Shown here: positions 1 to 46,840 of the stretch, one piece after another
Numbering within the stretch: the first letter of the stretch is position 1
How the letters are laid out: each line of letters starts with the position of its first letter
NCBI GenBank assembly: GCA_904502135.1
Contig: CAJGDE010000002.1
Span: forward strand, 1 to 46,840
DNA from: Kiritimatiellia bacterium
GTDB lineage: Bacteria > Verrucomicrobiota > Kiritimatiellia > RFP12 > UBA1067
DNA length: 46,840 nucleotides
Direction of reading: 5' to 3'
The notes under the pieces: model-generated
The model's database searches: none
What the model was told of the DNA's origin: nothing
Seen by the model: the letters and a program-made list of their open reading frames with translations, nothing else
Translations under genes and position numbers: made by a program

Positions 1-93
1 AAAATAAATTTTCATAGGGTTTTATTGGGCTTTTTTGAAAATTGGGATAAATCACCCCAGAAAAAGTGGGATAAGGGTGAAAAAATTACCCCC

Positions 94-123
94 TTGCACG
101 TTAAGCGTCATTTTTGATATAAT
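94..123 (+). promoter_or_regulatory. Sigma70-type promoter of the rpmJ...rpsU operon
   Basis: -35 TTGCAC at 94-99, an 18-nt spacer, and a TG-extended -10 TGATATAAT at 115-123. An A/T-rich tract lies upstream (1-90). The architecture (CCCCCTTGC, 18-nt spacer, TGATATAAT) is almost the same as the tRNA promoter at 46491-46520. Confidence 0.6.
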
Positions 124-162
124 ATACGCTCATTCGACCACTCAAAAGAGTAAATAACAACC

Positions 163-276
163 ATGAAAGTACGTAGTTCCGTTCGTCGCATATGCGAGAA
201 CTGCCGCATCATCCGCCGTAAAGGCGTGGTGCGCGTGATCTGCACCAACCCGCGCCACAAACAGCGTCAGGGTTAA
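163..276 (+). CDS. rpmJ: 50S ribosomal protein L36
   Basis: Not in the ORF track because it is under 60 aa. ATG at 163, TAA at 274-276. Translation is [37 protein letters not shown] (37 aa) with the C-x2-C...C-x4-H zinc-ribbon pattern of L36. It lies directly upstream of rpsM, as in the conserved operon. Confidence 0.95.
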
Positions 277-302
277 GAAAGATAAAAAGAGGTAAAACAA
301 CT

Positions 303-683
303 ATGCCTAGAATGATGGGTGTGGACATTCCGGGAAAGAAGCATATACGTTATGCTCTCCGTTATATCCACGGTATCGGGCCAAAACGCGCTGATGATGT
401 TTTGGCGGCTTGCAATGTCGACCCGATGAAGAAGGCCGACGACGTGACTCAGGAAGAAATTCACTCCCTGACTACGTACATCCAAGATCACTTCCGTGTT
501 GAGGGTGACCTTCGCCGTGAAGTTTCTCAGAATATCCGCCGTTTGATCCAGATTGGTTCGTACCGCGGTCTTAGGCACAAGAAGGGGCTTCCCGTGCGTG
601 GTCAGCGCACTAAGACGAACGCCCGCACCCGCAAGGGTGGCAAGCGCGTTTCGATCGCAATGCCCAAGCAGGCCGGTCGCTAA
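303..683 (+). CDS. rpsM: 30S ribosomal protein S13
   Basis: The 126-aa ORF starts MPRMMGVDIPGKKHIRYALRYIHGIGPKRA and ends in a basic tail, as S13 does. Conserved position between rpmJ and rpsK. Confidence 0.97.
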   Translation: MPRMMGVDIPGKKHIRYALRYIHGIGPKRADDVLAACNVDPMKKADDVTQEEIHSLTTYIQDHFRVEGDLRREVSQNIRRLIQIGSYRGLRHKKGLPVRGQRTKTNARTRKGGKRVSIAMPKQAGR

Positions 684-705
684 TCGTTAGAGAGGATTCT
701 TTACA

Positions 706-1155
706 ATGAGCGAAGAAATTAAGAATGATGTCGCCCCTGCGGCCGTTGCCGCTGATGGAGCCGCTCCCGCGGCCGAGGGTGAAGCTACTGCGAAGAAGCG
801 CGGCAAGTCTATTCCTGCCGGCATAGCTTTTATTCGTAGCACTTTTAACAATACGCAGGTTTCTATTGCCGATGCACGCGGCGGTGTTATTTCTTGGAGC
901 TCGGCTGGTAAGGCTGGTTTCAAGGGTAGCCGCAAGTCAACCGCATTTGCCGCCACTATGGTAGCGCAAGATGCTGCTCGCGTTGCTGTCGCCAAGGGCA
1001 TGCATGAATGCGAAGTTAGAATGCAGGGCGCTGGCGCCGGTCGTGAGTCGGCTGTACGCGCTATTCAGGCCGCCGGCATTCGTGTTACTCAAATCACCGA
1101 TACGACGCCGGTTCCGCACAATGGTTGCCGCGCCCGTAAGCGCAGGAGGGTCTAA
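706..1155 (+). CDS. rpsK: 30S ribosomal protein S11, with an Ala-rich N-terminal extension of about 25 aa
   Basis: S11 core motifs are present ([43 protein letters not shown]). Conserved position. Confidence 0.97.
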
Positions 1156-1157
1156 TT

Positions 1158-1787
1158 ATGGGTCGTTACACTGGTCCCGTTTGTCGTTTGTGCCGCCGCG
1201 AAGGGCAGAAGCTCTTCCTCAAGGGCGCACGTTGCTATATGGCTAAGTGCCCAATCGAACAGGGTACGGGCGCTCCCGGCATGCATGTCGGCCGTCGTGC
1301 TCGCAAGATGTCTGAATACGGCACGCAGCTTCGTCAGAAGCAGTCTCTGCGTCGTCAGTACGGTATGGGCGAGCTTCAGTTCCGCCGCTTCTTCCAGGAG
1401 GCTCTTCGTAAAGAAGGTATTACCGGTGAGCTCCTTCTCCAGCAGCTCGAAATGCGCTTGGATAATATCGTCTATCGTCTCGGCATCGCTCCGAGCCGTC
1501 GCGCAGCCCGTCAGTTCGTCCTTCATGGGCACATTGAGGTTAATGGTCGCAAGGCCGCTATTCCTTCAATGATCGTCAATGTCGGCGATGTCGTCGCTGT
1601 TAAGGATAATGCGAAGTCCAAAGATGCCGCATCCCGCAGCGTTGAGGCCGCCACCGGCGCTCAGTTGCCTGTATGGATGCAGTTTGACAAGACGAATCTC
1701 AAGGCTGAGGTTCTTGCCGTTCCCACGCGTGAGCAGATCGCTCCGATCGTTGACGAACAGGCCATCGTCGAATTGTACTCGCGTTAA
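1158..1787 (+). CDS. rpsD: 30S ribosomal protein S4
   Basis: MGRYTGPVCRLCRREGQKLFLKG N-terminus and an S4 RNA-binding domain (LDNIVYRLGIAPSRRAARQFVLHGHIEVNG). Starts 2 nt after the rpsK stop. Confidence 0.97.
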   Translation: MGRYTGPVCRLCRREGQKLFLKGARCYMAKCPIEQGTGAPGMHVGRRARKMSEYGTQLRQKQSLRRQYGMGELQFRRFFQEALRKEGITGELLLQQLEMRLDNIVYRLGIAPSRRAARQFVLHGHIEVNGRKAAIPSMIVNVGDVVAVKDNAKSKDAASRSVEAATGAQLPVWMQFDKTNLKAEVLAVPTREQIAPIVDEQAIVELYSR

Positions 1788-1824
1788 TATAACGTTTAAC
1801 ATTTATTTTCAAGGGAGATAAGTT

Positions 1825-2823
1825 ATGCCTATCCGTTTGAGCCGCTTTGAAATGCCCACGAAAGTCCAGGTGGATGAATCAACGAAGAGCGCGAATTACG
1901 CTCGTTTCGTTGCGGAGCCTTTCGAAATCGGCTATGCGAGAACCATCGGTAACTCGCTCAGGCGCGTTCTCCTCTCGTCGATCGAAGGCGCGGCTATCAC
2001 GTCTGTCAAGATTCGCGGCGTAAATCATGAGTTTTCCTCGATTAGAGGTTGCACGGAAGATGTCACTGACATCATCCTCAACCTCAAGCGGGTTCTTTTG
2101 AAGACTCCCTCGCGCGAGAATATGACGCTTACGCTTAAGGCTCAGGGGCCTTGCACGGTTTACGCCGGTGACTTCGCCAACGAGAATAGCGTTGAGGTTT
2201 TGAATCCTCGCCAGGAAATCTGCACTCTTGATGTTGACGGTACGCTCGAAATGGAGTGTGACGTCAAGACCGGGCGCGGTTTCTGTCTCGCTGACGGCAA
2301 TAAAAAGCCTGATCAGGAAATCGGAAAGATTGCGATCGATTCGATTTTCTCGCCTGTCACGCGTTGTAACTTCCTCGTGGAGAATACCCGCGTAGGCCAG
2401 CGCACTGACTACGAGAAGCTCATTCTTGACATTTGGACCGACGGGCGTATCGATCCGGAAATGGCTCTCAAGACTGCCAGCGCTGTTCTTCGTAGCCACA
2501 TCGACGTGTTTGTCGATGACGACGGCGACGAAGCGCTTGAGTTTGTCGATAGCGATGCTAAGGATGCCAACGAGAGAGAGAGATTGCGCAAGCTTCTTAA
2601 TATGTCGGTTAACGAAATCGAATTGAGCGTCAGAGCGGCTAACTGCCTTAACTATGCGAACATTTCGACTGTCGGAGAACTCGCTTCAAAGACCGAGGCT
2701 GATATGCTTAAGTATCGCAACTTCGGCAAGAAGTCGTTGACCGAGATTAAGGCCAAGCTCGTTCAGCTCGGCTTGTCGCTTGGGTACAAGTTTGATCCAG
2801 ATCTCCTCGAGAGCAAGAAATAA
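1825..2823 (+). CDS. rpoA: DNA-directed RNA polymerase subunit alpha
   Basis: 332 aa. N-terminal domain motif (ARFVAEPFEIGYARTIGNSLRRVLLSSIEGAAITSV) and C-terminal HhH domain (ELSVRAANCLNYANISTVGEL). GGGAG Shine-Dalgarno (SD) sequence upstream. Confidence 0.97.
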   Translation: MPIRLSRFEMPTKVQVDESTKSANYARFVAEPFEIGYARTIGNSLRRVLLSSIEGAAITSVKIRGVNHEFSSIRGCTEDVTDIILNLKRVLLKTPSRENMTLTLKAQGPCTVYAGDFANENSVEVLNPRQEICTLDVDGTLEMECDVKTGRGFCLADGNKKPDQEIGKIAIDSIFSPVTRCNFLVENTRVGQRTDYEKLILDIWTDGRIDPEMALKTASAVLRSHIDVFVDDDGDEALEFVDSDAKDANERERLRKLLNMSVNEIELSVRAANCLNYANISTVGELASKTEADMLKYRNFGKKSLTEIKAKLVQLGLSLGYKFDPDLLESKK

Positions 2824-2842
2824 GAATTAGGAGTTTAAGACT

Positions 2843-3250
2843 ATGCGTCATCAAAGAGTTATGAAAAAGTTCGGGCGCTCTACCGCCCATCGCACAATGC
2901 TTATGAAGAGCCTTGTGACGAACCTCATTCTCGCGGAGTCAATCAAGACGACCCTGCCCAAGGCTAAGGAAGCGCGCAAGGATGCTGACAAGATCGTTAC
3001 GGTCGCCAAGAAGGGCGATCTCTCGGCTCGTCGCTTGGCCGCCAGCCGTCTTACCGAGCCCAAGGCCGTCCAGAAGCTCTTCGACAAAATCGCCCCTGCG
3101 ATGAAAGATCGTAAAGGTGGCTACACGCGCATCGTTAAGCTTGGCGCCCGTAAGGGTGACGCCGCTGAGATGTGCATCCTCCAGTGGGTTATGCCTGAAG
3201 CGGCAGCTCCCGCTGCTGAGGCTAAAGAGCCGGCGAAGGAGGTGAAGTGA
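2843..3250 (+). CDS. rplQ: 50S ribosomal protein L17
   Basis: MRHQRVMKKFGRSTAHRTMLMKSLVTNLI...GGYTRIVKLGARKGDAAEM is typical L17. An Ala/Glu/Lys-rich C-terminal tail is present. Follows rpoA as usual. Confidence 0.95.
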   Translation: MRHQRVMKKFGRSTAHRTMLMKSLVTNLILAESIKTTLPKAKEARKDADKIVTVAKKGDLSARRLAASRLTEPKAVQKLFDKIAPAMKDRKGGYTRIVKLGARKGDAAEMCILQWVMPEAAAPAAEAKEPAKEVK

Positions 3251-3453
3251 TGGCTATCCAACTCAAACTGAAAAAGGGTGAGTCGGTCGAGCGCGGTCTT
3301 AAGCGCATGAAGAAGATTATGGATAAAGAAGGTCTTCTCAAAACGCTTCGCGATCAGCGCTATTTCGAAAAGCCTTGCGTAAAGGCCCGTAAGAAATCAG
3401 CTCGTGCTCGCATCCGTATGCGTTCACGCCGCGGTCGTATGGAGCTCAACTGA
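3250..3453 (+). CDS. rpsU: 30S ribosomal protein S21
   Basis: Small basic protein MAIQLKLKKGESVERGLKRMKKIMDKEGLLKTLRDQRYFEKPCVKARKKS... matches the S21 pattern. I prefer the ATG at 3250, which overlaps the rplQ TGA as TGATG, with AAGGAGGTG at 3236-3244. The ORF track starts 3 nt earlier at a GTG. Confidence 0.9.
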   Translation: MAIQLKLKKGESVERGLKRMKKIMDKEGLLKTLRDQRYFEKPCVKARKKSARARIRMRSRRGRMELN

Positions 3454-3475
3454 TATAGAGCTTCAGCGCAGAAAA

Positions 3476-3507
3476 ACGCCACCTCGTTTCGGGTGGCGTT
3501 TTTTTTT
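3476..3507 (+). terminator. Rho-independent terminator of the ribosomal protein operon
   Basis: Perfect 8-bp stem ACGCCACC (3476-3483) / GGTGGCGT (3492-3499), an 8-nt loop, and a run of about 9 T immediately after. Lies 23 nt after the rpsU stop. Confidence 0.85.
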
Positions 3508-3527
3508 GTCATATCTACTTTAAGCAG

Positions 3528-3557
3528 TTGCATTTGAGGGCGATAATATAGTATAAT
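3528..3557 (+). promoter_or_regulatory. Promoter of the TPR/ExbBD/Lol operon
   Basis: TTGCAT at 3528-3533, an 18-nt spacer, TATAAT at 3552-3557. Only 10 nt separate the -10 from the ATG at 3568, and there is no SD. Confidence 0.5.
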
Positions 3558-3567
3558 CATATACATC

Positions 3568-6500
3568 ATGACATTCAAGGGTTTAACCATTTTATCACTG
3601 ACGACTCTGGCGTCGTTCGCTGCCTTTCCTCAAGAGGCTGGCGACAGTGCCGAAGCACCGCCGCCGGAGAATCCAGAACTCAAGGCAGAAATTGCCTACG
3701 TCGAGGCTTTGATAGCCAACGCCTATCCGGATTTCGCTGCTCCCATAATAGAGGCGACAAAGAAAAAGTGGCCTGAAAGCGAAGCTGTCTTTTTTGCTTT
3801 GGAAGTGCGAGGAATGCTCGCGCTCGGTCAGTTTGAGGCGGCTGAAAAATTGATCGCCTCTCTTCCCGACAGAAAAAGCGTCAAGTTCTGGACGGCCAGG
3901 CTTGAGGTCGCTAACAGCCATTACGCCCGCGGACAGATGCAGGAGTGCATGAAGATATATGATGAATTCTTCGTGACGTTCCCAAAACCGCCGAAAGAAA
4001 TATTTGAGTTTTATATGAACGCGTGTTTCACGTACGGGCAGTTGCTTGTGCGCGATAACCGTTTTGAAAAAGCCGCTGAGGCTTACGAAAAGGTTTTGCC
4101 TTCTCTGAAAGGCGAGGCGTGGCTTAATCTTGCGGTTGAAACGGCTGAAATATACATACGCCTTGCCGAAAGCCTTGACGATTTGTCCAAGCGCAAGAAA
4201 TTCCTGCAGTCAGCCGAGGCTATCGTAAACAAGCTTTTGTGGCGTACTGATAAGCCCGTCATCTTCGGCCGCGCCGTTTCCATGAAGGCTCATATCGCGC
4301 AGTTAGGCGGCGATATCGAGAGAGCGAACAAAACGATTGAGGAGCATATTGGAGACCTTGAATCGATTCATGCTCAGATCCTCGAGGTTGATCCTGACGG
4401 CAAATATGGTCTATTGAGAATGTCGCCGCTTCCTCAGTGCCGTTATCTTCAGGCGAAGATGCTTTGGCAGGAGGCGAAAAAACTTTTCGCGACAAAATCT
4501 TCCGCGAGCGACAAGAAGGCTGTCGATGAAAAAATTAAAGATCTCATGTTCGGGCCTCGTGTTAAAGGAAAGCGTCAGGGTTCGCGGGCAGCTTTCAATA
4601 TAGCCACGACCGTGTTTTTGAAATATGAGACTTCCGTCTGGGCGCCTGAGGCGGGAGAACTTTCCGACGAGATTCGCGAGTTCGCCCAAAAGCAGTACGG
4701 CGCCAACATCAAGACAAAGGTTTCCAAAGAGCAGCTCGCCAAGGTGCGCGCGGCGCAATTCAAGTCCGCATGGGAGCTTTTCAATTCTGGCGATTATCTT
4801 AAATCGATCGACGCTTACTTTGAGGTCCTTTCAAAATATCCTGAAAAGCCCGAGTCCGTTGCGGCTGTTGAAAATATAGTGAACTCTTATCTCGATCTCG
4901 TGGTAGAGGCGAAAAGCGAGGAACTGAAAGAAGAGTACCGCATGAATGCGGATGCCGTTTCGGGGTATTTGGCCGAAAGATTCTCTGGTAATGAAGATAA
5001 GGTTATCGTCTCGGAGGCCGGCAACGCCGTTTTGCGCATTGCCGCTAAAGAGGCCGAGCGCAAGCAGAATGACCGCGCCGAGGCGCTTTATGTTCAGTTT
5101 ATTTCTAACTTTAGGTCTCATCCCGTCGCGTCTTCTCTTGCGATGAAAAAAGCGATGGAGTATAAAGAAAAAGAGAATTACTCCGAGGCCATCAGATTTT
5201 TCGGTTTGATTACGCAGTATTACACCAATACCATTCATTACGCCCCGTCTCTTCAGCAGCTTTCCTATTGCCACGGCAAGCTTGGCAACAAAAAGGAAGA
5301 GATTGATTACATGATTTCATATCTGGACGTAGAGACGGTGAAAATCCGCAGGCTTCAGGGCCAGTTCAATCTTGCTCAGATGTACCGTAAGGACGGCGAA
5401 GATATTCTTAACAGCGCCGAGACTAACGCTACGCCAGAAGAAATCGAACTTCAGGAGCGTCGCGGCACGGCTCAGATCATCCTTGCGGTCAAGCAGTTCA
5501 ACCTGTTTTCGGATCAGTCCAAGGCGGCGCTCAACGATCCCGCAACGCCTGAATCAGACCGCGTAAGTTACCGCGCTCTTCACGAAGGAGCGCTGTTTAT
5601 GATCGGCGAATGCTGGAGCCGTATGAAACGCCCCGAGAAGTATCTAAAGATGTATCGCGAACGCGCCGCCGGATGCTACGAGAATTACGTCAAAGAATAC
5701 CCTGAAGGCAAATATGCCAAAACAGGGTTCGTAAAACTCGGAATGATCTATACCGCTCTTGGCGAAGCCGCGAAATCCAAAGACGCCCTTGACCGTCTTT
5801 CCCGCAACTTCCCGGATTCCGACGAGGCGAAAAACGCTAAACCGCGTCTGGCAAAGAGCCTTATTGAAATCGGCATGCGTGAAGAGGGCACTCAGATTTA
5901 TGCCGAGATGCTCCGTACGGACGGCTCGTATTCCGCATATCAATTCCTTAATGCAGGCGAGGCTCTTATTCAGGCGAAGAGCTGGGATCTCGCAAACCAG
6001 GCGTTTGAAAAAGCTATACGCTTAGCAGGCACAAATTCAATCACTACTGTCGCCCGCTCGCGTCTCGGTCAGGCGAAGTGCGCCTGGAAAGAAGGCTCTT
6101 ACGCTCAGGCGAGAGAATCTTTAGACCTCTTCCTGGCGGATGAAAAGATGTCGCGTCTGGCTATCGCCGCTGACGCCAATTTCATGCTTGTTGAAGTGGC
6201 GAGTGAACAGGGCAGAGTCGAGAAAGACAAGAAGTTGAGAGGCCAGTATTTCGGCGATGCTATCAAAGCCTTGAGAAAGGTCCGTCAGTATTGGGGCAAG
6301 AAGCCTCGCTGGGAGCAGGATTCCCTTGAGCTTCTTTCAGGCGACGTTCTTGTAGATCGTATGAAGGCCGAAGAATCGATGGGGCTTAAGGAAGAGGCTT
6401 TGGAGACCTGCGGCCGTGCGGCTTCGACATTCCAGGTATTCCTTCAGAGCCATCCCATTACAGAGGAGCGTCCGATCGACAAATGGGAGAGCGGAGAAGT

Positions 6501-6705
6501 GGCCAACCTCGAAAGAGCTTATTCGTCTATGATACCGTTGTTCAGTCTTATGGGCGCGCAGCAGGCGGACAGAGTTATCAAGTATGGTGAAGAGTATATG
6601 AAGCTCTTCCCTGAGGGCAAATCAAAAACACTGATTGCCAACTGTATAAACAAAGCCAAGGCAGATTTGCCGTCGGAAAAACCGGTTTCCCAAGAAGGAG
6701 AATAA
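3568..6705 (+). CDS. Large secreted TPR-repeat protein (YbgF/CpoB-like repeats)
   Basis: 1045 aa. Signal-peptide-like N-terminus (MTFKGLTILSLTTLASFAAFPQE). All-helical repeat composition with recurring motifs such as FEVLSKYPEKPES, YVKEYPEGKYAKTGFVKLGMIY and LSRNFPDSDEAKNA, which resemble TPR/YbgF repeats. The domain call rests on pattern recognition only. Confidence 0.75.
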   Translation: MTFKGLTILSLTTLASFAAFPQEAGDSAEAPPPENPELKAEIAYVEALIANAYPDFAAPIIEATKKKWPESEAVFFALEVRGMLALGQFEAAEKLIASLPDRKSVKFWTARLEVANSHYARGQMQECMKIYDEFFVTFPKPPKEIFEFYMNACFTYGQLLVRDNRFEKAAEAYEKVLPSLKGEAWLNLAVETAEIYIRLAESLDDLSKRKKFLQSAEAIVNKLLWRTDKPVIFGRAVSMKAHIAQLGGDIERANKTIEEHIGDLESIHAQILEVDPDGKYGLLRMSPLPQCRYLQAKMLWQEAKKLFATKSSASDKKAVDEKIKDLMFGPRVKGKRQGSRAAFNIATTVFLKYETSVWAPEAGELSDEIREFAQKQYGANIKTKVSKEQLAKVRAAQFKSAWELFNSGDYLKSIDAYFEVLSKYPEKPESVAAVENIVNSYLDLVVEAKSEELKEEYRMNADAVSGYLAERFSGNEDKVIVSEAGNAVLRIAAKEAERKQNDRAEALYVQFISNFRSHPVASSLAMKKAMEYKEKENYSEAIRFFGLITQYYTNTIHYAPSLQQLSYCHGKLGNKKEEIDYMISYLDVETVKIRRLQGQFNLAQMYRKDGEDILNSAETNATPEEIELQERRGTAQIILAVKQFNLFSDQSKAALNDPATPESDRVSYRALHEGALFMIGECWSRMKRPEKYLKMYRERAAGCYENYVKEYPEGKYAKTGFVKLGMIYTALGEAAKSKDALDRLSRNFPDSDEAKNAKPRLAKSLIEIGMREEGTQIYAEMLRTDGSYSAYQFLNAGEALIQAKSWDLANQAFEKAIRLAGTNSITTVARSRLGQAKCAWKEGSYAQARESLDLFLADEKMSRLAIAADANFMLVEVASEQGRVEKDKKLRGQYFGDAIKALRKVRQYWGKKPRWEQDSLELLSGDVLVDRMKAEESMGLKEEALETCGRAASTFQVFLQSHPITEERPIDKWESGEVANLERAYSSMIPLFSLMGAQQADRVIKYGEEYMKLFPEGKSKTLIANCINKAKADLPSEKPVSQEGE

Positions 6706-6708
6706 AGA

Positions 6709-7479
6709 ATGACAAAACCATTGATAGTTGCACTGGCAGCTCTTGCCTCAGTTGAATTATGGGCGCTTCCAGGAGTTCTAACGACAGAATCAGAAACTCT
6801 TAAGGGCGACATAAAGTGGCGCGCCAGAACAAAGCAGTACATTATTTCCGTAAAGAAGGGAACTACGATGGTAGACCTTGAGCGCAATCTTGCAGATGTG
6901 GTTTCGCTCGAGCTTCCTAAGCCCGCGGGATATGACAGAGCCGTTCAGCAGGTTGAAGCCAATCAAGGGGCTATGGCCATATCGGTTTTGTCAAAAATAG
7001 TTAGCGACTACCGGATGCTTCAGTGGGATAAACCCGCCGGGCGTTATCTTGCTATGGCGTATATTTCCGCCGATCAGCCTCAGAAAGCTTTGGAAGTCTG
7101 CGAAAAGATCATTTCGGAAGACAAGGCAGCGGCGTGGTCGGGTGAGCTTGCTTCCGCTTATTGGCAGGCACTCATGAGACTTGGAAAAACAGAGAAACTT
7201 CAAGGTCTTCTCAATAAGGCCGCCTCAAGCGGCAGCCGACAGGCTTCGGCCGCGGCTCTTGTCATGCGCGGCGACATCATCATCGCCGCCGCCAACGGCG
7301 CTCCCGACAAGCTTAAGGAAGCTCTTCGCGACGCATATCTCAGAGTAGCGCTCATGTACAACGACGAAGAGTGCGTCCGCGAACGCTCCGAGGCGATGCT
7401 CAAGGCGGCTTCCTGCTTTGAGAAGCTTGGGCAGACGGCTCGCGCCGAAAAACTTAAATCGCAGGCTAAAGCTCTTTAA
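6709..7479 (+). CDS. Secreted protein with a TPR-like C-terminal half
   Basis: 256 aa. AAGGAG SD upstream, starts 3 nt after the previous stop, hydrophobic N-terminus. The helical Ala-rich C-terminal half (e.g. LRVALMYNDEECVRERSEAMLKAASCFEKLGQTARAEKL) looks TPR-like. Confidence 0.65.
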   Translation: MTKPLIVALAALASVELWALPGVLTTESETLKGDIKWRARTKQYIISVKKGTTMVDLERNLADVVSLELPKPAGYDRAVQQVEANQGAMAISVLSKIVSDYRMLQWDKPAGRYLAMAYISADQPQKALEVCEKIISEDKAAAWSGELASAYWQALMRLGKTEKLQGLLNKAASSGSRQASAAALVMRGDIIIAAANGAPDKLKEALRDAYLRVALMYNDEECVRERSEAMLKAASCFEKLGQTARAEKLKSQAKAL

Positions 7480-7518
7480 TACTAATTTATTATATCACTT
7501 AGAAAGGCAGATAATAAA

Positions 7519-8337
7519 ATGAATAAACTCAGAAAATCAATGTTGGCGGCCGCAGTGTTGGTCGGTACTTGTGTAGCTCCCATGGCGGCTATGCAGTCTT
7601 TTGGACAGGAGTTGACGGACGCAAACGGCAATGTTGTTTCAGATAACGCAGCGCAGACGACCAAATCCAGCGGCGGCTTTTATGAAATCGTTTTCGGCTC
7701 TGGTATAGTAGGTATGCTTTTGTGGTTTGCGCTTTTCGGTGACGGCGCAATGGCAATTTATTTTTCAATCGACTCTTCAATTCTCATCAAGCCCGATAAA
7801 CTCATTCCTAAGCGTCTTATGGATGGTGTTCAGGCCGCGATGGCCGAGGGTGATGTGGTAAAAGCCATGGAGGTTTGTCAGCAGAATCCTTCCGCGATGG
7901 CTTCTATCGTCATGGCTGCGTTCCAGCACATTGAGGAGGGTTTTGAGGCGATACAGGAAGCAGTCAACGCAGCCTCCGATCTCGAACAGGAGAAAATCCA
8001 GCAGCGTCTCAACTGGATTTCCGTTTGCGGAAACTTAGGACCTTCCCTTGGCCTTCTCGGTACGGTGCAAGGTATGATTTTGACGTTCCAAGCGCTTGCT
8101 TCCGGTGGTGCCGGCGATGCTGCGGCGCTCGCTAACTCGATTGGTCAGGCGCTTTGGACGACGGCTGGCGGTCTTATCGTTTCAATTCCGTCAATTACGG
8201 TTTTCTATTCGCTTCGCAATAAAGCCAACAGACTTATTCTCAAAATGATGGCGATGACGATGGAGATCTTGAACGGTCTTAGAAACGTCGCGGTTGAAGG
8301 TGACGGCGAAATGCCGATGGAAGAGGTACAGGCTTAA
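7519..8337 (+). CDS. exbB: MotA/TolQ/ExbB proton-channel family protein
   Basis: 272 aa. Signal-like N-terminus followed by three hydrophobic segments. Family signature region: GNLGPSLGLLGTVQGMILTFQAL...IGQALWTTAGGLIVSIPSITVFY. Confidence 0.9.
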   Translation: MNKLRKSMLAAAVLVGTCVAPMAAMQSFGQELTDANGNVVSDNAAQTTKSSGGFYEIVFGSGIVGMLLWFALFGDGAMAIYFSIDSSILIKPDKLIPKRLMDGVQAAMAEGDVVKAMEVCQQNPSAMASIVMAAFQHIEEGFEAIQEAVNAASDLEQEKIQQRLNWISVCGNLGPSLGLLGTVQGMILTFQALASGGAGDAAALANSIGQALWTTAGGLIVSIPSITVFYSLRNKANRLILKMMAMTMEILNGLRNVAVEGDGEMPMEEVQA

Positions 8338-8341
8338 GATT

Positions 8342-8839
8342 ATGGCCAAAAAGGCGCAAGAAAATCCCGCTCTCGACATGACGCCGATGATCGACGTCGT
8401 GTTCGAGCTCATCATCTTTTTCGTTGTAACGCTTGTTGAGGCGCAGAAGAAAGATGAGACGATCGAACTCGAAGACGGGCAGCATGGAATCGTGCTCGTG
8501 CCGGAGGAGTTACCCCCGACGCACATGCAGATTGACATAGGCCTCGTGCAGAAGGGGCCTAACCGCGGCAAGGCGAGAATTTCCATGGGTGATAGAGAAA
8601 TCACGCCCGATGAGATTTCTCGCCGAGTCAAAGAACGTATGCGCAAGGTCGGCGAGTTTCCCGTGATGATTCGCGCAGACTTCCAAGTGCCGCATGCGGC
8701 AGTTGCTAAAGTGATGAACGCTTGCACGGCGGCAGGACTATGGAAAATTTCCTTTATGGCCGTAGGCGAGGATAGAACATCCAAGCCTGGAGCTCCCGGG
8801 CGCAAGCGCTTAGCGGCTTTGAAGAGGAGGAGTAAGTAA
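8342..8839 (+). CDS. exbD: Biopolymer transport protein ExbD/TolR, paralogue 1 (long periplasmic part)
   Basis: Start chosen at ATG 8342 (MAKKAQENPALDMTPMIDVVFELIIFFVV), 4 nt after the exbB stop. The track ORF start at 8294 overlaps exbB. The TM helix carries the conserved Asp, typical of ExbD/TolR. Confidence 0.85.
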   Translation: MAKKAQENPALDMTPMIDVVFELIIFFVVTLVEAQKKDETIELEDGQHGIVLVPEELPPTHMQIDIGLVQKGPNRGKARISMGDREITPDEISRRVKERMRKVGEFPVMIRADFQVPHAAVAKVMNACTAAGLWKISFMAVGEDRTSKPGAPGRKRLAALKRRSK

Positions 8840-8840
8840 A

Positions 8841-9248
8841 ATGGCGAGAAAAGAGCAGGAGAATCCCGCCCTCGATATGACGCCAATGATTGACGTTGTA
8901 TTTGAGTTGATTATTTTCTTCGTTGTTACAATCAAACAGGAAGATCTTTTTTCAAAGTTGAACGCCAATCGCCCGGCTCCGTCCTCTGGCGCGGCGTCAT
9001 CTGAACAAGATACGACTGTAACCATTGAAGTCGGAAAGGGGCGCGACGCGAACGGCGCTCTCGTTTACAATAAGGCGCCAATAAAACTTAAAGAACTTGA
9101 CAGAAACTTAAAGGAGGTTTCACGTACATCCAAGAAGACTCCAATCGTCATTAGATGTTCAGAAGACAGTCCGCATAAGGCTCTCGTTGACGTTCTTGAC
9201 GTTTGCTATCGAAACCAACTTTTCAGCGTCAGTATCTTTACAATGTAA
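8841..9248 (+). CDS. exbD: Biopolymer transport protein ExbD/TolR, paralogue 2
   Basis: The MARKEQENPALDMTPMIDVVFELIIFFVVT N-terminus is nearly identical at protein level to paralogue 1. The C-terminal region (PIVIRCSEDSPHKALVDVLDVC) is typical of the ExbD periplasmic domain. Confidence 0.9.
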   Translation: MARKEQENPALDMTPMIDVVFELIIFFVVTIKQEDLFSKLNANRPAPSSGAASSEQDTTVTIEVGKGRDANGALVYNKAPIKLKELDRNLKEVSRTSKKTPIVIRCSEDSPHKALVDVLDVCYRNQLFSVSIFTM

Positions 9249-9287
9249 TGTGATGGAATCGGTGAAGATCAGAACGGAGGAGAAACT

Positions 9288-11009
9288 ATGAGCGAAGTTA
9301 TGGAAATGGAAGAAACGCTTGAAGGCGAAGAGCTGTTAGAAGAAGAACTTACAGCAGAGGAAATATTTCAGCAGCATCAAGCCGAGATTAACGAGCGCTT
9401 TGAGGAAAAGGGCTTCTTTCGGCGGATGAAAGAAATGTTTCAGGGGCTTTCTATGCCCCGCAGTTCTGCCGAGTATAAACTTGCACGAACAGAACTTCAG
9501 CGCCTCGTTGCTCCGCTTTTAGCTGTTCTTTTGCCGACATTGGGTGTAATAACTCTTATTGTCGTTACCGCTATTACCGGTCAGACAAAAGAGACGATTC
9601 AAATAGATATTGCCAAAGCCGTTGAGGATGAAGCGCCTCTTGAGGACGAAACTCCTCCCGAGGAAATTGAGCCTGAGCCTGTTGATGAGACTGTCGAAGT
9701 AGTAGTAGATACGCCTGTTGTAGGCCCTGTAACGGACGTCGTTGTGCCGCAGGCTACGCCTGTGAATGAGCCTGTCAGCGTAAAGCCGGCAACTCAAGAT
9801 TCTGTAGCTATCATCAAATCTCCCGTCACTATGCGTTCTATGACCGGTTCAAGAACTCCAGGTTCTATCGGTAAATACACAAACGGCGGCGCTGGATATG
9901 GCGATAAAAATACTGAAGCCGCTGTCATGAAGGCGTTGAGGTGGTTTAAGAAAAAGCAGAATAAAGACGGTTCATGGGTGTCGATCGCCGATACGTCGCT
10001 TATCATTTTGGCGTATCTTGCTCATGGCGAAACTCCGGCCTCCGAAGAGTTTGGTGAGACGGTGATGAAAGCTATGCAGTTCTTGATAGATTCTCAGGTG
10101 ATAAAAAACGGGAAGGTTACTTTTAACAAGATAGATGGTCATGAATACACAACGCTTATCGCAACGTACGCGCTTTGTGAGGCTTACGGTATGACCAAAA
10201 ATCCCGTCTGTAAGGAGGCGGCTGAAAAAGCTCTGCAACGCATAGTCGATAATCAGTCCCCCACCGGCGGATGGGATTATAAACTGAACAAGGCTTCAAC
10301 CCGTGACGATTTGTCTTATGGCGGCTGGGCAATTCAGGCGCTTAAGGCCGGTAAGATGGCAGGTCTTCATCCCAAAGGGCTTGATGAATGTATCAAGAAA
10401 GCCATCCGCTGTCTTAAAACGCGCAACTTCAGAAGAGGCGGCTTTAACTATACGGCAGGCGGCGGTCCTACAGGGCTTACGGCGACGGGATGTCTTTGCA
10501 TGCAGTTATTAGGCTACGCGAATCAAAGTGAAGTGACCGAGGCTCTTGACTTCATGCGCAACTGGAAGCCCGGTTTTCAGGCTGTCGCCAAGTCTGCGAA
10601 ACCTCAAGGAGAGCTGCCGGGTTCCGCGCCTCAATACTATTGCTACTATGCCGCTCAGTGCAAGTATCAGGCCGGTATGTGCGAAGGGGCTACCGCTGCA
10701 AACAAGAAGACATGGGTCGAATGGAATGCCGCGATGAAAGCGCTCTATCCGCCTTCGATAATCACTCTTGAAGAGACGATTGAAGGTGTTGACGGAAAGC
10801 CCAAGCAAATCGGCTACTGGAAGGGTGGATATCACAACTCTTATATGGGAACAGCCCTTGTCGCTCTTCAGCTCATGGTTTATTATCGCTACTTGCCTAC
10901 AACTCAGACGAAGGCAGGCAAGGTGGAAAATCACGATGATGCCGAGGTATCTCAGCCTAAGGCTCAAAAAGCCGCCAAGGATGAGGTCGATATCGAAGTT
11001 GATATCTGA
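9288..11009 (+). CDS. Membrane-anchored protein with TonB/TolA-like architecture and a prenyltransferase/terpene-cyclase-like alpha/alpha-toroid C-terminal domain
   Basis: 573 aa, in four parts. (1) An acidic N-terminus. (2) One TM segment (aa 73-97, LVAPLLAVLLPTLGVITLIVVTAIT). (3) A Pro/Glu/Val-rich spacer (aa 112-168). (4) Repeated motifs ALRWFKKKQNKDGSW, ALQRIVDNQSPTGGWDY, SYGGWAIQALKAG and AIRCLKTRNFRRGGFNY, characteristic of prenyltransferase/squalene-cyclase repeats. GGAGG SD upstream. Confidence 0.75.
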   Translation: MSEVMEMEETLEGEELLEEELTAEEIFQQHQAEINERFEEKGFFRRMKEMFQGLSMPRSSAEYKLARTELQRLVAPLLAVLLPTLGVITLIVVTAITGQTKETIQIDIAKAVEDEAPLEDETPPEEIEPEPVDETVEVVVDTPVVGPVTDVVVPQATPVNEPVSVKPATQDSVAIIKSPVTMRSMTGSRTPGSIGKYTNGGAGYGDKNTEAAVMKALRWFKKKQNKDGSWVSIADTSLIILAYLAHGETPASEEFGETVMKAMQFLIDSQVIKNGKVTFNKIDGHEYTTLIATYALCEAYGMTKNPVCKEAAEKALQRIVDNQSPTGGWDYKLNKASTRDDLSYGGWAIQALKAGKMAGLHPKGLDECIKKAIRCLKTRNFRRGGFNYTAGGGPTGLTATGCLCMQLLGYANQSEVTEALDFMRNWKPGFQAVAKSAKPQGELPGSAPQYYCYYAAQCKYQAGMCEGATAANKKTWVEWNAAMKALYPPSIITLEETIEGVDGKPKQIGYWKGGYHNSYMGTALVALQLMVYYRYLPTTQTKAGKVENHDDAEVSQPKAQKAAKDEVDIEVDI

Positions 11010-12226
11010 TGAATTTTCCTTTCTTTCTGGCTTTTAAGTATCTTAAACCGAAGCGTTCCGTCGCTTCGGTTATAACGCTGGTGTCTATAATCGGCGTTAT
11101 GCTGGGTGTTGCCGTTGTTATAATCGTAAGATCAGTCATGACGGGTTTTGGCGATATCTGGGAAGAGAAAATACTTGATTTCAAACCTCATATATCGCTT
11201 GTGCCGTATTATGGCAATGTTATTTCGGGGGAAGACGAAATCGTCAAAAAGATCGTAAAAGTTCCGGGGGTAACCTGTGTCACTCCCGAGATTGATACGC
11301 GAATCCTCCTGGCGAATAAGGGTAGGGTGTCGGCTCCTGTCATTATCGGCGTTGACGGTGATGATTTTACGAAGGCATATAAAATCGGTCATCCAAAAGC
11401 GGGCGATTTCAATTTAGAGGGCGACAGCATCGTGTTAGGTGTGCATGTAGCGCGAACTTTGGGTGTTTGGGTCGGTGATGAGGTGACGGTGTATTCTCCC
11501 AAAACGCTTGTAGATAAGGATGAAATATTTTTACCGGTCAAATGGAAGGTGGTCGGAATTTTCCAATGCGGTCAGCATGATTATGATTCCGGATATGTCG
11601 TAGCGTCCCTAGCGAACGTAAGAGATCTCATGGGGATTGAAAAAGGCGTTTTCGCGATACATGTCAAAACCGATTGTCCTACAGACAAAGACCGATTCGC
11701 CGCCATTGTCAATGAAGCAAACGCGACGGGACTGCGTTCAATATCGTGGCGCGAAGCCGACCGCGAGATTTTCAATGCATTGGCTGTAGAAAAAAACATG
11801 ACTGCGCTTTTGCTCTCTCTCATTTCGCTTGTAGCTGTTTTCTGCGTGATGAATACGTTGCTCGTCTTGACGGTTCAAAAAACTCCCGAGATAGGGCTTC
11901 TGAAGGCTTTAGGTTTTTCAAAAACCAAGATAATGTCGGTATTTATCGTTCATGGGATGATGCAATGTACTGTTGGAATCGTTTTAGGGCTTTTGGCGAG
12001 CTGGGCGGTTTTGTCCAATTTGCAGAACATTGTTGAATATCTCGCAAAGATGGGCCTTGAGGTCTTCCCGGAGGCGGTGTATGGTTTAGCTTCCATACCT
12101 CATAGGCTTGTCGTTTCTGATATTTTCTGGGTAGTGGGTTCGGTTTTCATCTTTGGACTTCTCGCTTCAGCTGTTCCTGCCCTTGCCGCCGCCGTCAAAG
12201 ACCCCGTGAAGGCTCTTAACCAATAA
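11009..12226 (+). CDS. lolE: Lipoprotein-releasing ABC transporter permease (LolC/E family, FtsX-type)
   Basis: 405 aa. The N-terminus MNFPFFLAFKYLKPKRS is typical of LolC/E. It has a TM segment, a large periplasmic loop, and three C-terminal TM segments. The ATG overlaps the upstream TGA by 1 nt. Followed by lolD. Confidence 0.85.
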   Translation: MNFPFFLAFKYLKPKRSVASVITLVSIIGVMLGVAVVIIVRSVMTGFGDIWEEKILDFKPHISLVPYYGNVISGEDEIVKKIVKVPGVTCVTPEIDTRILLANKGRVSAPVIIGVDGDDFTKAYKIGHPKAGDFNLEGDSIVLGVHVARTLGVWVGDEVTVYSPKTLVDKDEIFLPVKWKVVGIFQCGQHDYDSGYVVASLANVRDLMGIEKGVFAIHVKTDCPTDKDRFAAIVNEANATGLRSISWREADREIFNALAVEKNMTALLLSLISLVAVFCVMNTLLVLTVQKTPEIGLLKALGFSKTKIMSVFIVHGMMQCTVGIVLGLLASWAVLSNLQNIVEYLAKMGLEVFPEAVYGLASIPHRLVVSDIFWVVGSVFIFGLLASAVPALAAAVKDPVKALNQ

Positions 12227-12242
12227 AAGTAACTTCTTCAAT

Positions 12243-12878
12243 ATGGTTGTACTCGGAGCGATTGATATAAAGAAACGATTCAAACTTCCAAGGCAAAAGC
12301 CTATAGAGGTTTTGAAGGGCGTCAATTTTTCGGTAAAGCCGGGCGAGAAAGTGGCTATTGTTGGCAGATCCGGGGCAGGCAAGTCTACGCTTCTTAATAT
12401 TTTAGGAGGCCTTGAAAAGCAGTCTAGCGGCACTGTGACCAAGCCGAAGAAAATAGGCTTTGTCTTTCAGCAGTATCATTTGATGCCTGAATTGACCGTT
12501 CTTGAAAATGTGCTTTTGCCTGCAATGGCTCTTGCGTCATGGTCTAATCCCATGTATAGGCAGGAGACTTCTCAGAGGGCTAAAAAGCTCATTGAAAAAG
12601 TCGGTCTTGGCGGCAGGGTGGAGCATCTTCCCGCTGAGCTTTCGGGCGGAGAGATGCAAAGGGTCGCTCTTGCACGGGCTTTAATAACAAACCCCGAGGT
12701 TGTTTTGGCTGATGAACCGACGGGAAATCTCGATGCGATGACTGGCGCTGAAATTTTGAAGATGCTGCAGAAACTTTCAGAGGGCGACGATGTTGCGCTT
12801 GTCATGGTAACTCACTCTCCGGAAGCTGCGGCCATATGTGATAGGATTCTTACTCTTTCGGACGGCAAGTTGGTTTAA
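12243..12878 (+). CDS. lolD: Lipoprotein-releasing ABC transporter ATP-binding protein
   Basis: Walker A GRSGAGKST, Q-loop, ABC signature LSGGEMQR, Walker B VVLADEPTGNLD, H-loop VTHS. Sits beside the LolC/E-type permease. Confidence 0.88.
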   Translation: MVVLGAIDIKKRFKLPRQKPIEVLKGVNFSVKPGEKVAIVGRSGAGKSTLLNILGGLEKQSSGTVTKPKKIGFVFQQYHLMPELTVLENVLLPAMALASWSNPMYRQETSQRAKKLIEKVGLGGRVEHLPAELSGGEMQRVALARALITNPEVVLADEPTGNLDAMTGAEILKMLQKLSEGDDVALVMVTHSPEAAAICDRILTLSDGKLV

Positions 12879-12886
12879 TTAAGGCG

Positions 12887-13183
12887 ATGTCTGACATTTT
12901 TTTTGAAGCTGACAAGATTCATTCTCGGCGCGAGAGAGAAAAAGCCAAGCAGTTGCGAAAGACTGATTGGTGGAAGGCGAAAATATCTTCTGGCGTATGT
13001 CACTACTGCGGCAGAAACGTGGGGCCCGAGAATCTTACGCTTGATCATGTTATTCCCGTTGGTCGCGGCGGATGTTCCACCAAAGGCAATTGTGTTCCTT
13101 GCTGCAAGGATTGCAACAATTCAAAGAGTGCGAAAACGCCCGCTGAAATGATTCTTGAAAAACTTTTTCCCGAAGGTATTTGA
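12887..13183 (+). CDS. Small stand-alone HNH endonuclease
   Basis: 98 aa. Carries CHYCG...LTLDHVIPVGRGG...NCVPCCKDCNNSK, an HNH motif with flanking Cys pairs (zinc-finger type). Its stop overlaps the ruvC ATG as TGATG. Confidence 0.85.
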   Translation: MSDIFFEADKIHSRREREKAKQLRKTDWWKAKISSGVCHYCGRNVGPENLTLDHVIPVGRGGCSTKGNCVPCCKDCNNSKSAKTPAEMILEKLFPEGI

Positions 13184-13674
13184 TGCTTATTCTCGGAGTA
13201 GACACTTCTTTAAGATCGACCGGTTATGGGGTTCTTTGCGTTGAAGGCTCCCGAATGAGGGCGATTGATTTCGGGAATATAAAAAATTCTCCGAAACTTC
13301 CAGTATCGCAGTGCTTAAAGGCGATACATTCTCGCATTCTTGAGCTGATTGAAGAGTATAAGCCCGATGTGCTTTCCATAGAATCGGTGATATACGCGAA
13401 AAATGCCTGTTCTATGCTGCTTCTCGGGCAGGCGCGCGGAGCCGTTATCGTGGCCGCCGCCGACAAATCCATACCGATTTATGAATATGAGCCTCGTCAG
13501 ATGAAGCGCGCCGTTACCGGAAACGCGATGGCGGAAAAAGAGCAGATTCAGCGAATGGTTAAAATGCTTTTGTCTTTGGAGACGCTTCCGCAGAATGATG
13601 CGGCGGACGCATTGGGTCTTGCGATATGCCATGCGCATTCCCGCTCGCTCCTTGCGCTTAAAGAGCCGATATAA
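13183..13674 (+). CDS. ruvC: Crossover junction endodeoxyribonuclease RuvC
   Basis: MLILGVDTSLRSTGYGVL...IESVIYAKN...AVTGNAMAEKEQIQRMV...NDAADALGLAICHA are the canonical RuvC catalytic-acid and C-terminal motifs. I prefer the ATG at 13183 over the TTG at 13180 in the ORF track. Confidence 0.95.
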   Translation: MLILGVDTSLRSTGYGVLCVEGSRMRAIDFGNIKNSPKLPVSQCLKAIHSRILELIEEYKPDVLSIESVIYAKNACSMLLLGQARGAVIVAAADKSIPIYEYEPRQMKRAVTGNAMAEKEQIQRMVKMLLSLETLPQNDAADALGLAICHAHSRSLLALKEPI

Positions 13675-13688
13675 GGTGGGGCATGAAG

Positions 13689-13718
13689 TTGTATTTTGGC
13701 AATGAAATATAGTATAAT
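13689..13718 (+). promoter_or_regulatory. Promoter of the lipid (DH-KR-KS-CLF-AT) cluster
   Basis: TTGTAT at 13689-13694, an 18-nt spacer, TATAAT at 13713-13718. The block ATATAGTATAAT is identical to the one at 3546-3557. The ATG at 13727 lies only 8 nt past the -10, with no SD. Confidence 0.5.
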
Positions 13719-13726
13719 GCGTTGAA

Positions 13727-14194
13727 ATGAGCGAATTTGACAGTTTAGCGAACTTATTGCCGCAGGCACATCCGATGATTTTATTGTCGGGCTATAAAAA
13801 TCCGTCTTCACCTGACGAAGTGGAAACATGGGTTGATATTTCGCCTGATTCGCCGTTTTATCTATCCGAGAACTCGGGTGTGCCGGGCTGCGTAGTTTTG
13901 GAATACATGGCGCAGTCGATGGCGTTATGCGTCGGATTTTTGCGGCGCAGTCGCAATCTTTCGCCGAAACTTGGTTTTGTTCTCGGCTCGCGAAAGCTCG
14001 AAATAAAAATACCTTATTTCAAAAACGGCGAGCGTTATCGCATAACAGCTAAGTGTACATATCAAGACGAGTCTTTCGGATCCTTTGATTGCAAGGTTTA
14101 TTCATCGGATGGCGAAGAGGTGGCCGCCGCGCAAATGACGGCTTTTCAACCGGAAGGCGATGTTACAAAAGAAAGTTTGGAGGCATTTTCATGA
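13727..14194 (+). CDS. Hotdog-fold 3-hydroxyacyl-ACP dehydratase-like protein (ApeI/ApeP-type)
   Basis: 155 aa. The N-terminal LLPQAHPMILLSG resembles the LPHxxPMxLLD motif of dehydratases in aryl-polyene-type clusters. Central VVLEYMAQSMAL helix. Sits in an operon with KR and KS. Confidence 0.7.
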   Translation: MSEFDSLANLLPQAHPMILLSGYKNPSSPDEVETWVDISPDSPFYLSENSGVPGCVVLEYMAQSMALCVGFLRRSRNLSPKLGFVLGSRKLEIKIPYFKNGERYRITAKCTYQDESFGSFDCKVYSSDGEEVAAAQMTAFQPEGDVTKESLEAFS

Positions 14195-14913
14195 AACGAG
14201 TGATTGTCACAGGTTCGAGTCGAGGCATAGGCAAAGCTGTAGCTCTCGATCTTGCGCGCAACGGTTACGATCCGGTATTGCATTGTGTTAAAAATAAAGA
14301 TGCGGCCGAGGCTGTCGCTCAAGAATTGCGGGCCTTGGGGCTTACGGGCGATATTTTGCAGTTCGATATCGCAGACAGAGCCATTGCCGAAAAAGAACTT
14401 TCTTCTTGGGTGGCGGAAAACGGAGCTCCCTACGCGGTCGTCTTGAACGCGGGCATAGCCGATGACGCGCCATTCCCCGGGATGGAGGGCGATCAGTGGG
14501 ATCGCGTCATCAGAACTGATCTCGACGGTTTTTACAATGTTTTAAAGCCTCTTGTTCTGCCGATGGTTCAAGCGCGAGCAAAAGGGCGGATAGTGGCGAT
14601 ATCGTCGATCTCAGGGGTGATCGGCAATCGCGGTCAGACAAATTATTCCGCGGCGAAAGCAGGCCTTATCGGGGCTTGCAAGGCGCTTGCGGTGGAACTT
14701 GCGAAGAGAAAGATAACGGTCAACTGCGTAGCCCCCGGCGTCATTGAAACGGAAATGATAGAAGGGATATTCGCCCAGGAGGTTATGAAGGCGATTCCAA
14801 TGCAACGCTTCGGCAAGGTTGAGGAAGTTTCTGCAGTAGTTCGTTTTCTTCTTTCGGAAGAAGCTTCATATATTACACGTCAGGTCATTCAGGTAAACGG
14901 AGGGATGTTCTAA
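14191..14913 (+). CDS. fabG: 3-oxoacyl-ACP reductase (SDR family)
   Basis: Start at ATG 14191 (MKRVIVTGSSRGIGKAVA), overlapping the upstream stop as ATGA. The track ORF start at 14089 is an in-frame extension into the previous gene. Has the NAG motif, the catalytic S...YSAAK, and a C-terminal GQVIQVNGGM. Confidence 0.9.
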   Translation: MKRVIVTGSSRGIGKAVALDLARNGYDPVLHCVKNKDAAEAVAQELRALGLTGDILQFDIADRAIAEKELSSWVAENGAPYAVVLNAGIADDAPFPGMEGDQWDRVIRTDLDGFYNVLKPLVLPMVQARAKGRIVAISSISGVIGNRGQTNYSAAKAGLIGACKALAVELAKRKITVNCVAPGVIETEMIEGIFAQEVMKAIPMQRFGKVEEVSAVVRFLLSEEASYITRQVIQVNGGMF

Positions 14914-16136
14914 TGCGTCGCGTCGTCGTAACAGGTATGGGTATCGTCAGTTCTCTCGGACACTCTATTTCTTCCGCCTACGAGAGATTGAAAACGCTCG
15001 AAAATTGCGTAGAAGCCTCGTTGGAGCTCTCTGAGTACAAAGGGCTTCAGACTTGTCTTTGGGCGCCTTCTAAATTTGTTCGTCCGAGCGAATATACGCG
15101 TAAAGTTGTTCGCACCATGAGTCCTGTTTCCATGATGGCTCTTTTCGCCACAGAAGAAGCTCTTCGCCAGGCGGGTCTTTACGATGATCCTGTCGTTAAA
15201 GGTGGACGGCTGGGTGTAGCGTACGGCTCGTGTTCTGGCGGAGTTGACGCCAACGCTGATTTTTACAGCGTGCTTATGGATCGGGAAATAAAGAACGTTA
15301 CGAGCGCTACGTACATCAAGATGATGTCCCAGACGTGTGCCGTAAATCTGTCAGTTCATTTTGGTACGACTGGCAGACTCCTTCCTACCGGAACTGCCTG
15401 CACGTCAGGGTCTCTAGCCATAGGAGAGGCGTATGAGGCTATAGCTTGGGGACGGCAGGATATGATGATCGCCGGAGGCGCTGAAGAGTTTAGCGCTACA
15501 CAAGTCGCCGTTTTCGATACGCTTTTTGCGACGTCTCGCCGGAACGACAGGGCGGACACGACACCGAGGGCCTTTGACAAAAACAGAGACGGGCTTGTCG
15601 TCGGCGATGGAGCGGCCACTCTCATTCTCGAAGAAAGAGAACACGCTCTTCAAAGAGGCGCGACCATCATTGCGGAAATCGCTGGTTTCGGAACAAATAC
15701 GGACGGCCGTCATGTAACCCAGCCAAGCGCGGTGACGCAGGCTCGGGCAATTATGTTGGCGCTTGAGGACGCTGAACTTTCGCCAAGTGACATCGGTTAT
15801 GTAAACGCCCACGGTACGGCTACCGAGCTTGGGGATATCACGGAATGTGAAGCGCTTAAGAGTGTCTTCGGAGAGACGAGCGTGCCGATAAGCACGATAA
15901 AGAATTATACAGGCCATACTCTCGGCGCTTGCGGAGCGATAGAGGCGGCTATGACAATTGAGATGCTGCGCAACGGCTGGTATGCGCCCAATCTAAATCT
16001 CGACGAGGTTGATCCCCGGATAGAAGGTCTTGATTTTATCAGGGGTTCTGGCAGAGTTATCGATACGGAATTTGCGATGTCCAACAATTTTGCTTTCGGC
16101 GGTGTCAACACTTCTCTTATTCTGCGCAGAGCATGA
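14913..16136 (+). CDS. Beta-ketoacyl-ACP synthase (KAS I/II type, Cys-His-His)
   Basis: 407 aa. Active-site Cys in GTACTSGSLAIGEA, His residues in NAHGTATELGD and YTGHTLGACG, and a C-terminal NNFAFGGVNTSLIL. The start overlaps the fabG-like stop as TAATG. Confidence 0.92.
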   Translation: MRRVVVTGMGIVSSLGHSISSAYERLKTLENCVEASLELSEYKGLQTCLWAPSKFVRPSEYTRKVVRTMSPVSMMALFATEEALRQAGLYDDPVVKGGRLGVAYGSCSGGVDANADFYSVLMDREIKNVTSATYIKMMSQTCAVNLSVHFGTTGRLLPTGTACTSGSLAIGEAYEAIAWGRQDMMIAGGAEEFSATQVAVFDTLFATSRRNDRADTTPRAFDKNRDGLVVGDGAATLILEEREHALQRGATIIAEIAGFGTNTDGRHVTQPSAVTQARAIMLALEDAELSPSDIGYVNAHGTATELGDITECEALKSVFGETSVPISTIKNYTGHTLGACGAIEAAMTIEMLRNGWYAPNLNLDEVDPRIEGLDFIRGSGRVIDTEFAMSNNFAFGGVNTSLILRRA

Positions 16137-16735
16137 AACGTTATCTGACATTATCGGCATGCGCTGTTTTAAAAAGCGCTGAGAGTTTGGATGTGAAGTT
16201 TGTGCCGCCTTTGATGCTCAGGCGATTGTCCGCGCTTCAGAAGATTTATTTCCATCTGGCGAAAGCTGTTGAAAAAAATCCCGCCGCAAGCACTGTTTTT
16301 TCGTCGCGTGACGGTGAAGATTCGTTAACGCGCCGTCTTGTGGATGAGTTTCATGAAGAGGCAACCGTCTCACCGCATCGCTTCAGCGCGTCGGTCTATA
16401 ACGCGGCTCCCGGGCTTTGGAGCGTTTATACCAAAAATCGTGCGCCGTACACGGCCGTTGCCGCAGGGGAAGACTCCATCGAGTGCGGTCTTTTGGAGAT
16501 TCTCGGCGATTCCGGAGCGCGTATGTTTGTCTATGCCGAGGAGACGGGTGGAGGTTACGGTGCTTCACTTTTCTTTGATGACGATCCTTCCGGGCGAAAA
16601 CTTGTTGTCACCGGCGGAGATCCTTCAAGAAAGTCCGTGACGTTTACCGATCTTTGCGATTTTATTTCAGGAGCCAAAACGTCTCTTGACGGACGGTGGA
16701 TTACTATAAAGGATGCCGCATGCGAAGAGCGGTGA
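16133..16735 (+). CDS. KS-like protein lacking the catalytic Cys (chain-length-factor type, Ketoacyl-synt_2-like)
   Basis: 200 aa. SPHRFSASVYNAAPGLWSV resembles the SPxxFxxSVHNA motif of KS N-terminal-like partners in APE-type clusters. There is no C-H-H triad. ATGA overlap with the KS gene. Confidence 0.65.
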   Translation: MKRYLTLSACAVLKSAESLDVKFVPPLMLRRLSALQKIYFHLAKAVEKNPAASTVFSSRDGEDSLTRRLVDEFHEEATVSPHRFSASVYNAAPGLWSVYTKNRAPYTAVAAGEDSIECGLLEILGDSGARMFVYAEETGGGYGASLFFDDDPSGRKLVVTGGDPSRKSVTFTDLCDFISGAKTSLDGRWITIKDAACEER

Positions 16736-17451
16736 TGATTTACCGCTCTGCGGTCGCGCTTGTCCTTTTCGCGTTTTTCGCTCTCGGCGGACTTCTTGTT
16801 TCTCCGTTGATGATCGTCTTGCGCTCGCCAAGACTTTGTCAGCCGATAGTCCGCAATCTTTGGGTGATGCTGGTCTGGCTCTTTAAAGCGCTCGGAATTA
16901 TAGGCGTTGAATTCCCATGTAAGATAAATAACCTTAGAGGCTGCATTATCGCCGCGAACCATCCTTCTTTGATTGATGTTGTTCTAGTAACGGCATTGTT
17001 TCCCCGAACATTGTATGTTGCCAAAGCCGCGCTTTTGAAAAATCCGTTCTTGTCCGCCATAGTTCGCCATACGTCGTTACCGGTGGATGAGCGGCTTGTA
17101 GATGCGGTTGTGCCGTATTTGAATGACGGTTGGAACGTTCTTGTTTTCCCCGAAGGCACGCGCTCCGCTCCAACAGGACAGATGCAGGAATTTCACCGTG
17201 GTATCGCGCAACTTCTTTTGCGCACGTCATCTTCATTGGTGTGTCTTGGGATAAACGTTTCGCGTACGATTCTATCAAAGAATCAAAAGCCGTGGGATAT
17301 GGGCGAAAAGAGGGTCGTATATTCCTTCAGGGTTGATTCTCCCACCAGTCATGTGCCCGATAATGCTCGCGCTCTTCGCCCTCAGGCCATAGCTCTCACG
17401 AATGAGATTAGGCGAAGGATTGACAATCTAAGAACAACAGTACATAATTGA
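16720..17451 (+). CDS. Lysophospholipid acyltransferase family (PlsC/LPLAT) protein
   Basis: HX4D motif NHPSLID and FPEGTRS motif; two N-terminal hydrophobic segments. The start is uncertain. The ATG at 16720 has AAAGGA 6 nt upstream. Alternatives are a GTG at 16696 (ORF track) and an ATG at 16735, which overlaps the CLF stop. Confidence 0.85.
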   Translation: MRRAVMIYRSAVALVLFAFFALGGLLVSPLMIVLRSPRLCQPIVRNLWVMLVWLFKALGIIGVEFPCKINNLRGCIIAANHPSLIDVVLVTALFPRTLYVAKAALLKNPFLSAIVRHTSLPVDERLVDAVVPYLNDGWNVLVFPEGTRSAPTGQMQEFHRGIAQLLLRTSSSLVCLGINVSRTILSKNQKPWDMGEKRVVYSFRVDSPTSHVPDNARALRPQAIALTNEIRRRIDNLRTTVHN

Positions 17452-17455
17452 TCGT

Positions 17456-18019
17456 ATGAAAAAGATATTTGTAGCTACGCAGAACAAACATAAGCTTTCG
17501 GAGATAGCAGCTATCCTTACGGGCTTTGAGATTCTTCCCGACGACCCAGAGGGGGTGGAGGAGAATGCGCCTGATTTTTCAGGCAACGCGCTTATCAAAG
17601 TGCGAGCAATAGCCTCTCGCCACAAGGGGGATTGGTGTATGGCCGATGACTCGGGGCTTGAAGTGTTCGCTTTAGGCGGAGAGCCTGGAGTGCGAAGCGC
17701 TCGTTACGCGGGTCGCCATGGCGATACGCCTGCGAATAACGCGTTGCTGCTGAAAAATCTGCAGGGCGTAAGCGATAGGCGCGCCAGGTTCGTCACATCA
17801 TGCGCTCTTGTTTCACCCGATGGCGCAGAAACGGTTGTGGAAGGCGAGTGCAGAGGCGAGATACTCTTGGAGCCAGCAGGTACTGACGGTTTCGGGTATG
17901 ATCCGATTTTCAGGCCCGAAGGTCGTGACGTATCTTTTGCGCAGCTGTCAAGCGAAGAAAAAAACGCGATTTCGCATAGAGCCATGGCTTTGGCGAAAGT
18001 AAAGTCTATTATCGGTTGA
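17456..18019 (+). CDS. rdgB: Non-canonical purine NTP pyrophosphatase (RdgB/HAM1 family)
   Basis: MKKIFVATQNKHKLSEI...DDSGLEV..LGGEPGVRSARYAG...GTDGFGYDPIF...SFAQLSSEEKNAISHRAMA are canonical RdgB motifs. Confidence 0.92.
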   Translation: MKKIFVATQNKHKLSEIAAILTGFEILPDDPEGVEENAPDFSGNALIKVRAIASRHKGDWCMADDSGLEVFALGGEPGVRSARYAGRHGDTPANNALLLKNLQGVSDRRARFVTSCALVSPDGAETVVEGECRGEILLEPAGTDGFGYDPIFRPEGRDVSFAQLSSEEKNAISHRAMALAKVKSIIG

Positions 18020-18025
18020 AACGGC

Positions 18026-20206
18026 ATGTCTGAAGGTCGAGATATGGTCGAGGGGACGATCCGTTCGGTCGTCTATCATAATCAGGACAACGGTTATACC
18101 GTATTGCGCGTCGAGATACCGTCCGATTTCGAGCTTATGAAAAACCCCGAGATAACCGTTGTCGGTAAGGCTCAGGCCGTGTGGGAAGGGGAGGAAGTCA
18201 AGGCCATCGGCGAGTGGGTCAACGATAAAACGCACGGCCGTCAATTTAAAGCCGAAAGTCTTACCTGTATCGCGCCGCGTTCGCTTAAGGGAATAGAAAG
18301 ATATCTCGCTTCCGGCCTTATCAAGGGGATAGGGCCAGTTCTTGCCAAGCGCATAGTCGAGACGTTCGGAGAAGAGACAATGACGGTTTTGTCTCGGCAG
18401 TCGCAGCGGCTTAGTGAAGTGCCTAAACTCGGCAAAGCAAAAATCGCGCAGATACGCAAAAGCTGGCATGCGAATGAAACGCATCGCGAAAATCTGATCT
18501 TCGGGCAGACTTACGGTATTTCAATTTCACGAATGACGAAGATCGTAAAGCGTTACGGGCCGGATGCGATCGCCATAATAAAGGCCGATCCATATAGGCT
18601 CTGTCGTGAAATATGGGGAATCGGGTTTGCTACAGCGGACAAGATAGCTTTGTCAACGGGGATACCCGAAGATTCGCCGCTGAGAGCGCGAGCTTCCATA
18701 GCGCATACGCTTGAGACCGAGGCTGATGAGGCTGGGCATTGCTGGACGTATGAAAACGAACTTTTGATGCACGCCAATGAATTGACGGGGATTCCTGTCG
18801 AGATTCTGTCAGAGGCTTTGGAGGATGAACTTAAAAGTTCGCGCGTTATCGCAGATGACAGCTCCCCAAGGCGCATATATCTTAAGACATATTACCGCAG
18901 CGAGCGAAGAGTCGCCGAGAGGGTGATCAAAATCATAAAAACGCCACCGTTGTTTTCACCGATAGATGCGCAAAAGGCCATAACCTGGTGGGAAAAGCAA
19001 GTCGGTTTCACTTTGGCCTCAACGCAAACAATGGCCCTGAAAGGATCGCTTGAAAACAAATTCTCCATCATAACCGGCGGACCCGGTGTGGGCAAGACGA
19101 CGATCGTAAAAGCGCTCGTTGATATTTACCGTAGAAAAAACCTTACCGTAACTCTCGCGGCACCTACGGGGCGGGCCGCCAAGCGGATGACGGAATCTGT
19201 CGGCGTGCAGGCTCAGACTATACATAAACTTTTAAAGCTCAATCCCGTAACAAACCGCTTTGTCCATGATTCAGAAAATCCCATTCTTTCCGATGTTTTC
19301 ATATTTGATGAGACGTCTATGATAGATGTCCGCCTTGCCTCTGAGCTTCTTTCGGCTATTCCTGATGAAGCGTGCGTTGTCTGGGTCGGGGATACGGATC
19401 AGCTGCCCAGCGTCGGTGCGGGGAATGTTCTAGGAGATCTGATTAAATCTGGCGTTGTCGCCTCTACGCGGCTTGATGTGATTTTTAGGCAGGATACGAG
19501 CGGGCTGATAGTTAAAAACGCCCACCATGTCAATGCCGGCGAGCCTTTGGAGTCGAGACCTGGAGAAAGCGATTTTTATTTCATCAGAGCCGAAGATCCG
19601 CAAGTGTGTCTTTCTCGCGCCATTGAATTTATGACGGACCGTATTCCGAGAAAGTTCGGCATGAACCCATTGGAAGATGTGCAAATACTCTCTCCCATGC
19701 GCAAAAACACATTGGGCACGGATAATATCAATTTGGAGATACAAAAGGCGATTAACCCGCACGGAGATTCCGTTACGAAGGGCGCGTACGTCTTTCGTAC
19801 CGGCGACAGGGTAATGCAGCTTAGAAACAACTATGATAAAGAAGTTTATAACGGCGATGTAGGTTTTATAAAGGCCGTAAGTGCGTCTGAGCGCTCAATC
19901 GTCGTAAATTTCGATGGGCGACCGGTAAAATACGATGGTTCGGAACTTGATGAACTTACCTTGGCGTATGCTACGACAATCCATAAATCGCAAGGAAGCG
20001 AATATCCAGCCGTAATAGTCATCATGCATACGCAGCATTACATGATGCTGCAGAGAAATCTTCTTTATACGGCGATTACGCGCGCGCGAAAGTTAGTGCT
20101 TCTTATAGGAGTTCCTTATGCGGTAAGCAGGGCGATCGAGACTAATGTTGTAAGACAAAGGCGAACGTCGCTAGCAGAGTGGTTGAATGTTAGAATGGAG
20201 GTTTAG
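18026..20206 (+). CDS. recD2: ATP-dependent RecD-like (RecD2) SF1B DNA helicase
   Basis: 726 aa. An N-terminal OB-like region (VVYHNQDNGYTVLRV), an HhH region (GIGPVLAKRIVETFG), Walker A GGPGVGKTT, Walker B FIFDETSMID, VGDTDQLPSVGAG, and a C-terminal YATTIHKSQGSEYPAV...LLYTAITRARK. Confidence 0.92.
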   Translation: MSEGRDMVEGTIRSVVYHNQDNGYTVLRVEIPSDFELMKNPEITVVGKAQAVWEGEEVKAIGEWVNDKTHGRQFKAESLTCIAPRSLKGIERYLASGLIKGIGPVLAKRIVETFGEETMTVLSRQSQRLSEVPKLGKAKIAQIRKSWHANETHRENLIFGQTYGISISRMTKIVKRYGPDAIAIIKADPYRLCREIWGIGFATADKIALSTGIPEDSPLRARASIAHTLETEADEAGHCWTYENELLMHANELTGIPVEILSEALEDELKSSRVIADDSSPRRIYLKTYYRSERRVAERVIKIIKTPPLFSPIDAQKAITWWEKQVGFTLASTQTMALKGSLENKFSIITGGPGVGKTTIVKALVDIYRRKNLTVTLAAPTGRAAKRMTESVGVQAQTIHKLLKLNPVTNRFVHDSENPILSDVFIFDETSMIDVRLASELLSAIPDEACVVWVGDTDQLPSVGAGNVLGDLIKSGVVASTRLDVIFRQDTSGLIVKNAHHVNAGEPLESRPGESDFYFIRAEDPQVCLSRAIEFMTDRIPRKFGMNPLEDVQILSPMRKNTLGTDNINLEIQKAINPHGDSVTKGAYVFRTGDRVMQLRNNYDKEVYNGDVGFIKAVSASERSIVVNFDGRPVKYDGSELDELTLAYATTIHKSQGSEYPAVIVIMHTQHYMMLQRNLLYTAITRARKLVLLIGVPYAVSRAIETNVVRQRRTSLAEWLNVRMEV

Positions 20207-20267
20207 GAGGTTTAGAAAGTTTAGGAGGTTTAGAAGGTTTAGGTTTTAGGTGTAGGGATTAGGTGAA
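20197..20267 (+). repeat. TAG-rich short tandem repeat (9-nt RRR-GTT-TAG units), copy A of a two-locus repeat family
   Basis: The sequence is GGAGGTTTAGGAGGTTTAGAAAGTTTAGGAGGTTTAGAAGGTTTAGGTTTTAGGTGTAGGGATTAGGTG. It starts at the recD2 stop codon. Positions 20209-20242 are identical to 32359-32392. Confidence 0.9.
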
Positions 20268-20333
20268 GAGTGGATATCGGCTAACGGTTAGCTGTTGATG
20301 AATCGCGGGCGATTATCCGATTACGCTGCGCAG

Positions 20334-20362
20334 TTGAAGAATCGGTGAAATTTTGGTATTAT
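20334..20362 (+). promoter_or_regulatory. Promoter of the pal-tat operon
   Basis: TTGAAG at 20334-20339, a 17-nt spacer, and a TG-extended -10 TGGTATTAT at 20354-20362. It is followed by a 35-nt leader with an AAGGAG SD at 20385-20390. Confidence 0.55.
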
Positions 20363-20397
20363 ATCCGCAACTAATTTCACAATTAAGGAGATACATT

Positions 20398-20940
20398 ATG
20401 AAGTTTTCAACAATGATGACTGTTTTCGCGCTTGCTCTTTGCGTAGCTGGCTGTAAGTATGACAAGGCTGCCAAAGGTGCTGGCGGTGATGATGCGGCTT
20501 TAGGCCAGGATATTTCTTCTGGCAGCGACATTTCTTCGCAGGAAGGTCTTATCTCTGGCGCCAGCGAAGGTAAGTTCGAAGATCTTTATACTCGCTGCAC
20601 CGATGTTGATTTCGCTCCTGTGTATTTCGGTTTTGACTCTACCGTAGTTCCTCAGGGCGAGCTCGGCAAGATTGACGCCGTAGTCCAGCACCTCAATTCT
20701 AAGTCTGATCGCGTTGTAGTGGTCGAAGGAAACTGCGACGAGCGCGGCTCCAACGAGTACAATATGTCGCTTGGCGAAAATCGTGCGATCATTCTTCGCA
20801 ATTATCTCGTTCAAAGCGGTATTGCCGCTGATCGCATTCAGACTCGCAGCTATGGCGAGGAGAAGCCTGCCGCTACCGGTAACGATGAATCTGCTTGGGC
20901 GCTTAACCGTCGCGGTGAATTTGCGATTTACCAGAAGTAA
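20398..20940 (+). CDS. pal: Peptidoglycan-associated lipoprotein (OmpA-family C-terminal domain)
   Basis: Start at ATG 20398 behind the AAGGAG SD (the track ORF begins upstream at 20353). Lipobox LCVAGC. OmpA-like domain motifs: VYFGFDSTVV, VVVEGNCDERGSNEYNMSLGENRA, ALNRRGEF. Confidence 0.9.
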   Translation: MKFSTMMTVFALALCVAGCKYDKAAKGAGGDDAALGQDISSGSDISSQEGLISGASEGKFEDLYTRCTDVDFAPVYFGFDSTVVPQGELGKIDAVVQHLNSKSDRVVVVEGNCDERGSNEYNMSLGENRAIILRNYLVQSGIAADRIQTRSYGEEKPAATGNDESAWALNRRGEFAIYQK

Positions 20941-20949
20941 TTTTCATAG

Positions 20950-21351
20950 ATGACCTTAGCTGTTATATTTGATAGCGTCGGTTTCGGCGAGTGGTTCGTT
21001 CTGCTCGCCGTTGTGTTAGTTGTGGTGGGGCCTAAGAATTTGCCTTCCACAGCCCGCAAGATAGGCGCTTATTATTCCAGATTTCGCAGAGCGGCTGAAA
21101 GTTTTAAGCGCCAGCTCATGGATATGGATACGGAATTCGACAAGTTTGTGAATGAAACTGCATCTGAAGCTAAAGAGGCGTTTACTGTCGAATCTGATAA
21201 TGAAAACGAGTTTCCCGGGTATGAAAACCTCGATGATTCGCCGGACAATGCAGAGTATAATCACGATATGGGCGAGTATTCTTCTGCAGAAGAAGGCGAT
21301 GTTTCGCAGGACGCTTTGAAAAAAGACGACAATGGCGATAAAGCTTCTTGA
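20950..21351 (+). CDS. tatA: Twin-arginine translocase TatA/TatB-family protein with a long acidic tail
   Basis: GFGEWFVLLAVVLVVVGPKNLPSTARKIG is the TatA/B TM-hinge-amphipathic helix signature. At 133 aa with an acidic C-terminus it could equally be TatB-like. Confidence 0.85.
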   Translation: MTLAVIFDSVGFGEWFVLLAVVLVVVGPKNLPSTARKIGAYYSRFRRAAESFKRQLMDMDTEFDKFVNETASEAKEAFTVESDNENEFPGYENLDDSPDNAEYNHDMGEYSSAEEGDVSQDALKKDDNGDKAS

Positions 21352-21355
21352 TAAT

Positions 21356-22090
21356 ATGGATGAGCGCAACGATCCGCCGCGCCCGCTCTTAGAACATCTT
21401 ATGGCGCTAAGGGATATGCTCATTTTTGGAGCCGTGGCGTGGACGATTTGCGCGATAATAGCGGCAGTTGCTTCTCCTTACATTTTGACATGGCTTAAAA
21501 GTCCTGCCGCAGCCAGTGAGGATATGCTTCAGGGGCTTGATCTTACAAGCGGTTTTACGACGGCGATGTCAATCTCTCTTTGGGGCGGAACAGCCATCGC
21601 TTTTCCTTTTATCGTGTACGCGCTTTTGCGATTCATTTTTCCTGCGCTAACAAAACGCGAGAAGGTCATATTGCTATCGATTCTTCTTTTTGGCACGGGT
21701 TTCTTTCTTGTTGGCGTCGGCGTAGCTTACGCTAAAACGCTTCCTGTCGTCGTATCTGCTTTTCAGACGATAAATTCCTGGGTTGGCCTGCCTGTTACGA
21801 CGATCAGAATTGAAGGCTATATTTCTATCGTTCTTAAAACGATCATCGCATTTGGTCTTGTTTTTCAGCTGCCTCTCATAATCTTCGTTCTCGGCTGGTT
21901 CGGAATAGTCTCTTCAAAGGCTTTGAAAGAAAAGCGCCGTATCTCCATTGTCTGCTGTTTCTTCATTTCTATGTTCCTTACGCCGCCGGATCCTATGAGC
22001 CAGCTTATGATGGCCATTCCGCTTTGCCTTTTGTATGAAGTAGCAATTTGGGCTGTTTGGCTGAAAGAAAAGAGTTCTCGCAGTGAATAA
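21356..22090 (+). CDS. tatC: Twin-arginine translocase subunit TatC
   Basis: Start at ATG 21356 (MDERNDPPRPLLEHLMALRDML; TatC N-termini carry the xxEHLxELR motif), 4 nt after the tatA stop. Six hydrophobic segments. FLTPPDPMSQ motif near the C-terminus. Confidence 0.9.
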   Translation: MDERNDPPRPLLEHLMALRDMLIFGAVAWTICAIIAAVASPYILTWLKSPAAASEDMLQGLDLTSGFTTAMSISLWGGTAIAFPFIVYALLRFIFPALTKREKVILLSILLFGTGFFLVGVGVAYAKTLPVVVSAFQTINSWVGLPVTTIRIEGYISIVLKTIIAFGLVFQLPLIIFVLGWFGIVSSKALKEKRRISIVCCFFISMFLTPPDPMSQLMMAIPLCLLYEVAIWAVWLKEKSSRSE

Positions 22091-23913
22091 TGAGAATGAC
22101 TGAGGAAAAATGGTCGCTTGTACGGGAGACGCTCAAAAAGGGGCGTCTTTCCGTCATAATGCCGATTTTTAATCTTGAAGAATCGGTAGTGGAGAATATA
22201 AAGAAAACTGCCGAACTTTTCGATAAAAACGCAATAAGAACAGAGATTATTCCTGTAGACGACGGCAGCGTTGATGAAACCGCGCAGAAGCTCAGTTCGT
22301 TGAAGGGCTTATCGTTTAATACAGTTTCAATACAACCAGTCTTTTTGAAAATGAACGGCGGCAAGGGAGCCGCTCTCAGGGCCGGGTTCGCTGCTTCGAG
22401 TGGAGATTTTGTGTTGCTGCTTGATGGAGATCTTGATATAAATCCGAAGCAGACGGCCGAATTCTTTTTTGAAATGTCTCGCCACAATGCCGATGTTGTC
22501 GTCGGCTCAAAGCGGCATAAGAGGTCTTTGGTGCAGTATCCGTGGCATAGGCGTATTGTCAGTTGGGTTTATTTTTCTTTAGTCAGGTTTTTTGTCGGGC
22601 TTAAACTGACCGACACACAAACCGGCATGAAACTTTTTAAGAGAGATGTTCTTGAAGAGGCTCTTTCGCGAATGTTGGTTAAGACGTACGCATTTGACCT
22701 GGAACTTTTATCCATAGCCGCCAGCAGAGGGGCGAAGATTGTCGAGGCGCCGGTTGTCATTCGCTTTGGCGACAAGTTTGGGGCTTTGAAACTGAAGACC
22801 GTCTATCAGATGGCAAAAGATTCGGCGGCTGTTTTCTACCGCTTAAAAGTCTTGAAGTATTACGCCTCTTCGCGCGCTCCTCGTAAACTTGAGTATACGC
22901 CAAAGATTTCAATCGTTATAGCCTGCCCCAATCGCAGCTGGATGCTTGACGAGTGCCTTGAAGCTATTGCTATACAGACGTGGCGGAATTTTGAAACGAT
23001 AATTTTGCCTGACTTTGATTTTACCCTTGATGAGAATCTGAAGCAAAAAACAAATGCCCGCATAATTCCTACGGGCAAGGTTCGCCCTGCACAAAAGCGA
23101 AATATGGGCATTAAAGATTCGTCCGGCGATATAGTCGCTTTTATTGATGATGATGCCTATCCTGATGCGCATTGGCTAGAGTATGCCGTTAGGTTTTTCT
23201 CCGAGCCGTCAATCGGCGCGGTGGGAGGCCCTGGGGTTACGCCTCCAGGAGACCGGGCTTTTCAACGTCTTGGCGGGCGTGTCTATGATAACATTCTTGT
23301 CAGCGGCAACTACCGCTACCGTTATAAGGCCGGAGGCATCAGGCGTGATGTTGACGATTATCCCAGCTGCAATCTGTTTGTCCGAAAGCCGCTTCTTGAT
23401 TCAATAGGCGCTTATCGCGCGGATTTCTGGCCGGGTGAAGATACTCTTCTTTGCAAGGATATAATCGACTCTGGCAGGCGTATCGTCTACGATCCGTGGG
23501 TTGTTGTCTATCACCATAGGCGAGCACTCTTTTTGCCGCATTTAAGACAGCTGGGGCGTTATGCTTTTCATCGCGGGTATTTCTGCCGCAAGTATCCGTC
23601 AAACTCTCTTCATTTAAGTTATTTTATTCCAAGTCTTTTTGTTCTCTACATATCGTTTTATCCCGTTGTCGCGAGTATAACGGTTTTGCCTGGCTCGTTG
23701 GCGTATTACATCTGCGTTACTTATGTTTTTCTTTTGGCATTTTATTTCGCGCTTGTCTTTTTATCCTCTTTCTCTTTCAATCCCGTTAGCTGGGTGATGA
23801 CGGCAGTAGGAATCTTCTGCTCTCATCTCTGGTACGGCATAAAATTTATACAGGGACTTTTTGCACGAAAAGCCCCATGTGAATACATAGGAAAGGATCA
23901 TCCAAATGAATAA
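22090..23913 (+). CDS. Bifunctional-looking family 2 glycosyltransferase (two GT2 domains plus a C-terminal membrane domain)
   Basis: Domain 1: LSVIMPIFNLEE...VDDGSVDET...GKGAALRAGF...LLLDGDLD. Domain 2: ISIVIACPNR...FIDDDAYPD. About four hydrophobic segments at the C-terminus. The start overlaps the tatC stop as TAATG. Confidence 0.85.
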   Translation: MRMTEEKWSLVRETLKKGRLSVIMPIFNLEESVVENIKKTAELFDKNAIRTEIIPVDDGSVDETAQKLSSLKGLSFNTVSIQPVFLKMNGGKGAALRAGFAASSGDFVLLLDGDLDINPKQTAEFFFEMSRHNADVVVGSKRHKRSLVQYPWHRRIVSWVYFSLVRFFVGLKLTDTQTGMKLFKRDVLEEALSRMLVKTYAFDLELLSIAASRGAKIVEAPVVIRFGDKFGALKLKTVYQMAKDSAAVFYRLKVLKYYASSRAPRKLEYTPKISIVIACPNRSWMLDECLEAIAIQTWRNFETIILPDFDFTLDENLKQKTNARIIPTGKVRPAQKRNMGIKDSSGDIVAFIDDDAYPDAHWLEYAVRFFSEPSIGAVGGPGVTPPGDRAFQRLGGRVYDNILVSGNYRYRYKAGGIRRDVDDYPSCNLFVRKPLLDSIGAYRADFWPGEDTLLCKDIIDSGRRIVYDPWVVVYHHRRALFLPHLRQLGRYAFHRGYFCRKYPSNSLHLSYFIPSLFVLYISFYPVVASITVLPGSLAYYICVTYVFLLAFYFALVFLSSFSFNPVSWVMTAVGIFCSHLWYGIKFIQGLFARKAPCEYIGKDHPNE

Positions 23914-24523
23914 TTACATTGAGATAATACTCTGGCTCATTGGCGCATATCTCGTCGGTTCTGTGCCGTTTGGGTTTCTTATAGGCAAATCACGCGGCGT
24001 AGACGTTCGCACTGTCGGCTCAAAAAACATCGGGGCGACAAATGTGTTTCGCACCGTCGGGAAAAAGTGGGGGCTTTTGGCGTTTCTCTGTGATTTCCTG
24101 AAAGGTCTTTTACCTGTCGTAGCCGTTAAGATTTTTGCGTCTTCGGTGAATTGGTTGCCTGTTGCGGTCGGGCTTTTTTGTGTAGTCGGGCATACGCTTA
24201 CCGTCTTTATGAAGTTTAAAGGCGGCAAGGGTGTTGCCACGGCTTTCGGCATGTTGGTAGCGCTTATGCCGGCACTTGTCGGAATCGCGTTTCTGGTTTT
24301 TGTGATTTTCTTTGCCTGCTCGAATTACATTTCCTTGGGCAGCTGCTCTGCTGCGGCATTTCTTGCCGTGACTGTATGGTTTTGGCCTCCGTCCGCGATT
24401 CTTGTCGAAAAGATCATAATCGCCGTCATTGGTGTTTTTGTGATTATTAAGCATCGCTCAAATATAGTAAGACTTTTAAAAGGCGAAGAAAATAAAATTT
24501 ATATCTTCAAGTCTTCAAAATAG
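23906..24523 (+). CDS. plsY: Glycerol-3-phosphate acyltransferase PlsY
   Basis: YLVGSVPFGFLIGK..GVDVRTVGSKNIGATNVFRTVGKKWG...GHTLTVFMKFKGGKGVAT are canonical PlsY motifs. 8-nt overlap with the GT gene. Confidence 0.93.
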   Translation: MNNYIEIILWLIGAYLVGSVPFGFLIGKSRGVDVRTVGSKNIGATNVFRTVGKKWGLLAFLCDFLKGLLPVVAVKIFASSVNWLPVAVGLFCVVGHTLTVFMKFKGGKGVATAFGMLVALMPALVGIAFLVFVIFFACSNYISLGSCSAAAFLAVTVWFWPPSAILVEKIIIAVIGVFVIIKHRSNIVRLLKGEENKIYIFKSSK

Positions 24524-24566
24524 TCGGAAGGTTGGCCGGTTTCGGTGCGGTAAAAATATTTAAAGT

Positions 24567-25118
24567 ATGAAAATGTCATATCGTTTTTATTGCAGATTTA
24601 TTTTGATTTCGGCAGGAGCTCTTTTCTCGTTTTCGCCGTCTTTTGCATCTTTACAGGATGATGCGGTCGATGTAATTGAAATAAATGTAAATATCGATAA
24701 GCAAGGCTCTTCGTTCAAGCCGTCGCTCGGCGGTATTAGCGGTGAAGCCAAAAAATTGTTTTCTCGGTATCTTTTTCTTGGGGCCAAACAAGCGCCTTTG
24801 CTGATTGCCCATAATGAGCTTGAGAAAAAACTCTTTTCCTGGAGCGTATGCAAGAACGGTAAAAATTCCACCCTTGTTTTTCTAACAAGAAACAATACAA
24901 AGAGGACTAAAAAGATCGTTTTCACATTGTCGGGCAAAGAGCCTCTTACGCCGACATACAGGCGTGTTTATTCTTCCGACGGCGGTAAAAAATGGCGTAC
25001 AATCGCCTTTGAGCCTCCACACGATAGTGTTACAGGGTATTTCCAATCTATGCCCAAACCATATACCATTGAAGTGCCGCCTTATTCATATCAATCGGCA
25101 ACTGTGAGGTTGAAATGA
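24567..25118 (+). CDS. Secreted hypothetical protein
   Basis: 183 aa. Signal-peptide-like N-terminus (FILISAGALFSFSPSFASLQ). I recognise no motif. ATGA overlap with the downstream hydrolase gene suggests translational coupling. Confidence 0.55.
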   Translation: MKMSYRFYCRFILISAGALFSFSPSFASLQDDAVDVIEINVNIDKQGSSFKPSLGGISGEAKKLFSRYLFLGAKQAPLLIAHNELEKKLFSWSVCKNGKNSTLVFLTRNNTKRTKKIVFTLSGKEPLTPTYRRVYSSDGGKKWRTIAFEPPHDSVTGYFQSMPKPYTIEVPPYSYQSATVRLK

Positions 25119-26785
25119 TTTTTAATGTCATTTTCGCCGCAGTGACGGCAATTTTGATTGATGTCAATCAAAGTCCGATTAAAGACCAGCGCGATTCTAC
25201 TTGCGGTCCCGATTTAGGGTATGCTGGATGTCTTACGGAAATTTCACTATATAACGATCCTTTTTCAACATGGGCGTACGGAGCGGGAATAAAGGATACG
25301 GAAAATGCTTTGCGCAATTGCGGTGCAAGGTTCTTAAGACAGTGGGATGCCGTAAAAACATGGCAATACGGAATGACGGGGCCGGGGAATCTTGCTCATC
25401 CGAAATCGTATTGGCCGCTTTGGAAAAAAATGGGAATTAAGGTTCTTCTTACTCTTGAGCATTACGGCGCTTGGCCTGACAAAGCCTGCGCCAAGAAACG
25501 AACAGGAGACATAAAAACTGTAAAGCGCGTTATTTTGGAGTATATACGCTGGATTATCAAGAATCGTTATCAAGATGTTGTCGCGGGGCTTGAGTTAGGT
25601 AATGAGCCTTATTTCGGGAACAATCCCGAAGAGTATGCAGAGCGCTGGTGCGAGATTATTCCTGAAATTAAAAAGCTCTGGCCGGATGTGAAAATCGGTA
25701 TGCCGATAGCTGAATACAGGGCGGGCGATCCGGATCTTGATGCCGTGCGCAAGCGTCTTGGCGAAAAGAAAATGATGGCAGGAGGAGGGGAGTTTGAAAT
25801 CAACCGTTTCAATCAATGGTCAGGGCGGTTTGTTGTGGCGATGTCAAATCAGCTGCACAATATCTCTCATGTAATATATCATTTCTACGGCGGAGACGCT
25901 CCGTACGGTTGCAGTCAGAGTGGCTTTGGTCGTATAAAAAATTTCGAGAAGATATATCCGCAGATTGCTGGCAAGCGCGTTTGGATAAGCGAATGGAGAG
26001 AGCGCTCCGATGAAGATGGGCGTTGTCATCAGATGTTCGCCTCAACGCTTTTCAAGGCGCATTATATGCTCTCTTGCCTTACCCAGCCGAATATTGACGG
26101 AATAAATCTGCATTGCATAGGTTCTCTTTCTGGCGCTCTGAATATCTCAATGAACTGTTCGTTTCCAGGCGAGGGTTGGAGAAGCGGCTTTATGTTTCAG
26201 TCTGATCCTCTGCAAGGTTATAATTTTTACCCCGATCCTGATGTTAAGCCAGGGCAGAGGCGTTATGTGATGGGGCCTGCCGCACCGCTTTTTAAGATTT
26301 ATACCGATGCGCTTGTTAAACATCCAATCATTCATGAACACGGCACGCTTGGCAAGCAAGGAGATAAAGCGTCATGCTGGTCGAGCGCTCTTTTCTACGG
26401 GTCGTCCCATGCTCAGCGTTCAGTTCTCAATCGCGGCGGAAAATGGAAGGATGTTCCTCCCATTAAAGGTAATGTAGAATGGGTGTCAACGCTCAATCCG
26501 GAAAAAACTTCTCTTGCGATGCTTATGTGCAATACGACTGTTGAGGAACAAAAAATTCCTATTAAGCTCGTAAATGCGAAATTCGCAGGTGCAGCTGTCG
26601 TAAGGAGTGTTTCATGCGAGCCGGAACTTATCTATCATCATAACATTCCTTCCGAGACGCCTCTTTGGAAAATGCAGACGGAGAAGAAAACTTCTGATTT
26701 CATGGATTCGGAAGGCGTGCTCACCATCGGACCTGACACGATACAGACTGTTGTTGTGCCCATCAAGAAAATCGAAGATCGTTAA
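25115..26785 (+). CDS. Putative clan GH-A (TIM-barrel) glycoside hydrolase
   Basis: 556 aa. LELGNEPYF (NEP acid/base motif) and RVWISEWRE (candidate nucleophile Glu) are spaced about 130 aa apart, as in GH5/30/39/79-type enzymes. The family is not assignable by eye. Confidence 0.65.
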   Translation: MIFNVIFAAVTAILIDVNQSPIKDQRDSTCGPDLGYAGCLTEISLYNDPFSTWAYGAGIKDTENALRNCGARFLRQWDAVKTWQYGMTGPGNLAHPKSYWPLWKKMGIKVLLTLEHYGAWPDKACAKKRTGDIKTVKRVILEYIRWIIKNRYQDVVAGLELGNEPYFGNNPEEYAERWCEIIPEIKKLWPDVKIGMPIAEYRAGDPDLDAVRKRLGEKKMMAGGGEFEINRFNQWSGRFVVAMSNQLHNISHVIYHFYGGDAPYGCSQSGFGRIKNFEKIYPQIAGKRVWISEWRERSDEDGRCHQMFASTLFKAHYMLSCLTQPNIDGINLHCIGSLSGALNISMNCSFPGEGWRSGFMFQSDPLQGYNFYPDPDVKPGQRRYVMGPAAPLFKIYTDALVKHPIIHEHGTLGKQGDKASCWSSALFYGSSHAQRSVLNRGGKWKDVPPIKGNVEWVSTLNPEKTSLAMLMCNTTVEEQKIPIKLVNAKFAGAAVVRSVSCEPELIYHHNIPSETPLWKMQTEKKTSDFMDSEGVLTIGPDTIQTVVVPIKKIEDR

Positions 26786-26820
26786 GATCGCTTTCTTGAC
26801 GCGACTTAAGGGTATGAGTA

Positions 26821-26849
26821 TTGATTATCTGCCCGGATAATGATATTAT
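26821..26849 (+). promoter_or_regulatory. Candidate promoter upstream of the esterase gene
   Basis: TTGATT at 26821-26826, a 17-nt spacer, and a TG-extended -10 TGATATTAT at 26841-26849. Confidence 0.45.
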
Positions 26850-26910
26850 ACGGCGAATAAAAAGTTCCGTTCCGTATATGGGATGGAAGTAATGAAAGGG
26901 AAATAAAAAT

Positions 26911-28461
26911 ATGAAAAAAGAATTTACATCCGCCTGTTTCGCTCTTGGTGCGTGTGCGGCGTTCGCCGCGATAGAATTGGGAGCTCCTTTCTCCGACGGC
27001 GTTGTTCTGCAGCGCGGGATGAAGGTGCCCGTGTGGGGCAAGATTGTCTCGTCGTGCGGTAAGGCGGCGCGTGAAGTTAAAGTCGAATTTGCCGGGCAAG
27101 CGAAAAAGGCGAGCGTCGGGGCGGATGGCTCTTGGCGCGTCGATCTTGATGCAATGGAGGCGTCGCCTGAAAGCCGTACGATGAAAGTGTGCGAGATGGA
27201 AAGCGGCTTCTTCTTTGATTCGGTCGTTGACTCGGTTGAGGTAAAAGACGTTCTCGTCGGTGAAGTGTGGTTTGCCTCCGGCCAAAGCAATATGGAAACT
27301 CCGATATGGCATGACGCTAATTCGCGTTATCGTGACGGGAAGGGCGCTATGATGACATCGATGACGCGTATGCCGCTCGTGCGCTACGTGAAGACGCCGC
27401 GCGTTTACGGAACTCCCGGTCGCAATAAACTGAAAGTTCAGTGGTGTCGTTTCGAACCGTCATCGTTTATCGCGCCTGTCAATTCGGTCCATTGGAAGCT
27501 GCCGTCTGCTGTTGCATGGTATTTCGCTAGAGAGCTTCATATCGCGCTTGGAGTTCCTGTTGGAATTGTGGACTCTTCAATCGGCGGCACCAATATCGAC
27601 GCATGGACGCCGCGTGAGGGTTATGAGGGCTGTGACGCGTCGATCAAGGCAACGGCCGACTACGTGCCGAAGTTTGGCAAGGACTGGACGAAAGATTGTG
27701 TCAAGGGAGTGATTGGAGCTGCGTTCCAGCAGCCGACAGCGCTTTTTAACGCGATGGTGTGGGATTACGCGCCGATGGCGATGCGCGGATTTATCTGGTA
27801 TCAAGGCTGCCATAACGCCGACGAAAGCGAGCTTTATTCAGCCAAGATGCATGCGCTCTACAACGGGTGGTCGAAAGTGTTTGAGAACCCTAATCTTAAA
27901 CTCTATTTTGCTCAGCTTGCCCCGTGGAAGCATAACTGGATGGGTATCTGCATGGCGCAGGATAAGTTCGTCAGCGAGCAGCCCAACGCGGCGATTGCTG
28001 TAACGTCAGACGTGGGCAATTTCGACGACATTCACCCGAACGACAAGGAGACTGTCGCGCAGCGTCTTGTAATTCACGCTCTTAAGCGCGACTACGGCTT
28101 TGATATTCCTGAGGATTGCTCGCCGACGGCCAAGTCGCTTTCTGTTTCAGGCGATGTCGCGACCGTTACTTTCGATCATGTCAAAACCTGGTATGTGTAT
28201 AACGAGAATATGAAGCTTGATGCGCCGTTCGAGGTGGCTGGAGATGATGGCGTTTGGGAAGCTGCGCAGCTGGTCGATTACGGCAAGACGTTCAAGGATT
28301 GGCGGACGTTCGGGCTTATTGAAAAGCCGCAACTTAGCTTGAGAAGCGATAAGGTGAAAAAGCCCGTTAAAGCGCGCTATCTCGGTAAAGAGCGCACAAA
28401 GGGCGTTATGTACAACCAGGCTTCTTTGCCGCTTGGGCCGTTTGAAATTTCTGTGCGGTAA
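26911..28461 (+). CDS. Sialate O-acetylesterase-like SGNH/SASA-domain carbohydrate esterase
   Basis: Signal peptide. GEVWFASGQSNME (GQSNM motif), SSIGGTNIDAW, GFIWYQGCHNA, DIHPNDKETVAQRL. This is the typical motif set of the sialic-acid-specific 9-O-acetylesterase (DUF303) family. Confidence 0.85.
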   Translation: MKKEFTSACFALGACAAFAAIELGAPFSDGVVLQRGMKVPVWGKIVSSCGKAAREVKVEFAGQAKKASVGADGSWRVDLDAMEASPESRTMKVCEMESGFFFDSVVDSVEVKDVLVGEVWFASGQSNMETPIWHDANSRYRDGKGAMMTSMTRMPLVRYVKTPRVYGTPGRNKLKVQWCRFEPSSFIAPVNSVHWKLPSAVAWYFARELHIALGVPVGIVDSSIGGTNIDAWTPREGYEGCDASIKATADYVPKFGKDWTKDCVKGVIGAAFQQPTALFNAMVWDYAPMAMRGFIWYQGCHNADESELYSAKMHALYNGWSKVFENPNLKLYFAQLAPWKHNWMGICMAQDKFVSEQPNAAIAVTSDVGNFDDIHPNDKETVAQRLVIHALKRDYGFDIPEDCSPTAKSLSVSGDVATVTFDHVKTWYVYNENMKLDAPFEVAGDDGVWEAAQLVDYGKTFKDWRTFGLIEKPQLSLRSDKVKKPVKARYLGKERTKGVMYNQASLPLGPFEISVR

Positions 28462-28502
28462 AATCATTCAAGTGAAGATGCTCTAAACATATTGATGCAA
28501 TA

Positions 28503-30743
28503 ATGAAGAAAGTTATCTTGATAAAATCTGTATTCGTCAGTGTTGTTTTGACGGCCGTTCAAGTTGCTCAAGGTTCAACGGTGAGCGTCGGCTCAGAGAA
28601 AGAACTCGCTGCCGCGCTTGCGGTGGCAGCTAAAGGCTCTGCGCCCCGAGAGATAGTTATTAAATCGGGGCGCTATCTTTTAGAGCGTCCGCTTGAGATT
28701 TCTGCGGTGACAGGTCTTGTTATCCGTGCCGAGCGTCCCGGCGCGGTCGAGCTTTGCGGTGGAGTCAAGGTGACGGGCTTAAGCCGTGTCAAGGGGACGC
28801 CATTTTGGTCTGCCGAGGTAAAGGGTAGCGACGGGAAACCGCTCTTATTCCGTGCGCTTGTGAAGAACGGGAAGTGGGTAGAGAATGCGATTTTGCCAGG
28901 AGGCACGAATCGCTTTGAGCATTTATCCCGTTTTGGCGCGTTTCTTCTGCCTAATCTTGCGGGGCACTGGTCTCGTCCGCCGAGCGATGACGAAAATAGA
29001 GTCATGTCGTATGATGCGAAAGATATCCCCGATTCAATGAATCTTGACAGCGTCGATATTCATCTTTTTCACACGTGGTCTGATTCGCTCTGTACCGTTG
29101 AGAGCGTCGACCGCAAGGCGAAGGTCATCAAGATTAAGGAGGTTCCCGATTGGCCGATGGGAGCGCAAAACAAGTTTGAATACGAGCTTTTCAATGTCCG
29201 CGAAGGCATGGCGAGCGGGCGCTGGTTTCTTGATCGGCGCGAGGGCCGTATCTATTATCAGCCGCTGCCGGGTGAGGATGTGGAGAAGTTGGATTTCATT
29301 CGCCCGTCCCTGCGCAATGTTATGGTGCTAAAAGATGCGTGCGATGTAAAGATTGAAGGAATTGTGTTTTCAGGAGCTGCGGGCGCTTTCGGAGATAAAC
29401 CAGGTTTCGCCGGCAATAATATTTCGGCCGCGCTTGTCATCCGCAATGTCGAACGTCTTAAATTAAGTAATGTTACGATAAAGAATACCGCCGGCGCGGG
29501 ACTGCGCATTATCGGTTACCGCGATGTGGAGATTGATGGCTGCTTATTCAATTACTGCGGCGCATGTGCGATGTATGTCGCCACAGGAAAGTCCGCCCTC
29601 GTCAGGCGCACGCAGGTAAGCGATGTCGGGCTTGTGTATCGCTCGTCGTGCGGAATTTATGTAAGCGGAGTTGATGTCGTTCTTGCGGAGAATGAGGTTA
29701 GAAACGTTCCCTACAGCGGAATTATCGCCTTCGGTGATCGCAATCGCGTCGAGACGAATTTTGTTCATCGCGTTATGCAGGTGCTGCACGATGGAGCTGC
29801 CGTCTATGGGCTTTTTGTCAATGGCGTGATACGAGGAAATGTCGTTAAAGATATTCTCGCCAGTGGCAACAGTCTCGGTGTTCACGCTTATTACGCCGAC
29901 GAAAGCTCGCGCAATACATTGGTTGAGGGTAATTATGCCGAGGGCATGGTGGTGCCGATCCACAATCACATGTCTGCCGCAATCACCGTCAGAAACAATA
30001 CTCTTGTCAACGAGAAGGGTGATATGCGCATATCCTTCGAGCGCAGTGTTGGCTGCGCGTTCACCGGTAATCGGATTTTCTGCGGCGGAAAACTTGAAAC
30101 CGTATGGCTTGACGGTGTGCCTGACTGGAAAGATAACATCGTTTTCAACGGCAGATCTGCGCCATTTGAGTGGAATCCGCCGCGAGTGCCCCAGTCACGC
30201 CGCGCTCCCGTTGAGGCGATTGGCGCGGTTAAAAGGCCGGTGATTGACGGCAAGTTCTCAGAAGGAGAGTGGAATGGAGATTTTGTGCACATTGACCGAT
30301 TGGCAGACGGCAGTCAAAGCGGATTTTCTTCTGCGCTGATCCGTTTTGCGTGGGATAGCGACAATCTATACGCTTCTTTTCTTGCGGCAAATTTTGCGAC
30401 AGGAAAAATTTCTTGGGGTTCGCGCTGGGGTGTGGATGACGGTGTGGAGCTTGATCTTGGAGAAGGGCGTAAGGTGCGAGCGTTTCATGATGGCTCTACT
30501 GTAGTCCTGTCGCCATCATTCGCTGAAGCGGTAAAGGTGGTTGCGCTCGGCAAGGGAAAGAGCGGCCATTACAATCCAAATCTCGTCAGGGTGGAAATGG
30601 CCGTTCCTTGGAAGGCGCTCGGAATCTTGCCGAAGGTGGGCGTGAAGGTTTCTTTTAGTGTACGCGTATATCAGAGCGAATTTGATCAAATGAAGACGTA
30701 TGACAGCGATGCTCAGCCGTGCTATTTGCTTCTGACTCTTTAA
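28503..30743 (+). CDS. Secreted right-handed parallel beta-helix protein with a C-terminal CBM9/DOMON-like domain
   Basis: Signal peptide. Repeated beta-helix turns (NVTIKNTAGAGLRI, VEIDGCLFNYCG, GIYVSGVDVVLAENEVRNVPYSGI, and others). The C-terminal PVIDGKFSEGEWNG...WDSDNLYASF pattern is typical of family 9 carbohydrate-binding-like modules. Confidence 0.7.
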   Translation: MKKVILIKSVFVSVVLTAVQVAQGSTVSVGSEKELAAALAVAAKGSAPREIVIKSGRYLLERPLEISAVTGLVIRAERPGAVELCGGVKVTGLSRVKGTPFWSAEVKGSDGKPLLFRALVKNGKWVENAILPGGTNRFEHLSRFGAFLLPNLAGHWSRPPSDDENRVMSYDAKDIPDSMNLDSVDIHLFHTWSDSLCTVESVDRKAKVIKIKEVPDWPMGAQNKFEYELFNVREGMASGRWFLDRREGRIYYQPLPGEDVEKLDFIRPSLRNVMVLKDACDVKIEGIVFSGAAGAFGDKPGFAGNNISAALVIRNVERLKLSNVTIKNTAGAGLRIIGYRDVEIDGCLFNYCGACAMYVATGKSALVRRTQVSDVGLVYRSSCGIYVSGVDVVLAENEVRNVPYSGIIAFGDRNRVETNFVHRVMQVLHDGAAVYGLFVNGVIRGNVVKDILASGNSLGVHAYYADESSRNTLVEGNYAEGMVVPIHNHMSAAITVRNNTLVNEKGDMRISFERSVGCAFTGNRIFCGGKLETVWLDGVPDWKDNIVFNGRSAPFEWNPPRVPQSRRAPVEAIGAVKRPVIDGKFSEGEWNGDFVHIDRLADGSQSGFSSALIRFAWDSDNLYASFLAANFATGKISWGSRWGVDDGVELDLGEGRKVRAFHDGSTVVLSPSFAEAVKVVALGKGKSGHYNPNLVRVEMAVPWKALGILPKVGVKVSFSVRVYQSEFDQMKTYDSDAQPCYLLLTL

Positions 30744-30901
30744 TGTCTCTTCAGACGATTTGTCGCATGATTCAAGATTAGTCAAACGCTTTGATTTTGA
30801 ACTTACCTGCGACAAGCCATTCGACTAATTGGCGGTCATTGATGACTTTTGCGTCATCATAGCCGTTCTCGGTGCGCAATCGGCGAAGATCGTGAAATCC
30901 A

Positions 30902-30932
30902 TTGGACAGAAAAATTCGCCTTGTGGTATAAT
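30902..30932 (+). promoter_or_regulatory. Promoter upstream of the GC-rich gene
   Basis: TTGGAC at 30902-30907, a 19-nt spacer, and a TG-extended -10 TGGTATAAT at 30924-30932. Confidence 0.5.
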
Positions 30933-31042
30933 ACTTACAAATATGCAAAAGGAGTATGCTGTGAAAATTTCGCAAAACTTCATGATGGAAGGGTTCCGGC
31001 TTCGCTATATTCGTGAAGTAGTGGCTGTATTAGAAAGTCGAT

Positions 31043-32260
31043 ATGAAAAGTAAAAATAAGTTCTTTTTCGGAACAATCCTCTCGGCAGTAGCGGTAATAT
31101 GGGCATCAGACGCGGCGGCTGAGGCGGAGAAGATGTTTCCTGTTGCCTCGGCGAAAGTGCCGGAGACGAAGCATGTCTTTTCGATGTCGTGTAAGGTCAC
31201 GGCGGTGAACGGCGACCTTGCGACGGCGGAAGGGCGCGCGAAGGCGATAGCTTGGTGGAAGAAATATGGTTTCACGAAACTCTGGCTCGAGAGCTACCGA
31301 CACGGCGAGCGCGTGCCGACAGAACGGCTCGTCGAGGAGCGCGACGCATTCCGCGCCGAGGGTTTTGAGGTATGTGGCATGATCACGCCGACGATGCTGA
31401 ACGACACTGAACCTGGCAAGGATGAGCCGCAGATGGTCGTCTGCTGGAGCGATCCGAAGGCGCGCGAGCGTATACGCGAGGAATGTGTGCGCGCGGTGAA
31501 AGTCTTCGACACGGTGATCATCGACGACTTTCTGTTTTCCTGCTGCGGTGACGGCTGCGCGAGATGCCGCGCAGACAAGGCGGCGCGGAATGTCGCAGAC
31601 TGGGAGGAGTATAGGCGCACGCTTATGTACGAAGTGTGCGAGCGCGACATCCTTCATGGCGCGAAGAAGGCCAACCCGAAATCGCACATCATCATCAAGT
31701 ATCCGTGCTGGTGGCGCCTTTATGAGAAGCGCGGCTATTCTCCTGCGCGTCAGGCGGCGCTTTTCGGCGAATGCTGGGTGGGGACCGAAACGCGTGACGC
31801 GAACCCCGAGCCGATACAGGCGTGCTGGATCATGGCGTGGATGAACGAGATCACAGGCGGCAGATGTGGCGGCGGGTGGTACGACGCATTGGACTGCACG
31901 CCGGAGAAGTTCGTGGAACAGGCATACTACACGATTCTCGGCGGCGCGAAAGAGTCGCTTGTCCACTGCTACGACTATCTGCTCTCGGACGACCCGGGGC
32001 GGACGGCGTTCGGCGAAAAGGCGGGTAGCCCGCGCAAGTGCCGCGAGGCGTTCGAGCGGGCTGCGCCGCAGCTGCGCAAACTTGCCGACTTCGTCAGCGG
32101 TGCGGAGCGCGGATCTTTTTCAATGGGCGCGGATGGTGTCTCTGCGCACGAGTTCACGAAGGGCGGCAGGCGTTTCGTTGCCCGCCTCAACACTAAGGAC
32201 GAGCCAGTCGCAGGACTTCCCGCCCATGGCTTCGAACTGAAGGAATGCAAGGGAGAATGA
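31043..32260 (+). CDS. Secreted hypothetical protein, compositionally foreign (about 60% GC)
   Basis: 405 aa. Signal peptide (FFFGTILSAVAVIWASDAAAE) and a Cys cluster FSCCGDGCARCR. Long shadow ORFs in several frames on both strands across the same span indicate high GC. I recognise no family. Confidence 0.7.
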   Translation: MKSKNKFFFGTILSAVAVIWASDAAAEAEKMFPVASAKVPETKHVFSMSCKVTAVNGDLATAEGRAKAIAWWKKYGFTKLWLESYRHGERVPTERLVEERDAFRAEGFEVCGMITPTMLNDTEPGKDEPQMVVCWSDPKARERIREECVRAVKVFDTVIIDDFLFSCCGDGCARCRADKAARNVADWEEYRRTLMYEVCERDILHGAKKANPKSHIIIKYPCWWRLYEKRGYSPARQAALFGECWVGTETRDANPEPIQACWIMAWMNEITGGRCGGGWYDALDCTPEKFVEQAYYTILGGAKESLVHCYDYLLSDDPGRTAFGEKAGSPRKCREAFERAAPQLRKLADFVSGAERGSFSMGADGVSAHEFTKGGRRFVARLNTKDEPVAGLPAHGFELKECKGE

Positions 32261-32331
32261 ACATGGCTAGGACGCGGAGAGGGACAGACCCCTCTGCATA
32301 GGAGAGTGGGTTAATGTTTGAATATTGGAAT

Positions 32332-32535
32332 GGGGTTTAGGAGTTTAGAAGGTTTAGGGGTTTAGAAAGTTTAGGAGGTTTAGAAGGTTTAGTTTTGGTG
32401 TAGAGATTAGGTGTAGGTGTAGAGCGGATGTTTATCCTTTCTACCGCTACGACTCCTCCACTAACGACTAACCCCTACCTGCTAACTCCTGACTCCTAAC
32501 TCCTGACTCCTAACTCCTGACTCCTAACGACTAAT
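32332..32535. repeat. Copy B of the TAG-rich repeat family, with a C/A-rich inverted partner arm
   Basis: The left arm (32332-32424) is G/T-rich with GTTTAG/GTGTAG/GATTAG units. A spacer of about 16 nt follows. The right arm (32441-32535) is built from CTAAC/CTCCT/CTAC units, roughly the complement. The 34-nt stretch 32359-32392 is identical to 20209-20242. Confidence 0.9.
32484..32534 (+). repeat. Perfect 14-nt tandem repeat AACTCCTGACTCCT x3 plus a partial unit
   Basis: Units at 32484-32497, 32498-32511 and 32512-32525 are identical, followed by AACGACTAA. On the minus strand this reads (AGGAGTCAGGAGTT)n, an array of SD-like AGGAG motifs. Confidence 0.95.
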
Positions 32536-32548
32536 ATCGCGCTCATAA

Positions 32549-32577
32549 TTGCGAACGCCCCATATATGTGATATACT
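32549..32577 (+). promoter_or_regulatory. Candidate promoter of the tandem esterase gene
   Basis: TTGCGA at 32549-32554, a 17-nt spacer, and a TG-extended -10 TGATATACT at 32569-32577. Confidence 0.45.
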
Positions 32578-32620
32578 ACAAGCATTCAACCTAAATTAAT
32601 ATAAGAAAGTTTTTATCGAT

Positions 32621-34351
32621 ATGAAACATCTTCTGCTTACTGTGGTTATTGCTTCAATTGCCGCATTGAATGCGGCTGACCGAACGATGTTATGGCCTTC
32701 GGTTGAGAAAATGCCGAATTACCAGGCACATCAGGTGGCGGCTATGACGCACGAAACTTCAAAGAAGGACTTCAATGCAGATAGCCATCGCATGCCCTAT
32801 CTTGAGTGGCATGAGGCTAAAAAAGGCGCTCCCAAGACAGACGTCTGCATGATATTGATTCCCGGCGGGGGATATTTCAAGTGTACGGGAAGCGTTAAGA
32901 AAAAATGCCTAGATAAGTTTCGTGATTTGGGCATCACATGCGTAAGTCTCGTTTATCGTACGCCGAGAGCGACCAATCAGCCGTTTTACGCAACCGCCTG
33001 GGCTGATGGGCAAAGAGCTGTGCGTCTTGTGCGCTCTGAAGCCGAGCGTCGCGGTTTCAATCCGGAGAAGATCGGCGTTGTCGGAATGTCGGCAGGTTCC
33101 CATCTTTCGCTTCTTTTAGCCGCAAGCTCGCAGACAAACGCGTACGCGGCGGTTGACAAGCTTGATGAAACGTCCTGCCACGTCAATTGGGCGTGTTTGT
33201 TTGCTCTCGCCTATGCCAAGACGGACGGCCTTGGTATACCGAATACGCGTGAAGGAGACGCCATAGACTCTCAGCTTGACAGCATCTTCATGTTTGACAA
33301 TAAGACATGTCCGATCTGGATGTCGCACGGCTCTTTAGATCCATATTCTCCATTTGCCTCTACTGCCGTCTACAGGAAACTGAGAAAAATGAAGATACCT
33401 TCAGAGGTGCATATTTATCCTGATAAGAAGCATCGTATTCTCGGGGTGGACAGAGCCGTTGAATTTATGTGGCAGATGGGCTTTTTAGGCAAGCTCCCCG
33501 CACCGGAAAAATTGATGGACCGTTATCCTTCGGATGATTACAGGGCCTCTTATTCCAAGACGAACGTCTGGCCGAAGGGCTGTGTTCCTTCATTCCAGGA
33601 GCATCAGTGCGAACCCTATCTTGAGTGGCATCACCCGAAAACGCTGAAGACGAAAGCGATTCAAATCATTTATTCGGGCGGCAGCTATCAAGGGAACACT
33701 CCTGACGGATTTGAGGTCGCTCCCGCTCGCAGATACCTTAATGAGCGCGGCATGACGGTAGTTACCATGCGTTATCGCACGCCAAGGCCGAAAGACCTCG
33801 CGAAGCATACGACCGCATGGCAGGATCTTCAAAGAACGATCCGCCTCGTCCGCAAAGAAGCTCCGTCTTACGGGCTTGACCCCGATCGAATCGGCATCAT
33901 GGGCTCTTCTGCCGGTGGCCATCTTACGCTTATGGGTGCGACCAGTTCGCGCCGCAAAGCTTACGCTCCGATAGACGAGATTGACAAGATCGCTTGCAAT
34001 GTGCAGTGGGCGATAGCGATATATCCGGCTTATTCGTTGACGGATGGTGCTGACGAATGCAATAAGTTCGGCGGGAATGAGGATTCCGCCCGACTCGTCA
34101 GAGAATTCTCGTTTGATCTTTCAACTTGTCCGATTCTTTTCATTCATGGCGATACCGATTTGTGGGCGGCGATGAATTCGGTTAAATGCTGGGAACAGCT
34201 CTCCCGGATGGGCATACAGTCTGAGCTTCATACTTTGGCGCTTAGGCCGCACTGTTTTCAGATGATTGCCTCGCCCAAGACAGGAAGCTACACGTGGCTT
34301 GAGCGTATCGGAGAGTTTTTAGACGCGAAAAAGTTCTGTGAAGATAAATAG
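32621..34351 (+). CDS. Secreted tandem alpha/beta-hydrolase (two acetyl-esterase/lipase-like domains)
   Basis: 576 aa with a signal peptide. There are two homologous halves. Each has a PYLEWH motif near its start, a nucleophile elbow (GMSAGSHL, then GSSAGGHL) and an HG.xD region (SHGSLDPYS, then IHGDTDLW). Confidence 0.85.
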   Translation: MKHLLLTVVIASIAALNAADRTMLWPSVEKMPNYQAHQVAAMTHETSKKDFNADSHRMPYLEWHEAKKGAPKTDVCMILIPGGGYFKCTGSVKKKCLDKFRDLGITCVSLVYRTPRATNQPFYATAWADGQRAVRLVRSEAERRGFNPEKIGVVGMSAGSHLSLLLAASSQTNAYAAVDKLDETSCHVNWACLFALAYAKTDGLGIPNTREGDAIDSQLDSIFMFDNKTCPIWMSHGSLDPYSPFASTAVYRKLRKMKIPSEVHIYPDKKHRILGVDRAVEFMWQMGFLGKLPAPEKLMDRYPSDDYRASYSKTNVWPKGCVPSFQEHQCEPYLEWHHPKTLKTKAIQIIYSGGSYQGNTPDGFEVAPARRYLNERGMTVVTMRYRTPRPKDLAKHTTAWQDLQRTIRLVRKEAPSYGLDPDRIGIMGSSAGGHLTLMGATSSRRKAYAPIDEIDKIACNVQWAIAIYPAYSLTDGADECNKFGGNEDSARLVREFSFDLSTCPILFIHGDTDLWAAMNSVKCWEQLSRMGIQSELHTLALRPHCFQMIASPKTGSYTWLERIGEFLDAKKFCEDK

Positions 34352-34355
34352 GCTC

Positions 34356-34385
34356 TTGCAGGCTTACCGGTGAAATTGGTATAAT
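34356..34385 (+). promoter_or_regulatory. Promoter of the Flp/Tad pilin gene set
   Basis: TTGCAG at 34356-34361, an 18-nt spacer, and a TG-extended -10 TGGTATAAT at 34377-34385. The ATG at 34392 lies only 6 nt past the -10, which predicts a leaderless start. Confidence 0.5.
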
Positions 34386-34391
34386 CAAAGT

Positions 34392-34547
34392 ATGAAAAAC
34401 CGCATGAAAAGAGGTCAAGCCATGTTAGAGTATGTTGTGGCGTTCGCTTCTCTGCTTGTGGTGGTCGGAATTTTATTTTCTCTCGTGAATGTGGCGAAAA
34501 AATATGCGCAGCGCACAGAGAATCTTGTCAGAAGTGAATATCCCTGA
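34392..34547 (+). CDS. Flp-family type IVc prepilin (51 aa, absent from the ORF track)
   Basis: Translation: MKNRMKRGQAMLEYVVAFASLLVVVGILFSLVNVAKKYAQRTENLVRSEYP. It has a basic leader, a G/QxMxEY processing motif and a hydrophobic helix, as Flp pilins do. TGA at 34545-34547. Confidence 0.7.
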   Translation: MKNRMKRGQAMLEYVVAFASLLVVVGILFSLVNVAKKYAQRTENLVRSEYP

Positions 34548-34561
34548 AACAAGGAGGTAAA

Positions 34562-34786
34562 ATGAATATTAAAAAGTCGCTAAAAAAAGGTCAGACGATG
34601 GTCGAGTATATCATCATCGTCGGTTTGATTGCAATTTCTCTGATTGCGGTGTTTACATACCTTGCTCGCGCTATCGGAAAGAAAGCCGCAGGCGCCACTG
34701 AATCGCTTTCAAGCCAAGAAGGTTCAAGCGCCAAGAGCGCCGCCGAAGGCATCAGTGAAGATTCTATAAAGAAGCTCGGAGAATAA
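34562..34786 (+). CDS. Flp-family type IVc prepilin
   Basis: MNIKKSLKKGQTMVEYIIIVGLIAISLIAVFTYL carries the same G/QxMxEY motif. Strong SD AAGGAGG upstream. 74 aa. Confidence 0.85.
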   Translation: MNIKKSLKKGQTMVEYIIIVGLIAISLIAVFTYLARAIGKKAAGATESLSSQEGSSAKSAAEGISEDSIKKLGE

Positions 34787-34787
34787 T

Positions 34788-35294
34788 ATGTCTCATCCCC
34801 GCGTTAATAAACCGCGGGCAACAACCGTCAAAGCCGTTCCCGGTCAAGCTATGATTGAAACGGTTTTGGCGGTAGTTATTGTCACGTTTCTTTTTCTTGT
34901 GCTCTTTAGACTGTCGCAGATGCTTACGGGCAAAATAATGCTTGAGCATGCTGCGATGCGATCGGCAAGGGCCCGCACGGTTGGCTTTAATGATTTTATG
35001 TGCAAAAAGGCGGCTCGCGTGGCTATGATACCGGTTGCCGGAAAGCGTCTTTGGCCTGAAGGAGACGAGTTTGATTATTCCATGGAATTGGCGCGCATTC
35101 CCATTTATATGGGAACGCCCAATGGCGCTGTCGCTAACGGCGTTTTGGAATATGAAGCCTGGCATAGCCTTAAGATTGAACCGGGTGGCGGATATAATTC
35201 CCGTGTCAGCCTTAAGAATGAATGGTTTGATCTTGAGGGTGAGGCCACGATCGAAAAGAATTATCAATTGTATCTTACGGATCAGGGGCGATGA
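34788..35294 (+). CDS. TadE-like minor pilin/pseudopilin
   Basis: The N-terminus ...AVPGQAMIETVLAVVIVTFLFLVLF matches the TadE N-terminal pattern (GxxxxE followed by a hydrophobic helix). 168 aa. Starts 1 nt after the flp stop. Confidence 0.7.
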   Translation: MSHPRVNKPRATTVKAVPGQAMIETVLAVVIVTFLFLVLFRLSQMLTGKIMLEHAAMRSARARTVGFNDFMCKKAARVAMIPVAGKRLWPEGDEFDYSMELARIPIYMGTPNGAVANGVLEYEAWHSLKIEPGGGYNSRVSLKNEWFDLEGEATIEKNYQLYLTDQGR

Positions 35295-36676
35295 AAGCGA
35301 AAAGCGGGCAGATTGTTCTTTATTTGGTGCTTGTTCTCGTCGCCATAACTTTTTTGGCGGTGATGAATGTCAGCGCGTATCTGGGCGTTTCCGCTAAAAA
35401 TAAGACGATGAACGCTGGTGACGCCGCCGCGCTGGCGGTGGCAAAATACCAAGGTGAACTTTTAAATAAGATAGGGTCGTTAAACATAGAACATCTTAAG
35501 GCAGCGATAGAAAACGACGAAGAGAAGTGCAATTCGATAATGAAAGAAGTGCGCGAGACATGTTTTCTCGCGCCTCTTGAAGGGATACGCTTAGGCAACG
35601 AAGCTGCTAAAGCGAATGGAATTGAGATAGACGATAGGATGGGTCAGATTCTCAAGCAGCACGCAAACGACATACGTGTGCATTACGTTGTAACGCCTGA
35701 GTTGTACCCGCCCTTGTGGGAAGGCGCATGGGAAGAATATGCGCTTAGGCTTGAACTTGCTATCGCCTCCGGCGTTTATGCAGGTCCCGACAATATCGAT
35801 TTCGTAGACGCCGCCGGTGGCCATTTGCTTATGGTGGAGCAGTTTTACAATGCTATCGCCGGGCGCAATTGGTGCTGGTTTCATTTCAATGCACCGGGGA
35901 TTCTTGGCACATATTCAAGTTATCAAAGCTGGGATCCGCTGCCTTTTGCCGATCCTGAGAAACGCAGGCAGCGCTGCGCTAATAGTGAAGTATATTCGCT
36001 TAATTTAAATCCCCGTACAGGTAGCGCAGTGGATTTGCTGGGGACGAATCTCATCATGCGATTGACCGGATCTACGATTGAGGAATTGCAGAATTCTTAC
36101 ATAATTACAAATCAGAATCAGGTTTGGTATTTTTATGGTGATATGTGGAGGAAATGGTGGGAGATGGATCCTGATGGTGAGTGGCAGTTTCCCGTGGTGG
36201 GGCCTCCGAAAAAAGAATATGATGTAAGAGGCGCGGCTGCCGTCTGTAGGGTCACAAAGCTTATCCCCGATGTCATTTCAGATTCTAAAGGCCAAAAAAG
36301 CGTCTGGTCGGCGGCGGCAAAACCGTTCGGCACGGTCGAAAATCTTGATGGCGAAACGGATGTTGTGACGGCGCTAAGAAATTTTGTCGTTCCGTCTTTT
36401 ACCGACGCGAAGCTGGTGCCGCTTGACGCGGTCGGAGGCAAGGATCTTTCAACGGCCGATCCCGATTGGATGCTTCATGTAAGAGAGCATCTGCCTAAAT
36501 ATCTTGATGATGGGCCAGGCACGCTGCCGTCTTGTTATTATTGCAGTCAGCTTAAATTGTGGGAGCGTGATTATTTTAGACAGTCCGGCAGGAGATGGCT
36601 TAAATATAATTCCGACACATGCATAAGATCACACGGGCCGGGGCCCGCGCATGGAGGCACTCCTCATGGGCACTAA
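35291..36676 (+). CDS. TadG-like (Flp pilus-assembly TadE/G-like N-terminus) large pseudopilin with an uncharacterised C-terminal region
   Basis: MKAKSGQIVLYLVLVLVAITFLAVMNVSAYLGVSAKNKTMNAGDAAALAVA resembles the TadG N-terminal domain (hydrophobic helix followed by a DAAALA motif). The remaining 400 aa or so match nothing I recognise. The tail is His/Gly/Pro-rich (HGPGPAHGGTPHGH). ATGA overlap with the tadE-like gene. Confidence 0.6.
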   Translation: MKAKSGQIVLYLVLVLVAITFLAVMNVSAYLGVSAKNKTMNAGDAAALAVAKYQGELLNKIGSLNIEHLKAAIENDEEKCNSIMKEVRETCFLAPLEGIRLGNEAAKANGIEIDDRMGQILKQHANDIRVHYVVTPELYPPLWEGAWEEYALRLELAIASGVYAGPDNIDFVDAAGGHLLMVEQFYNAIAGRNWCWFHFNAPGILGTYSSYQSWDPLPFADPEKRRQRCANSEVYSLNLNPRTGSAVDLLGTNLIMRLTGSTIEELQNSYIITNQNQVWYFYGDMWRKWWEMDPDGEWQFPVVGPPKKEYDVRGAAAVCRVTKLIPDVISDSKGQKSVWSAAAKPFGTVENLDGETDVVTALRNFVVPSFTDAKLVPLDAVGGKDLSTADPDWMLHVREHLPKYLDDGPGTLPSCYYCSQLKLWERDYFRQSGRRWLKYNSDTCIRSHGPGPAHGGTPHGH

Positions 36677-36935
36677 GAAAGCTCAGGCTTTAATGGAACT
36701 TGCTGTCGGGATGTTTACGATAGCTCTTGTGGTAAGTCTTCTTACAGCTTACGCCATGTATATTGCCAAGAGCCTTAAAGCTCAGAACACTCTTAGAAGC
36801 GGCAATAGCGCATCGTCTTCATCAAAAAGCGATACCGTTGAGGTTGGAGAATTTGCGGGTGAACATCTTTTTGGCAAATCAAAACTTCAGATACGTGAAA
36901 AAGTAGTCATGCCAAGTACGGTGATAATCAAATGA
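36666..36935 (+). CDS. Second TadE-like pseudopilin
   Basis: MGTKKAQALMELAVGMFTIALVVSLLTAY has a basic leader, an xQxLMEL motif and a hydrophobic helix. The ATG at 36666 has GGAGG 8 nt upstream. The ORF track starts at 36651, which has no SD. Confidence 0.55.
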   Translation: MGTKKAQALMELAVGMFTIALVVSLLTAYAMYIAKSLKAQNTLRSGNSASSSSKSDTVEVGEFAGEHLFGKSKLQIREKVVMPSTVIIK

Positions 36936-37939
36936 GAATAAAAAGCATACAACGGTTTCTTTGCGCAAATGACATTGATGCGGCGCTTATATTCAATGAG
37001 GCGAACATCCTTTCTTTAACGGGAATTAAGTGTGACAATGCTTGTCTTTTAGTGAAATCGCGCGATTTCCTTTTTTTTACTGATTTCAGATATATTCCGG
37101 AAGTGCGCAGGTTGAGAAGCGATATTAAGGTGCGCGATATAAAGCGTTTGTACTCAAATTTCCCGAAAGCGTCGAAAATAGGTTTTGAGCCGTCTATTTC
37201 ATACGGCAGATTTATGCAGATGAAAAAGGCTTTCCCAAAGGCCGAGTTTATTGATATTTCCGATGTGATTTCAGATTTAAGATCTGTAAAAACTTCAGAT
37301 GAGATAGATAGGATAAGACGGGCAGAAGCGCTGAATGTCGAAATTTTCAATTCGGCCATTTCGCTTTTTTCTCCAGGAATGACGGAGAAGGAGATGGCGC
37401 TTATAATTAAGCGCATGATGATTGAAAGAGCTGAAGGCGAAGCATTTGAGACGATCGTCTGTGTCGGTGCGAATGCGGCAGAATGCCATCATAGGCCTGA
37501 TGATACCGTTTGGAACGGCCGAGAGGGCGTACTAATCGATCTTGGGCTTAAACTTGATGGGGTCTGCAGCGATCTTACGCGCAACATTCTGCCTAAGCGC
37601 CCGTCGAAACTCTACAAAAAGGTCTATGACGTTGTTTTAGAGGCTAACCGTAGCGCCATAAAAGCGGCAAAACCCGGCATTTCAGCTAAGGCGTTAGATA
37701 AAATCGCGCGTGATGTTATAACAAAGGCCGGTTTCGGAAAATGTTTCGGACACAGTCTCGGACATGGAGTAGGTTATGAGATTCACGAATCGCCCACTCT
37801 TTCAAAGCGTTTCAATACGATACTCAAGCCCGGTATGATCGTGACGATCGAGCCTGGCATATATCTTGAGGGGAATCTTGGTGTCAGGATAGAAGACCTT
37901 ATTTTGATTACGGAAGAGGGTTGTGAGGTCTTATCTTAA
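36932..37939 (+). CDS. M24B family Xaa-Pro aminopeptidase/dipeptidase
   Basis: Creatinase-like N-domain followed by the pita-bread metal ligands: VLIDLG..DGVCSDLTR, HSLGHGVGYEIHE, VTIEPGIY, VRIEDLIL. ATGA overlap with the last pseudopilin gene. Confidence 0.9.
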   Translation: MRIKSIQRFLCANDIDAALIFNEANILSLTGIKCDNACLLVKSRDFLFFTDFRYIPEVRRLRSDIKVRDIKRLYSNFPKASKIGFEPSISYGRFMQMKKAFPKAEFIDISDVISDLRSVKTSDEIDRIRRAEALNVEIFNSAISLFSPGMTEKEMALIIKRMMIERAEGEAFETIVCVGANAAECHHRPDDTVWNGREGVLIDLGLKLDGVCSDLTRNILPKRPSKLYKKVYDVVLEANRSAIKAAKPGISAKALDKIARDVITKAGFGKCFGHSLGHGVGYEIHESPTLSKRFNTILKPGMIVTIEPGIYLEGNLGVRIEDLILITEEGCEVLS

Positions 37940-37956
37940 GTTTTTTTCCTTAAGCT

Positions 37957-38637
37957 TTATTTTGTCAGGCGCTCAATCGCTTTTGAGGCAAGAATCATAC
38001 CGAAGGTGGCGGTGACCTGTATGAGGCTGCCTTTGATTTCCTCCGTCTGTGATTGGCTCTTGGGCTCTTTTGACCAGACGGCATAAAAGCGTGCGGGTCT
38101 TAAGCCCAGTTTCTTGAATTTCTCTCTTAATGCCCGCGCCAGACCATCGCCGCATACTTTATCGAAAGGCGTGTATGTTATTTTGAGCGGATCGTGTCTG
38201 AAGGCTGCTCCCATACTTGAAATTACCGGTATTTTCGCAGCGAGAGATTTTAAGATGAGCTCGGCTTTGTTGGCTACGCTGTCTATTGCGTCTATGACAA
38301 GGTCGTAGCCTTCGATCTTTTCACTGATCCAGCGCCTTGGCTGCGCTATAACGTTGCACTTCGGCGCAACGTCTCTTAAGCGTTCCGCCAAAGCTTCAAC
38401 TTTGAGTCTCCCTATGGTTGAACGTGCCGCCTGAAGCTGTCTGTTGAGATTCGACTCTACGACAATATCGTCATCTATGAGCGTTAAGTTACCTACACCT
38501 GTGCGAGCGAGAGCCTCGGCGCACCAGCTTCCGACGCCGCCGACGCCGACTATGAGTACGTGTGCAGAGGCCAGCTTTCTCATGGCCCCTTCGCCAAGAA
38601 GCGCAGTTGATCTTGATTGTATTTCTTTTTCGTTCAC
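37957..38637 (-). CDS. tcdA: tRNA threonylcarbamoyladenosine dehydratase (ThiF/E1-like, TcdA/CsdL family)
   Basis: LASAHVLIVGVGGVGSWCAEALARTGVGNLTLIDDDIVVESNLNRQ is the ThiF-type Rossmann signature. At about 226 aa with no rhodanese or MoeB C-terminus, it fits TcdA. Confidence 0.8.
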   Translation of the reverse strand: MNEKEIQSRSTALLGEGAMRKLASAHVLIVGVGGVGSWCAEALARTGVGNLTLIDDDIVVESNLNRQLQAARSTIGRLKVEALAERLRDVAPKCNVIAQPRRWISEKIEGYDLVIDAIDSVANKAELILKSLAAKIPVISSMGAAFRHDPLKITYTPFDKVCGDGLARALREKFKKLGLRPARFYAVWSKEPKSQSQTEEIKGSLIQVTATFGMILASKAIERLTK

Positions 38638-39320
38638 GGCTTCAGGTAGAGTCTACAGTGACAAAGGCCTTTGAAGGTTTCGTCTGCGAGCTGGCCTTTG
38701 AATTCTTCGCAGGGGCAGAGGAATTCGGGCGTTTTCGGTATCCTACAGGGGCAATAACCTTCTTTTCTCTTTAGTCCGGAAAGAACGGCGGAGGTGATTT
38801 TCTCGTCTTTATTGTATGAAACGCGGTGTTTCAGCAAGAGCGCGACTTCTTCAGGAACGAGATCACTGAAATCCTCAGAGGCGGCAAGGCGTTTTCTTAT
38901 TTCGGTTGAGCTTTCTTCAGTGCGGGGATAAGCCTTAAATTCGCAAAGACTTTTCAGCTTGTCGATGTCTTTCCATCGGTCGAGGCCCGCTAAGGAGTCT
39001 TCTCCTATGATAAAAAAGATTTTCTCTGCTGGGTTTTCTTCTGATATCTCTTTTACCGTATCAATCGCATAAGATACGCCGCCGCGTTTGATTTCGCGTT
39101 CATCGACCGTAACCTCGGCTGTTGTGTTGAAGGCGGCTCTTAGCAGCAATGCGCGGTCATAGTCTCCATTGGGCGCATGATCGCTTTTGAAGGGGTTTAC
39201 GGATGCCGGTATCACATAGAGCTTTGAGAGGCCCAGATCTTTTATCGCGGCTTTTGCGATAGCGACATGACCATTGTGGACAGGGTCGAAGCTGCCTCCG
39301 AAAATACCGATTGCGCCCAT
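38634..39320 (-). CDS. nadD: Nicotinate-nucleotide adenylyltransferase fused to a C-terminal ferredoxin:thioredoxin reductase catalytic-subunit-like Cys module
   Basis: NadD motifs GIFGGSFDPVHNGH and SSTEIRKR occupy aa 1 to about 170. Aa 172-228 carry GYCPCR-x7-LCPC-x15-CHCRLY, i.e. the CPC/CPC/CHC triad. Confidence 0.88.
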   Translation of the reverse strand: MGAIGIFGGSFDPVHNGHVAIAKAAIKDLGLSKLYVIPASVNPFKSDHAPNGDYDRALLLRAAFNTTAEVTVDEREIKRGGVSYAIDTVKEISEENPAEKIFFIIGEDSLAGLDRWKDIDKLKSLCEFKAYPRTEESSTEIRKRLAASEDFSDLVPEEVALLLKHRVSYNKDEKITSAVLSGLKRKEGYCPCRIPKTPEFLCPCEEFKGQLADETFKGLCHCRLYLKP

Positions 39321-39334
39321 TTTTTTTTGCTCCT

Positions 39335-40126
39335 TTAAGCGAGTTCTTTTGAACGTGCCGCCGCCGCCTTAAGCGTTTCAGCGACGATCTTTTTGAAATC
39401 TGGGTTTGAGAGTTTTTCCATTCCGGCGGCAGTGGTGCCGCCTTTTGTGGCAACTCCCGCTATAAATTCGCCGAGATCAGGAGCGTTTTCTCTCAGATAT
39501 TTCGCGGTGCCGTACATCGTCTGCTCGGCAAGGAGCCTTGCTACTTCAGGTTTCAGACCGAGTTTTACGGCTCCTTCGGTCATCGCTTCTTGCATATATG
39601 CGAAATAAGCCGGTCCTGAGCCTGAAAGGGCGGTTACGGCATCGAAATCCTTTTCTGCGATGATCGCCGTAGCTCCTGCCGCCCCCAGGATCTTCTCCAC
39701 CTTCTTCACGTCCTTTTGCGTGGCGTTTTTCCCTGGAGCGATCGCGCACATTCCGGCATTTGCCCTGAGAGCAAGGTTCGGCATCACACGTATTATTTTG
39801 ACATTGGAGCCGAAAACTTTTTTGAGAAAAGAAAGTTTCTTTCCTGCGACAATGGATACGAGAGTTTGTGTTGATTTCAGAAGGGTCTTCGTTTCTTTCG
39901 CTACAGTTTCAACATCCTGAGGCTTTACCGATAAAAATATAAGTTTGGCGCATGAGGCCACTTCAGCGAGACTGTCTGTGACGCAGACTTGATATTTTTT
40001 TGTAAGTTCCTTCGCCCTGTCGCTGTTTTTTTCGGCCATTATCACTTTTGTTTTGTCAGGTATCGCCGAGAGTATGCCCTCGGCCATTTTGCCTGCACCA
40101 AAAAAACCAATATCGAATTTTTTCAT
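39335..40126 (-). CDS. proC: Pyrroline-5-carboxylate reductase
   Basis: Start at ATG 40126 (MKKFDIGFFGAGKMAEGI, a Rossmann GxGxxA). The track ORF extends to 40330, inside the dsbD-like gene. C-terminal motifs SGSGPAYFAY and GVATKGGTTAAG are present. Confidence 0.93.
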   Translation of the reverse strand: MKKFDIGFFGAGKMAEGILSAIPDKTKVIMAEKNSDRAKELTKKYQVCVTDSLAEVASCAKLIFLSVKPQDVETVAKETKTLLKSTQTLVSIVAGKKLSFLKKVFGSNVKIIRVMPNLALRANAGMCAIAPGKNATQKDVKKVEKILGAAGATAIIAEKDFDAVTALSGSGPAYFAYMQEAMTEGAVKLGLKPEVARLLAEQTMYGTAKYLRENAPDLGEFIAGVATKGGTTAAGMEKLSNPDFKKIVAETLKAAAARSKELA

Positions 40127-41364
40127 TTTGAATTTTCCTCTTTTTTTATTTCGTGATGTTCGCCGATAATCGCAAACGCCGGAAGGCCTCGGACATTTTT
40201 GAAAATCGGAATCGAGCGAAGATCGCGAAGATCTTCCGCCTGAAGTTTTATGACTGTATAATCTGAAAGTCTTTCTTTTACGCGTTTTTGAGAAAGGACG
40301 CCGTCCATCGCCGTGCAGTTCTTGCACCATGTCGCCCAGCAGTCTACGAGTATCGGGCGCTTCAGGTTCTCAAGAGAAAAAGTATCGGGCGTCATCGCTA
40401 TCTCATTGGCGTCAGTCTTAAGCGTCTTGCTGCTTGAGGAAAAAGATTTCACCCCAAGTGATATGTACCAAAAGGCAATGACCGCCATAAGAGAGGCGAA
40501 TATGCGGTTGACCCACACCATCCAAGCGCCAGGTCGCGGTAAAACCTTCATCCCCGCTCCCGCCAATGGCCATGGTGCAGCCATCCCGGCTCCCATTGCA
40601 AAGGGCAGCAGAATCGCGGCGAATGTGCCTTTTGAGAAGATGTCGGCCGTCAGTACAAGAACGGCGATAAGCACCGGAGCGACGCATGCTCCCGATAGAA
40701 TCGAAGCGAGTGCGCCCATGAGAAAAACGTAGAAAATCGCAAACTCCTTATCGCCGCGGGCGCGTGTTTTGCGGATTTTTGAAAAATCGATGTTGAATAG
40801 ACCAAATAGAGATGAGGCAAGAAGAAGAAAGATAATTCCGACAATTAGATTAAACCATGGGTTTGATTGTATGGTCCCAAAAGCAAGAGCGCCAAAGGAA
40901 GATGCAATTCCCATGGTGCCGTACGCAAGGGTCATTCCAAGCGCATAAACGAAGCCCCTCTTGGCTGACTTGCCGATGATTATGAGATTGATTGGAATCA
41001 TCGGCAGTACGCACGGAGTCAAGTTCATGGCCAGCCCCGCGAGAAACGCGAGAAAAAGAAGGATTATGATCGACGAGTCCGCTGTAAGATGTCCGAAAAA
41101 GTGAGAAGGGGTCTTTGCGTCTAAAAAGTCGATGAATCTGTCGGCGTTGACATATCCTTCAAGATAGCGTATGTCTTCTACATTTTTAGCTGGGGCTTTC
41201 AAGGGGGCTTCATCGATGAATGGCAATGCGCCGTCGCGTGGTTTGCATACGCCGTCTTCGCATACATACTCGACGCCGCCGATTGTAGTCGTATCGGCCT
41301 TCAGAGAGGCGCTTGCGAAAGTCATCGCAAGTATTGATAGTAGAATGTACGCCGTGTTTTTCAT
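40123..41364 (-). CDS. dsbD: Thiol:disulfide interchange protein, DsbD/CcdA-type membrane core with a C-terminal thioredoxin domain
   Basis: Signal peptide (MKNTAYILLSILAMTFASASLKA). The CcdA/DsbD core has LTPCVLPMIP and a second Cys in SGACVAPVL. The C-terminal thioredoxin-like region is ILVDCWATWCKNCTAMD (CxxC). I prefer the ATG at 41364 over the TTG at 41373 in the ORF track. Confidence 0.85.
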   Translation of the reverse strand: MKNTAYILLSILAMTFASASLKADTTTIGGVEYVCEDGVCKPRDGALPFIDEAPLKAPAKNVEDIRYLEGYVNADRFIDFLDAKTPSHFFGHLTADSSIIILLFLAFLAGLAMNLTPCVLPMIPINLIIIGKSAKRGFVYALGMTLAYGTMGIASSFGALAFGTIQSNPWFNLIVGIIFLLLASSLFGLFNIDFSKIRKTRARGDKEFAIFYVFLMGALASILSGACVAPVLIAVLVLTADIFSKGTFAAILLPFAMGAGMAAPWPLAGAGMKVLPRPGAWMVWVNRIFASLMAVIAFWYISLGVKSFSSSSKTLKTDANEIAMTPDTFSLENLKRPILVDCWATWCKNCTAMDGVLSQKRVKERLSDYTVIKLQAEDLRDLRSIPIFKNVRGLPAFAIIGEHHEIKKEENSK

Positions 41365-41399
41365 AAGTGCCAACTATTGTATACGGATTTTTCGCGTAT

Positions 41400-41408
41400 A
41401 TTATACCA
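41400..41408 (-). promoter_or_regulatory. Extended -10 element (TGGTATAAT on the minus strand) for the dsbD-proC-nadD-tcdA operon
   Basis: The reverse complement of 41400-41408 is TGGTATAAT. It lies about 36 nt upstream of the dsbD-like ATG. I found no convincing -35. Confidence 0.35.
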
Positions 41409-41460
41409 TTCTGATGTGCATATTGGTGATAAGATTTTACGGTGACAAGCCCAAAGTAAA

Positions 41461-41491
41461 TTGCCAAGTCCATTGGAATTTATGGTATAAT
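41461..41491 (+). promoter_or_regulatory. Promoter of argB-argD-gpmI
   Basis: TTGCCA at 41461-41466, a 19-nt spacer, and a TG-extended -10 TGGTATAAT at 41483-41491. The ATG at 41503 lies 11 nt past the -10, with no SD. Confidence 0.5.
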
Positions 41492-41502
41492 ATCAGACAA
41501 TT

Positions 41503-42363
41503 ATGGGTTTATTGGATACAGCACAGGCAAAGGCAGCCGTCTTAACTGAGGCTTTGCCTTACATACAGGATTTTAACGGGTCGATTGTACTTGTTAAAGT
41601 CGGCGGCAGTGTTATGGAGATTGACGAGAACCTCGATTCGCTGATGAACGATATCGCATTTATGCGGGCGGTCGGCGTAAAAGTCGTGATAGTTCATGGC
41701 GGAGGCAAGGCGATCTCTAAGGCTATCAAGGCCTCTGGGCACGAGCCTAAATTCGTTGACGGGCTTAGAGTCACCGATGAGGTGACGATGGAGATCGTGA
41801 GAAAGACGCTTAATAACGTCGTCAATCCTGATCTTGTCACTAGGCTCTGCAACAGAGGGGCTAATGCTAAACCGTTGCACGGCAACTGGCTTTTCACGGC
41901 TCGAAAAATAACGAATCCCGATAGAGGATATGTGGGAGAAGTGACGCGTGTTTCGGCGCGTTCGGTCATAGAGATGCTTGATGCGGGAATCATTCCCGTA
42001 GTCACACCTCTTGGCACGGGTGAAGATGACGCGCATCTCTACAACATAAACGCCGACTATGCGGCCGCCGCGCTGGCGAAGGAACTTAAGGCGAGAAAGT
42101 TTGCCCTTGTTTCCGACGTACCGGGGCTTTTGCGCGATCCGGATGATCCAACTACACTTTTGTCCACCTTACGATTGAGCGAGATAGCCATTCTCAAGGC
42201 GGACGGCACTATATCAGGGGGGATGCTCCCGAAGATCGAGAGTTGCGAAGATGCCATTCGTCAAGGCGTAAAAAAGGTGCATCTTGTCGACGGGCGCATG
42301 GCGCACTCTCTCTTACTTGAAATATTCACGCGAGAAGGCGTGGGAACGGAGATAATGGAATGA
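41503..42363 (+). CDS. argB: Acetylglutamate kinase
   Basis: LTEALPYIQDFNGSIVLVKVGGSVM...VVIVHGGGKAISKA...FVDGLRVTD...INADYAAAALA...GGMLPKI are canonical ArgB motifs. Confidence 0.95.
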   Translation: MGLLDTAQAKAAVLTEALPYIQDFNGSIVLVKVGGSVMEIDENLDSLMNDIAFMRAVGVKVVIVHGGGKAISKAIKASGHEPKFVDGLRVTDEVTMEIVRKTLNNVVNPDLVTRLCNRGANAKPLHGNWLFTARKITNPDRGYVGEVTRVSARSVIEMLDAGIIPVVTPLGTGEDDAHLYNINADYAAAALAKELKARKFALVSDVPGLLRDPDDPTTLLSTLRLSEIAILKADGTISGGMLPKIESCEDAIRQGVKKVHLVDGRMAHSLLLEIFTREGVGTEIME

Positions 42364-43562
42364 GCAACAAAACGCAGGAAATACTTTCAGTATACAAAAA
42401 GAATGTGATGCCCACATACGCTCCAAGCGTAGTGATTTCATCTGGTAAGGGCGTGACGGTGCGCGATGCCGACGGGCTTACCCTTTACGATTTTACTTCT
42501 GGCATTGGCGTTCATAACGTTGGCTATTCCAATGCGAATGTTGTTGAGGCGATTCAGAATCAAGCCGCTAAGCTTACCCACAGTTCGAATCTTTTCGCCA
42601 ATGAACCATCTACGCGTCTTGCTGAAAAGCTCGTCTCTCTTTCTGGTCTTGGCGGAAAGGTGTTTTTCGCCAACTCGGGCGCGGAGGCGAATGAAGCTGC
42701 TATTAAGCTTGCTCGCAAGTGGGGCAGTGCCAATGGTGGGCGCTACGAGATAGTGACGATGCGCCAGGGTTTTCACGGCCGCACTTTGGCTACGGTTGCC
42801 GCGACTGCTCAGGCTTGGTGTCAAGAGGGGTATGACCCGCTTCCTGTAGGTTTTGCATATGCGGACTATAATGATCTTGAATCCGTTAAGGCGGCCGTAA
42901 ACGAAAAAACCGTCGCGATTATGCTTGAGGCTGTTCAGGGCGAGGGCGGCGTTACGCCGGCGACGGAGGAGTTCATGAAGGGCGTAAGAGCTCTTTGCGA
43001 CGATAAGAACCTTCTCATGATCTGCGACGAGGTTCAAGCGGGTATGGGTCGTACGGGCACATGGTTTGCTTGGCAGGGTTACGGCGTTGAGCCAGATATG
43101 TTTACGCTTGCTAAAGCGCTCGCGGACGGAATTCCGATGGGTGCGCTTGTCACGAACGCGAAGCTTGCGGATACATTTACTCTTTCAGCTCACGCTTCAA
43201 CTTTCGGCGGAAATCCCGTGGCGGCCGCGGCGGCGCTTGCTGTCATCGAAGTGATCGAGTCGAAGGGACTGCTCGCGAAGGCTGTTGAAATAGGAACGCT
43301 TTTCAAGGAGGCGTTGCAGAGCTTTGTCGATAAGTATGACAAGCTTCTTGAGGTGCGCGGAAAGGGCATGATGCTGGGTCTCGTCGTCGACGCAGAGGCC
43401 AAGGAAATCGTTGAAGCCCTTAAGAACCAGGGTCTTTTGGCGCTTACTGCCGGCGCGAATGTCGTTAGATTTTTGCCGCCGCTCGTTCTTAAAGAAGAAG
43501 ATCTCGAAGAGGCGATCGATATGATTGACGATGCGCTTGATTGCGTATTCGGCGAAGAGTGA
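42360..43562 (+). CDS. argD: Acetylornithine aminotransferase (class III PLP aminotransferase)
   Basis: FANSGAEANEAAIKLARK, GFHGRT, ICDEVQAGMGRTG, and the PLP-Lys context FTLAKALADGIPMG. ATGA overlap with argB. Confidence 0.92.
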   Translation: MSNKTQEILSVYKKNVMPTYAPSVVISSGKGVTVRDADGLTLYDFTSGIGVHNVGYSNANVVEAIQNQAAKLTHSSNLFANEPSTRLAEKLVSLSGLGGKVFFANSGAEANEAAIKLARKWGSANGGRYEIVTMRQGFHGRTLATVAATAQAWCQEGYDPLPVGFAYADYNDLESVKAAVNEKTVAIMLEAVQGEGGVTPATEEFMKGVRALCDDKNLLMICDEVQAGMGRTGTWFAWQGYGVEPDMFTLAKALADGIPMGALVTNAKLADTFTLSAHASTFGGNPVAAAAALAVIEVIESKGLLAKAVEIGTLFKEALQSFVDKYDKLLEVRGKGMMLGLVVDAEAKEIVEALKNQGLLALTAGANVVRFLPPLVLKEEDLEEAIDMIDDALDCVFGEE

Positions 43563-43574
43563 GGAGAAAGAAAA

Positions 43575-45161
43575 ATGAGACCTGTAGTATTTATTATCCG
43601 CGACGGTTGGGGTGTCAACGAGAGAAAAGAAGGCAACAGCGTCTACGGCGCGAAAACGCCTGTAATAGACCAGATCCGCGCTCGCTACGCGCACTGTCTT
43701 CTTGATTGCTGCGGCGAGGCCGTAGGGCTTCCCGACGGGTATCAGGGGTCTTCAGAGGTAGGCCATCTCAATATGGGAGCGGGTCGTATCGTCGTACAAG
43801 AGCTTAAGCGCATTGACGACGGTTTGGCTTCTGGCGATCTTTTCAAGAACGAGAAATGGCAGAATCTCATCGCGAATTGGAAGAAGAACAATTCTCAATT
43901 CCATTTCTTCGGGCTTCTTCAGGATGAAGGCGTCCACGCTCATCAGGAGCATCTCTTTAAGCTTATGAAGCGTGCCCGTGCGGAATTTCCTGAGGGCAAG
44001 ATTGTGGTTCATCCGTTCCTTGACGGCCGCGATACGCCGCCTCGTTCGACGTTGGAATATATCGCCCGTCTTAAGCAGGAGCTTGCGGCGATTGGAAACG
44101 CGGTTATCGGTACGGCCATGGGTCGCTATTACGGCATGGATCGCGCCAAGAAATATGCGCTTACAGATACGGCTTATTCGTGCATTGTCGATGCTGTCGG
44201 CACGCGCATAGGCTCAATTGAAGAGGCTGTGCGGCATGAATATGAAACTGGTAAGACGCCGGATAACACTCCGATGACCGATGAATATATACCTTGTTAT
44301 GTCATCGGTGATTATGCGGGGGTTCAAGATGGCGATGTTGTCATGCATACAAACTATCGTCAGGACCGCGCGATTCAGCTCACGCAAGCTTTTGTGTGCG
44401 ATGATTATGCCGGTGTGCGCACTCGTCGTCCCGATGTTACGTTCCTCGGCTTCTCGCGCTATTGGGATGAGTTTGAAGATTATCTTTTAGGTTCGGGCGG
44501 TGCCGGATCTAGCATGGATAATCTTCTTGGAGAAGTTATCTCCAAAGCCGGTCTTAAGCAGCTTCGTATAGCTGAGACCCAGAAATTCCGTCATGTAACG
44601 AGCTTCTTCAACGGTAAGTCAACGACTCCTTCCGAAGGCGAGGATCAGGTTGATGTTCCGAGCCGCTTTGATCCTGCGACATTCGCTTCCCACCCCGAGA
44701 TGGATGCGTATACCGTGACGGATGAGCTTTTGAAGAGGCTGGAAAATAATCCCTACTCATTCATCGCCGTTAACTACGCCAACTGCGACATGGTAGGTCA
44801 TACGGGTGATTTTGATGCGGCGAGAAAAGCGGTTGAAGTTACCGATGAGTGCATCGGAAAGCTCCTACCGCGTCTTATGGAACTTGATGCGCATGTGCTT
44901 ATCTTTGCCGATCACGGCAATGCAGAGCAGATGGTCGATTATAAGACGGGTCTTACGAAAACATCTCACACGCTTAATCTTGTTGAGTGTTTCTATGTCG
45001 CCAACGATGCTGCCGGTGTAAGGCTTACGCCTTTGGCTAAGCTTTCTGCGGTGGCGCCGACGGCGCTTCAGATGCTTGGTATTCCTGTGCCGCCTGAAAT
45101 GACGACTCCGTCGTTGCTCGCCGGCAAGGAGCCTTGGTCTAAGACCGCCTTAAACATTTAA
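43575..45161 (+). CDS. gpmI: 2,3-bisphosphoglycerate-independent phosphoglycerate mutase
   Basis: The N-terminal VFIIRDGWG, the nucleophile-Ser context GSSEVGHLNMGAGR, GLLQDEGVHAH, and the C-terminal NYANCDMVGHTG...ADHGNAE are iPGM metal-ligand motifs. Confidence 0.92.
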   Translation: MRPVVFIIRDGWGVNERKEGNSVYGAKTPVIDQIRARYAHCLLDCCGEAVGLPDGYQGSSEVGHLNMGAGRIVVQELKRIDDGLASGDLFKNEKWQNLIANWKKNNSQFHFFGLLQDEGVHAHQEHLFKLMKRARAEFPEGKIVVHPFLDGRDTPPRSTLEYIARLKQELAAIGNAVIGTAMGRYYGMDRAKKYALTDTAYSCIVDAVGTRIGSIEEAVRHEYETGKTPDNTPMTDEYIPCYVIGDYAGVQDGDVVMHTNYRQDRAIQLTQAFVCDDYAGVRTRRPDVTFLGFSRYWDEFEDYLLGSGGAGSSMDNLLGEVISKAGLKQLRIAETQKFRHVTSFFNGKSTTPSEGEDQVDVPSRFDPATFASHPEMDAYTVTDELLKRLENNPYSFIAVNYANCDMVGHTGDFDAARKAVEVTDECIGKLLPRLMELDAHVLIFADHGNAEQMVDYKTGLTKTSHTLNLVECFYVANDAAGVRLTPLAKLSAVAPTALQMLGIPVPPEMTTPSLLAGKEPWSKTALNI

Positions 45162-45238
45162 TTCAAATAATAGAGATTCACCGCATGGCGGTGAAACGCC
45201 AACGCGTGTCGCCGTCCGTCCAAGAAAGGGTGCTTGGT

Positions 45239-46450
45239 ATGAGATTGGCAACACGCGTTAAACTTTCTGCCATGATGTTCCTGCAGTATATGATGCTGCC
45301 GGTATGGCTTAATACGGTTATTCCTTATATAAAGACGCTCCCGGGGGGCGACTCGTGGGTCTTGTGGTGCGGGATGATTATCGGAATCGGCAATCTGGCA
45401 TCGCCTATTTTCGGTATGCTCGCGGACAGGATGATCAGCGCTGAAAAACTTCTTGCGCTATCAAATCTCATATACGCGGTTTTGATGGGTTTATCGTGTT
45501 TTGTTTCAGACCCCGCGCTTCTTTTCGCTCTTCTCGTCGCCTGTGCTATTTTGAATTTGCCTGGATGGGCGCTTTCCGCTTCGATTGCAATGGGTGCGTC
45601 TTCAAGTTCTGAATTTGCCTCTGTAAGAGTTTTTGGCTCTCTTGGTTGGGTCGCATCATCCGTATTTTCGATCGTGGCGATTGGATATTTTGGATATGCT
45701 GAATTTGATACATCCCGTTGGATATTCGCAGCTGCTGCTTGTACGGCGCTTGTAGGCGCGTTTGTAGCGTATATCCAGCCTGCGACACCCCCGAAGGCTT
45801 TGGGGTCTAAAATCAGTTTTGTCGATGCATTTGGCTTGAGAGCGTTCTCCCTTTTTAAAAGAAGTGATTTCGCCATATTTGTAACTCTTGTGGTTTTATC
45901 GATGGTGCCGTTTATGTGGTACATGACTTATAATACGCAGTATCTTCAAGAGAGCGGTTTTAAATATCTTAATCTTACGCAGAATCTTGGTACTGTAGGT
46001 GAGCTCGGCTTTATGCTGCTTGTTCCTGTTTTGGTTAAAAAATTTGGTTACCGTTGGTCAATGGTTATTGCGCTTTGTGCACTTGCTTTTAGGTATATCT
46101 GCTTCGGCGCAAGTGTGGCTTTAGACTGCCACATATTTGACTTTGGCGGAATCCTTATTCATGGACTTATCTTTGGAGTAATAATTGTAGGCGCTCAGAT
46201 GTATGTGGAAGATACGGCTCCCGCCGGGTTGAAAAATCAGGCGCAAGGCATGATAATGACTCTTATGACGAGCTTAGGCACATTTATATCCGTTCTTCTT
46301 TTTGATGGGATTCTTGGCTATGGTAAAAGGGCGGATGGAACTCATGATTGGTTTGTCGCCTTTGCCGTCGCGGCGGTAATTTCGATTGCTCTTGCCGTTT
46401 GTATGTCAGTTACTGCCAGTTCATCAAAGCGTGTAAATTCGGCATCATAA
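45239..46450 (+). CDS. MFS transporter, nucleoside:H+ symporter (NHS)-like family
   Basis: Twelve hydrophobic segments. The N-terminus MRLATRVKLSAMMFLQYMMLPVW resembles NupG/XapB/YegT-type N-termini. I prefer the ATG at 45239. The track start at 45185 sits in the loop of a hairpin (45177-45195). Confidence 0.75.
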   Translation: MRLATRVKLSAMMFLQYMMLPVWLNTVIPYIKTLPGGDSWVLWCGMIIGIGNLASPIFGMLADRMISAEKLLALSNLIYAVLMGLSCFVSDPALLFALLVACAILNLPGWALSASIAMGASSSSEFASVRVFGSLGWVASSVFSIVAIGYFGYAEFDTSRWIFAAAACTALVGAFVAYIQPATPPKALGSKISFVDAFGLRAFSLFKRSDFAIFVTLVVLSMVPFMWYMTYNTQYLQESGFKYLNLTQNLGTVGELGFMLLVPVLVKKFGYRWSMVIALCALAFRYICFGASVALDCHIFDFGGILIHGLIFGVIIVGAQMYVEDTAPAGLKNQAQGMIMTLMTSLGTFISVLLFDGILGYGKRADGTHDWFVAFAVAAVISIALAVCMSVTASSSKRVNSAS

Positions 46451-46490
46451 ATAGGGGAAATTTTTTTTAAATTTTTTTTAAAAAACCCCC

Positions 46491-46520
46491 TTGCGTTCAT
46501 ACCGAAGATTGTGATATAAT
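46491..46520 (+). promoter_or_regulatory. Strong promoter of the tRNA operon
   Basis: TTGCGT at 46491-46496 (preceded by CCCCC), an 18-nt spacer, and a TG-extended -10 TGATATAAT at 46512-46520. Phased T8/A-tracts lie upstream (46458-46485), like an UP element. Confidence 0.65.
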
Positions 46521-46542
46521 ATGTCTCGTTTTCGGGTAACAG

Positions 46543-46618
46543 GCGAGCTTAACTCAGTTGGTAGAGTGCCACCTTGCCAAGGTGGTTGTCGAGGGTTCGA
46601 GTCCCTTAGCTCGCTCCA
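46543..46618 (+). tRNA. tRNA-Gly (anticodon GCC)
   Basis: 76 nt. Perfect 7-bp acceptor stem GCGAGCT/AGCTCGC, anticodon loop TTGCCAA, T-loop GGTTCGAGTCC, discriminator U, encoded CCA. Confidence 0.95.
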
Positions 46619-46638
46619 ATAATTCCGAACAGTGAAAT

Positions 46639-46714
46639 GGGAGCGTAGCTCAGTCGGTAGAGCAAGTGACTCTTAATCACTGGGTCCAGGGTTCGAATCC
46701 CTGCGCTCCTACCA
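46639..46714 (+). tRNA. tRNA-Lys (anticodon CUU)
   Basis: 76 nt. Acceptor stem GGGAGCG/CGCTCCT (G1-U72 wobble), D-arm TAGCTCAGTCGGTAGAGC, anticodon loop CTCTTAA, T-loop GGTTCGAATCC, encoded CCA. Confidence 0.93.
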
Positions 46715-46729
46715 TTTCCACCGATTTGA

Positions 46730-46805
<76 letters not shown>

Positions 46806-46817
46806 AACATAATAGAT

Positions 46818-46840
46818 GAAACCTCGCGAAAGCGGGGTTT
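46818..46840 (+). terminator. Candidate terminator hairpin after the tRNA operon (truncated by the window end)
   Basis: GAAACCTCGC-GAAA-GCGGGGTTT: a 9-bp stem with one G-U pair, a GNRA loop, and the start of a T run at the window edge. Confidence 0.5.

Follow-up and report, generated by a model that had tools for sequence, protein, structure and literature searches.

The window, i.e. the whole stretch of 46,840 nucleotides that was analysed, contains a module of six genes in the order large TPR protein, protein of about 250 residues, ExbB, ExbD, ExbD and toroid protein (Table 1). The last of these genes directly adjoins exbB-exbD-exbD on the downstream side and lies on the same strand. Its open reading frame of 573 aa (9288-11009) was found exactly as it had been given in an earlier note on this DNA.

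Table 1. Genes of the six-gene module and parts of the toroid-headed protein, with their positions in the window.
Feature	Position	Strand	Basis
Large periplasmic TPR protein, 1045 aa, signal-peptide-like N-terminus (module gene 1)	3568..6705	+	multiple TPR Pfam matches
Small (~256 aa) secreted TPR-like protein (module gene 2)	6709..7479	+	weak TPR matches
ExbB/TolQ-like pentameric stator subunit (ExbB/MotA family), N-terminal signal-like extension	7519..8337	+	PF01618, E 4e-25
ExbD/TolR-like subunit 1	8342..8839	+	PF02472, E 2e-19
ExbD/TolR-like subunit 2	8841..9248	+	PF02472, E 4e-22
Toroid-headed, TonB/TolA-shaped protein gene (whole)	9288..11009	+	ATG start, 573 aa ORF
Conserved cytoplasmic juxtamembrane region and TM helix (aa ~28-97)	9369..9578	+	alignments A1-A4, AlphaFold
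Beta-strand-like motif IQIDIAKA (aa 104-111), candidate "motor box"	9597..9620	+	pattern common to both subfamilies
Low-confidence acidic Val/Glu/Pro-rich linker (aa ~112-204)	9621..9899	+	pLDDT, composition, conservation profile
(alpha/alpha)6 toroid domain (aa ~205-535), terpene-cyclase/prenyltransferase-like	9900..10892	+	AlphaFold, Foldseek, profile
Spacer (disordered), then acidic tail conserved at the extreme C-terminus (...DEVDIEVDI-COOH)	10893..11006	+	motif counts among family members

The stator subunit is closer in sequence to TolQ (8odt, 6e-9) than to ExbB (5sv0, 7e-6). Direct reading reveals the motifs LGLLGTVQGM and ALWTTAGGL, both with Thr at what would be the channel Thr positions of E. 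coli TolQ/ExbB. The first ExbD subunit likely starts at the ATG that gives MAKKAQENP... (8342/8354-8839), and its TM segment MTPMIDVVFELIIFF carries an Asp that is kept in both ExbD proteins and that we read as the putative proton-carrying Asp of ExbD/TolR. The cytoplasmic and TM N-termini of the two ExbD proteins consist of the same amino acids whereas their periplasmic domains differ. A recent gene conversion was rejected as the source of this identity since the 5' ends of both genes differ at many synonymous sites, and the identical N-termini are therefore ascribed to selection. Concerning the first two genes of the module, the 1045-aa TPR protein shows sub-threshold NCBIfam matches to YbgF/CpoB (69.8 bits) and to BamD, and a sequence search of solved structures found no relative of the small TPR-like protein. 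Outside the module, a Pal-like lipoprotein lies at 20398-20940 of the window.

For the 573-aa protein four parts had been proposed, namely an N-terminus that is acidic and cytoplasmic, a single TM helix, a Pro/Glu/Val-rich spacer and a toroid. All four are present but the list was incomplete, as it omitted three conserved elements: a strongly conserved motif next to the membrane on the cytoplasmic side, a beta-strand-like one (aa 104-111) and an acidic tail at the very C-terminus. Residues 1-60 have a net charge of -11 and include 17 Glu. The hydrophobic segment LVAPLLAVLLPTLGVITLIVVTAI (aa 73-96) represents the single N-terminal TM helix, a feature found in 218 of 220 diverse family members, and is contained in one long helix that AlphaFold models across aa 61-97. 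Together with two further helices of the anchor region (aa 23-37 and 43-54) it reaches pLDDT values of 72-95. Typical for the juxtamembrane and TM region (aa ~28-97) is the consensus FEEKGFFRR...GL..PRSS.EYK.A..ELQRL.AP..A...P in the alignments A1-A4. The linker, as counted for aa 98-168, comprises 15 V, 12 E and 11 P with a net charge of -15, and from about aa 101 to 184 the pLDDT is mostly ~30-56 in both models, a low confidence that is read as disorder. According to the conservation profile its end (aa 166-195) is again conserved with the pattern KPA.QDSV..IKSPV.M....GSR.PG..G.

The head (aa ~205-535) was modelled by AlphaFold as an all-helical (alpha/alpha)6 toroid with pLDDT ~95, and the model contains one toroid only, of ~330 aa. 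Foldseek supports this fold with matches (E 6e-6 to 5e-4) to squalene-hopene cyclases, prenyltransferase beta subunits, AGE epimerases, GH76 enzymes and the TED domain of A2M. The cyclase entries among them are the single-domain squalene-hopene cyclases 8paj/8pak, SHC 1sqc and MstE; the beta subunits of FTase and GGTase are weak structural matches (TMt 0.43-0.54). The terpene-cyclase-like repeats reported earlier are thus real, though weak in this single sequence, for which Pfam SQHop_cyclase_C yields 23.8 bits, just short of the gathering score of 26.1. PF13243 and/or PF00432 are among the precomputed Pfam domains of many homologues, and the family profile hits squalene-hopene cyclase 1gsz with E 3e-15 via the repeated motif. 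Also the predicted lack of a conventional TonB_C/TolA-III domain at the C-terminus was borne out, both by profile (no match to TonB_C, PF03544, or a TolA domain in Pfam or NCBIfam) and by fold in Foldseek. Pfam gives no vWA match in the 573-aa protein either, and the fold is helical.

In the alignment of 147 family members the invariant toroid residues are Q224, W230, H246, Y287, E298, Y331, D341, W347, Q350, Y453, Y454, Q457, W479 and W511; no Cys is invariant. There is no D.DD in the 573-aa protein and no conserved D.DD column in the family. Identity with a class II terpene cyclase was rejected because DxDD is absent. A single toroid is present instead of the two toroids (beta-gamma) of such a cyclase. 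Prenyltransferase enzymology was left doubtful because of the lack of a conserved Cys. Weak structural and profile matches to the TED domains of alpha-2-macroglobulin, C3 and TEP1 raise the idea of an inner-membrane-anchored, macroglobulin/complement-like thioester protein that acts as protease trap or covalent adhesin. Other toroids are matched equally well, however, and the accompanying macroglobulin domains are all absent. The thioester motif CGEQ is missing from the 573-aa protein and from 147/147 aligned members, which effectively refutes this explanation and leaves it a negligible probability. Since neither a cyclase catalytic signature nor a macroglobulin thioester is present, the toroid is taken here for a head that binds a ligand or for an enzyme with unassigned chemistry rather than for a terpene cyclase. 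In public databases the family is annotated as "terpene cyclase/mutase family protein" or "prenyltransferase/squalene oxidase repeat" protein, which is probably misleading if taken as a statement on enzymology.

An enzyme of other chemistry might be simply tethered to the membrane and act in the periplasm on a glycan, on peptidoglycan or on a polyprenyl/lipid substrate, and its co-transcription with ExbBD would then serve regulation or assembly with no mechanical drive. We consider this unlikely. The best structural neighbours are indeed enzymes, among them epimerases of the AGE family, GH76 mannanases, cyclases and beta subunits of prenyltransferases, and the invariant H246, E298 and D341 together with many Tyr, Trp and Gln residues resemble an active or a sugar-binding site. 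Both observations would suit an enzyme just as well as a motor-driven head. The structural matches are generic, however (TM 0.5-0.62, rmsd 6-10 A), DxDD is absent, no conserved set of Zn ligands is apparent, and no curated enzyme family in Pfam or NCBIfam was matched above threshold. Gene neighbourhood and anchor, described in the following, bear on this question as well.

The gene neighbourhood of close homologues was inspected for the best 80 of 434 loci (alignment A3), all from gut or rumen Kiritimatiellae, and 79 of these loci were informative. In 72/79 of them the toroid gene lies directly downstream of an ExbD gene, and the complete upstream set TPR-TPR-ExbB-ExbD-ExbD occurs in 54 of the 60 loci (again from the best 80 of 434) with enough flanking sequence. 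Distant synteny was followed by ten individual look-ups of loci, nine of them informative; the contig of representative P0211, with only 2.4 kb, gave no information. Four loci whose homologues are ~30-45% identical to the window protein show the module around the gene, namely L084 from Lentisphaerae, L085 from a Verrucomicrobiota MAG, L086 from Kiritimatiellia and L087 from a metagenome contig. In all four, as in L089 and L090, the toroid gene comes right after ExbD. A large TPR gene is found upstream in L084, L086, L087 and L090, and a protein of ~250-275 aa occupies the slot of the second gene in L084, L086, L087, L089 and L090. Synteny with exbB/exbD, whose absence would have refuted the proposal of the earlier note, is hence strongly conserved in close relatives and extends to distant PVC loci, and it is far tighter with the motor than with any metabolic gene, which argues against the tethered enzyme. 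Nevertheless, adjacency to ExbBD is not obligatory since orphan homologues were detected in 7/79 close loci (from the best 80 of 434) and in 3/9 informative distant ones. Such orphans would suit an enzyme independent of the motor; they retain the anchor motif, however, and in this respect resemble the orphan paralogues of TonB, several of which can use a single motor. In L042 and L047 an extra 1.2 kb is inserted between exbD2 and the toroid gene. It holds an ORF of up to 396 aa and was rejected as a second transducer, since the layout of TM anchor, spacer and head is missing. Judged by eye, the product of this intervening ORF is glycosyltransferase-like.

As had been claimed, the TM helix of the window protein does not contain the SxxxH motif of TonB/TolA, and direct reading finds no His in it at all. 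The same toroid, tail and module (L089, L090) recur in a sister subfamily that does possess SxxxH in this helix. The S and the H occupy aligned TM columns in 60/147 sequences of alignment A4, which corresponds to 60 of the 68 sequences of the sister subfamily, and all full-length matches to P0261 (114/114) have SxxxH within their first 110 residues. The S aligns with A79 and the H with P83 of the window protein, and P76, Y63 and L73 are common to both subfamilies. Among the 79 sequences classed with the anchor type of the window, A is found in 65 and P in 78 at these two columns. HMMs built from the AxxxP and the SxxxH anchors cross-match. The presence of the TonB/TolA motif in the anchor helix of a subfamily with the same toroid and operon lends support to the reading of the earlier note, which saw here a periplasm-spanning protein energised by the proton motive force. 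A tethered enzyme, in contrast, would need neither an anchor homologous to the SxxxH anchor, nor a spacer of ~100 aa, nor a conserved tail. Both readings are compatible insofar as the protein could be a motor-coupled enzyme.

The cytoplasmic region gives rise to another explanation, namely a transmembrane signalling or regulatory protein (anti-sigma-like or similar to TonB-dependent transducers) in which the toroid senses a ligand and the acidic N-terminus passes this information on to a partner in the cytoplasm. With ~70 aa, two confident helices and the conserved FEEKGFFRR...EYK motif this region is far longer than the stub of TonB/TolA. However, the N-terminus of the SxxxH subfamily is shorter and without most of this region, yet its members reside in the same module. 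Sigma factors, kinases or regulators are not conserved beside the gene in the loci examined; its conserved neighbourhood there consists of genes for TPR proteins and for subunits of the motor. A signalling function thus appears very improbable.

Two of the conserved elements are of interest for coupling to the motor. The motif IQIDIAKA is located 7-14 residues past the TM helix, and the pattern phi-x-V-x-phi-(E/D)-P of this region is common to both subfamilies. It may correspond to a "motor box", a concept taken from PMC12204202. Of 147 sequences, 110 (75%) show an alternating phi-x-phi-x-phi pattern in the first 32 aa downstream of the TM helix, compared with 46 (31%) for the next 32 aa; AlphaFold models no strand at the motif. 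We grade this sequence-derived motor-box signal as moderate. The acidic tail is the second element: [DEN][ILV]x[ILV]x[ILVFMT] was found in the last 14 aa of 157 out of 220 diverse members (71%) versus 97 of 1629 control ORFs (6%), and also in 78/114 members of the SxxxH subfamily.

We therefore suggest that the gene rather probably encodes a transducer which is anchored in the inner membrane, spans the periplasm and is energised by a motor of ExbB5-ExbD1/ExbD2, in the role of TonB/TolA with a different head. The corresponding proposal of the earlier note, with the toroid as business end, has gained support, as the C-terminus holds no conventional TonB_C/TolA domain, the toroid fold is present and the synteny is conserved; coupling to the motor itself is inferred from sequence and analogy. 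From anchor homology, the N-terminal helix would dock at the periphery of the ExbB pentamer, presumably with the helical face on which TonB/TolA and the sister subfamily carry S/H and which here displays A79/P83 and the invariant R72. The strand-like motif at aa 104-111 may pair with the periplasmic ExbD domains similar to the motor box of TonB/TolA, and the acidic Pro/Val-rich linker of ~100 residues, disordered by prediction, would span the periplasm. The toroid, given its fold and its conserved set of His, Glu, Asp, Gln, Tyr and Trp, may bind a ligand in the vicinity of the cell wall or the outer membrane. The acidic tail and perhaps also the segment preceding the toroid could be linear motifs bound by a partner, with the two periplasmic TPR proteins that are conserved alongside as obvious candidates.

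With regard to the biological role we favour Tol-like maintenance of the envelope over nutrient import of the TonB type, because the module is housekeeping-like, its stator leans towards TolQ, one of the TPR partners is CpoB/BamD-like and the lineage was reported to be without TonB/TolA. This report concerns Tichowtungia of the Kiritimatiellota, in which no TolA/TonB was recognisable (PMC12204202), the source organism of our sequence being known from the 46.8-kb window alone. Going further, it is conceivable, and put forward only tentatively, that the module replaces Tol-Pal in Kiritimatiellota and Lentisphaerota. In this picture a toroid that grips a cell-wall glycan, an outer-membrane lipid or isoprenoid or an outer-membrane protein would be pulled by a TolQR-like motor while the TPR proteins hold the tail, and the change from SxxxH to AxxxP would represent a second, so far unseen mode of docking a transducer helix to an ExbB/TolQ pentamer.

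Compared with class II cyclases and prenyltransferase beta subunits, the window protein shares the single (alpha/alpha)6 toroid and repeats of the type A-L-x-W-L-x-x-x-Q-x-x-D-G-S/G-W. It differs by missing DxDD and, apparently, a conserved Zn-ligand triad, by its location (a periplasmic toroid on a TM anchor with long spacer) and by its gene context, which is a proton motor and not isoprenoid metabolism. In contrast with two-domain cyclases it has one toroid, and it is like 8paj, 8pak and MstE in size only. The beta toroids of prenyltransferases are wrapped by an alpha subunit made of helical hairpins, and by analogy the co-encoded TPR proteins are worth considering as partners of the toroid.

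To our knowledge, the only experimentally established natural heads of periplasm-crossing ExbBD/TolQR-type motors are TonB_C and TolA-III, which are homologous to each other. The likeness to TonB/TolA comprises a gene right after the stator genes, a single-pass anchor, a candidate strand-like motif, a Pro-rich or disordered spacer and a globular C-terminal head. Here, however, this head is an (alpha/alpha)6 toroid of ~330 aa instead of an alpha/beta domain of ~90 aa, A79/P83 stand in place of S/H in the anchor, the conserved cytoplasmic part extends over as many as ~70 aa, and the acidic C-terminal tail has no counterpart in TonB/TolA.

From genomic evidence, a paper of 2025 (Mol Biol Evol, PMC12204202) proposed putative force transducers with a vWA head for bacteria of the PVC group and beyond. 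They are encoded in PVC in operons of the type TPR-tolQ-tolR-tolR, occur in Tichowtungia and are likewise of unassigned function. Prenyl, terpene, squalene, cyclase or toroid proteins do not come up in that paper, the mBio 2025 MotAB survey makes no mention of toroid-headed proteins, and none is described in the ExbB/ExbD literature searched together with prenyltransferase and squalene cyclase. The statement of the earlier note that no such transducer is known consequently holds for toroid heads in the literature searched but no longer for non-TonB heads in general. Most likely, the toroid protein of gut Kiritimatiellae and their relatives in Lentisphaerae is an undescribed kind of envelope force transducer. 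It would offer a concrete candidate for energised coupling between inner membrane and outer envelope in diderms without TolA/TonB. [quoted passage not shown] The two types differ in the head, which is a Rossmann-like von Willebrand A domain there and an all-helical toroid here, and in the SHLS motif described for the vWA family (PMC12204202), which is missing from the window protein. The toroid-headed candidate, a large protein, is spread widely over two PVC phyla and is found with and without the SxxxH anchor; its paired SxxxH and AxxxP subfamilies form a natural experiment on what a transducer helix needs for engaging the stator. If a second non-canonical head besides vWA is true, anchor plus spacer would be a general chassis for different effectors.

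The gene proposed in the earlier note is present and lies 39 bases 3' of the second exbD gene; its product is called the toroid protein here. The exbB-exbD-exbD order claimed for its 5' side was confirmed with Pfam, all genes being on the same strand (see table). Upstream of these motor genes two secreted TPR proteins of 1045 and 256 aa are encoded, and downstream of the toroid gene follow lolCE and lolD. The proposed domain layout was recovered as well: an acidic N-terminus (17 Glu in aa 1-60, net charge -11), a single TM helix (hydrophobic stretch aa 73-96), a Val/Glu/Pro-rich spacer (aa 98-168, net charge -15) and C-terminal repeats resembling A-L-x-W-x-K-x-x-Q-x-x-D-G-S-W. As expected, neither Pfam nor NCBIfam found a TonB_C or TolA domain in it; the anticipated cyclase-type match (SQHop_cyclase_C) did appear but stayed below threshold, at 23.8 bits (gathering score 26.1). 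Directly 3' of lolCE-lolD, a small HNH gene and ruvC, the window carries a gene run that resembles an aryl-polyene-type lipid cluster.

Features of the window and of loci with relatives of the toroid protein
Locus	Position	Strand	Feature or gene order
Window	9288-11009	+	Toroid protein gene, 573 aa
Window		+	ExbB/MotA-family gene (PF01618, E 4e-25)
Window		+	Two ExbD genes 3' of the ExbB gene (PF02472, E 2e-19 and 4e-22)
Window	7519-7700	+	ExbB-like protein, signal-peptide-like start MNKLRKSMLAAAVLVGTCVAPMAAMQ
Window	8342-8440; 8841-8939		ExbD paralogues, juxtamembrane/TM stretch ENPALDMTPMIDVVFELIIFFVVT
L042	5823-5921; 6294-6392		ExbD pair compared with that of the window
L042	6617-7807		ORF of up to 396 aa, glycosyltransferase-like by eye
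Window	13727-17451	+	ApeP-like dehydratase, SDR ketoreductase, ketosynthase, KS-like partner (Ketoacyl-synt_2), acyltransferase
Window	20398-20940	+	Pal-like peptidoglycan-associated lipoprotein, ~180 aa, OmpA-family, lipoprotein signal MKFSTMMTVFALALCVAGC; ORF listed from 20353
L084, Lentisphaerae			P0341: TPR1013, TPR275, ExbB, ExbD, ExbD, toroid, second toroid, MutL
L085, Verrucomicrobiota MAG			P0354: ExbB, ExbD, ExbD, toroid, MutL, toroid, toroid
L086, Kiritimatiellia			P0300: six-gene module and MutL
L087, metagenome contig			P0340: six-gene module, second toroid, MutL
L083			P0225: orphan
L088			P0316: orphan
L089			P0431 (SxxxH type): TPR358, 247-aa protein, ExbB, ExbD, ExbD, toroid
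L090			P0457 (SxxxH type): TPR1273, 251-aa protein, ExbB, ExbD, ExbD, toroid
			P0395 (SxxxH type): orphan

Two AlphaFold2 models were built, from 32 close homologues (mean pLDDT 64) and from 147 diverse ones (mean pLDDT 80, pTM 0.70). Both show cytoplasmic helices (aa 23-37 and 43-54) and a single long helix (aa 61-97) in which the TM segment lies. The linker, modelled with low confidence as far as aa ~184, is followed in both by a helical domain with some 12 main helices (aa ~205-535, pLDDT ~95 in the deeper model) and a disordered tail. The claimed toroid is borne out, since Foldseek against the PDB returned only (alpha/alpha)6 toroids (E 6e-6 to ~5e-4, target TM-score 0.5-0.62) and an 18-member family profile matched squalene-hopene cyclase 1gsz via the repeated motif (E 3e-15). 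The Foldseek matches comprise single-domain squalene-hopene cyclases (8paj, 8pak), SHC 1sqc and MstE cyclase, but also AGE-family sugar epimerases, farnesyl- and geranylgeranyl-transferase beta subunits, GH76 mannanases, alpha-2-macroglobulin and C3. None of these PDB entries is a close structural relative, and the neighbours are too generic to point to any ligand. Judged from sequence, the affinity of the toroid is with the terpenoid-cyclase/prenyltransferase superfamily. Some members (P0453 and P0341 among them) match DUF6288 (PF19805), P0453 slightly over the gathering score and across the toroid region (E 3e-7), a connection to a further Pfam family that is likewise uncharacterised.

The 18-member family profile matches TEP1/A2M only weakly. 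The toroid protein contains neither DxDD nor the CGEQ thioester, and neither is conserved among the 147 relatives; it is therefore no functional class II cyclase or thioester protein, and a thioester-based role is extremely improbable. There are 19 invariant positions among sequences with 30-71% identity, including Q224, W230, H246, Y287, E298, Y331, D341, W347, Q350, Y453, Y454, Q457, W479 and W511, a polar-aromatic set of the kind expected for a putative ligand pocket. Its His, Glu, Asp and aromatic residues speak for the main rival explanation, a tethered periplasmic enzyme that simply shares an operon with the motor.

An exhaustive search of 1.84 billion representatives yielded 8008 clusters with E <= 1e-3, of which 439 reach E <= 1e-30. 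The query is matched over aa ~30-545 by many proteins that are 510-570 aa long, so that the entire architecture and not only the toroid is kept down to ~33% identity. The lineages named for members are Kiritimatiellae, Lentisphaerae (Lentisphaeria, Victivallales, Oligosphaeraceae) and, for some MAGs, Verrucomicrobiota; the proteins are annotated as 'terpene cyclase/mutase family protein', 'prenyltransferase/squalene oxidase repeat-containing protein' or 'hypothetical protein'.

When one genome per species was scanned, 434 loci proved to encode a relative. Synteny was counted in the best 80 of these 434, all on Kiritimatiellae-type contigs from gut or rumen with 50-85% identity, by calling ORFs and searching them using the window proteins. 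The suggested link to exbBD holds there: the toroid gene lies directly 3' of ExbD in 72 of 79 informative genes, and the full TPR-TPR-ExbB-ExbD-ExbD set occurs in 54 of the 60 loci whose upstream sequence spans 6.2 kb or more. At L042 and the equivalent L047 stretch ~1.2 kb separates exbD2 from the toroid gene. Module contigs of Kiritimatiellae type in bins named Alistipes, Methanomethylophilaceae, Faecalibacterium, Gemmiger, Barnesiella, Lachnospira and Azospirillum (L009, L014, L028, L029, L032, L038, L044) are almost certainly mis-binned in public MAGs. Distant homologues, nine of them informative for synteny, were looked up contig by contig; those at L083-L088 have ~30-45% identity. As the module recurs among them, the conserved core consists of six genes: large TPR protein, ~250-aa protein, ExbB, two ExbD and toroid protein. 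Three distant loci (L084, L085, L087) carry two or three tandem toroid copies beside one motor. What follows 3' differs by lineage, namely mutL, often then a YdjY-family gene and serS, in non-gut lineages (L084-L087) and lolCE-lolD in its place in the gut/rumen clade (window, L003-L081); the lol linkage is thus clade-specific and outside the conserved module.

Seven of the 79 close homologues are orphans, and four genomes have a motor-linked and an orphan copy together (L061/L070, L057/L072, L056/L074, L011/L079). Paralogues without adjacent ExbB/ExbD were found at L045, L070, L072, L074, L077, L079, L082 (first copy), L083, L088 and L091, and they too favour the tethered enzyme. The orphans read at L070, L072 and L074 and the proteins P0225, P0316 and P0395 keep the anchor motif of their own subfamily; the L077 orphan matches neither anchor profile.

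One N-terminal TM helix is present in 218 of 220 diverse full-length members, 20 of these 218 having SxxxH within it. SxxxH forms the front half of SHLS, the motif through which TonB (S16, H20) and TolA (S18, H22) engage ExbB/TolQ. A search with P0261 revealed a large SxxxH-type subfamily in Lentisphaerae/Kiritimatiellaeota, whose full-length members all have SxxxH within residues 1-110 (114/114) and mostly G[PA]xxSxxxH (104/114); its synteny was read from two motor-linked members on long contigs and one orphan. In the 147-sequence alignment both anchor types match column for column and have E/D62, Y63, R/K67, L73 and P76 in common. In the window's subfamily the S column (residue 79) is Ala in 65 of 79 and the H column (P83 of the toroid protein) is Pro in 78 of 79 sequences; R72 does not vary there, whereas the SxxxH type mostly has His. 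Since the anchor HMMs of either type also match the other, the window protein has a TonB/TolA-like anchor in a derived or alternative form, and the identical helical face is constrained in both types. We consider this homologous sister anchor the most telling result. The anchor would dock on ExbB. A tethered enzyme leaves the TonB-like anchor unexplained and is unlikely; it can be combined with a transducer role.

Three more conserved elements go beyond the layout given in the earlier note. Seven residues past the TM helix lies IQIDIAKA (aa 104-111), and a phi-x-V-x-phi-(E/D)-P pattern is common to both anchor subfamilies; phi-x-phi-x-phi occurs in 110 of 147 members within the first 32 residues past the helix versus 46 of 147 in the next 32. 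It is similar to the 'motor box', a beta-strand right after the TM helix that was reported for 93% of the TolA sequences validated (113), suggested for all TonBs and thought to touch the ExbD/TolR dimer (PMC12204202). The strand may likewise pair with ExbD. The pre-toroid segment (aa 166-195, KPA.QDSV..IKSPV.M....GSR.PG..G) is conserved, yet poorly modelled. At the extreme C-terminus (...DEVDIEVDI) the pattern [DEN][ILV]x[ILV]x[ILVFMT] is found within the last 14 residues of 157/220 diverse members (71%) versus 97/1629 control ORFs (6%), and in 78/114 SxxxH-type members. TPR domains bind extended peptides as well as acidic C-termini, and in prenyltransferases a helical-hairpin alpha subunit wraps around the beta toroid; by this analogy the two TPR proteins conserved in the module are good candidates for binding the tail or the pre-toroid segment.

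Each of the window ExbDs has an Asp within its TM segment (MTPMIDVVF), which is read as the proton-carrying one. By direct reading the window ExbB has Thr in LGLLGTVQGM and ALWTTAGGL, presumably at the channel Thr positions of E. coli TolQ/ExbB. By sequence this ExbB is nearer to TolQ (8odt, E 6e-9) than to ExbB (5sv0, E 7e-6), TolQ and TolR rank top in NCBIfam with scores far under the cut-offs, and the large TPR protein has sub-threshold YbgF/CpoB and BamD matches. A Tol-like envelope role is favoured. About 9 kb 3' of the module lies the Pal-like gene; of those window ORFs that were scanned against Pfam, none was TolB-like. The ExbB-like protein carries ~40-50 extra residues before its first predicted TM helix, and N-terminal extensions also occur in some ExbB proteins of other bacteria. 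The ExbD paralogues have the same amino acids across the juxtamembrane/TM stretch and co-vary among genomes (PALD in the window, PQLD in L042). Many synonymous-site differences speak against recent gene conversion of their N-termini and point to selection for two identical TM helices with differing periplasmic domains.

The interpretation given in the earlier note is supported: the best-supported reading, and a reasonably probable one, is a transducer that spans the periplasm, is coupled to ExbBD and bears a toroid as its head. A signalling function is quite improbable. The earlier note knew of no such transducer, and we found no toroid-headed ExbBD partner in the literature searched. Kiritimatiella glycovorans was reported without TonB-dependent polysaccharide uptake genes (PMC5148204), and neither TolA nor TonB was reported to be recognisable in Tichowtungia aerotolerans (Kiritimatiellota; PMC12204202). 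TonB-related Pfam matches are listed for a Pontiella genome, so the phylum is not uniform. In 2025 vWA-headed proteins from TPR-tolQ-tolR-tolR operons of PVC bacteria were proposed as a new class of force transducer, in a paper with no mention of prenyl, terpene, squalene, cyclase or toroid proteins (PMC12204202). The toroid protein, of a kind not described in the searchable literature, would represent the transducer chassis of TonB/TolA type, fitted with a new head and with a variant of the anchor.

Follow-up and report, generated by a model that had tools for sequence, protein, structure and literature searches.

A NadD protein with a C-terminal FTR-type domain in gut Kiritimatiellia: a candidate ferredoxin-driven thioredoxin reductase in place of TrxB

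Introduction

Ferredoxin:thioredoxin reductase (FTR) reduces thioredoxin (Trx) by means of a [4Fe-4S] cluster located beside a disulfide (PMC6006212, PMC3838966) and, according to PMC6006212, is found almost exclusively in photosynthetic organisms. In gut anaerobes, ferredoxin-dependent thioredoxin reduction is credited to flavin enzymes, the FFTRs (PMC10880999). The window studied here, a 46,840-nucleotide stretch of a Kiritimatiellia genome (contig CAJGDE010000002.1), raises the question of what an FTR-like module does at the end of the NAD-synthesis enzyme NadD. The first-pass annotation of the window had proposed a redox- or Fe-S-gated NadD.

Results

NadD and an FTR-like module share one ORF

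A single ORF on the minus strand (38634-39320) encodes the 228-aa fusion protein (Table 1), which is the sole NadD match in the genome. The Pfam domain CTP_transf_like matches aa 6-144, and the NCBIfam NadD equivalog TIGR00482 scores 137.7 bits against a cut-off of 112.45. In the full-length AlphaFold model (pLDDT 87.5, pTM 0.84), aa 1-168 adopt the NadD fold, with S. aureus NadD (2h29) as the top match (Z 19.7, rmsd 2.3, 167 aligned). The fold, HxGH, K45, D108, W116, R133, and the SST motif are shared with the bacterial enzymes of B. subtilis (1kam/1kaq) and S. aureus (2h29), whereas the window protein has a deletion of about 18 residues before SST, carries Ala at the Thr85 position as its unfused relatives do, and is alone in this comparison in having an FTR tail. 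The compact form of NadD is common to fused and unfused members throughout the genus. In members of the genus, the Thr85 position (B. subtilis numbering), which bears on the preference for NaMN over NMN, holds Ala, Ser, or Thr, with Ala in most of them (window region 39066-39074, aa 83-85). One cysteine, C126, lies inside the NadD part; it is missing from most fusions with a short linker and found in many unfused NadDs, and no Cys of the NadD part is conserved across the genus NadDs compared.

Table 1. Features of the nadD region of the window
Feature	Position	Strand	Basis or remark
TcdA-like ThiF-family gene	37957..38637	-	Overlaps nadD stop by 4 nt; frequent, not constant, downstream neighbor
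Minimal FTR-catalytic-type domain, aa 165-228	38634..38828	-	PF02943 above cut-off; invariant Cys/His
NadD (nicotinate-nucleotide adenylyltransferase) domain, aa 1-164	38829..39320	-	TIGR00482 above cut-off and fold match
NadD motifs			HNGH 15-18, K45, SYA 83-85, D108, W116, R133, SSTEIR 137-142
proC	39335..40126	-	TIGR00112; usual upstream neighbor of nadD, fused or unfused
DsbD-like transmembrane and thioredoxin-domain protein	40123..41373	-	PF02683 and PF00085
Gap upstream of argB, 129 bp, mid-contig	41374..41502	.	Without trxB here, unlike G081

The fusion had been proposed from this one sequence, and it is widespread. It occurs in 72 genomes of the genus. The FTR-like domain has matches in 309 proteins with lengths of 125-399 aa, and of the 120 matches listed, nearly all also carry the NadD Pfam domain; the best named records are gut Kiritimatiellaeota/Verrucomicrobia MAGs. 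Together with the invariant Cys and His residues described below, these matches indicate that the fusion is real; an assembly or read-through artifact or a chance occurrence would not recur across 72 genomes and in proteins from metagenomes by the hundreds.

The tail belongs to the FTR catalytic-chain family

The tail has the layout CPC(190-192)-x9-CPC(202-204)-x15-CHC(220-222), and the protein ends six residues past CHC; the ORF translation confirms the six Cys positions (190, 192, 202, 204, 220, and 222) and the x9/x15 spacing given by the first-pass annotation. A C-terminal module is present as that annotation had it, with the domain starting ten residues earlier, near aa 165 (nt 38828), which aligns with Met1 of stand-alone relatives. 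The FTR profile that had been named as a check, FeThRed_B (PF02943), matches aa 166-227 above its curated cut-off of 22 bits (25.7 bits, or 27.3 bits with the domain alone), and a search of the genome with it gave this tail as the only match (30.3 bits). In an alignment of 67 fusions, none of the six Cys varies, nor do H221 and R193, so that the Cys pattern is conserved in orthologues. Conservation is slightly higher in the tail than in NadD (66% vs 61%).

Structural comparison of the domain alone used a model of moderate confidence (pLDDT 69), whose weak fold matches were led by the FTR family (7pwe, Z 3.8; 4tpu, Z 3.7; 1dj7, Z 2.4; also 7bzk), with an rmsd of about 4 and Foldseek E values of 0.57-4. 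The best hit of a PDB sequence search with the domain was 7bzk at only E 7.2; a PDB search with the domain profile gave no match, and an ESM Atlas search no usable match. The profile match and the conserved residues support the assignment of the tail to the FTR catalytic-chain family PF02943.

Plant and cyanobacterial FTRs have the CPC...CPC...CHC arrangement of six Cys and a His in common with the tail, and the motifs of plant FTR (7bzk) align with it. The differences are that the tail has 64 aa against a chain of about 110 aa, that its loops are x9/x15 rather than the classical x16/x8, and that it is fused to NadD in non-photosynthetic gut anaerobes, where we propose it as the sole thioredoxin reductase rather than as a light switch. 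The 33-residue span from first to last Cys does equal that of classical FTR, as had been pointed out, although we take this to be a coincidence, x9/x10-14 being the usual spacing in phage relatives.

The best structural matches are the ferredoxin disulfide reductase (FDR) of M. acetivorans (PDB 4tpu) and a glutaredoxin/FDR fusion of D. psychrophila (PDB 7pwe), with 59 residues aligned and 24-27% identity to the tail. Like the NadD fusion, these are FTR-like domains of anaerobes joined to another domain, which in 7pwe is the redox module glutaredoxin and in our protein a nucleotidyltransferase. In the M. acetivorans FDR the partner domain is rubredoxin-like, again a redox module; in FDRs of the Methanosarcina type the FTR-like domain is followed by an additional metal-binding domain at the C-terminus (4tpu has 169 aa), and the window protein lacks such an addition.

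Distribution in the genus and origin

The tail was found in 72 of 97 genus genomes (56-93% complete), always in frame with nadD, and the remaining 25 had no copy detectable with the queries used. Among 24 genomes from other families of the order it was found once, as a stand-alone gene (G044). A record named Faecalibacterium sp. CAG:74 also contains a NadD-FTR fusion (L130:4491-5189), which is probably a misbinned contig or a case of transfer.

Fusions have either a long linker with the last NadD helix, as in the window protein, or a short linker from which this helix is deleted. The short-linker proteins form one clade of 18 members, in which the deletion brings the FTR domain close behind the ATP-binding SST helix. 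Short-linker fusions (L010-L025) measure about 212 aa instead of 228, and the FTR domain directly follows the SST helix.

An unrooted tree of these short sequences places the fused domains in a single clade (99/87), with 65-aa stand-alone proteins from gut Clostridia as its neighbors; this suggests that acquisition and fusion each took place once. From the same unrooted, short tree we infer that transfer went from a Clostridia-type stand-alone gene to the fusion, and proteins of this type are the likely source of the fused domain. GC and GC3 are similar in the NadD part and the tail, so there is no compositional sign of recent transfer.

Stand-alone relatives in Clostridia and phages

Gut Clostridia and their phages encode stand-alone FTR-like proteins of 65 aa that are 45-60% identical to the tail and have the same x9/x15 spacing. 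They differ from it in that their second motif is usually CMC or CIC instead of CPC, and in that they are unfused, often located beside trxA or nrdD/nrdG, and often found alongside TrxB in the genome. The family comprises 1081 clusters at 50% identity and occurs in hundreds of gut bacterial genomes and phages.

The following locus counts are descriptive only, since the loci are related and not independent. Among the best 80 bacterial loci, 28 contained a thioredoxin gene, which in 22 of these was within 50 nt of the FTR-like gene; in gut Clostridia the FTR-like gene is often just upstream of trxA, and the paired thioredoxin is of the WCGPC type. Among the best 80 phage loci, NrdD was present in 57, an NrdG-like gene in 45, and a small redoxin in 38, and the NrdD finger loop was of the CC type in 45 of the 48 that could be read. 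The CC finger loop marks thiol-dependent subclasses of class III ribonucleotide reductase (RNR). Reductants of these enzymes include thioredoxin and NrdH, and a ferredoxin disulfide reductase is cited for the Methanosarcina enzyme (PMC9176816). These gene contexts point to active disulfide reductases whose substrates are thioredoxin-fold proteins.

Modules of redoxin, nrdD, nrdG, and the FTR-like gene with a CC-type NrdD were seen in phage loci L062, L063, L070, and others in L047-L126, and also in a 185,683-bp record (L117). NrdG-FTR fusions are present in some phage loci. In two single records that could be read-through products (P0247 and P0286), the domain sits at the C-terminus of an acyl-ACP thioesterase and of a cNMP-binding protein.

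The tail and TrxB rarely occur together in the genus

A TrxB-family reductase was found in 2 of the 72 fusion genomes vs 22 of the 25 genus genomes without the tail, and TrxB-family matches occur in most other families of the order. Thioredoxin was present in all 35 fusion genomes tested. Fisher's test of tail against TrxB gives 1e-16, a value that overstates the association because there are only two independent contrasts on starred branches (three in all; sign test p 0.5). On the RpoB tree, the tail changed state at least three times, and in independent pairs the flavin reductase went opposite to the tail about 1.9 of 2 times and never in the same direction (two well-supported pairs; p 0.5). 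The exclusion pattern is strong but based on few events. Of three tail-less genomes with neither system (67-85% complete), G014 has an RpoB nearly identical to that of a genome with a reductase.

The window genome has one WCGPC thioredoxin (C72) and a small 2[4Fe-4S] ferredoxin (C62), and the TrxB active-site motif was not found in it. Its weak match to the TrxB profile (C25, E 5e-26) was rejected as TrxB, since the protein is a large flavoprotein with DAO/BFD/Pyr_redox domains. Of the two exceptions, the closest relative, G081, has the tail together with a canonical trxB; this gene stands immediately upstream of argB, and its contig is syntenic with the window. The other double-positive genome, G072, is a mixed bin whose trxB contig resembles the window clade. 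In the window, the place upstream of argB is a 129-bp gap in mid-contig, which favors a real absence of trxB at this position, although a copy may have escaped assembly. Two rpoB alleles were present in G072 (L284 and L309; 86.5% identical) and in G081 (L306 and L310; 93.7%), which marks both as mixed bins despite their low stated contamination.

Outside the genus, the exclusion is weak. TrxB was found in 29 of 50 genomes with the stand-alone gene and had no match in the other 21, some of which may be incomplete; in an even draw of Oscillospiraceae, it was found in 7 of 9 genomes with the gene vs 24 of 25 without (p 0.16).

Eight tail-less genus genomes encode a TrxB of 270-280 aa that keeps CxxC but no longer has either NADPH motif, GGG-type or HRRxxxR, a loss by which ferredoxin-dependent flavin reductases are recognized in Clostridia (PMC10880999; PMC6262447). 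The shortened TrxB is a probable ferredoxin-dependent flavin thioredoxin reductase of independent derivation. If it is one, ferredoxin would have taken over from NADPH as the reductant for thioredoxin by two routes in this genus, in keeping with the reading of the tail as an FTR. The shortened proteins (L245-L252, from G090, G078, G075, G066, G111, G074, G067, and G077) have a CLTC-type CxxC and a 24-aa deletion. G077 also encodes a 543-aa protein (L244, on C83) that combines a Clostridia-like TrxB with an AhpF-type thioredoxin-fold C-terminal region.

Discussion

Proposed function of the tail

We consider it likely that the protein is bifunctional and that, with its tail, a ferredoxin-driven thioredoxin reductase of minimal size took the place of TrxB. 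The N-terminal domain would be the cell's only NadD, forming NaAD from NaMN and ATP. In the tail, C190, C202, C204, and C220 would bind the [4Fe-4S] cluster, and C192 and C222 would form the redox disulfide adjacent to it, assisted by H221 as the catalytic residue; these roles follow from alignment to plant FTR and, in part, from the general assignments in FTRs. Two single electrons from reduced ferredoxin would open the disulfide, and the resulting dithiol would reduce the WCGPC thioredoxin by transfer, which could then serve clients such as DsbD. In this way, the tail would substitute for the NADPH-dependent TrxB. The domain would have been acquired once from a stand-alone gene of the gut Clostridia type and joined to the 3' end of nadD, whose essential function would guarantee constitutive expression of the tail. 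NadD and reductase activities would probably run in parallel and largely independently, as the tail tracks the absence of TrxB. We infer cluster binding, ferredoxin as donor, thioredoxin as substrate, and the independence of the domains; the mechanism is drawn by analogy with FTR (PMC3838966, PMC6006212). A predicted complex of the tail with the genome's thioredoxin scored 0.02, which we read as evidence neither way.

The gating of NadD put forward earlier, with the state of cluster or disulfide switching the adenylyltransferase and so tying NAD synthesis to ferredoxin or oxygen, would explain the retention of the fusion in 72 genomes, where it was never seen split, and it agrees with the slightly higher conservation of the tail, with a full-length model that is confident as a single unit, and with the proximity of tail and SST helix in the 18-member clade. 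As the main function we regard it as unlikely, however, given that NadD has no conserved Cys, that two very different linkers are tolerated, that close relatives make the same NadD without a tail, and that the module also works alone or fused to unrelated proteins (NrdG and, in single records, acyl-ACP thioesterase and a cNMP-binding domain). Gating also leaves the exclusion of TrxB unexplained. It could also operate secondarily, in addition to a reductase function. The boldest form of our reading, in which a self-sufficient FTR of 64 residues, about half the characterized size, displaced TrxB in a non-photosynthetic gut lineage and, by being joined to NadD, also ties NAD synthesis to the state of ferredoxin and thioredoxin, we hold to be improbable.

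A ferredoxin-driven disulfide reductase need not act on thioredoxin. The M. acetivorans FDR reduces an atypical redoxin and not a canonical WCGPC thioredoxin (PMC6262447), phage relatives are paired with NrdH-like redoxins, and there are few independent contrasts, so the substrate might be a redoxin, DsbD itself, or a small disulfide, the loss of TrxB then reflecting shared ancestry. We doubt this reading: no small redoxin was detected in the window genome with a phage redoxin query, bacterial stand-alone genes are paired with a WCGPC thioredoxin, and the thioredoxin of fusion genomes would be left without a reductant. The finger loop of the genus NrdD, moreover, is MGCR, the formate type, whether or not the genome carries the fusion, so this enzyme should need no redoxin (classes in PMC9176816); for the same reason we disfavor the host's own class III RNR as recipient of electrons from the tail. 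It is very improbable that the tail only stabilizes NadD, its six Cys holding zinc or a purely structural cluster. Such Cys could hold other metals, the loops are unlike those of plant FTR, and the domain-alone model is of moderate confidence, but, as in catalytic FTR, neither His221 nor Arg193 varies, the gene contexts are redox-specific, and unfused NadDs need no tail.

Novelty and significance

Both protein families are known, and a classification of FTR-like proteins was reportedly given by Balsera et al. in 2013. The papers searched, few of them from subscription journals, included none on a NadD-FTR fusion or on a phage mini-FTR, and no description of this architecture, of so small a size, or of an apparent displacement of TrxB by such a domain was found in them. 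The genus amounts to a natural swap experiment between NADPH-dependent TrxB, TrxB without NADPH motifs, and an Fe-S mini-FTR on NadD. The proposed function is specific and testable for a widespread, mostly unannotated 65-aa family and would account for genomes that have thioredoxin yet apparently no reductase. If true, this 64-residue tail would establish how small the catalytic core of an FTR can be.

Neighboring genes

In most loci checked, proC adjoins nadD. The DsbD-like gene, described earlier as part of an operon with nadD, is indeed adjacent in the window, but among the loci checked dsbD adjoins nadD elsewhere only in the closest relative, G081, and it lies on other contigs in all four of the more distant fusion genomes. 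A functional link of nadD and dsbD by gene order was therefore rejected, as the adjacency is not conserved; the DsbD-like protein is a plausible client of thioredoxin. On the plus strand of the window (34788-36935), three genes encode proteins with N-terminal hydrophobic pilin-like segments which, by eye, resemble TadE/TadG pseudopilins.
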